Shown: positions 1 through 46,083, numbered from the stretch's first letter. The stretch: DNA of 46,083 nt from an uncultured Clostridia bacterium (GCA_947628205.1 CANQYX010000005.1:1-46083); one strand, 5' to 3'. Notes: generated by a model from the sequence alone, not told the origin. Program-made: numbers and translations.

Positions 1-539
1 CACCCTGCATCGTATGCACCGCGTATGCCATTATATGCATCTTCCAACATTACGCATTGGCACGGCTTAACGCCCATCTGTTTTGCGCAATATAAAAACG
101 GCTGCGGACTTGGCTTGGACTCCATATTTGAATCTCTCGATATAATAGGATGAAACAACCCAACATCGATATTATTTTTTGCAAGTAAAAAACTCATTTT
201 AGCTAGCGAATTGCCCGAAATGATTGCCATTTTGTAATTGTTGTTTTGTAAATAATTTAGCAATTCAAACAAACCCTTTTTGGCTTTTGGTTTGCCGGAT
301 AATATAATTTTGTTTACTTCTTCTAACTGAGCATCTCGATATTTATCCACGTCAAGAGTTGGATATGCCGCGCGCAATTCTTGCCTAACAAGATTTTCGT
401 TTTTGCCAATAAAAGATGCCCTTGTTTTTTCTGTTAGATTAATATTAAATTTTTTATTATATTTTTGAAAAACGCGTTTCCACAAAATTTCTGTATCAAA
501 CATTAGACCATCAAAATCAAAAACAACTGCTTTAATCAT
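1..539 (-). CDS. HAD-superfamily phosphatase (beta-PGM/CbbY-like), 3' end truncated by window edge
   Basis: Not in the ORF track. The minus strand reads MIKAVVFDFDGLMFDTE (HAD motif I DxD), then SKPSPQP and MLEDAYNG (motifs III/IV). Confidence 0.9.
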   Translation of the reverse strand, partial: MIKAVVFDFDGLMFDTEILWKRVFQKYNKKFNINLTEKTRASFIGKNENLVRQELRAAYPTLDVDKYRDAQLEEVNKIILSGKPKAKKGLFELLNYLQNNNYKMAIISGNSLAKMSFLLAKNNIDVGLFHPIISRDSNMESKPSPQPFLYCAKQMGVKPCQCVMLEDAYNGIRGAYDAG

Positions 540-793
540 AAATTTAATTTTAACAAAATTAAATAATATTACAAATAAATTTTGACAAAATTTTTAAAAA
601 ACAATAAAAAACCGCGTTTTTTATGCAAATTTTTAATAAAAAATGCAAAATTTTTATAAAAAAAATAATATTTTTTAAATTAAAAATAACTTTTTAATTT
701 TAACAAGTAAAATTTTAAATAAAACAGCAAATTTTTTTAAATTTTAAAAATTATTTAACGAAAGAAAGTTTTTTTGTTGAGTATAATAAAGGT

Positions 794-1336
794 ATGAAAA
801 AGTGGGCTGTTTTACTAATTATAGTTTTTGTGTTTGCGCTATCCTTGGCAGGTTTTAAAACAATTGCTGCCATAACTCACCCGATAAAATATAAAAACGA
901 AATTTTGTTTTATTCTCGCGAGTTTAATTTGAAACCCGAACTTGTTGCTAGTGTTATAAACACAGAAAGTCATTTTAACAAAAATGCCGAATCAAATAAA
1001 AACGCGTTAGGGCTTATGCAAATTAAACTTTCCACCGCTCAATTTTTAATTGACTATTATAAATTAGATTTTAGCATTGAAAAAGAAGATTTATTTAATG
1101 AAAAAATTAACATAAAATTTGGTTGCTTATATTTAAGTTATTTAAACAAAAAATTTAACGACATTAACTCCTCTCTTGCCGCATACAATGCTGGTGAAAC
1201 AATTGTAAGAACATGGTTAAGGGATGCGCGATACAGTGACGGAACTAAACTAACAAACATCCCTTTTGCAGAAACAAGAAATTATATTTTAAAAATTAAC
1301 AATAATTTGAAATTTTATAAAAATGTTTTTAATTAA
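794..1336 (+). CDS. Lytic transglycosylase (SLT domain) with N-terminal membrane anchor
   Basis: Motifs INTES (catalytic Glu), ALGLMQI, AAYNAG and ETRNY. Confidence 0.92.
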   Translation: MKKWAVLLIIVFVFALSLAGFKTIAAITHPIKYKNEILFYSREFNLKPELVASVINTESHFNKNAESNKNALGLMQIKLSTAQFLIDYYKLDFSIEKEDLFNEKINIKFGCLYLSYLNKKFNDINSSLAAYNAGETIVRTWLRDARYSDGTKLTNIPFAETRNYILKINNNLKFYKNVFN

Positions 1337-2369
1337 TTTCTAAACTTGTTTTTTCTTTGCGCAATTTTAATTTTGCAAGTTTTACAATAACTAAAATAAT
1401 TAAAATTAAAATATAAATCGCGCTTATTATGCCAGACAAAACATAAAGATATTTAACAATAAACGCATAACCCAACTGGGAAACAATTAAATTTATTAAC
1501 AAAATTGTTGACGCGCAAAATTTAGATTTTTTTCCATTAAACAAAATTAGATGCATATTGTAACAACAAATCATCAAGGTTGAAAAGAGTGCTAAAATTA
1601 GTGTGGCAAAATATAGATAATAGAACCAACTTGAGACATTTGCGCTCAATTCAAACATTGGCATATCGGTTGAAAAATTGTTGCTTGCCAACACTAAAAT
1701 GTTTAGTAAAATGATTAAGCAAATGCTAAATATTACAAATATTTTACCCTTAGATTTTAATTTTGTTTCAAATATAATTGGAAGAGCGGCCACAAAGTTG
1801 TTTATGCCAAAAAGCAAACCATACCATAGCGCCATTGTCCCACTTTGAGAAACAACTGGCAAATTTACATTTTGTGGATTTATGTTTTTAATTGAGTTTA
1901 CAACTATTGCAAAAATCATTATTGGGATTATTAAATTAGAAACAAATTTTATTTTGCCCATTCCGCCAATAAGCAAAAAGAAAATGATTAAAGACAAAGT
2001 TAATGATGGAATATGATATTTAACATTAAAAAAAGTTTCAAATAGATAATCTGCCCCTGCCAACATGCCTGCACTTGTAATTGCAAAATTTACAACCATA
2101 AATACATTTGAAATTTTAACAAATTTACCAAATAATGTTGTGTTAAATTCGTTGTAACTATTTGCCATTATTTTATGTTTTACATAATCGATAACGAAAA
2201 ACAAATATAGATATAAAAGCGCAAACGCTATAAGCCCCAAAATTGATGCTTGGCCGAAATCGAAAAAGAAAACACTAATTTCTTTCCCCGATGCAAAACC
2301 TACGCCAATAATTGCGCTTAAAATTAAAAAATAATCAACGAACGCGCCAAAAAATGATTTTATTTTCAT
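1329..2369 (-). CDS. YkvI-like polytopic membrane protein
   Basis: IIGVGFASGKEI motif typical of the YkvI family; about 10 hydrophobic segments. Confidence 0.75.
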   Translation of the reverse strand: MKIKSFFGAFVDYFLILSAIIGVGFASGKEISVFFFDFGQASILGLIAFALLYLYLFFVIDYVKHKIMANSYNEFNTTLFGKFVKISNVFMVVNFAITSAGMLAGADYLFETFFNVKYHIPSLTLSLIIFFLLIGGMGKIKFVSNLIIPIMIFAIVVNSIKNINPQNVNLPVVSQSGTMALWYGLLFGINNFVAALPIIFETKLKSKGKIFVIFSICLIILLNILVLASNNFSTDMPMFELSANVSSWFYYLYFATLILALFSTLMICCYNMHLILFNGKKSKFCASTILLINLIVSQLGYAFIVKYLYVLSGIISAIYILILIILVIVKLAKLKLRKEKTSLEIN

Positions 2370-2405
2370 AGTTAATTTTATGACAAATATCTTTCATTAA
2401 TGAAT

Positions 2406-2437
2406 AAAAAACAACGATTTAAAATCGTTGCTTTTTT
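2406..2437 (-). terminator. Intrinsic terminator after the dnaG-rpoD operon
   Basis: caacgatt/aatcgttg stem flanked by A and T tracts. Confidence 0.65.
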
Positions 2438-2447
2438 AAACTTATCA

Positions 2448-3146
2448 TTATTTATCCAGCATGATAATTCTTCCGCAATGTTCGCAAGGAAGCATCTTTT
2501 TAGTTTTTAATTTTTCAATAAAGTTGAGTGGCAATTCAACACTGCAGCCACCACAGAAAACATCAACTAACGGAACATAAACAGGGAAAATGCCCTTTTG
2601 TTTCATTTCGATATATTTTTCGTATTTTTCTTTATCTTGCACCTTAGGCTCTAAAGCGGCAATTTTCTTTTGCAATTCAACAATTTTTGGTGCAACTTCT
2701 TGCTTTTTTTGTTCAATTTTCGCCTTAATAGATTTGGAGCGAAGTTTAGCTTCGGTTAATTTTTGGCTTAACTCGGCACTTTTTCTAACAATTTCTTCTG
2801 ATTTTCTAACCAAATCTTCAACACGCCTGTTTTCTTCGCTTAAATCGCCAAGCAAAGCATTTGCATCTGAGATTAATGAAGAAATATTATCTAAATTTAT
2901 ATTTGCAGTATTTTTCTTTTTTATAATATCACTGCCACCCTTATAATTGGACAGATGATTATTTGCCAAATTAAAGTTTTTAATTATTTCATTTGCCTGA
3001 TTTTCAAGTTGATTAAATCTATCCCTTCCCGACTGCAACACTTTTTTATATTTTTCAAAATCCACACTCGCAGGACAGGTTTCCACTTCTCTTTCCAACG
3101 CTCTAATTTGCCTATCTAATTTTTGAATTTCTAAAATTGTTTTCAT
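2448..3146 (-). CDS. Coiled-coil plus C4 zinc-ribbon protein (DUF164/FlgZ/CdsZ-like)
   Basis: LEIQKLD N-terminus, long coiled coil, C-terminal CGGC...CEHCGRII. Confidence 0.85.
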
Positions 3147-4273
3147 TGTTTCTTTCTCCCTCTTCTGGTTTTTTGTTTCTTTTCCGGAATATAATATTCT
3201 TCCGCAGCTAAATCATCGCGCAAGCGTTTTAACTTTGCTGGATGGCGAAGTTTTCTCAACGCTTTTGCCTCGATTTGGCGAATTCTTTCACGCGTTACAG
3301 AAAATTCTCTTCCAACCTCTTCCAAAGTGCGTGGGTGGGTATCGTCCAAGCCATATCTTAAACGAATAACTTTTTGTTCTCGTGGAGTTAATGTTTCCAA
3401 AACGCCCATCAATTGCTCTTTAAGCATGTTTTGTTGTGCCACATCGGCAGGAGATAAAGTGTTTTCGTCTGGAATAAGATCTCCAATTTTACTATCCTCT
3501 TCATGCCCCATTTTACTTTCTAGCGAAATTGGGTCTTGCGAAATTTTTTGAATTTCCATAACTTTTTGAACAGTTGTGTTAAGTTTTGCTGCAATTTCGT
3601 CTATGCTAGGGTCTCTGCCCAACTCTTGCAACAACTCTTTAACCGCTTTATTATATCTTGATATTGTTTCAACCATATGCACAGGCAAACGCATAAGCCT
3701 TGCTTGGTCGGAAATAGCACGCGTTATGCTTTGCCTTATCCACCACGTGCCATAAGTGGAAAATTTAAAACCTTTGTTATAGTCAAACTTTTCAACCGCG
3801 CGCATCAAACCCAAATTACCCTCTTGGATAAGATCCAAAAATGGCATATTGTGCATATTTTGATAGTGCTTGGCAATGCTTACCACCAAACGCAAATTAG
3901 AATCAATTAATCTATCTCGTGCATATTTGTCGTTTTCTTCAACCATGCGGCGGCTCAATTCTCGCTCTTCTTCGGCAGACAAAAGCGGAATGTTGCCGAT
4001 TTCTTTAAGATACATTTTAACTGGGTCATTAGCGTTAATTTGGCTTATGATATTTTCATATTCCTTTTCATCTATGCTGTAATCTTGAATGGCATCGGTA
4101 ATTTTAATTCCGTTATCTATTAAAAACTTTTTAACCTCTTCAACTTCGGTTAAATCAATATCTTTATACTTTTCAACCAGCATAGTTAAAAGGCTATCAT
4201 CCGCAACTGAAACTTTGTGAATATCTTTAAACTGTTGCAAGATTGCTTGTTTTGCTTCTTCTAAATTTTCCAT
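3143..4273 (-). CDS. rpoD: RNA polymerase primary sigma factor RpoD/SigA
   Basis: [58 protein letters not shown]. Confidence 0.97.
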
Positions 4274-4791
4274 TAATTTTTCTCCTCTAATTCTTTAATT
4301 TTTTCCCTTAAATAGAAAATTATATAATCTTCAATATTCAATTTAAAATTTGGGTTATATTTTTTTATGGCAGTGTTAAGGCCTAAATTTGCAGTTTGCA
4401 CCAAATCTTGTAAATCCACATTTTTATGTAAAGTTTTATAATTTAAACATAAATGTAAAACATCTAGCAAGAAATATGTTTGCAGGGCAGAAAACAATTT
4501 TTTATCCTTAGTTTCAAAGTAAGTTTTTAGTTCGCACGAAATTTGTTTTTTAGAAGGTTTTTTTATTTTTTTAATGTCTAAATAATAATCTAAAATTGGC
4601 TCTAAATCTTTTTCTTCTAAATCTGTTGTAGTGCTGGGCTGAAAAATTGAATTAAAATATGCCCTTATATCTTTTATTTTGTATCTCCCGTTTTGCGCGA
4701 GTTCTAAATATAACTTTTCTAACTCGCTTGAGTTTACCCCCAAAGCGAAGAGATATTTATAAAGCGAATCGGTTTTATCTATTTCAATCAC
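4273..4791 (-). CDS. Truncated sigma-70-like protein (regions 1-2 only)
   Basis: [37 protein letters not shown] aligns by eye with region 2 of the adjacent RpoD; regions 3 and 4 are absent. Confidence 0.7.
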
Positions 4792-6560
4792 ACTTTCTCC
4801 TTGTTTATCGTTTCATCTATCTGTTTAATTTTTGCCAAATAATTATATCTATCCACGTCGGTTAAGCAAGAATTCATAAGTTGAATAAGCTTGTCCCGTT
4901 CTGTGCGCAAAGAATATAATTTAACGCGTTTTGAACTATCTTTTACAATTGTTTCAAACACATTGTCCGCTGGAAAAACATAGTTTATAACTTTATCTAT
5001 TGCGCTGTTTGGTTCAATTTTAAAATTATCAAACAGAATTGAAGGATTTATTGGCTTGTTCTCTTTTATTTTTGACACAAAGAACTTGTACAATTCACTT
5101 AATTCATCCTCAGTGTTAAAAATTCCTGCAAAATCTTCATAATTTTTTATTTTATTGTAAAGAATGCCGGCTAATATTGTTATTTTGCCATCCAAAACAT
5201 ATCTATCTTTAATAATTTCGCTACCCTCTTGCTCTATTTGTTTTTGTGCTGAATTTGTTTTGACACGCGTTAAACTATTTCTTAGTGCGTCAATTGGAAT
5301 TTCCACCTTTTGCTGAACCGCTTGCAAATAAATTTCTTGCTCGGCTGGTGTTGTAAATTTAGAGATATAATTTAATGCCTCTTTAACATATTTGTTTTTG
5401 TCTGAATTATTTTCTAAATTATATTTTTTTGCACTATCTTGCAAAACAAAATCCACGCAATCTATTGCATTTTCCAAAAACTCAACAAATTTGTCTTTGC
5501 CAAATTTTTTAATGTATTCGTCTGGGTCTTTTGCGCCCGTTAACCGCACAACACGCACATTTAAGTCAGCTTCTTTTAAAGTGTCTATTGCCTTATATGT
5601 TGCATTTGCGCCCGCGCTATCGCCGTCTAGACACAAAATGACATTATCAACAAGCGTTTTAATTTTTTTTGCGTGAAGCGGCGTAAGCGCGGTTCCCATA
5701 CAACCAATAACATTTGTAATGCCGGCTTGATGGCACATAATAACATCAATATGCCCCTCAACAATTACAATGCTATCCAACATGCGCTGTTTTTTTAATT
5801 CTCTAACAAAATTGTAACCAAACAAAATTTCACTTTTGTTAAAAATTAGCGTTTGCGAGGTGTTTTTATATTTTGTATGCTCGGGAGATTGCTCAATGCT
5901 CCTGCCCGAAAACGCCACGACATCGCCAAAGCCATTGAAAATTGGAAATATAACTCTGCCGCCATAAAAATCATAAAGGCCATGATCGCCCCTGCCGACG
6001 ACTCCTGCCAACACCATGTCTGCCGGCTTAAAATTCATTTGCAAAAGGTGGTTTATTAACCCCTCGTAATTTAAGGATGCACCAATTTTGAACTTTTCAA
6101 TTGTTTCGCTGGTAAGCCCACGCGATTTAATATACTGACCTTGCGGCGAATTTGGGTTGTTTAATAAATTGTTATGATAAAAATCGGTGGTTGCCTTTAA
6201 AATTGCATACATCGTTTCGCGCTGCTGCTTTTGTTTTTTTATTTCCTCACTCTCTTGGTCGGTTGGCAATGGCATGTTTGCTTCTTTTGCCAACATTTCA
6301 ACAGCGGTTAAAAAATCCACATTCTCCATTTTTGCAACCAGATTTATAACGTTGCCTGCCTCGCCACAACCAAAGCATTTATAGAACTGACCATCCTCTT
6401 TTATAGTAAAAGAGGCGGTTTTTTCGTTATGAAAAGGACAGCGTGCCCAATAATTTCCGCCACGATGAGTTAATGTTAAATATCTGCTAGCAACAGTAAC
6501 AAGATCTGTTTTAGCGCAAAGTTCTTCCAAGAACTCTAAAGGAACGCCACCTTTAATCAT
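4788..6560 (-). CDS. dnaG: DNA primase
   Basis: CPFHNEKTASF...CFGC zinc finger, KYKNT, Toprim VEGHIDV and LDGDSAG, KDPDE. Confidence 0.97.
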   Translation of the reverse strand: MIKGGVPLEFLEELCAKTDLVTVASRYLTLTHRGGNYWARCPFHNEKTASFTIKEDGQFYKCFGCGEAGNVINLVAKMENVDFLTAVEMLAKEANMPLPTDQESEEIKKQKQQRETMYAILKATTDFYHNNLLNNPNSPQGQYIKSRGLTSETIEKFKIGASLNYEGLINHLLQMNFKPADMVLAGVVGRGDHGLYDFYGGRVIFPIFNGFGDVVAFSGRSIEQSPEHTKYKNTSQTLIFNKSEILFGYNFVRELKKQRMLDSIVIVEGHIDVIMCHQAGITNVIGCMGTALTPLHAKKIKTLVDNVILCLDGDSAGANATYKAIDTLKEADLNVRVVRLTGAKDPDEYIKKFGKDKFVEFLENAIDCVDFVLQDSAKKYNLENNSDKNKYVKEALNYISKFTTPAEQEIYLQAVQQKVEIPIDALRNSLTRVKTNSAQKQIEQEGSEIIKDRYVLDGKITILAGILYNKIKNYEDFAGIFNTEDELSELYKFFVSKIKENKPINPSILFDNFKIEPNSAIDKVINYVFPADNVFETIVKDSSKRVKLYSLRTERDKLIQLMNSCLTDVDRYNYLAKIKQIDETINKEKV

Positions 6561-6708
6561 TTGTTGAGCTCCATTTAACCCCTAAATTCAACACAAAAAC
6601 AAATTTTCCTAACATTTAAACTAAATGTTAAATAACCCCTTATCTAAATGCTCTTTTTAACTAAATATTGCAAAACTTTAAAAACTCCTAAATTTTTAAA
6701 AATTTAAA

Positions 6709-6733
6709 TAAAAAGAGGCCGCTGCCCCTTTTT
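6709..6733 (-). terminator. Probable terminator after the 41-aa ORF
   Basis: aaaaagaggc...gccccttttt imperfect hairpin. Confidence 0.5.
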
Positions 6734-6857
6734 ATTTAACCTTAAGTTGTTCTAATCTATAATTAATGTATTCAATTAATTCCGCCGTAGTTTTAGGTGG
6801 AACAAGCAAATCGTTAAAAGTTTTATCTATCAATTGTTCTAATTTACTTAATTTCAT
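6732..6857 (-). CDS. Small hypothetical protein, 41 aa (MKLSKLEQLIDKTFNDLLVPPKTTAELIEYINYRLEQLKVK)
   Basis: Read manually. An AGGTGA RBS overlaps the upstream stop, and a terminator follows. Confidence 0.6.
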   Translation of the reverse strand: MKLSKLEQLIDKTFNDLLVPPKTTAELIEYINYRLEQLKVK

Positions 6858-6864
6858 ATTTCAC

Positions 6865-7764
6865 CTACGCTGTTACACCGCTGCCGGCCTTTTGTTGTTT
6901 TGCTAATTCCTGTTCCATAATATATCTTTTATATGGGTCGAAAATTTTTGTAATATAATCTAAAGCATCTTGGACTTTGTCTAATTCCGATCCGTATTTT
7001 TCTTCTGCTGCTTTTCCCTTTTCGTAACTGCTGCTGTACGCATCTGAAATTGCATAGCCAACTTGACGATTTTTATCCCTTATTTTGTTTTGAATTTCGA
7101 TACTAGCTTTTTCCATACAATGATTATAAAAAGTTTTGTTTCTTAACAAATCGTCATATTTTTCTATAAATTTTTGCAAATCGCTTTTGCTGAAATAGTT
7201 AACTTCGTCCATGGCCTCCAGCATTCTGTTTTGAAGCGCTAAATTTGGATTAGATTTAATTAATTCGCGCCAATTTTGAATTTCGTTAAATGGAAATTCC
7301 TCAAAAATAAATGGCGATTGGTCTGGGAAAGATTTTACTAATGTTTCTAAATTTTCTTGATTGAAAGTTATGTGACGGAAAACCATTTTAAAATCGAAAT
7401 AATAAACATCTTTCCTCTCGACCGGCGTAAACTTTTTGTTAAATGCCTTTAAACATTCTTTTAACAATTCTTGGTCATTCATTGTTAGGCTATTCGATAA
7501 AAATGGGAAATGGCTAAAAGCTCTAACGTCTTTTTTAACTAAGGCAATTTTTTGCTGGGTTGACCAAGTGTCATTTGGAGCAAGCACCAATTCAGCCAAC
7601 CGTACGATGTCTGCCCCATTCAATTCGTCGATGAGTTCTTTTGCATTTTTAGGGTCGTTGATTAAATCATAAACCTTTTTCATATCACCATATTTCCAAG
7701 TGTTTTCTTTAGATAGGCGTTTTAATAATTCAAGATCCTCTTTAGATATATTTTTTGCTGGTAT
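6865..7764 (-). CDS. Orphan hypothetical helical protein; start either ATA at 7764 or ATG at 7683
   Basis: 272-aa ORF. The frame stays open 27 codons upstream to AAGGAG-N6-ATA. Confidence 0.7.
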   Translation of the reverse strand: MPAKNISKEDLELLKRLSKENTWKYGDMKKVYDLINDPKNAKELIDELNGADIVRLAELVLAPNDTWSTQQKIALVKKDVRAFSHFPFLSNSLTMNDQELLKECLKAFNKKFTPVERKDVYYFDFKMVFRHITFNQENLETLVKSFPDQSPFIFEEFPFNEIQNWRELIKSNPNLALQNRMLEAMDEVNYFSKSDLQKFIEKYDDLLRNKTFYNHCMEKASIEIQNKIRDKNRQVGYAISDAYSSSYEKGKAAEEKYGSELDKVQDALDYITKIFDPYKRYIMEQELAKQQKAGSGVTA

Positions 7765-7793
7765 ATTTTTCTCCTTTTACCCCTTATGTTTTT

Positions 7794-7822
7794 ATTTTAT
7801 ATATTTAAAATAAATTTGTCAA
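7794..7822 (-). promoter_or_regulatory. SigA promoter TTGACA-17-TAAAAT
   Basis: Direct consensus match upstream of the orphan gene. Confidence 0.7.
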
Positions 7823-7949
7823 ACAATTTTACAAAAAAGAGTGAAAATAGCGTTCACTATTATATTTTTATAAAACTAGCCAAAAACTATACAAAAAAAC
7901 AAAAAGAGCAAAACCACTCTTTTTGCTAAAATTATTTTTTTATTTAAAT

Positions 7950-10595
7950 TTATTTTCTTGGGTTTTTAATGTTGGCTTGAGCGGCAGCAAGGCGCGCAAT
8001 TGGAACGCGGAATGGGCTGCAGCTTACATAATCTAGGCCAATTTTGTGGCAGAATTCAATGCTTGAAGGGTCGCCACCATGCTCGCCACAAATGCCGGCG
8101 TGCAAATGTTTGTTGGCAGTTTTGCCAAGCTTAATTGCCATATCCATAAGTTTGCCAACGCCGGTTGTATCCAAGCGCGCAAATGGGTCGCTTTCATAAA
8201 TTTTATTAGCATAATATGAAGGCAAGAATTTGCCAGCATCATCACGGCTGAAACCGAATGTCATTTGAGTTAAATCGTTTGTGCCAAAGCAGAAGAAATC
8301 TGCTTGTTTTGCAATGTCATCGGCAGTTAGTGCGGCGCGCGGAATTTCAATCATTGTGCCAACCTCATATTTAAGGTTAGATTTTGCAGCTTTGATAACC
8401 TCATCTGCCGTTTCAACAACTGTCTTTTTAACAAAAGCAAGTTCTTTAACCTCGCCAACTAGCGGAATCATAATTTCTGGAACAACGTTCCAATCTTTAT
8501 GCTTCTTTTGAACATTTATTGCGGCTTTAATAACAGCCTTAGTTTGCATAACGGCAATTTCTGGGTAAGTAACCGCCAAACGGCAGCCTCTGTGCCCCAT
8601 CATTGGGTTAAATTCGTGCAGGTCGCTAATTAACTGCTTAATTTGAGCAACGGTTTTGCCCTGAGTTTTGGCTAGCGCCTTAATATCCTCTTCCGCGGTT
8701 GGAACGAACTCGTGAAGAGGTGGGTCTAAGAAACGAATTGTTACTGGCTTGCCTTGAAGAGCCTCCATTAAGCCCTCGAAATCTTTTTGTTGCATAGGCT
8801 CAATTTTTGCAAGTGCGGCTTCGCGCTCGGCAACTGTATCTGCGCAAATCATTTCGCGGAATGCGCCAATGCGGTCTGGGTCGAAGAACATGTGCTCTGT
8901 CCTCGTTAAGCCAATGCCCTCTGCGCCTAATTCTACCGCGCGTTTTGCATCGGCTGGAGTGTCTGCGTTGGTGCGAACGCCCAAAGCGCGATATTTATCT
9001 GCCAACTTCATTATGCGGCCGAAATAACCGCTGTTAGGGTCAGCAGGGATAGTTTTAATTATTGTATCATAAATTTTGCCGGTTGAGCCATCTAGAGATA
9101 TGCCATCGCCCTCTTTATATGTTTTGCCAGAAAGGGTGAAACGCTTTTTCTCTTCATCCATCTTAATGTCGCCACAGCCGGAAACACAGCAAGTGCCCAT
9201 GCCTCGCGCAACAACTGCCGCGTGCGATGTTTGGCCGCCACGCACAGTTAAAATGCCTTGCGCATATTTCATGCCCTCAATGTCCTCTGGGCTGGTTTCA
9301 AGGCGGACGAGCACAACTTTTTTGCCTGCTTTGCCCTCTTTAACCGCATCCTCAGCCGTGAACACGATAGAACCTGCCGCTGCACCTGGGCTGGCAGCAA
9401 TGCCCTTGCCCACAACATTTTTCTTGTCCGCTTCTTTAAGCGCGTTAGGGTCGAAGGTTGGGTGCAAAAGCATGTCTAGTGATTTTGCATCGATTTGCAT
9501 CAAAGCTTCTTTTTCGGTTATCATGCCCTCATCGATAAGGTCGCACGCAATGCGGATGGCGGCCGCTGCTGTGCGTTTGCCATTACGAGTTTGAAGCATG
9601 TATAAATGTTTATCCTCTATTGTAAATTCCATATCTTGCATGTCTTTGTAATGCGTTTCAAGAGTGTTGCAGATATCTTTAAATTGTTTGTAAACTTCTG
9701 GCATAATTTCTGCCATTTTTGAAATAGGCATTGGGGTGCGCACGCCGGCAACAACGTCCTCGCCTTGCGCGTTCATCAAAAATTCGCCCATCAAGCCCTT
9801 TTCGCCCGTTGCTGGATTGCGTGTGAAGGCAACGCCCGTGCCGCTTGTTTCGCCCATATTGCCGAATGCCATCATTTGAACATTGACTGCTGTTCCCCAT
9901 GAATAAGGAATGTCGTGATCCATACGATAAACGTTAGCGCGTGGGTTATCCCAAGAACGGAACACCGCTTTGATTGCCTCGAACAACTGCTCTTTAGGGT
10001 CGGTTGGGAAAGGTTTGCCAATTTGCTTTTGATATTCTGATTTAAACTGGCGCGCAAGAACTTTAAGGTCGTCCGCCGTTAAATCTACATCATAAACAAC
10101 GCCTTTTTTCTCTTTCATTTGGTCGATAAGCTTTTCAAAATACTTTTTGCCAACTTCCATTACAACGTCGCTGAACATTTGGATAAACCTGCGATAGCAG
10201 TCCCACGCCCAACGAGGGTTGCCGCTTTTTTGGGCAAGAGTTTCAACAACTTCCTCATTCAAGCCAAGGTTTAAAATTGTGTCCATCATGCCCGGCATAC
10301 TTGCTCTTGCACCTGAACGAACAGAAACAAGCAATGGGTTTTGCTTATCCCCAAACTTTTTGCCAGTGATTTTTTCCATTTTGGCAATGTATTGCATAAT
10401 TTCGGCACGAATGTCCTCGTTAATTTGCCTGCCATCCTCATAATATTGAGTGCAAGCCTCGGTTGAGATTGTAAACCCTTGAGGAACGGGCAAACCCAAA
10501 TTGGTCATTTCTGCAAGGTTGGCACCCTTGCCACCAAGAAGTTCACGCATGTTTGCGTTGCCTTCGCTAAAAAGATAAACATATTTCTTTTTCAT
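7950..10595 (-). CDS. ppdK: Pyruvate, phosphate dikinase
   Basis: LLGGKGANLAEM, SVRSGARASMPGMMDT, GGQTSHAAVVAR (phospho-His), GTNDLTQ, GICGEHGG. Confidence 0.98.
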   Translation of the reverse strand: MKKKYVYLFSEGNANMRELLGGKGANLAEMTNLGLPVPQGFTISTEACTQYYEDGRQINEDIRAEIMQYIAKMEKITGKKFGDKQNPLLVSVRSGARASMPGMMDTILNLGLNEEVVETLAQKSGNPRWAWDCYRRFIQMFSDVVMEVGKKYFEKLIDQMKEKKGVVYDVDLTADDLKVLARQFKSEYQKQIGKPFPTDPKEQLFEAIKAVFRSWDNPRANVYRMDHDIPYSWGTAVNVQMMAFGNMGETSGTGVAFTRNPATGEKGLMGEFLMNAQGEDVVAGVRTPMPISKMAEIMPEVYKQFKDICNTLETHYKDMQDMEFTIEDKHLYMLQTRNGKRTAAAAIRIACDLIDEGMITEKEALMQIDAKSLDMLLHPTFDPNALKEADKKNVVGKGIAASPGAAAGSIVFTAEDAVKEGKAGKKVVLVRLETSPEDIEGMKYAQGILTVRGGQTSHAAVVARGMGTCCVSGCGDIKMDEEKKRFTLSGKTYKEGDGISLDGSTGKIYDTIIKTIPADPNSGYFGRIMKLADKYRALGVRTNADTPADAKRAVELGAEGIGLTRTEHMFFDPDRIGAFREMICADTVAEREAALAKIEPMQQKDFEGLMEALQGKPVTIRFLDPPLHEFVPTAEEDIKALAKTQGKTVAQIKQLISDLHEFNPMMGHRGCRLAVTYPEIAVMQTKAVIKAAINVQKKHKDWNVVPEIMIPLVGEVKELAFVKKTVVETADEVIKAAKSNLKYEVGTMIEIPRAALTADDIAKQADFFCFGTNDLTQMTFGFSRDDAGKFLPSYYANKIYESDPFARLDTTGVGKLMDMAIKLGKTANKHLHAGICGEHGGDPSSIEFCHKIGLDYVSCSPFRVPIARLAAAQANIKNPRK

Positions 10596-10663
10596 AATTC
10601 TCCTTTAGTTTAAAATAAGTTTTCAAACTATTTAAGTTTACCCAAAATAAAAACAAAAAGCAA

Positions 10664-12085
10664 CTATTTAGTTGCCTTTTTGTTATTTTTAGTTATATTT
10701 TTTGTTGGCTTTGCCACTGCCTGTTTTTTTGTGGCAGGTTTTGAACTAGCTTTTGTTGATGGGCGTTTTGTTGTTTTGCTTTTTGTTTGTTTTTTTGCTT
10801 GCGTTGCTTTGCTTGCTGGTTTTTTTGCCTGCGTTGCTATTTTAACTTTTGGTGCGGCGGCAGTTTCTTCCGTTTGCATTGCCAAGGCAGCATTTTCCCC
10901 TATCTTTCTAACAAGTGCTTTATATCGCTTTTGTTCCGCCTGAATTTTTTCTTTTTCCTCGGTGTAATATTTCGCAATTTTAGTTGGTTTTACACCATCT
11001 TTAAACATCTGCTCGCAATTGCGGTTTACATCCCTTAATTTTTGCAAAGGGCGCAAAATAAGGCCTTTTCTTAAATAATATTTTCGGATATTTTCTGGGC
11101 GGTTATCCGTTTTCCAAAGCAGGTTTACATATTCCAACTTCTGCCCTTCGGGTGCCTGCGCCAGAACTTTATATTTGGTTTTAGTGCTCATTCTATAACC
11201 AATGCCATTTTTAACGCAAATTTCATCTGTTAACCTGCGTTTTTCTTCAACCACATCGCATTCCAAGAAGGCAAGTTGAACATTTTTTAGTGTATTTCTT
11301 AAAAGGACATAAATCAAATAAGCAACTGGGATAAACAGCACAATTGTCAGTGCAATTGGAGTGGTTAAAATGTTAATAACTCGGGCAGAAATTTGCGAGC
11401 CAATAGAGTTATCGTAACAGCCAACAACCATATTTTCGTTAATTAACCAATTGTCAACCGCAATTTCGTTGGTTTTAGGCACAAGGTTAGACGAGCCATA
11501 AGTTTTGAAATATCTAGTTCCGTTTGCATCCTCATACACCGCCTGAATGTGGTGGAAAACCAGCAATTTATTTGAGCGCGCTACCTGTTTAATTTCTGGA
11601 GATAATATTCCAAAAAAGGTGGATAATGTCAATTTACTTTTAACGGGATTAGTATTTTCAACTTCGGTTAAATATTTTTCATTAATATGAGAATCGTTAG
11701 CGTAGAAAGCAATAATATCATTAGCGTGCAAAGTTTTAGTGTCCACCGCACGCACAATAACGGTGTCCCCTTTATAAAAGCCACTGTTTTCCATCGAGCC
11801 GGAGGCAATTTGCATGCTAAAATAACCCGCGCATGAAGCCGGCATATTGTTCATCTTGTTATAAACGGTTATGCCAACGAAAATTAAACAAAAAGAAATG
11901 AAAACCGTGTTGGCACAAGATAATACCCCTCTAATAATTCTTCTATAAAGAGGCGGTTTCTTTAAAAGGTTTTCATTAATAACTCTTTTTTTATTATATT
12001 TTTTTGAAAGGCGAAGCGCAACCTTTTGCAGTTTAAGTTCAACGCTGTCGTCCTCAACAACCTTGACATTAACCCCATGAGTCAT
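10664..12085 (-). CDS. SipW-like (S26B/ER-type) signal peptidase I with long C-terminal extension and Lys/Ala-rich tail
   Basis: TM segment, IASGSM (Ser), GDTVIV, DIIAFY, VFHHI (His), KTYGSSN..D..VVG, second TM, then about 200 extra residues. Confidence 0.75.
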   Translation of the reverse strand: MTHGVNVKVVEDDSVELKLQKVALRLSKKYNKKRVINENLLKKPPLYRRIIRGVLSCANTVFISFCLIFVGITVYNKMNNMPASCAGYFSMQIASGSMENSGFYKGDTVIVRAVDTKTLHANDIIAFYANDSHINEKYLTEVENTNPVKSKLTLSTFFGILSPEIKQVARSNKLLVFHHIQAVYEDANGTRYFKTYGSSNLVPKTNEIAVDNWLINENMVVGCYDNSIGSQISARVINILTTPIALTIVLFIPVAYLIYVLLRNTLKNVQLAFLECDVVEEKRRLTDEICVKNGIGYRMSTKTKYKVLAQAPEGQKLEYVNLLWKTDNRPENIRKYYLRKGLILRPLQKLRDVNRNCEQMFKDGVKPTKIAKYYTEEKEKIQAEQKRYKALVRKIGENAALAMQTEETAAAPKVKIATQAKKPASKATQAKKQTKSKTTKRPSTKASSKPATKKQAVAKPTKNITKNNKKATK

Positions 12086-12086
12086 A

Positions 12087-12695
12087 CTAAATCACCGAAA
12101 TTGTTATAACTAATTTCCCCGAGCAATGTGCGTTGGCATCAGGGTCTATCACTCTTAAATATACCGAGATTAGCAAATTGCCATTATCGTCATGGTCTAC
12201 AACATCGCCAGAAGATAAATCGTTCTGAATGCCATCATTGTTAAGCTCCCATTTAATATCGCAATTTTCGGTATTTTGCAACAACTCGCTAAAATCAATA
12301 TTATATCTATATCCTACCCTAGATTTATTCTCTATATTATAATCCAGCCTTAGATAACCTTCTGCCGGCAAATCGTGAACAAATTCAGGTTCTCTTATGC
12401 CCGAGCTTTCCCCTTTCCCAAAAGAAAACTCTTTATCCTCAATTAAGCTATCATTATCCCCTATTACCTCATGGGTGCTGTAATGAATGGTTAAAACAAC
12501 ATCTTTTGGGGGGGTGTAAATAGAGTTATAAACAATGAAATATGTTAAAAAACCCAAACCGATAAGCAACAAAAGGAACAACAAAATTAAAATAATGTTT
12601 AAAATTGTTCTTTTGCGCTTGCGCTGTTGAGTGTTTTTATTAACAATTTTTCTTATATCTTGCTGAGTAGCAGTTTTTTGGCCAGCATCTGCCAT
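12087..12695 (-). CDS. Membrane-anchored protein, divergent relative of the two upstream secreted proteins
   Basis: Basic stretch plus long TM; YLRLDYNIENK, ISVYLRV and terminal CSGKLVITI echo motifs of the paralogs. Confidence 0.65.
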   Translation of the reverse strand: MADAGQKTATQQDIRKIVNKNTQQRKRKRTILNIILILLFLLLLIGLGFLTYFIVYNSIYTPPKDVVLTIHYSTHEVIGDNDSLIEDKEFSFGKGESSGIREPEFVHDLPAEGYLRLDYNIENKSRVGYRYNIDFSELLQNTENCDIKWELNNDGIQNDLSSGDVVDHDDNGNLLISVYLRVIDPDANAHCSGKLVITISVI

Positions 12696-12737
12696 TTTTC
12701 ACCTCACAAAACTAAATTAATAAATTTTTGTTATTTT

Positions 12738-13388
12738 TTAACTTTTTCCAACTGCAGTTTCCAAATTCCAAACAAATTTGCCAGAGAAACTAGCGTCCGA
12801 GCCAAGCGCGCTTTCTGGAACTTTAACAACCACATAAGCATACATTGTTTTATTATCTGTTTTGCCATCTTCCATAGTAAAAGTAAGAATTGTGCCTGAT
12901 TTATTCTCTAAAGATTTAACCTGATCATTGCCATCCTTAATTGCTTCTGGTGAAAGTTGGGTTGCATTGTAGCCAGCATAAACTTGGATGCCGGTTGTAT
13001 CAACAGGATCAGTGTCGGTATATGTTAAAGTGGCAGTGAAAGTTTTGCCAGTGTTTACAAAAACATATTCAAACACAACATAGTTAGCATCCGCTGTTAA
13101 ATCTATTTGCTCTTTTGTAGGTGACAAAGAACCGGTTGTGCCTGGGCCTGCTTTAAACGTAATTGAATCTTGTTTATCTGCAGTTTGCATTTTGTTAGGG
13201 CCGGTTGTGCCTTCGTACCAGTTAGCGGAAACAGTGCACTCCACCTCTCGGGCGATGTAGCTAACATTAATGGCACTTTCAAAGGTTTGGTTGCGGGCAG
13301 CAAAAACTGCAACGATTGCCACAACTGCAACAACGGCAACCAAGCAAACCGAACCAATTGATAAAATTATTTTTGTTTTTGTTGACAT
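12738..13388 (-). CDS. Secreted TasA/camelysin-like fibre subunit candidate (paralog 2)
   Basis: GGAGG RBS before MSTKTK; signal peptide ending AVFA; beta-rich; YVVFEYVFVNTG; terminal FSGKFVWNL. Confidence 0.7.
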   Translation of the reverse strand: MSTKTKIILSIGSVCLVAVVAVVAIVAVFAARNQTFESAINVSYIAREVECTVSANWYEGTTGPNKMQTADKQDSITFKAGPGTTGSLSPTKEQIDLTADANYVVFEYVFVNTGKTFTATLTYTDTDPVDTTGIQVYAGYNATQLSPEAIKDGNDQVKSLENKSGTILTFTMEDGKTDNKTMYAYVVVKVPESALGSDASFSGKFVWNLETAVGKS

Positions 13389-13438
13389 ATTGTCCTCCAT
13401 ATTATTTTTAGCAATTAATATTAAAGTATTCTACCCTT

Positions 13439-13467
13439 ATTTTAACATTAAAAGTTAATGTTGTCAA
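13439..13467 (-). promoter_or_regulatory. SigA promoter TTGACA-17-TAAAAT for paralog 2, the anchor gene and the sipW-like gene
   Basis: Direct consensus match with extended TG. Confidence 0.7.
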
Positions 13468-13524
13468 ACAAAATGTGCAAAATTTCTTAAATTTTGCAAA
13501 TAAAAATGCAATTTATTAAAAATA

Positions 13525-13563
13525 AAAAAACCACACTTGTCAGCTTTAAAGTGTGGAATTTTT
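13525..13563 (-). terminator. Terminator after paralog 1
   Basis: ccacactt/aagtgtgg stem followed by a U tract on the minus strand. Confidence 0.65.
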
Positions 13564-13577
13564 AAAAATCTTATAAA

Positions 13578-14252
13578 CTACGTTGCGTTAAGATCCCAAG
13601 TGAATGTGCCAGAGAATTCTGAATTAGTGCCTAAACCATCTTCTGGAATAGAAACTATTACATAAAGATAGAATGGGCCACCTTCTTCTGTATTTTCAGG
13701 CACGCTTGCGCTTTCAATGAAAACGCCATCTTTGTCACTTTCATATTTTGTTGCACCTTGAACTTGTTCAGTAGTGTTCCAAGTTGTGGTGGTTAATTTT
13801 GCACCATCACTCTTAATATAAATATCAAAATTGCTATCTGTTGGCTCATTATCTTTATAAGTTAACTTAGCAGTGTACGCTTTAGAACCTGTGTTTGTGA
13901 ACACATATTCAAAAACAACATATTTGTTGGTTTCGGACAAATCAATTGTTTCTTTTGTAGGTTTAAGTTCGCCAGTTTCATCTGGGCCGGTTGGGCCAGC
14001 TTTAAATTCAATGACATCGTTCCCTTCGCCTTTAGTTTGTCCGTCCGTTGTCATAGGTTGAGCTTCGCCTGAACCTTCATACCAATTGGCTTTAACCGAA
14101 CCTAGAATTTGGTGTGCGGTGTAACTAACGTGAATTTCACTTGTAAATTGTTGTTTGCTTGCCGCATAAACTGCAACGATTGCAACAACTGCAATAACTG
14201 CAACTAAACATACAGCACCAACGGATAATAAAATTTTATGTTTTGTTGACAT
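13578..14252 (-). CDS. Secreted TasA/camelysin-like fibre subunit candidate (paralog 1)
   Basis: AAGGAGG RBS; MSTKHKILL..AVYA signal; shares ANWYEG, FKAGP, YVVFEYVF.NTG and FSG.F.W.L with the neighbour. Confidence 0.7.
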   Translation of the reverse strand: MSTKHKILLSVGAVCLVAVIAVVAIVAVYAASKQQFTSEIHVSYTAHQILGSVKANWYEGSGEAQPMTTDGQTKGEGNDVIEFKAGPTGPDETGELKPTKETIDLSETNKYVVFEYVFTNTGSKAYTAKLTYKDNEPTDSNFDIYIKSDGAKLTTTTWNTTEQVQGATKYESDKDGVFIESASVPENTEEGGPFYLYVIVSIPEDGLGTNSEFSGTFTWDLNAT

Positions 14253-14462
14253 TTTCCCTCCTTAACATAATTAAAACAATGCCCACGAACAACAGTTTGC
14301 TGACAAAACGGTTGCCCCACACCCTACCTATTGTTTTAAAGACAATACAACTTGGCAATTAAGTTTGCCACCCTAACATGAAAGCCATGTTGACTAAACA
14401 ATTTGAAGTTTGTTTAAACTTAATAATTTGCCGAACATCTTTTGAGCAGATAATTATTATCT
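14253..14462 (-). ncRNA. Candidate structured 5' leader RNA
   Basis: About 210 nt between a consensus promoter and the ATG; several nested hairpins; higher GC than other intergenic DNA here. Confidence 0.4.
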
Positions 14463-14467
14463 ATTTA

Positions 14468-14496
14468 ATTTTATAACTTTACAAAAAAGATGTCAA
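14468..14496 (-). promoter_or_regulatory. SigA promoter TTGACA-17-TAAAAT
   Basis: Direct consensus match. Confidence 0.75.
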
Positions 14497-14543
14497 ATGT
14501 TTTTTTGCAAAATTTTAAAAATTTTTTAATTTTTTTAAATATG

Positions 14544-15218
14544 CTAAATAAAAGAAAAACTTTTAACATCCACGCCAAATTTTAGATACACAACATTATG
14601 GAGCAAGCGAACGGCTTGTTTTAACAAATTTAGGTTGGAAGTTTCGGCATTTTGCAAACCATCAACTGACTTTAAAATGGAATAAACCTTTTTGTCTATC
14701 AGCAAAGCGTTTTCAACTTTTTCTGGAGTTATGTTGCCCGTGTTAATGTCTAGATAGGCATGGTCGGTTTCGTAAAAATCTAACTGCAAGCCCGAAAATT
14801 TTAAAAAATTTAAAATATATTGAATTGTTGCAACGTATTCATTTTGCGTTTCAACATTTTTTAATGCGTTTAAGGTTAGCAAAAATAAATCTTGCTCGGG
14901 CTTTTGCACGGGCAAAATTGAACGGACCATATCCAAAACAAGGTAAGCGCAAATTGTTTTAGAATAGTTTTTTAATATGTTTGGAAAACTATCTATAATA
15001 TCGGCTTGGGTTACTGTTAGCGACCTGCCCTTTTCTGCCACCACAAAATTTGCAAGCACAAATGGTTGAGCAACTGCCTTATATTTTGCTTTTTCTTTTT
15101 TTACACCCGAAAATTTGGCGTTTAACACGCCATGCTCAAGCGAAAAAATTGTGGCAAGCTTGTCCGCATCCTTATAATCGGCAACAGTTAAAATTATTCC
15201 CTTAAATTTTTCTATCAC
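14544..15218 (-). CDS. recO: DNA repair protein RecO
   Basis: KGIIL...DYKDADKLATIFS..HG; lies downstream of era; likely GTG start at 15218. Confidence 0.88.
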   Translation of the reverse strand: MIEKFKGIILTVADYKDADKLATIFSLEHGVLNAKFSGVKKEKAKYKAVAQPFVLANFVVAEKGRSLTVTQADIIDSFPNILKNYSKTICAYLVLDMVRSILPVQKPEQDLFLLTLNALKNVETQNEYVATIQYILNFLKFSGLQLDFYETDHAYLDINTGNITPEKVENALLIDKKVYSILKSVDGLQNAETSNLNLLKQAVRLLHNVVYLKFGVDVKSFSFI

Positions 15219-15304
15219 ACCAGTATTATAACAAAAAAATGAACAAAATAAAAAAATTTTGCAAAACGATGCAAAATTTTTAATTTCTTTATGTTGCAAA
15301 AAAA

Positions 15305-15457
15305 TTATAAATTTAACATTTGTTCCTCTTCCACAGGCGGCAAGGCTAAATTTTTGCCTGCTTGCACTTGGCGGCTGGCGAGAAAGAAAATTGGATTGCC
15401 CGTTTGATAAAACAATTTTCTATAACTGTTGCTCAAAATCATATTTTGAATTAACAT
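15305..15457 (-). CDS. YqzL-like small protein, 50 aa
   Basis: Not in the ORF track. AGGAGG RBS; MLIQNMILSNSYRKLFYQTGNPIFFLA resembles the YqzL (W)KxFxxTG motif; sits at the era-yqzL-recO position. Confidence 0.7.
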   Translation of the reverse strand: MLIQNMILSNSYRKLFYQTGNPIFFLASRQVQAGKNLALPPVEEEQMLNL

Positions 15458-15595
15458 ATTGCCTCCTCACCTTATATTCAAATAATATTACATATATTAT
15501 ATGATTTTTATTTAAAAATTTGCACCATAATTTAACAAATTTTTGACAATTTTTGGGCTGACACTACATTTTGTATGTCTTATAAATTTGGGCAA

Positions 15596-17080
15596 CTATT
15601 CTTCAAATTTTAAGCCGAGTTCGGCTATGGCTTTGGGATTGTTGCGCCAGTTTTCTTTTACTTTTACATATATTTGCAGGTTGATTTGTTTGCCTATTAA
15701 TTTTTCGGCATCCTTGCGCGATAGGGTGGAAATTTTTTTAATCATCTCGCCCCCGTGACCGAGAATTATGGCTTTGTGATTTTCCTTTTCGCAATAAAGG
15801 TCGGCAAAAATTTCAATTGGATTGGCGTTTTCGTTGTAAGCGGTTACCACAACTTGAATGCCGTGCGGAATTTCGTCATCTAGGCATAACAAGGCCTTTT
15901 CGCGCACAATTTCTGCCACTAGTTGGCGCAGGTTTTTGTCCACATAATCATCGGGCGGATAATAGCGCATTTCGTGGTCGAATGTGGGCAGATATTTTTT
16001 TATCATTTCAATTAACACATCGCAATTTTTGCCTTTGAGCGCGCTTATTGGCAAAATTTCGTCCGTTTGCACAATGCGGTTGAGTTCGGCAAGCTGCGGA
16101 TAAAGTTTTTCGTAAGTCGATTCGTCAACCTTATTTATAAGCAGAATTTTTTTGGCGGTTGTGTTTACTCGACCAATTAATTTTTCATATTGCGGCACAA
16201 GTGGCTTTTTGGCATTAATTAGCAGCAAAACAATTTCCGTGTCCTCAACTGCTGAGGCAATTTGCTTGTCCATTTCGTCATCAACCGCCGTTTTGCGCTT
16301 GTGATAGCCGGGTGTATCCACAAAAACGATTTGGCAGGTTTTGTCGTTATAAATGCCACGCAAATTTTCGCGCGTGGTTTGGCTTTTAGGGCTAACAATT
16401 GCCACCTTTTGCCCTACAAGGCGGTTAATTAGTGTGCTTTTGCCTGCGTTGGTTTCGCCTAAAATTGTTACAAATCCACATTGAAATTTTTGAGTGTTCT
16501 TTGGCGAATTTGTGTTTTTTGTTTTAGTTGGTTCTGTTTGTTTTTGTTTGGTTTGTTCGTTTGTTTTAGTTGTTTTATCTGCCGTTTTTGCTTGTTCGGC
16601 AATATCTCTTGTTATGCCAAGTTCGTTTAAAATTTCGCCTTGCAACTGCTCCATAATTTTGGCATCGGTTTTTTTGATGTGATCGTAACCCAAAATGTGC
16701 AACATGCCATGGCAAAACAAAAAGCATATTTCGCGGTTGAGGCAGTGGCCATACTCGTTGGCTTGCTGCTTGGCGCGGGCAGAGCAAATGTATATATCCC
16801 CTATCGTTAGCGTTTTGGTGGACTGATCAATTTCAAGTTTATAATCATTAATATTAAATTTTTCGTTTGGCTTTATATTTATATAAGGATAAGTTAACAC
16901 GTCTGTCACCGCATCAATTTTTCGCGTTTGCGCGTTAAGTTTTTGAATTTGCTTTTCAGTTACAAAATTCAAATTGACCTCAACACATTTTGGCAGCGCA
17001 AATTTTTTTAAAACAAAATTGTAAACATTATTTAAATTTTTTAAAATTTCCTCATCAACCTTGCCAAAAACTTCTAACAT
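15596..17080 (-). CDS. ybeY-era: Fused rRNA maturation RNase YbeY plus GTPase Era
   Basis: N-part has TDVLTYP, GDIYIC and HGMLHILGYDH. C-part has GETNAGKST, QTTR, DTPG, NKVD, and EIPH with the KH GxxG. Confidence 0.93.
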   Translation of the reverse strand: MLEVFGKVDEEILKNLNNVYNFVLKKFALPKCVEVNLNFVTEKQIQKLNAQTRKIDAVTDVLTYPYINIKPNEKFNINDYKLEIDQSTKTLTIGDIYICSARAKQQANEYGHCLNREICFLFCHGMLHILGYDHIKKTDAKIMEQLQGEILNELGITRDIAEQAKTADKTTKTNEQTKQKQTEPTKTKNTNSPKNTQKFQCGFVTILGETNAGKSTLINRLVGQKVAIVSPKSQTTRENLRGIYNDKTCQIVFVDTPGYHKRKTAVDDEMDKQIASAVEDTEIVLLLINAKKPLVPQYEKLIGRVNTTAKKILLINKVDESTYEKLYPQLAELNRIVQTDEILPISALKGKNCDVLIEMIKKYLPTFDHEMRYYPPDDYVDKNLRQLVAEIVREKALLCLDDEIPHGIQVVVTAYNENANPIEIFADLYCEKENHKAIILGHGGEMIKKISTLSRKDAEKLIGKQINLQIYVKVKENWRNNPKAIAELGLKFEE

Positions 17081-17256
17081 AAATTTCTCCTATGTTTAAT
17101 TTAGCAAATTAATTTTGTTTTTGCAATTGAATTTTAAAAGTTTTAAAAAATTATTAAAAATTTTAATTTTTTGGCAAAAAATTTTAAAAATTTGCAAAAA
17201 ATATGCCGATTTTTAAGTTTTTTGAAAAATTTTATTGCATTTTTTAATTTTTTATT

Positions 17257-18345
17257 TTAATTTATATTTCCTAAAATTGTTAAATTGGCAAAAACAAAAA
17301 GTGTGTTGTTTACAATTTCCGTTTTAATTTGCTCGTCTATCAACTCGTCATATTGCGGCAACATGGCGTAAGCTTGTGCTTTGGTTTTTTCAATTAATTC
17401 GGCTTTTTCGGTTTCTAAATTGTGCGTTATTGTTGTTGGCGCAAGTTCATAATATGTTGTAGCATATCGGCTATATGGGATAAGGGTTGAAATTTGCTCT
17501 GCCCGTGTTTGCGTTTCAAAATATGTAAATTTGTTTTTGGCTTTGCCTTTATATAAATTCAAATTGAAAAGTTTGTATTGATAAACAACCTGCTTTTTCC
17601 CCGTGCGTTTTAAAATAACTTCCTCTTGTTGCAATTTATTTGAGTTTACAATAAAAATTTTGGCTTCGATTTCAGCAAGCGGGTTAACCGCAATTTGTTC
17701 GCCATCGGCGTTTACATTAAAGGGCAAAACCAGCATATCGCCCGCGTTGACGTAATCCCCCACCTTGCAATTTACCGTGCCGGTTACCACATTAATCTTT
17801 GTTATTATGCCGCTATATTTGGCTTTAATTGGCTCAAACTTGCCTTCTGCATACACCAATTTTTCGCTAAGGTTGATTATTATGTGCGTGCCTTCGCGGA
17901 TAACGGACACTTGTGCGATGCGGTCGTAATTATTTAGCAAAATTGTTTCAATTTCCTCGCTTGACTGCAAATTGATTTTCCCAGTTTTTATGCCGTTATG
18001 TTTTAGCACTTCAATTATATCTGCCGTTTTTAATTCTTTTGTGCCAAAAACCGAAATTTTCCATGTAAAAGATGATGCAAAAATGAAAAACAAACTTCCA
18101 AAAAAAACACCCAACACTAGCCCCAAATTTGCAAGCACAAATTTTGGCAACCGCTTTATAAAATTTGGTATTTTTTTTGCTTTAAAATTTTTTATATACC
18201 GCTTAACTTTATGTTCGTTTTTGTCATCCGTTTCAAAAGTTATGTGGTTATGTTCCAAAATGTTGACGTTATACAAATTAACGCGCTTTATGTAAAGCGT
18301 TTTTAAAAGATTATCCACATCATAACCGGTTAAATCAAATTTCAT
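17257..18345 (-). CDS. yqfD: Sporulation protein YqfD (SpoIV-like)
   Basis: TM, WKISVFG, IKAKYSGIITKINVVTG..VKVGDYV; synteny with yqfC and ybeY. Confidence 0.85.
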   Translation of the reverse strand: MKFDLTGYDVDNLLKTLYIKRVNLYNVNILEHNHITFETDDKNEHKVKRYIKNFKAKKIPNFIKRLPKFVLANLGLVLGVFFGSLFFIFASSFTWKISVFGTKELKTADIIEVLKHNGIKTGKINLQSSEEIETILLNNYDRIAQVSVIREGTHIIINLSEKLVYAEGKFEPIKAKYSGIITKINVVTGTVNCKVGDYVNAGDMLVLPFNVNADGEQIAVNPLAEIEAKIFIVNSNKLQQEEVILKRTGKKQVVYQYKLFNLNLYKGKAKNKFTYFETQTRAEQISTLIPYSRYATTYYELAPTTITHNLETEKAELIEKTKAQAYAMLPQYDELIDEQIKTEIVNNTLFVFANLTILGNIN

Positions 18346-18422
18346 AATTATCCTAATTTATTAAAAACTTTTAATTTATTTTAAAAAATATGGCTTTTTG
18401 CAAAAATTTTTAGATTTTTGAA

Positions 18423-18680
18423 TTAATTTTTTGTTGTACAAGAAAAAATTTCTCCTTCAATAATACAAGTAGATTTATCTAAATATTTAACTTTTAAATT
18501 TTTGCCTGCCACGATTAGTAAACATTTTTTTAGTTGGAACTGCATCTCATCCACGCCAAAACTTACCACCGCTTTTATGCCCTCAACATACAAAAATTTG
18601 CCGCCCAAATTTAGTGTGCGATAGTTCGCCGACGAGCCAACACTTCCCATCAATTTTTCAATTTCATCTAGCATGCCCAT
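18423..18680 (-). CDS. yqfC: YabP/YqfC family sporulation protein
   Basis: LYVEGIKAVVSF..G.NL....IEGEI; immediately upstream of yqfD. Confidence 0.8.
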   Translation of the reverse strand: MGMLDEIEKLMGSVGSSANYRTLNLGGKFLYVEGIKAVVSFGVDEMQFQLKKCLLIVAGKNLKVKYLDKSTCIIEGEIFSCTTKN

Positions 18681-18710
18681 ATATAAATATATGAAAATTT
18701 ATTTTTAATT

Positions 18711-18824
18711 AAAACCGAGATAATGAATTAATAAATTTATTGTTAAATAAAACCGAGATAATGAATTAATAAATTTATTGTTAAATAAAACCGAGATAAT
18801 GAATTAATAAATTTATTGTTAAAT
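18711..18824. repeat. Perfect tandem repeat, 3 x 38 bp
   Basis: Unit aaaaccgagataatgaattaataaatttattgttaaat at 18711, 18749 and 18787; no spacers. Confidence 0.97.
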
Positions 18825-19010
18825 AAAATTAATTGATTTTTAATAAATAACTTTTTAAAAGCGTTAATTAAAATTTTTTAAAAATTTTTTGTAATAATTA
18901 TTTTATTATAAAACATAAAAACTATCAATTTTAATTAGTAATTAAAATTTTTTATAGTTTTGTTGTCTGTTTAATTTTTATAATTATTATTTTGCACAAA
19001 ATTAAACAAA

Positions 19011-19033
19011 AAAAATAGGCGCACAGCCTATTT
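19011..19033 (-). terminator. Terminator after the ylmC-like gene
   Basis: aaataggc/gcctattt stem with a U tract. Confidence 0.7.
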
Positions 19034-19355
19034 AATATGGAACTTGTTTGTTCTCTAGCGCAATTATATTTTGTTGTTTGCGTTTTGGCGGCGGTGGAGG
19101 CGGTGGATTTTGTTCAACATACAACTCAACTAAAATTACATCCACCCCAATTTTGCAAACGCAATTGAACGGGATAAAAAGGTCTTTGTTCCCCTTAAAC
19201 ATTCCCCAAAAGCCACAATTTGGCTGCGGAACAATGAATCCAAGCGCGTTGGCGGTTACAACATCAAAAATAATGTCTGTGATATGCCCCAGACATTTGC
19301 CGTCCACTGTGTTGATAACTTGCTTTCGCCTAAGTTCAAGGAACGACGCTTCCAT
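19032..19355 (-). CDS. YlmC/YmxH family sporulation PRC-barrel protein
   Basis: ELRRKQVINTVDGKCLG...IPF..V.KIGVDVILVE. Confidence 0.92.
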   Translation of the reverse strand: MEASFLELRRKQVINTVDGKCLGHITDIIFDVVTANALGFIVPQPNCGFWGMFKGNKDLFIPFNCVCKIGVDVILVELYVEQNPPPPPPPKRKQQNIIALENKQVPY

Positions 19356-19407
19356 ATTGTAAAATATGAAATAAAATGTAAAAAGTTGTCAAATTTTGAT
19401 AAATATT

Positions 19408-19851
19408 TTATTGATTAACTTTTAAATAATAAAACAGTAAATCCATTTGAACTCCACCAGCATAAGCCAAAAGTTTTTGCATCGTTTTATTGGGCTTGCC
19501 AGTGGCGCACGAAATAATTTTAACATTTTTATTGCGCTTTTTAAGGGCATCAAAAAGTTTAAAGAATACGCCATATTTCCTATACTCTTTTTCAACATGA
19601 GTTTGGCTAACCCAAATCACTTCGCCATCATCAGCCCAATACATTTTTGAATATAGCAACATGCCAACAGGTTTGCCGTCAATTTCCGCCACCAAACAAC
19701 GAAATTTTGGATGAGAAACAAAATAATCTTTATCTAAATTTAAAGAAAAGTTGCTGTGATGGTTTACCTCGTTTACATTGTTTATTTCCGCATTGGCTTT
19801 AAGCAAATAAGGTTTATGCCCTCTTTTTGCGTTTACAATTTTAATTTGCAT
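19408..19851 (-). CDS. GNAT acetyltransferase
   Basis: LVAEIDGKPVG and HVEKEYRKYGV acetyl-CoA motif A. Confidence 0.85.
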   Translation of the reverse strand: MQIKIVNAKRGHKPYLLKANAEINNVNEVNHHSNFSLNLDKDYFVSHPKFRCLVAEIDGKPVGMLLYSKMYWADDGEVIWVSQTHVEKEYRKYGVFFKLFDALKKRNKNVKIISCATGKPNKTMQKLLAYAGGVQMDLLFYYLKVNQ

Positions 19852-19866
19852 CTATTGTCCTTTATA

Positions 19867-22293
19867 TTAATTTAAATACAGGCCAACTTCTTTGAGGGCG
19901 ATTTTGGATTTTTTAACAAGTGGTTTGCACGCACTGGTGCGGGTTTGAATTGGAATATCGTTTGTGTCAACTGTTTGAATGTCGCCGTTTTTATCGCACA
20001 GCACAACTTCGCCAGCAACGATTGGTGAAATTATGGCAAAAATTTGTTCTTTGCCAGTGATAATTTTTAGGCCTTTGCGGTTTCGGGCGCCAACAGGAAT
20101 TTCGTTTAAGCTAAACTTTTTGGCACACGCGTCCGGCGTTACAACTAAAACTCTATCTAATGTGCTAACTTGACTAGCAAAAATTAGTTTGGCTTTGTCG
20201 TTCAAGCTCATGCCAATAACACCGCCGCTGTTGCGCTTTGTAACCGGCACGGACGAATATTCAACATTAACCGCCATGCCGTCGTCCGCCACCATTAAAA
20301 TTGAAGGTGTGTTATCGTTTACTTGCGCGGCAACAACGCGGTCGAAATCCTTAAGTTTAAGCGCAATGCTGCCCGATTTCAACCCGTCATATTCGCTTGT
20401 TTCAATGCGCTTAATGTAGCCGTCTTGCGTAATAAGCACAAGTTCTTTTGCTTCCTTCAATTCGTTTTCATCAAACAGCGCAACAATTTTTTCCTTAGTT
20501 TCAGCGTGCGCAATTTGGCTGAACGCCGTGCCTTTGGTGTTGAATTTTGCGTTTGGAATTTCGCGCACTGGCAAGCGGAAGAAATTGCCAAAATTGGTGA
20601 ACGCGCAAACCGAACTATTCATGCTTGTGTGAACAACCGTTTTGTGAAGCGCGTTGATGTTATCGTACTTATAATTTGCGCTGGCGTTTTGAATTTGTTT
20701 TATATCCAGCGTTTTTAAGCGCATTCCATCGTTTGTAAGCGCAACTGCGCACTCGGTATCCAACAATTTTTCAATTGGTGTGATGTCGTATGTTTCAAAT
20801 GACTTTACAATTTTGGTTTTTCTTGGTGTGGCGTATTTTGTTTTGATTTCTAGCAGTTCTTTTTTAATAACCTCATATTGCTTAGCTTTGCTATTTAAAA
20901 TTGCGGTCAATTCTTTAATCAATTTTTTAAGGTCGGCAAGTTCTTGTTGCAATTTTTCGGTTTCTAAGTTGGTTAACCTTGCCAAGCGCATATCCAAAAT
21001 TGCTTGTGTTTGAACATCGGTCAAATTAAAGCGTGCCATTAATTTGGTTTTTGCATCGGCGGTGGATTTTGATGTTTTGATAATTTTTACAACTTCATCG
21101 ATATTTTGAATTGCTATGCACAGCCCTTCCACAATGTGAGCGCGCGCTTTTGCCTTTTCTAAATCGAATTTTGTGCGACGGACAATTACATCAAGTTGGA
21201 ATTTGACATAATAGTTAATATAATCCAGCAGGCCAAGTTGTTTAGGGCTGCCATCCGCAATTGCAACCACGTTATAGTTGAAATTGAGTTGCATATCGGT
21301 GTGCTTTAATAAAATTGCAATAATGTTATCCACATCCGCATCTTTTTTAACTTGAATAACCGCGCGCATGCCGGACTTATCGCTTTCGTCTTGAATTGCG
21401 GATATGTCTGCAAGTTCGTCTTTCATTTTTTCTTTTAAATCGTTAACCGACTTTAAAAATTCCGCCTTATTCACCTGATAAGGCAATTCGGTTATAACAA
21501 TGTTGGTTTTGCCATTTTTGTCGTCTTCTGTGTGGAAAACGGCGCGCATTGTAACCTTACCGCGACCGGTTGTATATGCTTCAACCATATCGTTGGACGC
21601 GCAAACCATGCCGCCGGTTGGAAAATCTGGCCCTTTAACAATTTTTAGCATGTCATGCAGCGAAATGCTAGGGTTATCTATAAACGCAACGCAGCCATCA
21701 ATCATTTCGCCAAGATTGTGAGTTGGAATATTTGTTGCCAAACCAACCGCAATGCCCGACGCGCCATTGACAAACAAATTTGGGAAACGGCCGGTTAGAT
21801 AATCGGGCTCTTTAAGTGTATCGTCAAAGTTGAAACTAAAAGTTACTGTATCTTTATCCAAATCTCGCATAAGTTCAAGTGCAAGCGGAGTTAAGCGGAC
21901 TTCGGTGTAACGCATTGCGGCAGGTGGGTCGCCATCTATCGAGCCAAAATTGCCATGCCCTTCAACCAGACGTTCGCCCATAACAAAATCTTGCGCCATG
22001 CGCACCATCGCCCCATAAACCGAACTGTCGCCGTGCGGATGGAATTTACCAAGTGTGTCGCCCACCACGCGCGCAGATTTTTTAAAAGGTTTATCCGGCG
22101 TTATGCCAAGTTCAACCATATCAAACAAAATGCGGCGTTGAACGGGTTTTAGGCCGTCTTCCACGCGCGGCAGGGCGCGGTCCATAATAACATATTCGCT
22201 ATACGGCAACATGGAAATTGACATGATTTCTTCAACTGTCTTTTCGTACATATTGCCTGTGGCTTGAATTTCTACCTTTTTATCTCTCATCAT
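19867..22293 (-). CDS. parC: Type IIA topoisomerase subunit A, probably topoisomerase IV ParC
   Basis: [33 protein letters not shown]; no canonical GyrA-box seen; not in an oriC context. Confidence 0.8.
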
Positions 22294-24235
22294 TACCCTC
22301 GCTTTCTGGCTTTTCAAAAGTGTCTAATTTATTGAAATTTGCAAACTTGTTTATATAATCTTTTCGCGGACCAACCTCATCGCCCATCCACATGGTGATT
22401 TCTTTATCCGCAAGCGCGGCATCCTCAAGAGTTACTCGAATCATGCTGCGGCGGGATGGGTCCATAGTGGTTGTCCAAAGTTGCTCGGCACTCATTTCGC
22501 CAAGGCCTTTATAACGCTGAATGGTGTAATTTTTCAAATTTTTGGTGTAATCTGCAAGTTCTTCGTCCGAATAGCAATATTTTTGCTTGCCCGTTGTTTC
22601 AACCATATAAAGCGGTGGCATGCCAACATAAATGTTGCCGTTTGTAATTAATGGGCGCATATAGCGGAAAAAGAAAGTTAACAATATGCACCTAATGTGC
22701 ATACCATCTTGGTCGGCATCACTTAAAATGATGATTTTGTTATATTTTAAATTTTCAAGTTTGAAATCCTCGCCTATGCCCGTGCCAATTGCGCCGATAA
22801 TGGTGCGAATTTCCTCGTTGGCAAGCACTTGGTCTATGCGCTTTTTCTCGCTATTAAGTGGCTTGCCACGCAAGGGCAAAATGGCTTGATAATATCTATC
22901 TCGCCCCTGTTTTGCCGTGCCGCCCGCACTGTCCCCCTCAACAATAAACACCTCGTTAAGTTCGGCATTTTTGCTTGTGCAGTTGGCTAGTTTGCCAATT
23001 AGCATGCTGCCTTCAATTGAATTTTTGGCGCGAGTTAAATCTTTAGCGCGTTTTGCAGCCGCGCGAACGCGAGCCGCACCCTTTGCCTTTTCTATTATAA
23101 TATTGCCAATGTTTTCGTTTTTCTTGCTTGCAAAAAATTCGTTTAGCCCTTGCGTGCAAACGCTTTCAACGCGTGCGCGCGCCTCTGGGTTGCCAAGTTT
23201 GGTTTTTGTTTGCCCCTCAAACTGAACATTTTTCATTTTAATGGACAAAACCGCCACCAACCCCTCGCGGAAATCGTCGCCAATAAAGGTTATATCCTTA
23301 TCTTTAGGAGTAAGATGCTTTTTATAAAAATCGTTAAGCACTTTTGTTAATGCCATTTTAAAGCCGACTTCGTGCGTGCCGCCCTCTGGCGTTGGAATGT
23401 TGTTTACATAACTAAAAATGCTTTCGGTGTAATTGTCCACATATTGCAGCGCAAGCGCCACGCGTGTGTCCTCAATTTCGTCCTCAATATAAATTGGTGG
23501 CACGAAAAGCGGTTTTTTGTCCATGGTCAAACTTGTAACGTAATCCCTAATTCCGCCCTCATAGCACAATGTTTCTTGCTTATTGGTGCGCTCGTCAATC
23601 AGTTCAATGTGAACGCCCTTATTCAAAAATGCGGTTTCTTTTAACCTTTCTAAAACGGTGTTATAATCAAACTTAATGTCCTTAAACACCCTATCATCTG
23701 GCAAAAAGCGGACATAAGTGCCTTTAAGGGTTGTGTTGCCCACTTCGTGCAGCTTGTCCACCGCAACGCCGCTGTGAATTTTGCCGCCGCGCTCTATGCT
23801 TTCAAAGCGCGCAAAATATTTTTTGCCGTCTTTATAAACCGTAACTTCCAAATATCTTGAAAGCGCGTTGGTTACACTCGCGCCCACACCGTGCAAGCCG
23901 CCCGAATATTTATAGTTGGCATCTCCAAACTTGCCGCCCGCGTGCAGTTGGGTGAAAACCACTTCCACGCCGCTGACTTTCAATTTTGGGTGCGGACTGA
24001 CCGGAATGCCACGCCCGTTATCCAAAACCGATGCAGTGCCGTCCTTATGAAGCGTTACCACAACTTTGTTGCCATAACCGTTGGCAACTTCGTCAATTGC
24101 GTTGTCTATAATCTCCCACAACAAATGGTGCAAACCTTTAATGCCCGTTGTGCCAATGTACATACCCGGGCGCATGCGCACCGCGTCAAGGCCTTCCAAA
24201 ACAATCAAATCTTTACTATCATAACTGCTAGCCAT
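22280..24235 (-). CDS. parE: Type IIA topoisomerase subunit B, probably ParE
   Basis: [59 protein letters not shown]. Confidence 0.8.
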
Positions 24236-24276
24236 AATTACCCCTTTTCTCTTTAAGTTTTTAATTTTCCGCGCTA

Positions 24277-24305
24277 ATTATACCAAAAATTTTTAAATAA
24301 AGCAA
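24277..24305 (-). promoter_or_regulatory. SigA promoter TTGCTT-17-TATAAT for parE-parC
   Basis: Consensus match with extended TG. Confidence 0.65.
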
Positions 24306-24444
24306 TTAATTTTGCCACCCCGCGAAATTTGTGGGTTTTAAATTCACAAGCGGTTTTGCCTTTTATTTAGGCACTTACAATAATTAATTATTATTAATAT
24401 AAAAGGTTAAAAACTTCAAAAGGTCTAAAAAATTAAAAAACATA

Positions 24445-24473
24445 TTGACAACTTCATTTTTACATGCTATAAT
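24445..24473 (+). promoter_or_regulatory. Perfect SigA promoter TTGACA-17-TATAAT
   Basis: Direct match with extended TG; near-identical to 41060-41090. Confidence 0.85.
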
Positions 24474-24511
24474 TAGGCAAGTTCAACAAAATTATTTTAA
24501 AGGAGCAAATT

Positions 24512-25183
24512 ATGACAATAAAAGAAATTGAAGAACAAAAAAACTTGATTGTTGCCTGCCAAGAGAGATTGAAACAACTAGAAAAAGATTTAGAAAAAAC
24601 AAAAATAGAAAAATCTATACTAGAAGAAAGAATTAAAGACTTTGGCATTAACGAATACAAGATAAAAGACGAAATTAGAGATTTAGAACGAGTTGTTATT
24701 GCTGAACTTGATGTGGAAGAATTGTGTAATGAACTTGGTGCGCTTGATAGCAACCCTGAAAATGTAAAACATTCTAAGCCTAAGTTTAACACCGGTTTAA
24801 GTATATCCTCAAAGGATTCTTTAAAACAATATTTAGGCAAAGATGCAAATAAAAAATCAATTAATGAAGCAAAAGAAGAATGTGCTAAAAAGCCATTTCA
24901 TTTTGCATCATTCATCTCTACAAATAAACGCAATTATATGTTATATAGCACCTATGATGGCACTGAACTAGTAAATGGCCAACCACTTTATCAATATTTG
25001 AAAATAACTAATCAAGGAATGGACAGTTATTTTGATGGTGAATTTGTATATTTTGGCTTTGACGAAGATTTCTATAAAAACATAAAAGTTAAAATAACTC
25101 TTGCACAAATGAAAGCTTTTCCAAACCTTGAAACGGCTGTTATGGATATATTAAAAAGGCACGAAAAAGCCCAAAATGTTTAA
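24512..25183 (+). CDS. Orphan hypothetical protein with N-terminal coiled coil
   Basis: AAGGAG RBS, own promoter and terminator; no family recognised. Confidence 0.8.
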   Translation: MTIKEIEEQKNLIVACQERLKQLEKDLEKTKIEKSILEERIKDFGINEYKIKDEIRDLERVVIAELDVEELCNELGALDSNPENVKHSKPKFNTGLSISSKDSLKQYLGKDANKKSINEAKEECAKKPFHFASFISTNKRNYMLYSTYDGTELVNGQPLYQYLKITNQGMDSYFDGEFVYFGFDEDFYKNIKVKITLAQMKAFPNLETAVMDILKRHEKAQNV

Positions 25184-25212
25184 TAAATTTAATTTTAATT
25201 AACTTTAAAAGC

Positions 25213-25240
25213 AAAAAGAGTTCAAAACGAACTCTTTTTT
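25213..25240. terminator. Bidirectional terminator between the orphan gene and ddl
   Basis: aaaaagagttc-aaaac-gaactcttttt. Confidence 0.8.
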
Positions 25241-26309
25241 ATATTTTTTTATTTAGCACATCGGTTTTAAAATAAGCAAATTTTTGCGGTTTGGTGGCGT
25301 TGGCAATTAATTTTTCAATTAGGGTTATATAGTCAATGCCTAAATCCTCATAAAGATAAAATGCCATACTGCCGGGGATGGTGTTAATTTCGTTGAAATA
25401 GAGTTTTGAGTTGGATTTATCATAAATATAGTCGATGCGCACCACGCCGTTCATGTTGAGTGCAGTGTAAATTTTTTTGGTGTATTCGCAAATTTGCTTT
25501 TTCAGTTTGGCGGAGATTTTAGCAGGGATAATTCTATCCTGCCCTTTTGTTTTGGGTGAAGTGTATTTTTCGTTAAAAGTTAAAACGGCGGATTTAGAAA
25601 TTGGGTTTTCAATTGCGCTTAAAATCAGTTCGCCATTATCCATAAAACATGCTTGATTATACTCCGCCAAATCGGTTATGCGCTCTTCAACAAGCGCGTT
25701 GTCGTTAAGTTCAAAAATGGCGTCAATTTGTTCGGCGAAATCCGCTTTGTTGCATGCCTTAACGCCTATGCTTGAGCCAAGCGCGTTGGGTTTAACAATT
25801 AAATTGTCTGCAAACTCCGCTTTAATTTTTTCAATTTGTTCTACCCTATTTTGTGGCGTTACAAGTTCGCCTTTAACTGTTGGCACAATGTCTGCAAGCA
25901 GAGTTTTTGTTAGGTGTTTATCCATTGCAATGTGCGAGGCAATTGCGTCCGCGCTGGTGCATGAAATTTTGTTGATGTTAAAGAAGGCGGACAAATCGCC
26001 ATTTTCGCCTACGCCACCATGGCAACAATTTATTACGCAAGAAATGTCGCAATACTTTTTTAAAAACACATTTTTAACATAAATTGCGCCATTTGAAATT
26101 ATTATTGGCTTTAATTTTAAATTGTTTTTATCTTTAAAAAAGGCAATGTCATGGGCATTTGTTGCCAGATAAAAATTGTTGTTTAGGTCAAGATAAATTT
26201 TTTCAATTTTATATTTGCTTTCCAAATTTTTTGCTAGTTGCATGCCAGTGATAATTGAAATGTCATGCTCTGTGCTTGCTCCGCCAAAAATAACACATAA
26301 TTTTTCCAT
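25239..26309 (-). CDS. ddl: D-alanine--D-alanine ligase family protein
   Basis: FGGASTEHDISI, HGGVGENG, KPNALGSSIGV, EKY, RIDY, NEINTIPGS. Confidence 0.92.
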   Translation of the reverse strand: MEKLCVIFGGASTEHDISIITGMQLAKNLESKYKIEKIYLDLNNNFYLATNAHDIAFFKDKNNLKLKPIIISNGAIYVKNVFLKKYCDISCVINCCHGGVGENGDLSAFFNINKISCTSADAIASHIAMDKHLTKTLLADIVPTVKGELVTPQNRVEQIEKIKAEFADNLIVKPNALGSSIGVKACNKADFAEQIDAIFELNDNALVEERITDLAEYNQACFMDNGELILSAIENPISKSAVLTFNEKYTSPKTKGQDRIIPAKISAKLKKQICEYTKKIYTALNMNGVVRIDYIYDKSNSKLYFNEINTIPGSMAFYLYEDLGIDYITLIEKLIANATKPQKFAYFKTDVLNKKI

Positions 26310-26365
26310 AACTTTATTTATGAAACACTTTTTTATTTAGTGAATTTTTATTTGTCTAAATTTTA

Positions 26366-26471
26366 TTGAGATTGCCATAGCGTTCTTATGGTAAGAACGC
26401 TTCACAATGACACTTTGTTTTTTATGTCATTGCGAGGGAAAGCCACCATGACTCTCCCGTGGCAATATCAA
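26366..26471. repeat. Inverted dimer of TGTC/CGTC-type palindromic (REP-like) repeats
   Basis: gagattgcca...caatgaca (26368-26412) faces tgtcattgcgag...tggcaatatc (26425-26469). Confidence 0.8.
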
Positions 26472-26592
26472 CCTTGTTTTTTTTGACAAAAGAGAAACAG
26501 AAAGACAAACTAAAATTTGCCAATTTTCAACAAAAAAATTTAAAATTTTTAAAAATTTACCTAATTTTTCAACTTTTTTCATATATTTTAGT

Positions 26593-27420
26593 ATGAATTT
26601 TTTATTTAAGGGCGAGTTGATTGATTATGATTTTTTGGAAATTAACGAAAACAATAATGAAACAAACAAGGAAATAAAAAACAAATCATTTCAAAATTTT
26701 AATAATCAAATTATAAAAAATAATTCATTTAAAAAATGCGAAAGTGAAAATATAGATTTTAATAATTCAACAAAAAAAGAAACTGTTGTGTTTTTGCATG
26801 GCTGGGGTGGGGATAAAAATTCGTTTAAATCCACAATCAATTTGTTAAAACACAAATTCATCATTTTGGCAGTTACCATACCAACAATTGCCAACACAGT
26901 TGTTGCGTGGAGTTTAATAGATTATGCCAATTTAGTTTTGGCGTTGTGCAAATTGCATGGCATAAATTCAATTTATGTCGTCTGCCATAGTTTTGGGTTT
27001 AGAGTGGCAAGCATATTAAAACAACAAATTGAAATTAAAAAAATTGTGGTTACAGGTGGCGCTGGGTTAAAGAAATTTTCAATTATAAAAAAGTTAGAAA
27101 CAAACAACAACAAAATTTTGCTAAGCCAAGCGCGGTTTAAATTTTTATATAACTCAATTGCGAGCGCGGACTATTCCGCCCTCTCGCCCATCAATAAAAA
27201 AACATTTAGCGCGGTCGTGGGCGTTGCGTTCAATAAATTTTGTAAATTCAATTGCCCCATGCTTTTATTTTGGGGAAAGCGAGATAGCGAAACAAAACTT
27301 TGGATTGCAGAAAAATTGAAGCGAGAAAATGACGCAAAATTGATTGTGTCAAATTCCGACCATTTTGCATATTTAAAAGAAAACGCAAGATTTAACAACG
27401 AAGTTTTAAATTTTTTGTAA
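26593..27420 (+). CDS. Alpha/beta hydrolase with Asn-rich insertion
   Basis: FLHGWG, CHSFG nucleophile elbow, WGKRD, DHFAY. Confidence 0.88.
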   Translation: MNFLFKGELIDYDFLEINENNNETNKEIKNKSFQNFNNQIIKNNSFKKCESENIDFNNSTKKETVVFLHGWGGDKNSFKSTINLLKHKFIILAVTIPTIANTVVAWSLIDYANLVLALCKLHGINSIYVVCHSFGFRVASILKQQIEIKKIVVTGGAGLKKFSIIKKLETNNNKILLSQARFKFLYNSIASADYSALSPINKKTFSAVVGVAFNKFCKFNCPMLLFWGKRDSETKLWIAEKLKRENDAKLIVSNSDHFAYLKENARFNNEVLNFL

Positions 27421-27421
27421 C

Positions 27422-28912
27422 ATGATTTTAAATTATTGTGTAAACTTAATTATTTTGGTTTTCAATTGCATATTTTTTGAAAAATATTTACACATTTGGC
27501 AGTTAAAAGATTACAATGCAACGCGCTATCTTTCGCACTTCAAAAACAAATTTTGGCTTTGCGCGTTTTATTTCATTTTGTTTTTGCTAGAAATAATTTT
27601 TAAAAATTATATATTAAATGTTTGCTTAAACACCCTTGCTTTAATTGTAAATTTATGGTTTATTTCAAAACTAATAACCAGCAATAAAACGCCACTAAAT
27701 TACACGGGCAAAATTAAGCGATTGTATGCAATTTCCGCAATAACTTTGGCGCTAATTTCTATATTTTACTATGGCGGAATTATTTCTATTTTCGTGTTGT
27801 TGTTTTTGCCTATAATTTCAAACTTTTTAAATGTTTACGATAAAATTAAAAACCAAAAATTTATAAAATCCGCACAAATTAAGTTAGCGCAAAACAAAGC
27901 AAAAATTATTGCAATAACGGGCAGCAACGGGAAAACAAGTGTTAAAGACATTTTGGCTGAAATGCTAAAAAAATATAATGTTTTGGCATCACCAAAAAGT
28001 TACAACACTCCGCTTGGCATAAGCAAATTTATAAACGACAGCAATTTGGAAAATTGCAATTACATAATTTTGGAATATGGCGCGCGCCACCTTGGTGATG
28101 TTAAAAAATTGTGCAAAATTTTTGGCGCAGATTATGGCATAATAACTCTTGTTGCTCCACAACATTTGGAAAGTTTTAAAACTATGCACAACATTTTTAA
28201 AGCAAAAAAAGAGTTATCCGATTTTTTAGGCGAAAAATTATGTGTTTACAACTTAGATAATATTTACACTTACAAAATGCACGCCAAAAAAGTTGGCAAA
28301 AAAATTGGTATTTCAATTTTTGGCAATGCAGATATTTATTTAACCGATTTCCAAATTAAAAATTTTAAAACCGAATTTAAAATTCAATATAAAAACAAAG
28401 CATATTCCGCCAAAACAAAACTTTTAGGCAGGCATAACGCTACCAACATTTTGCTTGCCACCGCCCTTGCGTTAAATTTGGGCGTTGACATGCCTGAAAT
28501 TACTGAAACTATTAAAAAATTAAACTATGTTCCGCACCGGCTTGAACTAATTAAAAGCAACATTAACATTTTGGATGATAGTTACAATTGTTCGCTTGCA
28601 AGCGCGAAAGAAGCATTGTATGTTTTGCAATCCTGCCCCAACAAAAAAGTGGTCGCAACTCCTGGCATAATTGAGGGTGGAGATTGCCAATTTGAAATTA
28701 ATTATGAGCTTGGCGAAATGCTTGCTTGTGCGGATGAAGTTATTGTTATTGGCGAAACAAACAAAAACGCGCTTACGCGCGGAATGGAGAGTAAAAAATT
28801 TAAAAAATACAAATGCACTAAAACGCTTGACGATGCAAAAAATGAGTTTTCCAAATTAAAAAAGAATGACACTCTTTTGCTTTTAAACGATTTGCCGGAT
28901 GACTATAAATAA
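27422..28912 (+). CDS. murF: MurF-like Mur ligase with N-terminal membrane segments
   Basis: AITGSNGKTSVK, SYNTPLG, QHLESF, HRLE, DDSYN, LLLNDLPDDY. Confidence 0.85.
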   Translation: MILNYCVNLIILVFNCIFFEKYLHIWQLKDYNATRYLSHFKNKFWLCAFYFILFLLEIIFKNYILNVCLNTLALIVNLWFISKLITSNKTPLNYTGKIKRLYAISAITLALISIFYYGGIISIFVLLFLPIISNFLNVYDKIKNQKFIKSAQIKLAQNKAKIIAITGSNGKTSVKDILAEMLKKYNVLASPKSYNTPLGISKFINDSNLENCNYIILEYGARHLGDVKKLCKIFGADYGIITLVAPQHLESFKTMHNIFKAKKELSDFLGEKLCVYNLDNIYTYKMHAKKVGKKIGISIFGNADIYLTDFQIKNFKTEFKIQYKNKAYSAKTKLLGRHNATNILLATALALNLGVDMPEITETIKKLNYVPHRLELIKSNINILDDSYNCSLASAKEALYVLQSCPNKKVVATPGIIEGGDCQFEINYELGEMLACADEVIVIGETNKNALTRGMESKKFKKYKCTKTLDDAKNEFSKLKKNDTLLLLNDLPDDYK

Positions 28913-28939
28913 GAATTCAAATATAAATTATTTAAAATG

Positions 28940-28967
28940 GAGATTTTTCGCTACGCTCAAAATGACA
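28940..28967. repeat. Single TGTC-type palindromic repeat
   Basis: gagatttttcgctacgctcaaaatgaca matches 45176-45203. Confidence 0.8.
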
Positions 28968-29030
28968 GCTCGTGTTTTACGTTTGGCTAAGTTATTTAAA
29001 ATTTTTTTGTGTTTTTCTTGTTTTATATCA

Positions 29031-30074
29031 TTAAATTCGCTTAACCATTTCCAAGCAAGTTGCGCCATCGGCATAATAATTTTTGCGTTTGCGACGCAAA
29101 GTAAACCCAAGTTTTTTGTATAATAAATATGCTGTTATATTTTTTTCATTTACTTCTAAACTTAATGTGTTAATTTTATTTTTCTTGGCAAAATTTATGG
29201 CTTTTTCAATGAGTTTTGTTGCAATGCCTAAATTTCTGAATTCCTTTTTAACGGCAATGCTAACAATATTGATTTCATCCGTCATTTGCAAAATAACAAA
29301 ACCGACAATTTCCGCATTAAATTCTGCCACAAAAATTTTATATAGTTTATTTTTGTGCATATCTTCAATTTCTTGCGCTGACAAAACGTTTGTTAAAATA
29401 TTTTGTTTTTCAATTTCTGCAATGCACGCTAAATCCTTTTTCGTTGATGCTTTTATTTTTAAATCACCACGTTTTAATTTTTCCCGTTCCGCTTGCGAAA
29501 GTTGATAATAAACAGGAGTGAGCGAAGTTTGCTTGTTTTTTTCGTAGCAATCGCACACCGTTTTTGCATTAAGTTTTACAACAAAACAATTTAAATTTTC
29601 GTTACGTTCAAACATTCCAATTGGCTTGTTTTCAGCCAAAATTTTTAGTTCTTCTAAACTTAAATTACGCTCGAATTTATATACAATTCCATTAATAAGT
29701 TTTGCGACAAAATAGCTGTTGTAACTGCCACAAATTGCAACCGTTTCAACCTTGCTATTTTGTGCGGTGGCAAGCGCGAACAACAAGTCCAAATTATTAA
29801 GCCCGAACGCTGGTTTATTTAGCGCATCCCTTAAAGCTAAAATAGTTGCAACGCCCACCCTGATGCCAGTGAAAGAGCCGGGGCCAATTATCACACCTAA
29901 CTCGTCTATTTCGTTTACTTTAAGTTTGTTTTGTTTTAACATTTCGTCAATTTTAGTTAGCATGATTTCGTTGTGATGTTGCCTATTTTTTTCCGATGAA
30001 AAAAACAATTTGTTATTTTTAGATAACAAAATTGTTAGTTCTTCATTTGCTGTGTTTAAAATTAATTTATTCAT
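29031..30074 (-). CDS. tsaB-rimI: Fused TsaB (YeaZ) plus RimI-like acetyltransferase
   Basis: GPGSFTGIRVG in the N-part; IAVKKEFRNLGIA, LEV..N..A..LY.KLGF..RKNYY in the C-part. Confidence 0.9.
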   Translation of the reverse strand: MNKLILNTANEELTILLSKNNKLFFSSEKNRQHHNEIMLTKIDEMLKQNKLKVNEIDELGVIIGPGSFTGIRVGVATILALRDALNKPAFGLNNLDLLFALATAQNSKVETVAICGSYNSYFVAKLINGIVYKFERNLSLEELKILAENKPIGMFERNENLNCFVVKLNAKTVCDCYEKNKQTSLTPVYYQLSQAEREKLKRGDLKIKASTKKDLACIAEIEKQNILTNVLSAQEIEDMHKNKLYKIFVAEFNAEIVGFVILQMTDEINIVSIAVKKEFRNLGIATKLIEKAINFAKKNKINTLSLEVNEKNITAYLLYKKLGFTLRRKRKNYYADGATCLEMVKRI

Positions 30075-30477
30075 TTATTTCAAATTCTCGCGTTGTTTCG
30101 TTAATATATTTTATATTAACAACTTTTCGTTTTCGCGGCACAAGCGGTTCTATGTTCTGTGCCCATTCAATAAAGAAAACTCTATCTTTTTTGCTTAAAA
30201 CTTCGTCTAAGCCAATTTCTATTGCTTCATCGAGATTTATTCTGTATGCATCAATATGTTCAAACAAAAATTTGCCTTTATACGATTTTAATATGGCAAA
30301 TGTGGGAGAATTTACAATGTCTTTAACACCCAATGCACGCAAAACATGCTGAGTAAAAGTCGTTTTGCCTGCGCCCAAATCTCCATTAAGCACAACAACA
30401 TCGCCTTTTTTTATTGTTTTTGCAAAATTATCTGCCAACAAAGCGGTTTCTGCAAGAGTGGTAACGCGTTTTTTCAT
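30067..30477 (-). CDS. tsaE: tRNA threonylcarbamoyladenosine biosynthesis ATPase TsaE
   Basis: GDLGAGKTTF, SPTF, HIDAYR, IEWA. Confidence 0.95.
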   Translation of the reverse strand: MKKRVTTLAETALLADNFAKTIKKGDVVVLNGDLGAGKTTFTQHVLRALGVKDIVNSPTFAILKSYKGKFLFEHIDAYRINLDEAIEIGLDEVLSKKDRVFFIEWAQNIEPLVPRKRKVVNIKYINETTREFEINE

Positions 30478-31742
30478 TATCTAATTACCTTTGTTATTGG
30501 ATAAATTGGAGCGATTTTAACTTCTGTTAAACTAATTGAACCAGTAATAACATCCGCATATTTTTCAACATCTTTAACATCTTTGTAATAGAACGTTAAA
30601 AGCCTGTCCCCAACGCGCACAAGGTCACCAATTTTTACATTTAACCTAAACCCGATGTTGTTATCGTGTGAATTTGCACACAACTTTCTAACCAATTCGC
30701 CCAACAATATAGAGTTAATGTTGCCAACATATCCATTTTTTGTGCAAACAAAATCCACACTATGATATGGCTTAAATATTCTATTATTTTTTACGCTTTC
30801 CACCGACCCGCCTTGAGATTTAACAATTTTCAAAAACTGATCGTAAGCATAGCCATTATCCAACGCGTTGGCAACAATGTTGCCAAGCTCTGCCCTGCTA
30901 TATTTTTTATTTATTTTGTATATCATTTCAACCGCATAGCGAACCGAAATGTTCCTTAACATATTTTTTTTGCCGCGCAAAACTTCAATAGCGTCTGCAA
31001 CTTCAATTGCGTTGCCAATTCCATTGCCAATAGTTTGCACAGTGTTGGTTAAAACCACAACACACTCAACGCCATTTTGTTTAAAGATATATTTTAACAA
31101 TTTGGCAACTTTTTTAGCTTGGCTATACCGTTGAATAACGGCCGCATATCCATATTTAACATCAACAAAAACCATTCTTGCGCCACTGGCAAGCTTTTTA
31201 CAAGCAATGGAAGCGGCAACAAAATTTAAGTTATTTGCAAGGTTATACCCCTCCATAACGTCAAACAGCAATCTATCTGCCGGACAAATATCCCCATTAT
31301 GAGATAACACACAAGCATTTGTTTCGTCAAGAACAGTTTTGATGTCGTTATCCGTCAACTTGACATTGAACCCCGGAATTGCGCCAAACCTATCCGCACT
31401 GCCGTTTGTGAACACCAAAGATTTGCCCGTGGTTTTAATAATTTTATAACCGAGGCTGGCAATAAGCGGAATTAAAACCACGCTGGTGGAATCGCCCACG
31501 CCGCCAGTTGAATGTTTTTCAAACACCGCTTGGTTAAAAGTTAAAACACGCCCACTATCGCGCATCGCAAGGGCAAGATACATAACCTCTTTTTTGCTCA
31601 TGCCAAAAGAATCTAGGCACAAAAAGAAATTAACTATTTTGCTATCAACTCCACTTTTTAGCAAATAGTCCACTGCCAAATAATAATCTTCCATATTCAA
31701 GGCCTTGCCTTGTTTCTTTTTCTCAATCAATTTGTCAATCAT
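30477..31742 (-). CDS. pdp: Pyrimidine-nucleoside/thymidine phosphorylase-like protein, divergent active site
   Basis: LAMRDSG, KHSTGGVGD, KKLASG, DVKYG, IGNAIEV; start reassigned to 31742. Confidence 0.8.
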   Translation of the reverse strand: MIDKLIEKKKQGKALNMEDYYLAVDYLLKSGVDSKIVNFFLCLDSFGMSKKEVMYLALAMRDSGRVLTFNQAVFEKHSTGGVGDSTSVVLIPLIASLGYKIIKTTGKSLVFTNGSADRFGAIPGFNVKLTDNDIKTVLDETNACVLSHNGDICPADRLLFDVMEGYNLANNLNFVAASIACKKLASGARMVFVDVKYGYAAVIQRYSQAKKVAKLLKYIFKQNGVECVVVLTNTVQTIGNGIGNAIEVADAIEVLRGKKNMLRNISVRYAVEMIYKINKKYSRAELGNIVANALDNGYAYDQFLKIVKSQGGSVESVKNNRIFKPYHSVDFVCTKNGYVGNINSILLGELVRKLCANSHDNNIGFRLNVKIGDLVRVGDRLLTFYYKDVKDVEKYADVITGSISLTEVKIAPIYPITKVIR

Positions 31743-31748
31743 ATAAAT

Positions 31749-31777
31749 ATGATAATATTTATTTTTTATTTTGTCAA
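31749..31777 (-). promoter_or_regulatory. SigA promoter TTGACA-17-TATCAT, 6 nt from ATG (leaderless)
   Basis: Direct match; no SD sequence. Confidence 0.75.
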
Positions 31778-31890
31778 CTAAATTTAAAAGTTTTATAAAA
31801 GAAATTCTATTAAAACCATAATAATTCACAAAATTATTATAATTTTTGGCGATAATGTTTAAAAATATTGTATTTTGCAATAATTTTTAT

Positions 31891-32688
31891 ATGTCAAAGT
31901 TTAAATTTATTAATTTAATAGATAAAATTTTTGTTTCGGCTGGCGTATTTTTAATTGTGTTTGCATGGATCAATTTTTACATTAGAAATTTATGGGCAAC
32001 ATTTTGGCTAAGCATATTTTTTAGTTTTGCAATTGTTTTTTTGTTGTATTACTTCCTTGGCAAAAAACACGAAAAAGAATTTGCCTCTAAGCAAGAGATG
32101 AATGAAATGAACACCTATTTTTTAGCATTTAGATTAATGGGCAAAACCGAACAATTAAATTTATTAAGGCAAATGATAGCCAAACAAGCGAACTTAACAA
32201 AAAATGAAATTTTATTAAACAATAAAAAATTATGCTATAACGATGCCGATGGACTGCATTTAATTATAGTTGCAACTCACTTAACAAGAATTGATGATAA
32301 CGAATTAATTAATTTAATAAATGAAAATTTTAATGAAAAATACGATTGCTACGATATTTATTGCAACGAATTTATAGCAAACAAAAATTTGTTAAAGGAC
32401 AAAAAAATAAATTTCTTTAATCGCGCAAAAATTTATGAGCTTTTTAAAACTTGTGATATTTGTCCAAGCAATATAGACAAACTATCCCCATCTGCTTCAA
32501 AATTCAAATTTAAAGATGTTATAAAATCTATGTTTTTGCCTAACCGAGCAAAATCTTATTTTCTTTGTGGCATAATTTTAATCTTTAGTTCAATAATTTT
32601 GCCAAATCATTTATACTATATAATTTTTGGTAGTATGTTGTTATTATTTGCCATTATTTGCAAAATTTTGCCCAAAGTTTCAAACTAA
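31891..32688 (+). CDS. Hypothetical membrane protein (two N-terminal and two C-terminal TM segments)
   Basis: Hydrophobic pattern; ATG at 31891 avoids overlap with the pdp promoter region. Confidence 0.75.
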   Translation: MSKFKFINLIDKIFVSAGVFLIVFAWINFYIRNLWATFWLSIFFSFAIVFLLYYFLGKKHEKEFASKQEMNEMNTYFLAFRLMGKTEQLNLLRQMIAKQANLTKNEILLNNKKLCYNDADGLHLIIVATHLTRIDDNELINLINENFNEKYDCYDIYCNEFIANKNLLKDKKINFFNRAKIYELFKTCDICPSNIDKLSPSASKFKFKDVIKSMFLPNRAKSYFLCGIILIFSSIILPNHLYYIIFGSMLLLFAIICKILPKVSN

Positions 32689-32783
32689 AAATTTTTAAAA
32701 AATTCAAAATTTTGTTGAATTTTTTAAAAATTTTGTGTTTTAAGTGCTATTTTTTAATATTTTTTTAATTTTTATTAACATTT

Positions 32784-33914
32784 TCAAAATTTCGTTGTTT
32801 TTAACTTGTTGATTTGTTTCAAAATTTCAATCAGACAGTCAATTTCTTCAAACGAATTAAAATGGTCGACTGAAACGCGAAGCGCCCCACGCTTTAATGT
32901 GCCTAATTTTTTGTGTATTAATGGCGCACAATGCAAACCGGCACGCACACATATGTCGTGTTCGTTCAACAAATCTGCCACAAGCATGCAATCTAAATCT
33001 TTAACGTTAAAGCTAAAAACATTTTTTGAATTTTCGCTAAATAGCGGTTCAACAAAATTCAAATCTATAAGTTTGTTGTATAGATATTTAGAAAGTTCAT
33101 TTTCATGTTTTTTTATTGCTTCAAAATTTCTGAATAAATAGCCCACACCTGCATTTAAACTTGCAATTGGAATGGTTGGAATTGTTCCCGCTTCCAACCC
33201 TTCTGGCATATCGGTTGGCTGAATTAAATTTTCACTTTCTGTGCCCGTTCCGCCAAACAAAAGTGGTTTTAATTTTAAATTTTCGTTAACCATTAACCCA
33301 CCAACACCTGTTGTTGCGTAAAGCCCTTTATGTCCAGCAAACGCAAATAAATCTATATTGCAATTTGACAAATCTATGTCAATATGTCCGCACGCCTGCG
33401 CGCCATCAACGAGATAAATTAAATTATGCTTTTTTGCAATTTTGCCAATTGCGTTTATATCTGGGCATTCACCCGTTACATTTGAACAAGCGGTTGTTAT
33501 TATCATTTTTGTGTTGGGTTTTATTTGTTTTTCAATTTCTGCGGGCAAATCTTCAATAGCGCAAAAAAGCGTTGTAACCTCTATTCCATGCTTTTTTAAA
33601 AATTCTAGTGGACGCAAAACAGAATTGTGTTCATAGCATGTCGTTACAACATGGTCGCCCACATTTAAACTTCCAAAAATGGCTAGGTTTAATGCTTCTG
33701 TGCAATTTTTTGTAAAAATAACTTTATGGTTTGGCGCATTGAAAAATTCTTTTAATTTTTCGCGCGTATCAAACACCAAATCCGCAACAATATTTGAAAG
33801 ATTATGACCGCTTCTTCCCGGATTTGCGGTATATTTATTAAGTGCAGTTTCAACCGCGTTTTTAACAATTTGTGGCTTAACAAAACTTGTTGCGGCATTA
33901 TCAAAATATATCAT
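32784..33914 (-). CDS. Cysteine desulfurase family, class V PLP enzyme
   Basis: YFDNAATS, EHNSVLRP, DGAQ, AGHKGL, RAGLHCAP. Confidence 0.92.
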   Translation of the reverse strand: MIYFDNAATSFVKPQIVKNAVETALNKYTANPGRSGHNLSNIVADLVFDTREKLKEFFNAPNHKVIFTKNCTEALNLAIFGSLNVGDHVVTTCYEHNSVLRPLEFLKKHGIEVTTLFCAIEDLPAEIEKQIKPNTKMIITTACSNVTGECPDINAIGKIAKKHNLIYLVDGAQACGHIDIDLSNCNIDLFAFAGHKGLYATTGVGGLMVNENLKLKPLLFGGTGTESENLIQPTDMPEGLEAGTIPTIPIASLNAGVGYLFRNFEAIKKHENELSKYLYNKLIDLNFVEPLFSENSKNVFSFNVKDLDCMLVADLLNEHDICVRAGLHCAPLIHKKLGTLKRGALRVSVDHFNSFEEIDCLIEILKQINKLKTTKF

Positions 33915-33994
33915 ATAACAAGATATGAAAAATCTTTAATTTTAGTTAAGTAACACAAACTCAAAACAAAAAATAAAATGTTATAGAGGCATAT

Positions 33995-34255
33995 ATGAAA
34001 TACTTAATTATTGCTTTCAAATCGCGCAACGATTTACAAAGTTTTGCGCGTACTATCCGCCTCTACGGAATTAATGTTAGCATTGTAAACACGCCACGCA
34101 GCGTTTCGGTCAGTTGTGGGCTGAGCGCCCGTGCGGAATATAGATATTTAAACACGATAAAAACCGCATTAACTCAAACCGATTTAACTAGTTTTATTGG
34201 AATTTATGCAGTAACGCGAAATGGTGTTTATGAACAAGTTGAAAAAATTTTTTAG
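33995..34255 (+). CDS. DUF3343-like (putative S/Se carrier) protein
   Basis: LIIAFKS..NTPRSVSVSCGLS; adjacent to a cysteine desulfurase. Confidence 0.8.
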   Translation: MKYLIIAFKSRNDLQSFARTIRLYGINVSIVNTPRSVSVSCGLSARAEYRYLNTIKTALTQTDLTSFIGIYAVTRNGVYEQVEKIF

Positions 34256-34274
34256 CCGCGCTTTGCGGCTTTTT
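34254..34274 (+). terminator. Terminator after the DUF3343 gene
   Basis: agccgc-gcttt-gcggct-tttt. Confidence 0.7.
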
Positions 34275-34414
34275 AGTTCATTTTTTTAATTAAATTGTTG
34301 TTTTATCTTTTCAAATTTTTGGTCAAATTTTTATTTTTTATTAATTTTTTAAAATTTTTATAAAAAATCAATAATTTTTTACTAGTTTTTATAATTATTT
34401 TAGTTTAATTAAAA

Positions 34415-34443
34415 TTGACAATAACAAAAAAATATGTTAAAAT
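34415..34443 (+). promoter_or_regulatory. SigA promoter TTGACA-17-TAAAAT, 6 nt from GTG (leaderless)
   Basis: Direct match with TG; no SD sequence. Confidence 0.8.
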
Positions 34444-34449
34444 TATTTT

Positions 34450-35085
34450 GTGAAAAAGTTTGAAAAGATAAAAGCTTATCTTAATGAACTTTACCCCAAC
34501 GCCAGTTGCGCACTAAATTTTTCCACGCCTTACGAGTTGCTAGTGGCAGTTATGCTTTCCGCTCAGTGTACGGACAAGCGAGTAAACATTGTTACCAAAG
34601 ACCTATTTAAAATTGCCAACACACCGCAAAAAATGCTAAAACTTGGCGAGACAAAGTTAAAACAAATTATCCATCCGTGCGGGTTTTACAATGCAAAATC
34701 TAAGGCAATAATTGAAACAAGCGCAGATTTAATTAACAAATTTAATGGCGAAGTGCCTAAAACTTTGGAAGAATTAACAACTTTGCGCGGCGTTGGACGC
34801 AAAACGGCTAATGTGGTTATCGCAAACGCTTATGGTGGGCAAACAATTGCAGTAGATACCCATGTGCATCGCGTTTCAAAGCGGCTTGGTTTAGCAAGCG
34901 AAAATTCCACTCCTTATGAATGCGAAATGAGTTTGTTAAAAATTGTACCATACTCTGAGCGCAGTTTAACGCATCATCAAATTATTTTATTTGGGCGGGA
35001 AATTTGCAAGGCAATTCGCCCAAAATGTGAAATTTGCAAATTAAAAGACATTTGTTTGTTTTATAAGAATAGGGTTAAAAAATAA
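34450..35085 (+). CDS. nth: Endonuclease III
   Basis: LSAQCTDKRVN, HhH LRGVGRKTANV, VDTHV, C-x6-C-x2-C-x5-C Fe-S motif. Confidence 0.96.
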   Translation: MKKFEKIKAYLNELYPNASCALNFSTPYELLVAVMLSAQCTDKRVNIVTKDLFKIANTPQKMLKLGETKLKQIIHPCGFYNAKSKAIIETSADLINKFNGEVPKTLEELTTLRGVGRKTANVVIANAYGGQTIAVDTHVHRVSKRLGLASENSTPYECEMSLLKIVPYSERSLTHHQIILFGREICKAIRPKCEICKLKDICLFYKNRVKK

Positions 35086-35172
35086 AAAATTAATAAAATT
35101 TTAATGATTTTTTCAAAAAAATTGCAAAAAACAGCAAAAATTTTAAAAATTTTTAATAAAAAAGGAAAATTT

Positions 35173-36441
35173 ATGAATTTAGATAAAGTTACAATTTCAA
35201 TTAAAGCGGGCAACGGCGGCAGCGGAAAAGTTAGTTTCCATCGCGAAAAATTTGTTGAAAAAGGCGGACCAGACGGCGGCGATGGCGGCAATGGTGGCTC
35301 GATAATTTTTGTTGCAGATAAAGACAAAAACACTCTTGCAGATTTTCAATTTGTTAAAAAGTTTGAGGCTGAAAATGGCGAACCGGGCGGTGGCAAATTA
35401 CAAAACGGCAAAAATGGCAAAGATGTTGAAATTAAAGTTCCGTGCGGCACGGTTATTAAAGACGCAACCACCAAGCAAGTTTTGGCGGACATGCTTGCCG
35501 ACGGGCAAAAATATGTTGCGCTTAGAGGCGGGCGCGGCGGCAAAGGCAACAACTTTTTTAAGTCACCAACCAGGCAAAGCCCACGTTTCAGCCAGCTGGG
35601 CGAAGTGGTTAAGGCATATAAAGTTGTTTTGGAATTAAAAACAATTGCCGATGTTGCGCTTGTCGGCAAGCCTAATGTGGGCAAATCCACCCTGCTTAGC
35701 GTTATTACCAACGCCAAGCCAAAAATTGCAGATTACGAGTTTACCACCCTTTCGCCAAATTTGGGAGTGGTTAAAATTTATGGCGACAATTTTGTTGTGG
35801 CAGATATTCCCGGCCTTATTGATGGCGCAAGCGAAGGCGCCGGGCTGGGCCACGAATTTTTGGCGCACATTGAGCGCACACGCTTGGTCATTCATGTTAT
35901 TGACGCAAGCGGATATTACGGCAACGACATTGTTGAGGATTATAAAACAATTAACAAAGAATTGAAAAAATACAACGAAAAATTGAGCAAACTTCCGCAA
36001 ATTGTTGTGTTCACAAAATTGGATTTAATTGATAATATTGATGAAAAAATTGCATATTTCAAGCAAAAAATCAAAAAAAATGTGCAAATTATCCCTATAA
36101 GTTCAATCACGCGCAAAAATGTGGATGATTTTGTTAAAGCGGTTTACGAAAAGCTTAAAACGCTGCCAAAGTCCGCACCTATCCCGGTTGAGCAAACCGA
36201 GTTGGAGAAAAAGGACACCACTAGCGTACAAATCACACAACTTGCGCCACACGTGTTTGAATTGACCGGCGGTTATCTTGAAAATTTGCAACGCGGCATT
36301 GTGTTTAACGACAGCCGCTCACTCGCCTATTTTCAACAGCGCCTTGAAAAAGATGGCATATTAGAAAAACTAAAACAAGCCGGCGTGGTTGATGGCGACA
36401 CGGTTGTGTTCGGCGCGCTGCAATATGAAATTTATTTTTAA
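35173..36441 (+). CDS. obgE: GTPase ObgE/CgtA
   Basis: GGPDGGDGG, GKPNVGKST, FTTL, DIPGLI; C-terminal OCT domain; AAAGGA RBS before 35173. Confidence 0.97.
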   Translation: MNLDKVTISIKAGNGGSGKVSFHREKFVEKGGPDGGDGGNGGSIIFVADKDKNTLADFQFVKKFEAENGEPGGGKLQNGKNGKDVEIKVPCGTVIKDATTKQVLADMLADGQKYVALRGGRGGKGNNFFKSPTRQSPRFSQLGEVVKAYKVVLELKTIADVALVGKPNVGKSTLLSVITNAKPKIADYEFTTLSPNLGVVKIYGDNFVVADIPGLIDGASEGAGLGHEFLAHIERTRLVIHVIDASGYYGNDIVEDYKTINKELKKYNEKLSKLPQIVVFTKLDLIDNIDEKIAYFKQKIKKNVQIIPISSITRKNVDDFVKAVYEKLKTLPKSAPIPVEQTELEKKDTTSVQITQLAPHVFELTGGYLENLQRGIVFNDSRSLAYFQQRLEKDGILEKLKQAGVVDGDTVVFGALQYEIYF

Positions 36442-36452
36442 AAGGAAAAATT

Positions 36453-36746
36453 ATGATAACAAAAACTGAAAGAATTAAACTAAGAAGCATTGCTTCAACA
36501 ATCAAGCCAACCGTTTGGGTAGGCAAAGACGGGTTTAGCGAAAAAGTGCTTAAACAAATTGAAGAAGAACTTTTTAACCACGAACTCGTTAAACTTTCCA
36601 TGCAAGAAAACACCACCCCACCAACCGAATTTGAACTGACCGAAATGGCGGTTAAATTAGGCGCAGAAGTTGTAACCACAATTGGCAGAAAAATTGTTTT
36701 GTACAAGCACAGCGAGAAAAAAGGCATTAAGCACGTTTTAGCTTAA
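36453..36746 (+). CDS. yhbY: YhbY/CRM RNA-binding protein
   Basis: LRSIA..IKP.V.VGK.G, HELVK, IGRKIVLY. Confidence 0.92.
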   Translation: MITKTERIKLRSIASTIKPTVWVGKDGFSEKVLKQIEEELFNHELVKLSMQENTTPPTEFELTEMAVKLGAEVVTTIGRKIVLYKHSEKKGIKHVLA

Positions 36747-36754
36747 TGCCTTTT
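36717..36754 (+). terminator. Long hairpin/terminator overlapping the yhbY stop
   Basis: aaaaaggcattaagc-acgtttta-gcttaatgccttttt. Confidence 0.75.
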
Positions 36755-36820
36755 TGTAAGCTATTATAATCTTAAAAATACAACTCTCACTCAATTGTTT
36801 AAAACATAAATTCATAATAT

Positions 36821-37645
36821 TTACTCCACTCGGGAGTAGTTTTTTATTACAAAATCAGCGGATTTGTTAGGGTCGATTTGTTCATTAGAAGTTGTATTGT
36901 TGTTGTAATTTTTAAACAAACTTGATTTCATGTTAGATTTGTTATCTTTCTTTTTGGGCTTAAACAAATTTAAAATGCCGTCTAGTCCGCCAGAATTGGA
37001 TAGGTTTTTAATTAAAGTTGAAAAATCTAAATTCCCGCCTTGCGCGACACCACTCTGCCAACCTCCGCCTTGCGCGACACCATTTTGCCAGCCACTACTT
37101 TTCTCATCGCCGCTTTGTTCACCATCGCCTTGCTCGCCGCTTGAATTTTGATTGAGCATGGACAAAATGTTTCCAATTCCGCCTGCACCACTGCCGCCTT
37201 TAAACAAACCTGATAGCAATGGCAAGATGTTTTTTAAATCGAACGAAAAAGGTGGTTTTGGTGGTGGACACTTCGGTTTTGGTTTTGGAATACAATCGCA
37301 ATTACCCTTTTTAAAATTGTTATTTAAATAAAAATTTGGCACACTTTCATATGGTTCACTAAACACAACTTTTTGTGGCGGTTTTTGGCAATGATATTGA
37401 CCATTATGGCAGTTTTGCTGCCCACTATTGCCATTAGGTTTATGCGGTGGTTTGCAATTTGGTTGAAAATTAAAATTTAGTGGGCAAGAATTGTCCGCGG
37501 GATAAATATTTTGGCTAAAAAAATTTGGTGGAGGTTGATTGTTTGCACGCTCGGTTTTTTGTTTAGGCTCATCAACATTATATCCCCAATTTTGTATGTA
37601 TGCGTTTGGGTCGGAATAAAGATTTGCGTTATCGTTAAATTCCAT
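36821..37645 (-). CDS. Low-complexity Pro/Cys/Gly/Asn-rich protein, possible spore coat/exosporium component
   Basis: CDCIPKPKPKCPPPKPP and GWQxGVAQGG twice; CATA-N9-ATG promoter at 37645. Confidence 0.6.
   Translation of the reverse strand: MEFNDNANLYSDPNAYIQNWGYNVDEPKQKTERANNQPPPNFFSQNIYPADNSCPLNFNFQPNCKPPHKPNGNSGQQNCHNGQYHCQKPPQKVVFSEPYESVPNFYLNNNFKKGNCDCIPKPKPKCPPPKPPFSFDLKNILPLLSGLFKGGSGAGGIGNILSMLNQNSSGEQGDGEQSGDEKSSGWQNGVAQGGGWQSGVAQGGNLDFSTLIKNLSNSGGLDGILNLFKPKKKDNKSNMKSSLFKNYNNNTTSNEQIDPNKSADFVIKNYSRVE
37035..37093. repeat. 2 x 30-bp intragenic tandem repeat
   Basis: ccgccttgcgcgacacca at 37035 and 37065. Confidence 0.85.
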
Positions 37646-37722
37646 ATTTAAATATATGAAATATATTTGCTTTTTGTTTAACAAAACGACAAGTTTAAAC
37701 ATAATAATAAATGAGGTGAATT

Positions 37723-38001
37723 ATGCCAAGAGATTTTAAAACATTTGCCGAGCAGAACAAAAAAGTTGTTGAACAAAACGCAGACAAAGTTGGCGAATAT
37801 CAAGACATTATAAACAAATATAAAGATATGGACCAAAACTCACTGATGCAAAATTTGTTTGCTGAGGCAAGCAAGTTAAAACGCGAAGGCAAGTTGGATG
37901 CCAATTATCTAAACAATATAAAAAATTCAATTTCACCATTTTTAAATAACGAACAACAACAAATGTTAAATTCACTTATGGATGCAATTAATAAACAATG
38001 A
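37723..38001 (+). CDS. Small helical hypothetical protein
   Basis: GAGGTG RBS; CATAATAA upstream; 92 aa. Confidence 0.75.
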   Translation: MPRDFKTFAEQNKKVVEQNADKVGEYQDIINKYKDMDQNSLMQNLFAEASKLKREGKLDANYLNNIKNSISPFLNNEQQQMLNSLMDAINKQ

Positions 38002-38177
38002 ATATTAAAATATTTTATGTGAGCTAAATCAATTAAATAAATATCAATTAAATTAATTAAAATTAATAAAAAATCTAAAAAATTTTAAAAAATTTAAAAA
38101 CAGCATAAAAAATTTAAAAATTTTCTGTTTTTAAGCCAAAAAATTAAAATTTTAAAAATTTTTTATAAACAACCAAA

Positions 38178-39281
38178 ATGAATACAGATAAAATTAGCCC
38201 AGAACTTTTAAATAATGTAAACATTTTAAGCAAAGGTCAGCCGCAAGAAATTGTTGTTAGCACAAACAACTTTGACGAAACGAAAAGTTTCTTAAAAAAT
38301 TTTAAATTTCGTTACACACCCTACCGCTTTGCAAATTGTTTTTGCCTGCCTGCCGATTTTGACGACATTAACATTTTATCTAATCAAAATTTTGTAAACT
38401 ACATATACTCTAATTCGGTTGTAAAAATTGAAAGTGCGGAGCAAGATTTAATGAACATCTCTGCCCTAACCGAAAACAAATATTTTGGGCAAGGCCAAAC
38501 AATTTGTTTTATTGACACCGGCATTTGCCCTCACCTAGATTTTATTTTTCCTGAAACGCGACTTATTAAATTTATTGACCTTATAAATTTTAACAACACA
38601 CCTTATGACGACAACGGGCACGGCACTTTTGTTTCGGGCGTGGCGTGCGGGTGTGGAATTTTTAATAAAAATTATTGTGGCATTGCCAACAAGGCAAACT
38701 TAATTGTTATAAAAGCACTTGGCGAAAAAGGCAACAGCAATAGCAACAAAATTCTGGATGCAATGCAATGGGTTTACGAAAATTGCAAGGCGTATAACAT
38801 TTCAGTTGTGTGCATGAGTTTTGGTGCAGATGTTATAAACGGCAGCGACCCACTTTCTCGCGGCGCAGAGAGTTTATGGATGCGCGGAGTTGTTGTGGTG
38901 GCAGCGGCTGGCAACAGTGGTCCAGATAAGAGCACGATTAAATCCCCGGGGAACAACCCTTACATCATAACGGTGGGTGCACTAGATAGCAAAACCATGT
39001 CAGTTGCCGAATTTTCTAGTTGCGGACCTACAATTTATGGGCATAAACCCGATTTGCTTGCACCGGCAGTGGACATTGTTTCTTGTTCAAACGAAAATAC
39101 GCCTTACACCACTATGTCCGGCACTAGTGTTGCCACGCCAATTGTTGCAGGAATTTGCGCAATTATAAAATCACGCTACCCAAAAATGACTAATAACGAA
39201 ATTAAGAATTTTTTGCTTGCTCATTGCGTTAAATTAACAGGCGACATCGATAAAGAAGGTGCCGGATATTTAAAATTTTAA
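38178..39281 (+). CDS. Intracellular subtilisin-like S8 protease (AprX-like)
   Basis: IDTG, DDNGHGT, AAGNSG, MSGTSVATP; no signal peptide. Confidence 0.9.
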   Translation: MNTDKISPELLNNVNILSKGQPQEIVVSTNNFDETKSFLKNFKFRYTPYRFANCFCLPADFDDINILSNQNFVNYIYSNSVVKIESAEQDLMNISALTENKYFGQGQTICFIDTGICPHLDFIFPETRLIKFIDLINFNNTPYDDNGHGTFVSGVACGCGIFNKNYCGIANKANLIVIKALGEKGNSNSNKILDAMQWVYENCKAYNISVVCMSFGADVINGSDPLSRGAESLWMRGVVVVAAAGNSGPDKSTIKSPGNNPYIITVGALDSKTMSVAEFSSCGPTIYGHKPDLLAPAVDIVSCSNENTPYTTMSGTSVATPIVAGICAIIKSRYPKMTNNEIKNFLLAHCVKLTGDIDKEGAGYLKF

Positions 39282-39345
39282 TTAAATTTTTATTTTATTT
39301 AAAATTTTATTTTTATTTTTTTATTTAAAATTTTAAAATTTTTTT

Positions 39346-39371
39346 GTTACTTTTTTCGCGAAAAAAGTAAC
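39346..39371. repeat. Perfect 26-bp palindrome
   Basis: gttacttttttcgcgaaaaaagtaac. Confidence 0.85.
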
Positions 39372-39531
39372 TCAAAAAAGAAAGTTTAGTTACAAAAAAA
39401 CAAATCGAAAATAAAAACACTAAAAATTAAATTAGAAATATAAATATAAGTAATTGAAAATTAAATTATAAATAAAAATCAATAGTTCAATTAAAATTGA
39501 TTTTTTTAATTGTTTATGCTAATATATTTTT

Positions 39532-40314
39532 ATGATTAAGCTAAAAAATGTTAGCATTAAATACATTAAAGATTATTATTCACTTTATAATATCAATTTG
39601 GAAATAAATGAACATACACTTTTGATGGGAAATGAAACAAGTGGAAATAATTTTTTGTTGCGCTTGCTTGCTAAAATTGACAATTGTTATGAGGGCGAAA
39701 TTTATGTTGATGATATTAATTTAAAACAAATTAAAGATAAAGATTTAAACCTTGCATATATCCCCAAAACACCATATTTATTTGAAAACAAAAGTGTGTT
39801 AGAAAATTTGATTTATCCACTAAAAATTAGAAAAATTAACAAAAATGAGGCAATTTTGCGTGCAAAAACTGCAATTAAGCCCTATTTTTTGAAAATTTTT
39901 GAAATTTTTAATAAAACGAATACAGATAAAAATAATTTAAATAATAATTTAAACGATAATGATTATAACAAAAGTTATAATGATGACATTAACTTAAATT
40001 TTAATAAAGAAGAATTTGAAAATAATTTTGAAAAATTTTTAAACACAAAAATTAAAAAATTAGATTTCTCAACTAAAAAAATTATCACTCTATTGCGCGC
40101 AAAAATTAGAGAGCCAAAATATATTTTAATTGAAAACTTTTTTGAAAATTTAGATGATAATTATTTTGATTTAGTAAATGATATAATTTTAGATTTTAAA
40201 AATTCAACAATTATTGCTACGCAAAACGATGAAAAGTTTATCCCGGCATACAACAACTTTAATCAAATATTTTTTGATGCGGGGATTGCAATAAAACAAA
40301 AAAATAATTATTAA
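39532..40314 (+). CDS. Degenerate ABC-type ATP-binding domain protein
   Basis: MIKLKNVS, GEIYVD, LFENKSVLENL; Walker A reads GNETSGNN. Confidence 0.7.
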   Translation: MIKLKNVSIKYIKDYYSLYNINLEINEHTLLMGNETSGNNFLLRLLAKIDNCYEGEIYVDDINLKQIKDKDLNLAYIPKTPYLFENKSVLENLIYPLKIRKINKNEAILRAKTAIKPYFLKIFEIFNKTNTDKNNLNNNLNDNDYNKSYNDDINLNFNKEEFENNFEKFLNTKIKKLDFSTKKIITLLRAKIREPKYILIENFFENLDDNYFDLVNDIILDFKNSTIIATQNDEKFIPAYNNFNQIFFDAGIAIKQKNNY

Positions 40315-40384
40315 AATAATTTATTTTTTGATATTTTCATACAAAAGACAAGTTGTCAATATCTAAATAAAAAAAGATATCAAA

Positions 40385-41032
40385 TTATGATATCTCTTTT
40401 TCTAAATTTTTTAAATATAAGCCATTTCCTAAATTATTAATTGCCGTTGTTGTTTCATGTGCAGGTTTTGCATTTTTTAATTTTGATTTAATAATTTTAT
40501 TTAATTTAAGTTTATAATAAATCGCTACGATGCTATTGGAAAATAGTTTATTTGCTTTAAAATATTCATACAAATTATTTTCTTTTTCTTTAATTGCCTC
40601 AACAAATAATTCATCTGAAAAATATTTATCTTCAAAATAATCAATATTATCCAACCTTAAAGATATGTCAGGGTATGAACTAATTTCACCCAAAGAGGTT
40701 ATTTGATAAGGGCTTAGTGGTCTTTTTATAAGATATTTCAACAATACTCCACCCTTTCTTAAAACATATGGAGTTTGGCTAAAATTGCCTAAAATATCCA
40801 AATAAAATTTGTCATCATTTTGATTTGTAATGATTAACAAAGCATAGTTTTCATCAAATTCCACACTTTTAATTTGATGGTTTTTATTTTTTAAAATTAT
40901 TCTTGTTTTGCTTGTTGGTTTCAACACAATTTGAGAAATTTCTTGTTTATCGAAACTGACATTAATAAAGTTGCTAATATCAAGACATTGATATCGATTA
41001 GCATTTTCCATTGCTTGCTTATAATTTTTCAT
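40385..41032 (-). CDS. Orphan hypothetical protein
   Basis: AAGGAG RBS and a perfect promoter; no family recognised. Confidence 0.78.
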   Translation of the reverse strand: MKNYKQAMENANRYQCLDISNFINVSFDKQEISQIVLKPTSKTRIILKNKNHQIKSVEFDENYALLIITNQNDDKFYLDILGNFSQTPYVLRKGGVLLKYLIKRPLSPYQITSLGEISSYPDISLRLDNIDYFEDKYFSDELFVEAIKEKENNLYEYFKANKLFSNSIVAIYYKLKLNKIIKSKLKNAKPAHETTTAINNLGNGLYLKNLEKEIS

Positions 41033-41059
41033 ATTATACTCCTTTTATTCACTGCTCAT

Positions 41060-41088
41060 ATTATATCATGCAAAATTCAAGTTGTCAA
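41060..41088 (-). promoter_or_regulatory. Perfect SigA promoter TTGACA-17-TATAAT
   Basis: Direct match with extended TG. Confidence 0.85.
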
Positions 41089-41110
41089 TACCCATTTTTA
41101 AATTTGCAAC

Positions 41111-41134
41111 AAAAAAGGGCGCGATGCCCTTTTT
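41111..41134 (-). terminator. Terminator after clpC
   Basis: aaaaagggc-gcgat-gcccttttt. Confidence 0.8.
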
Positions 41135-41208
41135 AATGTTTTAATTAAAGTAAAATATATTTCTTTTATTATCCTTATAATCTTTTTTTATTATCCTTAA
41201 ATTATAGT

Positions 41209-43677
41209 TTATTCTGCTTGTTTAGTTAAAAATGTTAGTTTATCGTTTTTGCAATCCACAAGCAATTGTTGGCCGGCTTTTACTTCGCCTTTAAGCATTT
41301 TGTCTGCTAATTCGTCCTCAATTTTTGTAGTAATTAGGCGGCGAAGTGGGCGCGCGCCAAAGTCATCATTTGTGCCATTTTTAACAAGATAATTTAGTGT
41401 TGCTGGCGTAAATTTTAACTCAACTCCGCTTTGTTTTAAGTTTTTGTTTAAGTCGGCAAGCATTTTCTTTGCAATTTCTTTAAGCACAGGTTGGGAAAGT
41501 TTATTGAATTGCACAATGTTATCTATTCTGTTAATCAATTCCGGCTTGAAATATTTTTTAAGTTCGTCTAACATAACGGTGGATTTATCGTTTTTAGCGT
41601 TATCTCCAAAGCCTAAATTTACATTGGTTTTATTTAATTTATCGCTGCCAATGTTTGACGTCAAAATTATGATTGTGTTTTTAAAACTTACCACTTTGCC
41701 ATGGCTATCTGTCAAGCGGCCGTCATCCAAAATTTGAAGCAGCATATTGAACACTTCTGGGTGAGCCTTTTCAATTTCGTCAAACAATACAACACTATAA
41801 GGTTTACGCCTAACTTGTTCGGTCAACTGGCCGCCATCGTCAAAGCCAACATATCCCGGAGGGCTACCAATCAATTTTGAAACGCTGTGCGCTTCCATAA
41901 ACTCGCTCATGTCAAGGCGGATTATTTTATTTTCATCGTCGAACAACGCCTCGGCAAGTGCCTTGCTAAGTTCGGTTTTGCCCACACCAGTTGGACCTAG
42001 GAACAAGAAACTGCCAATTGGGCGGCGTGGGTCACGTATGCCGATGCGGCTACGTCTGATGGCTTTGGCAACCTTTTCAACTGCCTCATCCTGCCCTTTT
42101 ACGCGCTCGGTTAAAACTTTTTCTAGGTGCAACAATTTTTCAGCCTCGCCCTCAGTTAGTTTTGTAAGTGGAATGTTTGTCCATTTGCTTACAACTTCGG
42201 CAACGTCTTGCTCGCTGATTGTGGCAGTTTGGCTTGCCGAATTTGGCATGGTTTTTTGGCGTTCAATTTCGTCTTTAAGTTTTGAAATTTGGTCGCGCAA
42301 CTTGCTGGCTTTTTCAAAATCCTCTTGGCTTACCGCATCCTCTTTTTCTGCCTCTAATTTGTTAAGTTTTTCTTTTAGCGTTTTAACTTCTGCGCTTTCG
42401 TAATTGCTTTTAACTTTTGCGCGGCTGGATGCCTCGTCAATAAGGTCAATTGCTTTATCTGGCAAGCTGCGGTCTTGAATGTAGCGGTCGCTAAGTTCGG
42501 CGGCGGCTTTTATTGCCTCGTCCGTGATTTTAACCTTGTGGAAGGCCTCGTAACTATCCCTTAGCCCGCGCAAAATTTCGATGGTTTGCTCAACGGTTGG
42601 TGGGTCAATTGTTATTGGCTGAAAGCGGCGTTCAAGCGCTTTATCCTGCTCGATATATTTGCGATATTCGTCCGTGGTGGTTGCGCCGATAGTTTGCATT
42701 TCGCCGCGCGCAAGATATGGTTTTAACATATCTGCCGGGTTGGCCTCGCCCTTTTCGCTGCCAACTTGAGCAAGCGTGTGAATTTCGTCTATAAACACAA
42801 TAATATTTTGGTTGTTGGTTATAAGTTCGATGGCGTTTTTAAGTTTTTCTTCCATGCTGCCGCGATATTTTGTGCCTGCCATAAGTCCGCCAATGTCTAG
42901 GCTATAAATCGTTTTATTTTTTAATAAATTTGGCACATCGCCCGACACAATTCGGCGCGCAAGCCCCTCAACAACGGCGGTTTTGCCCACACCTGCTTCG
43001 CCAATTAAAACTGGGTTATTTTTGGTTTTGCGGCAAAGAATTTCTATCATGCGTTCAATTTCGCTATCTCTGCCTATAATAGGGTCAATTTTGCCATTTT
43101 TTGCGCGCAAAGTAAGGTCGGCGCCCATTTCCAAAAGTTCTTCGGGCAGTTCGGATTTATATATGTCTTGTTTTGGCTTGTTTTGTTGGTTACCCATTGC
43201 ACCAACCTGAACAAAACCATTTGTGTTAAAATCGTTTTGCTGCGTGCTTTGGTTGGGGTTTGCAATTAAACTTATGGCGCGATTGCGCATTTCGTAAACA
43301 TTAAGTTTAAGCGCGCTAGATAAAATGTTTATTGCAAAACTATCGTCTTGACTAAGCAGCGCGACAAGCAGATGTTCGGTTGAAATGTAGGCACTGTGAG
43401 TGCGCTTTGCAACCGAGCCGGCTATGGCAATCAACTCTTTAACGCGCGGAGTGATTTCCACCGTGTTTGAAGGCAAACCTTTGTTGGCAATTTGGTCAAG
43501 AATTTCTTGCACAAGGTCGCTATCCACATGGTATGCCGCCAACAATTTTTTAGATTTGCTTTCAACTTTGGTAAGCGCGTACAAAATGTGTTCGGTGCCA
43601 ACTTCGTTCGTGTAGCGCGAAGCAAATTGGCTGGCAACTTGAATGACTTTATTTGCTAAATCGGTTAAATTAAACAT
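41209..43677 (-). CDS. clpC: ATP-dependent Clp protease ATPase ClpC
   Basis: Clp-N repeats (TEH), [11 protein letters not shown] domain, [14 protein letters not shown]. Confidence 0.96.
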
Positions 43678-44602
43678 TCTTTTCTCCTTTTTCTTTTAAA
43701 GTTTTTTGCACTTGTTTTGCTAGATCTATCATTTCGGTTTTCGACATAAAATCGCGCTCGGAAATTGATAAGTTTTGAAGTTTGTTTAGCGTTTCGACCG
43801 CTAAATTAACTAATCCTAAATTCAACCCAGTGCGCAAAACTGAAATATGCGTTTTTAACTCGTCATAATTCATTAAATAGGCGGCTTTCAGCACTGCCAG
43901 CGTGCGGTTTGTGCGGTCAATTAACTCCTCGTGGCTGGTTGCATCCAACATTTTTGCGCTTTCCGTTTCAAGGTCTTGAAGTTTGTTGATGGTTTTTTCA
44001 AATTCGTCAAAGATTTCCGCCTCGGTTAAGCCTAAATTGCAAAGAGTTGAAAGCGTGAAAATGTTTTTGTTGTTAGTTGGCGTTAATTGATAGCCCAATT
44101 TGCGCACATTTTGCTTAACTTGTTCTATTTTATTAAGCTCAACAATTGCGCTAAAATCTATGTCGCATTCAAGTTTAATTCCTGCGCCAATTTTGGTTAA
44201 ATCACTCATTAAATAGCCATAATTATCGCTATATGCAAAACTGATTTTATTCGACAGCTCGCGCGCAAGTTCGCTTGCCTTTGTGAAAGCGGATTTATTG
44301 AACCCTTGTGCCACGCCATTTATTGTTAAATGTTCGCCGTCGAACAGCATAACGCACAAATTTTCTTGTTCGCTAAGATAGATGTTGTTGCAACGCGTGT
44401 TAGTAACTAATCGGTTAGTTTTAAGAACTTTTTGTGCATCTAAATTAATTGAACTAAGTTCGGTTAAATTCATTTTGCCTTTCATGGCAGCGGACAATTT
44501 TTCAATTATTTCGTTTTGTTTATCGGCTTCAAGTTTTGGCACAAATTTATAATCTTTCAAGTTTCTAAAAATGCTAACTTTTGTAAAAACCACATTATTC
44601 AT
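43670..44602 (-). CDS. mcsB: McsB-like ATP:guanido phosphotransferase-fold protein with degenerate catalytic motifs
   Basis: Position between mcsA and clpC; remnant motifs FRN, EHL, FAY..YGYL and NIF..LG. Confidence 0.75.
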   Translation of the reverse strand: MNNVVFTKVSIFRNLKDYKFVPKLEADKQNEIIEKLSAAMKGKMNLTELSSINLDAQKVLKTNRLVTNTRCNNIYLSEQENLCVMLFDGEHLTINGVAQGFNKSAFTKASELARELSNKISFAYSDNYGYLMSDLTKIGAGIKLECDIDFSAIVELNKIEQVKQNVRKLGYQLTPTNNKNIFTLSTLCNLGLTEAEIFDEFEKTINKLQDLETESAKMLDATSHEELIDRTNRTLAVLKAAYLMNYDELKTHISVLRTGLNLGLVNLAVETLNKLQNLSISERDFMSKTEMIDLAKQVQKTLKEKGEKNV

Positions 44603-45092
44603 TTTCTGCCTCCAACTTTTGAATTTGCTTCTTTATCTTGCCCGCATCCTCATATCTTTCTTCGCGCACGGCTGCTTGCATTTCTTGCCTTAAAGCCGCA
44701 ATTTTTTCTGCTTTTGTTTCGGTTTTCTTTTTAGTTTTGGTTGCGGTTGAAATAAGTTCTGGCTTGTGCGTTTCATAAGGGGCAATTCGCTTAACAATTT
44801 TAGAAATTTCATCTCTAAACGCGTCATAACAATTTGGACAGCCTAATTTTGATGTGTTTTTAAATTCACGCAGGCTGGTTTTGCAAACTGGGCAAACAAT
44901 GTCTGCCACCTTTTCAAATGACAAGAAATCGCTGAAAGGTGCGAACATATCATCAAAAATGCTGGTTGGAGCATTGTTAAACACTCCCTCTTTAATTGCG
45001 CACTCGCGGCACAAATTTGTGCTTTGGCTCACTCCATTAACAATTAGTGTTGAGTGATAGACACTTGGTTTTCCACAACGGTCACATTTCAT
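44595..45092 (-). CDS. mcsA: McsA
   Basis: Four CxxC motifs (including LGCPNCY) and a C-terminal UVR domain; ATG at 45092 after AAGGAG. Confidence 0.92.
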   Translation of the reverse strand: MKCDRCGKPSVYHSTLIVNGVSQSTNLCRECAIKEGVFNNAPTSIFDDMFAPFSDFLSFEKVADIVCPVCKTSLREFKNTSKLGCPNCYDAFRDEISKIVKRIAPYETHKPELISTATKTKKKTETKAEKIAALRQEMQAAVREERYEDAGKIKKQIQKLEAENE

Positions 45093-45130
45093 AATCAATT
45101 CTCCTTTTAATTTTGTTGTTTTTTAATGTT

Positions 45131-45244
45131 GAGATTTTTCGCTATTATCCACTGCGCAAATGCCTGTGAGAACTCGAGATTCTTCGCTTTGCTCAGAATG
45201 ACAGAAGTCATGTTGAGCGAAACGAAGTGAAGTCGAAACATCTC
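45131..45244. repeat. Cluster of TGTC-type palindromic repeats (one partial plus an inverted dimer)
   Basis: gagatttttcgcta; gagattcttcgctttgctcagaatgaca; gtcatgttgagcg...cgaaacatctc. Confidence 0.8.
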
Positions 45245-45324
45245 TTAATTTTTGTTTAATTTTTTAAAATTTCTCGTTTTGCATCATTTTTTGCGTTTTT
45301 TTGCAATTTTTTAATGCATTTTTA

Positions 45325-45786
45325 TCATTTTTGTTTTTGCATCAATTTAATTATAACCTGTTTTAAAATATTGCTACGAATATTATTATCAATATTTATG
45401 GGGTTATTTAGCGCTTTTGCGCTTATTGTGGTTTTAATGAGTTCACACTCGTTTGCAGTTAGCAACTTTCGCTCCGCCATTTGAGTTAAAAGTTGGTTGG
45501 CGTCTGTTAAATTTAGCGGAGTTGCGCACAAATCTAACGCGTTTTTCAAAAAGTTATCGTCATTATCCTTAACGCGTGAAACTTTAATGTACCCCGCGCC
45601 GCCGCGCTGACTTTCCACCACAAAACCGCGATTGATTGTAAAGCGCGTGTTTAGCACATAGTTGATTTGGCTTGGCACGCAGGCAAAGAATTTTGCAAGG
45701 TCGTTACGCGACAACTCAATAAAACTATCGTCGTCCAAACTGGACATTATAAATTCTTCAATTATATCACTTACACTTTTGTTCAC
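45325..45786 (-). CDS. ctsR: Class III heat-shock repressor CtsR
   Basis: SDIIEEFI, CVPSQINYVLNTRFT, ESQRGGAGYIK; GTG start after AAGGAG. Confidence 0.95.
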   Translation of the reverse strand: MNKSVSDIIEEFIMSSLDDDSFIELSRNDLAKFFACVPSQINYVLNTRFTINRGFVVESQRGGAGYIKVSRVKDNDDNFLKNALDLCATPLNLTDANQLLTQMAERKLLTANECELIKTTISAKALNNPINIDNNIRSNILKQVIIKLMQKQK

Positions 45787-45825
45787 ATTTGTTCTCCTTT
45801 TAAGAAAGCTTTTAAAATTATTAAT

Positions 45826-45870
45826 TGTCATTGCGAGGTGGTTTGACCATCAAACCGCCGTGGCAATCTC
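45826..45870. repeat. TGTC-type palindromic repeat in the ctsR leader
   Basis: tgtcattgcgag-gtggtttga..tcaaaccgc-cgtggcaatctc; same ends as 26425-26469. Confidence 0.8.
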
Positions 45871-45871
45871 A

Positions 45872-45888
45872 TTTGACTTTCTTTGACT
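45872..45888 (-). promoter_or_regulatory. CtsR box
   Basis: AGTCAAA-GAA-AGTCAAA on the minus strand matches RGTCAAAnAnRGTCAAA. Confidence 0.9.
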
Positions 45889-45897
45889 TTCGCCCTT

Positions 45898-45926
45898 ATT
45901 CTATCACTTAAAAATTGCAATGTCAA
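45898..45926 (-). promoter_or_regulatory. SigA promoter TTGACA-17-TAGAAT for the ctsR operon
   Basis: Direct match with extended TG. Confidence 0.85.
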
Positions 45927-45953
45927 GCATTTTTGCCAAATTTTTAAAAATTT

Positions 45954-45980
45954 TTAGCAAACTTTTTATTAGAGTGCTAA
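45954..45980. promoter_or_regulatory. CIRCE-like (HrcA) operator
   Basis: TTAGCAaaC-N9-GAGTGCTAA; 2 mismatches to TTAGCACTC-N9-GAGTGCTAA. Confidence 0.65.
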
Positions 45981-46013
45981 TTTTACTTACAAAAATGAAT
46001 ATATGAAATAATA

Positions 46014-46083
46014 AAAATCCACCAGCCTAGCTGGTGGTTTTTCATATAACGGGTAAAACCCTATTTCACTAGCAGCACGCAAG
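46014..46083. other. Hairpin-rich end: terminator or IS200/IS605-like element terminus
   Basis: ccaccagc-cta-gctggtgg and gggtaaaaccc hairpins; cut by the window edge. Confidence 0.35.

Follow-up and report, generated by a model that had tools for sequence, protein, structure and literature searches.

A four-gene operon in an uncultured Clostridia bacterium that probably encodes a sortase-independent surface fiber or display system with its own signal peptidase

Bacillus (TasA) and archaea (Abp, Tafi, and threads) have surface fibers that are joined by donor-strand complementation and that depend on a dedicated signal peptidase for maturation. For TasA, the solved structure described in PMC9674648 has an N-terminal donor strand that completes the sheet of the neighboring subunit. 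The locus described here would extend this design to an unnamed family of 475 representative clusters (E ≤ 1e-3) in gut Clostridia that are uncultured, have genomes of ca. 1 Mb, and are otherwise represented only by metagenomes. The window, i.e., the whole stretch of DNA that was analyzed (46,083 nt), belongs to a genome of 986 kb that is 94.5% complete. Within it, recO and ppdK flank an operon of four co-oriented genes, A-B-C-D, and both this locus and the sequence features noted in it beforehand were confirmed. Its features are the following:

14468 to 14496, minus strand: promoter-like P1 (TTGACA, 17 nt, TAAAAT; 11/12 matches), upstream of A
13578 to 14252, minus strand: gene A, predicted 224-aa secreted beta-sandwich subunit (ORF, paralogy, family alignment, AlphaFold model)
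14163 to 14252, minus strand: signal peptide of A, residues 1 to 30, predicted cut at the AVYA/A junction after A30 (sequence, conservation, model helix 3 to 31)
14109 to 14162, minus strand: predicted donor strand of A, residues 31 to 48, ASKQQFTSEIHVSYTAHQ, with Tyr44 at least 90% conserved (three-copy interface, conservation)
13524 to 13556, minus strand: intrinsic-terminator-like hairpin and T-run 3' of A, 8-bp stem, 10-nt loop (-13.7 kcal/mol, z -3.77)
13439 to 13467, minus strand: promoter-like P2 (TTGACA, 17 nt, TAAAAT, TG extension; 11/12 matches), upstream of B-C-D
12738 to 13388, minus strand: gene B, 216-aa paralog of A (GGAGG upstream of the ATG at 13388; database copy 216 aa)
12087 to 12695, minus strand: gene C, 202-aa bitopic membrane protein (ORF, profile comparison, synteny)
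10664 to 12085, minus strand: gene D, 473-aa extended Ser/His/Asp signal peptidase I (ORF, profiles, alignment, structure matches)
11951 to 12085, minus strand: N-terminal cytoplasmic segment of D, residues 1 to 45, EDDSV motif, invariant L26/Y30/R34/N37 (homolog alignment, topology)
11366 to 11848, minus strand: extracytoplasmic S26 catalytic domain of D, ca. residues 80 to 240, Ser97/His178/Asp211, between two TM helices
10856 to 11278, minus strand: C-terminal cytoplasmic helical domain of D, ca. residues 270 to 410 (conservation; generic helical-hairpin structure matches only)
10667 to 10855, minus strand: basic low-complexity tail of D, residues 411 to 473, pI 11.7, 33% K+R (homolog alignment, composition)
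10655 to 10680, minus strand: terminator-like hairpin at the operon end (terminator scan)

P1 and P2 are the top two promoter-like sites of the region, both of the sigma-70 type. The leader between P1 and gene A (ca. 208 nt) has no more structure than shuffled sequence (z -0.02), and an Rfam search of it gave nothing over the gathering score. The hairpin after A escaped the terminator scanner because its loop is longer than 8 nt. The reading frame of B is open from 13400 (12738 to 13400, 220 aa), the ATG at 13388 being the likely start, and the start codon of D lies 1 nt past the stop codon of C. A promoter and terminator of its own had been anticipated for one subunit, and A has both and is on that account the presumed major subunit. 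As for the major and minor roles originally assigned, the promoter and terminator layout fits A as the major subunit, and the roles themselves are read from that layout only.

The tandem genes A and B had been described as paralogs with common signal peptide, strand, and C-terminal motifs, a description that holds well: they are 46% identical (E 2e-45), the signal peptides end in AVYA or AVFA, a strand motif follows (QQFTSEIHVSY in A and QTFESAINVSY in B), and near the C terminus are FSGTFTWDL (A) and FSGKFVWNL (B). All three motifs are kept across a 50-member family alignment, in which conservation reaches 90% or more at K6, A30, Y44, F114, F118, W219, and L221. The cut in A would thus fall after the nearly invariant A30 (AVYA, then A). 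Mature A is acidic (pI 4.3, 16% D+E). Neither protein has an LPXTG motif or a C-terminal anchor (A ends in FTWDLNAT and B in LETAVGKS), and a search of the genome (94.5% complete) for sortase (PF04203) gave no match at E ≤ 0.01, in keeping with the sortase independence proposed at the outset. Sortase-assembled Gram-positive pili were rejected on these two grounds.

The subunits had not been recognized as a named family, and indeed there is no Pfam or NCBIfam model for the A/B domain, nor for the C-type anchor or the D-type peptidase. Searches suggested beforehand against TasA/camelysin and the SipW-class signal peptide came back negative. PF12389 (Peptidase_M73) had no match in A, B, or C at E ≤ 1, in 50 A-family members at E ≤ 0.01, or in the whole genome at E ≤ 1, and the A profile found none of 191 ORFs from 30 M73 loci. 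When aligned by hhalign with an M73 profile built from 26 sequences, only the signal peptides paired (probability 80%, 33 columns); mature A against mature M73 reached a probability of 0.9% versus 0.6% for the reversed control. Membership of A and B in the TasA/camelysin family (PF12389) was rejected, as family model, A profile, and mature-domain hhalign were all without a match. TIGR04088 (SipW-cognate signal peptide) had no match in A or B at E ≤ 1, and genome-wide there was a single 12.7-bit chance match elsewhere (cutoff, 19). As a weak lead, the nearest Pfam-bearing ESM Atlas cluster (score 0.91) has PF12389 in 22% of its members.

The AlphaFold monomer model of A (pLDDT 88, pTM 0.83) is a closed, self-complemented fold with its own strand 40 to 47 in place. 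We also predicted the complex of three copies of mature A (residues 31 to 224) in three runs and three controls. A confident strand-swapped interface appeared in two of the three runs, with residues 31 to 48 of one copy against residues 206 to 223, 93 to 114, and 53 to 57 of the next; the third failed (scores 0.00, 0.56, and 0.49; median 0.49; all controls 0.00). The tool was calibrated on two copies and its own alignments, and these runs used three copies and custom alignments; contact agreement between runs is given as "at least 0%." Donor-strand complementation between A copies is thus predicted in silico, the output of the complex tool counting as support for binding and not as proof of it. 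The original prediction of subunits with a donor-strand groove was borne out in part: the monomer is closed, but the three-copy model swaps strand 31 to 48 beside 206 to 223.

Protein C starts with a basic N-tail on the cytoplasmic side, crosses the membrane once by a TM helix, and continues as an ectodomain of ca. 140 aa. The features that had marked it as a membrane-bound relative of the subunits (YLRLDYNIEN, CSGKLVITI, a long hydrophobic segment, and two ectodomain Cys) are all present. BLASTP found no significant similarity between C and A or B, and the profile-profile comparison of the ectodomains only (hhalign) gave a probability of 96.1% (E 3.2e-9, 114 columns), by which the C ectodomain is a distant homolog of A/B. 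No A-x-A site is conserved in C; likewise, the Ala-Ala junction at the helix end is conserved in A-type proteins and not in C-type ones. All nine phmmer matches to C at E < 1e-3 are ORFs adjoining a D-type gene, and of the 47 loci where 700 nt or more precede the peptidase gene, 29 have a C-type gene directly adjoining it. We propose a membrane base or anchor as its most likely role.

In protein D, a TM helix flanks the S26 fold at either end, N- and C-terminally. None of the 31 aligned homologs departs from Ser97, His178, and Asp211, which align with the SEC11C and SEC11A boxes SGSM and H...GDNN..D; SEC11A/C are also its only sequence matches in the PDB and its top Foldseek matches. Scores against TIGR02228 (sigpep_I_arch; 33.3 bits, cutoff 51.85) and NF046067 (SipW; 25.6 bits, cutoff 190) are below threshold, and judged by these profiles D, a signal peptidase of the ER/archaeal/SipW type (S26B), is a divergent relative, not an equivalog. 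Whether the peptidase might cluster with housekeeping LepB (S26A) had been raised as a check, and this identity is ruled out by the His at the general-base position and the lack of a TIGR02227 match. In a genome search with TIGR02227, the gene at 38212 to 38796 of another contig (C1) was the only one found (45.7 bits, slightly under the cutoff of 47), and by its boxes SMFPTL and KRLVAGPND it is a separate canonical Ser/Lys LepB-type gene. The C-terminal domain of D, with invariant EEKR280-283, D287, C290, W324, and C357, had no usable match in the ESM Atlas; the tail is predicted to be disordered and varies in length among homologs. The conserved cytoplasmic domains of D are not seen in SipW and, lying on both sides of its S26B core, give it a new signal peptidase architecture.

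Linkage between subunit and peptidase genes, on which the original prediction depended, is consistent. All 42 D-type loci with at least 1.8 kb upstream are preceded by one to five same-strand A-type genes. Among 201 genomes of the order searched for A-type and D-like genes, 4 had an A-type gene; these same four have the strongest D-like matches, in each case on the same contig and within ca. 1 kb.

The A-type module is not confined to small subunits. At least 14 genes of this genome start with it (the beta-sandwich is present in 8 and only the strand in 6), among them BspA-type LRR adhesins, 5 with the sandwich and 6 without. In at least four genomes the signal-plus-strand module heads such adhesins, with or without the sandwich. 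Among the best 150 A-family representatives, 48 are at least 300 aa long, with the A domain N-terminal in every one, and of nine long members scanned, six carry LRR_5 and one PMP/beta-helix repeats. By its distribution in these sequences, the module places the locus within a wider adhesin display system. Because the motif is also found on adhesins without the sandwich, the donor strand seems to serve some function by itself.

We consider it probable that the operon encodes a sortase-independent surface fiber or display system resembling TasA, Tafi, and AbpX. Pre-A and pre-B would be exported by the long signal peptide, and the dedicated membrane peptidase D would cut past the conserved Ala30 (AV[FY]A, then A). 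The freed amphipathic N-terminal strand (31 to 48, S-x-I-x-V-x-Y) could then quit its own beta-sandwich and insert beside the C-terminal strand (FSGxFxWxL) of a neighbor, chaining the subunits by donor-strand complementation into polymers of inferred length. A would probably be the abundant subunit, given its own promoter and terminator, and C, an uncleaved relative translationally coupled to D, would most likely serve as the membrane-proximal base or anchor. The LRR adhesins with the module are probably grafted into or onto the fiber or anchor. More tentatively, and with considerable doubt, the operon may be the core of a general "plug-and-socket" display that takes the place of sortase in gut Clostridia with small genomes, with D-cut, strand-bearing exports plugging into grooves of C or A-type proteins. 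The tag would consist of the signal peptide of the family followed by the S-x-[IV]-x-[IV]-x-Y strand, and C would be a membrane-anchored socket; A/B would form the stalk, in which fusions of the A domain to LRRs would act as subunits that carry an adhesin on the side. LRR proteins that have just the strand could donate and not accept, and would therefore be caps or tips, while the N- and C-domains of D might couple export and processing to assembly or regulation.

The closed monomer model raises a rather unlikely alternative, display without any fiber, where A-domain proteins would be monomeric, self-complemented proteins of the surface or secreted ones, or type II membrane proteins with an uncleaved N-terminal helix, the sandwich would be a stalk or spacer for LRRs, and D would mature or shed them. 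The hydrophobic segment of A, ca. 24 residues, has a length also compatible with an uncleaved membrane anchor; the run that scored 0.00 and the 48 large adhesins with an N-terminal A module fit as well. However, the other two runs swapped strands confidently with every control at 0.00, the one to five tandem cargo-free subunit genes of ca. 200 aa per locus fit poorly with a role as stalks, the donor-strand motif occurs on adhesins lacking the sandwich, and the Ala-Ala junction is conserved in A-type and not in C-type proteins.

SipA of Streptococcus pyogenes pili is a catalytically inactive signal peptidase homolog, and D could by analogy act mainly as an assembly chaperone or regulator, with the LepB-type enzyme cutting A and B. 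We regard this as improbable, the invariance of Ser97/His178/Asp211 in 31/31 homologs and their match to the SEC11 boxes being unexpected for a dead enzyme. That A and B are spore coat or appendage proteins is more improbable still. The sporulation gene yqfD is nearby (YqfD, 17257 to 18345), but in Bacillota yqfD, ybeY-era, and recO belong to a conserved block of housekeeping genes, and the operon is merely inserted after recO. Although TasA was initially described as spore associated (PMC9674648), the promoter-like sites here are of the sigma-70 type, and the LRR adhesin cargo suggests the vegetative cell surface.

With the fiber or display system preferred, what is new is the signal-plus-strand module shared by putative fiber subunits and BspA-type LRR adhesins. 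Given at least 14 module genes and no sortase found, this module may be the main mount for BspA-type LRR adhesins, which bears on attachment to hosts or partner microbes. It also offers a testable case of a bare donor strand as a portable attachment tag, and new models are possible for the A/B domain, the C-type anchor, and the D-type peptidase.

In type 1 pilins, an incomplete Ig-like/beta-sandwich subunit is completed by the N-terminal strand of the next one, and the chaperone-usher system, which is Gram negative, requires a periplasmic chaperone and an outer membrane usher. The likeness lies in strand completion and in adhesins entering the fiber via the same module. Foldseek matched A to self-complemented FimA (6r7e, 6r74, and 6erj) with TM-scores of 0.25 to 0.38 and, these being low, we take the resemblance as analogy and not membership.

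Closer in organization is tapA-sipW-tasA of Bacillus subtilis, in which, as described in PMC9674648, the gene of a dedicated Ser/His SipW-type peptidase also adjoins its substrate genes, the subunit is a beta-sandwich (strand donation solved for TasA and predicted for A), an accessory relative is part of the operon, and assembly is sortase independent. On the other hand, A has no detectable Peptidase_M73 homology and its signal no TIGR04088 match, C is membrane bound, uncleaved, and equipped with a subunit-like domain whereas TapA is described as a secreted nucleator, D reaches 473 aa, conserved N- and C-domains in the cytoplasm included, compared with ca. 200 aa for SipW-like genes beside M73 genes, and the A-type module is fused to LRR adhesins. 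In Clostridium perfringens, also a member of the Clostridia, sipW-bsaA encodes a SipW-linked polymerizing matrix protein (PMC7395162; bioRxiv 10.1101/2024.11.04.621531); BsaA, set beside A by description only, forms intermolecular isopeptide bonds according to the title. Haloarchaeal Tafi loci, as reported in PMC12337348, share pilin paralogs, a dedicated signal peptidase (TafD), and strand donation, but they are archaeal and partly Tat secreted, with a DUF5305 partner of the peptidase (TafG) and a tip protein (TafC). The present locus has a bacterial host, Sec-like signals, and a peptidase with its own cytoplasmic extensions, and the domain search detected no DUF5305 in it. AbpX/AbpA loci are described (bioRxiv 10.64898/2026.01.04.697558) with acidic subunits like mature A (pI 4.3), major and minor subunits, tips, anchors, a dedicated SPase I, and AlphaFold-type strand complementation; that SPase I has ten TM helices versus two in D, and bacterial AbpX loci rely on sortases and on anchors of the SLH or LPXTG kind, in contrast to this genome, where the search found no sortase. 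Compared with the TasA superfamily taken as TasA, AbpA, AbpX, CanA, Saci_0406 threads, and Tafi, the family described here has the co-located dedicated signal peptidase I (42/42 loci and 4/4 A-bearing genomes) and, in silico only, the donor-strand interface (median 0.49, control 0.00).

The locus is an operon of four minus-strand genes, with recO (14544-15299) on one side and a gene for pyruvate phosphate dikinase (7950-10595) on the other:

13578-14252, minus strand, gene A, secreted beta-sandwich subunit, 224 aa
12738-13388, minus strand, gene B, paralogue of A, 216 aa; reading frame open from 13400
12087-12695, minus strand, gene C, membrane-anchored distant relative of A, 202 aa
10664-12085, minus strand, gene D, Ser/His/Asp signal peptidase, 473 aa; starts 1 nt past the stop codon of C

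At the start of B, GGAGG precedes the ATG at 13388, and the 216-aa form is the database version. The top two sigma-70-like sites of the region (11/12 matches each) lie directly upstream of A and of B, although promoter-like sites over the whole region (37, versus 17.5 expected from shuffles) are consensus matches whose function is only putative. A stable hairpin with a T-run (-13.7 kcal/mol, z -3.8) is found 3' of A, in agreement with the original prediction of a promoter and terminator proper to this gene, and there is a terminator-like site 3' of D. For the leader before A (ca. 208 nt), a riboswitch or other structured RNA was rejected, since no Rfam family exceeded the gathering score and shuffled sequences fold equally well (z -0.02). 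No RNA run with the locus was found; the four runs containing it are DNA, from a single rabbit-gut study. Beyond recO, a single 494-aa ORF (15596-17080, minus strand) fuses the YbeY endoribonuclease (residues 8-154), through a K/T/Q-rich linker, to the GTPase Era (MMR_HSR1, 204-317, and KH_2, 403-479). YbeY and Era are usually encoded by separate, adjacent genes. Next to this ORF is a homologue of the stage IV sporulation protein YqfD (17257-18345, minus strand; PF06898, E 1.3e-46), though the genome has only 986 kb.

A and B are indeed tandem paralogues (46% identity, E 2e-45), and neither matched any Pfam or NCBIfam family, as expected for subunits that had not been recognized as a named family. 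Their family is visible only by exhaustive search, since a word-index search with A yielded just six proteins, two of them from the window itself, while the exhaustive one, at E<=1e-3, retrieved 475 representative clusters, of which 115 remain at E<=1e-10 and 7 at E<=1e-30. We aligned 50 of the best 150 of these 475 representatives, selected at ca. 180-250 aa (alignment A1). The N-terminus is conserved as M-x-x-K-x-K, ca. 24 hydrophobic residues and V-[FYLW]-A-A, with an n-region of merely 5 to 6 residues, and the alternating strand S-x-I-x-V-x-Y, the motif VFEYxFTN and, at the C-terminus, DAxFSGxFxWxL are also conserved. DUF6550 gave weak matches, under the gathering score, in 11 of the 50 members (best E 2.1e-4); the only match with coordinates, in B (13245-13388, minus strand, residues 4-45), covers only the N-terminal signal region. 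Membership in DUF6550 was rejected on these grounds, and it may be a separate family sharing a similar export signal.

PF12389 (Peptidase_M73, the family of TasA and camelysin) had no match in A, B, C, the 50 family members or the whole genome, and the A profile had none among 191 ORFs of 30 Peptidase_M73 loci. Comparison of A with an M73 profile (26 sequences) by hhalign aligned the signal peptides alone (probability 80%, 33 columns), and the mature A and mature M73 domains reached a probability of 0.9%, versus 0.6% for the reversed control. The ESM Atlas provided a weak lead in the other direction, as the nearest Pfam-bearing cluster to A (score 0.91) has PF12389 in 22% of its members. At the sequence level, there is no link between the A family and TasA. 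Foldseek with the whole A model recovered mostly low-TM (0.2-0.3) matches to mu-homology domains, probably caused by the N-terminal helix, which were set aside, and the A profile found only chance 14-3-3 matches among PDB sequences (best E 0.071).

Gene C had no significant BLASTP match to A or B. In a phmmer search with C against 1338 ORFs of related loci, all nine matches at E<1e-3 were the ORF adjoining the D-type gene. A jackhmmer search from C pooled it with the entire A family (115 matches among the same 1338 ORFs), but hydrophobic N-termini might explain this merging, so we preferred to compare ectodomains by hhalign. With 30 C-type proteins trimmed through the end of the transmembrane segment and the A alignment trimmed past the signal peptide, the two matched over 114 columns (probability 96.1%, E 3.2e-9), which bears out the proposal that the third gene is a membrane-anchored relative. 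C-type proteins have one transmembrane helix, no conserved Ala-Ala junction and a variable basic cytoplasmic tail, of up to ca. 100 residues in some homologues; in contrast to A-type proteins, they look like genuine bitopic membrane proteins. A disulfide as a family feature was rejected, since both Cys of C are not conserved among C-type proteins.

Of 6821 candidates, 183 are homologous to the peptidase D at E<=1e-3. The 120 of these that were listed lack a precomputed Pfam domain, and the names, given to only a few, read “hypothetical protein [Clostridia bacterium].” Ser97 (within SGSM), His178 and Asp211 do not vary across an alignment of 31 homologues, and neither do L26, Y30, R34 and N37 in the N-terminal cytoplasmic segment and EEKR280-283, D287, C290, W324 and C357 in a C-terminal domain of ca. 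130 residues. The top NCBIfam models for D were the archaeal-type and SipW signal peptidases, both with scores under the cut-off, and the D profile also detects, in 25 of 30 loci, SipW-like ORFs (ca. 200 aa) next to M73 genes. The genome carries elsewhere a canonical Ser/Lys, LepB-type signal peptidase I of 241 aa (contig C1:38137-38862; locus L010:1426-2151), with SMFPTL and KRLVAGPND boxes and 45.7 bits for TIGR02227 (cut-off, 47). Thus, D is a second, dedicated signal peptidase of the genome, a divergent member of S26B distinct from the housekeeping enzyme, as had been proposed. No published description of its architecture was found. A PDB sequence search with D alone gave no matches, the ESM Atlas returned nothing usable for the C-terminal domain, and VIA on the D model matched this region to generic helical hairpins only. 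The tail of D (10667-10855, minus strand) is a basic low-complexity stretch rich in K, T, A and S (pI 11.7); across homologues, it ranges from absent to >300 residues.

Scanning one genome per species for D relatives provided 57 loci, in MAGs labelled uncultured Clostridia, Christensenella, Christensenellales or Candidatus Onthoplasma. In 51 of them D was full type (>=300 bits), and one to five A-type genes were found upstream on the same strand in 42 of the 42 loci with at least 1.8 kb of upstream sequence (the other nine have less), so the linkage between subunit homologues and peptidase holds. A C-type gene ends <=28 nt from the start of D in 29 of the 47 loci with >=700 nt upstream; these labels are partly circular, since the C profile was made from those very ORFs, and the position beside D is independent of them. 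Six further loci (L065 to L070) have weaker D-like genes in another arrangement. There, the D-like gene codes for 345 aa and the A-like gene lies downstream, not upstream; in L066, L067, L068 and L070, a second D-like paralogue (ca. 450 aa) precedes the 345-aa gene. Among 201 genomes sampled from the order, A-type genes appeared in four, exactly those with the strongest D-like matches, and in all four the two genes share a contig, ca. 1 kb apart at most. Within this sample, full-length D was present only in the genome studied here (G000) and in G080. The distribution of the system is patchy, even inside the family.

The insertion of an N-terminal strand into a neighboring subunit was examined by modeling three copies of A (residues 31-224) with alignment A1. 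The runs scored 0.00, 0.56 and 0.49 (median, 0.49), versus 0.00 in each of three controls with unrelated proteins, a score calibrated on two copies and different alignments that, with the runs mutually discordant, supports binding short of proof. The best run has residues 31-48 and 50 from one copy in contact with 206-223, 93-114, 53-57, 81-83 and 200-202 from a second copy. With 221:36, 219:38 and 222:33 as the nearest pairs, the strand at the N-terminus runs antiparallel to FSGTFTWDL, the C-terminal strand. This predicted interface corresponds to the geometry of donor-strand complementation.

The A domain is not restricted to short subunits. Among the best 150 representatives, 48 have at least 300 aa, with a single, N-terminal domain in all 48, and nine long members scanned carried BspA-type LRR_5 repeats (six), PMP/beta-helix repeats (one) or no known domain (two). 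G000 (986,243 bases, 36 contigs, 94.5% complete) has eight A-domain genes. Three are short, two at this locus and one on contig C14, and in the other five the domain heads proteins of 565 to >1081 aa. Four of these five have LRR repeats by eye, confirmed as LRR_5 for those on C12 and C20 (P0039 and P0089); the one on C23 matched no Pfam family. Six more proteins of this genome have the signal-plus-strand N-terminus alone, without the beta-sandwich:

C4:27709-28854, plus strand, strand-only protein
C2:66521-68185, minus strand, strand-only protein
C22:4037-5404, plus strand, strand-only protein
C27:5582-6751, plus strand, strand-only protein
C10:35388-36434, minus strand, strand-only protein
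C31:7550-10897, minus strand, strand-only protein

Five are paralogues starting with MFKSRTKF...FVFC followed by LDRQQLDGSVNIQY, and the sixth is a 1115-aa DUF285/LRR protein with ...FVLA followed by ATNSSLGSDIVINY. Like the A-type proteins, both the five paralogues and the 1115-aa protein have a Tyr 14 residues past the predicted cleavage site. A pattern composed post hoc, a hydrophobic 18-mer and then [STDG]x[IV]x[IVL]x[YF], retrieved 12 of 722 ORFs (>=150 aa), all 12 from these groups. In the strand-only proteins, the S-x-[IV]-x-[IV]-x-Y module leads straight into BspA LRR_5, DUF285 or DUF6273-type domains. A word search with their N-terminus (residues 1-50) found three proteins, all in this genome; relatives were found by profile search of five other D-bearing genomes (1.0-1.4 Mb), in which the 48-residue module had 7, 14, 2, 20 and 3 matches. 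Thirty of these loci contained 18 distinct proteins with the full A domain and 10 without it (two of them doubtful). Strand-only proteins (loci L118, L121, L124, L127, L129, L132, L135 and L137 of other genomes) are present in at least four D-bearing genomes, and the four module proteins scanned outside G000 all had LRR_5 or DUF285 repeats. No sortase was found in G000. The D-bearing genomes examined (G000 and G501 to G505) are all small (ca. 1.0-1.4 Mb), yet the N-terminal module occurs in 2 to 20 proteins of each, a large coding share given to surface display.

This feature is genuine and conserved, and the original prediction of a SipW-dependent, sortase-independent surface filament was essentially right; cleavage, polymerization, the role of C as an anchor and the grafting of the module onto cargo are predicted. 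A search of titles and abstracts found no published work on the A family or on a peptidase of D architecture in Christensenellales-like bacteria; some members of the family may be listed in the supplementary tables of the tapA-sipW-tasA and AbpX papers. The operon logic is the same as in tapA-sipW-tasA (PMC9674648) and in AbpX-type loci, where a dedicated SPase I goes together with minor subunits and tip proteins (bioRxiv 10.64898/2026.01.04.697558). However, unlike TasA systems, the A family has no sequence link to M73, and unlike SipW substrates, the signal of A and B does not match TIGR04088. The peptidase differs as well, with two transmembrane segments and conserved cytoplasmic domains, whereas the Tafi peptidase is described as having a DUF5305 partner and the AbpX-linked SPase I as having ten transmembrane helices. 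Also in contrast to the known systems compared, the module, or the bare strand, is used here on LRR adhesins. What we describe is a new variant of the peptidase-linked TasA/AbpX-like systems.
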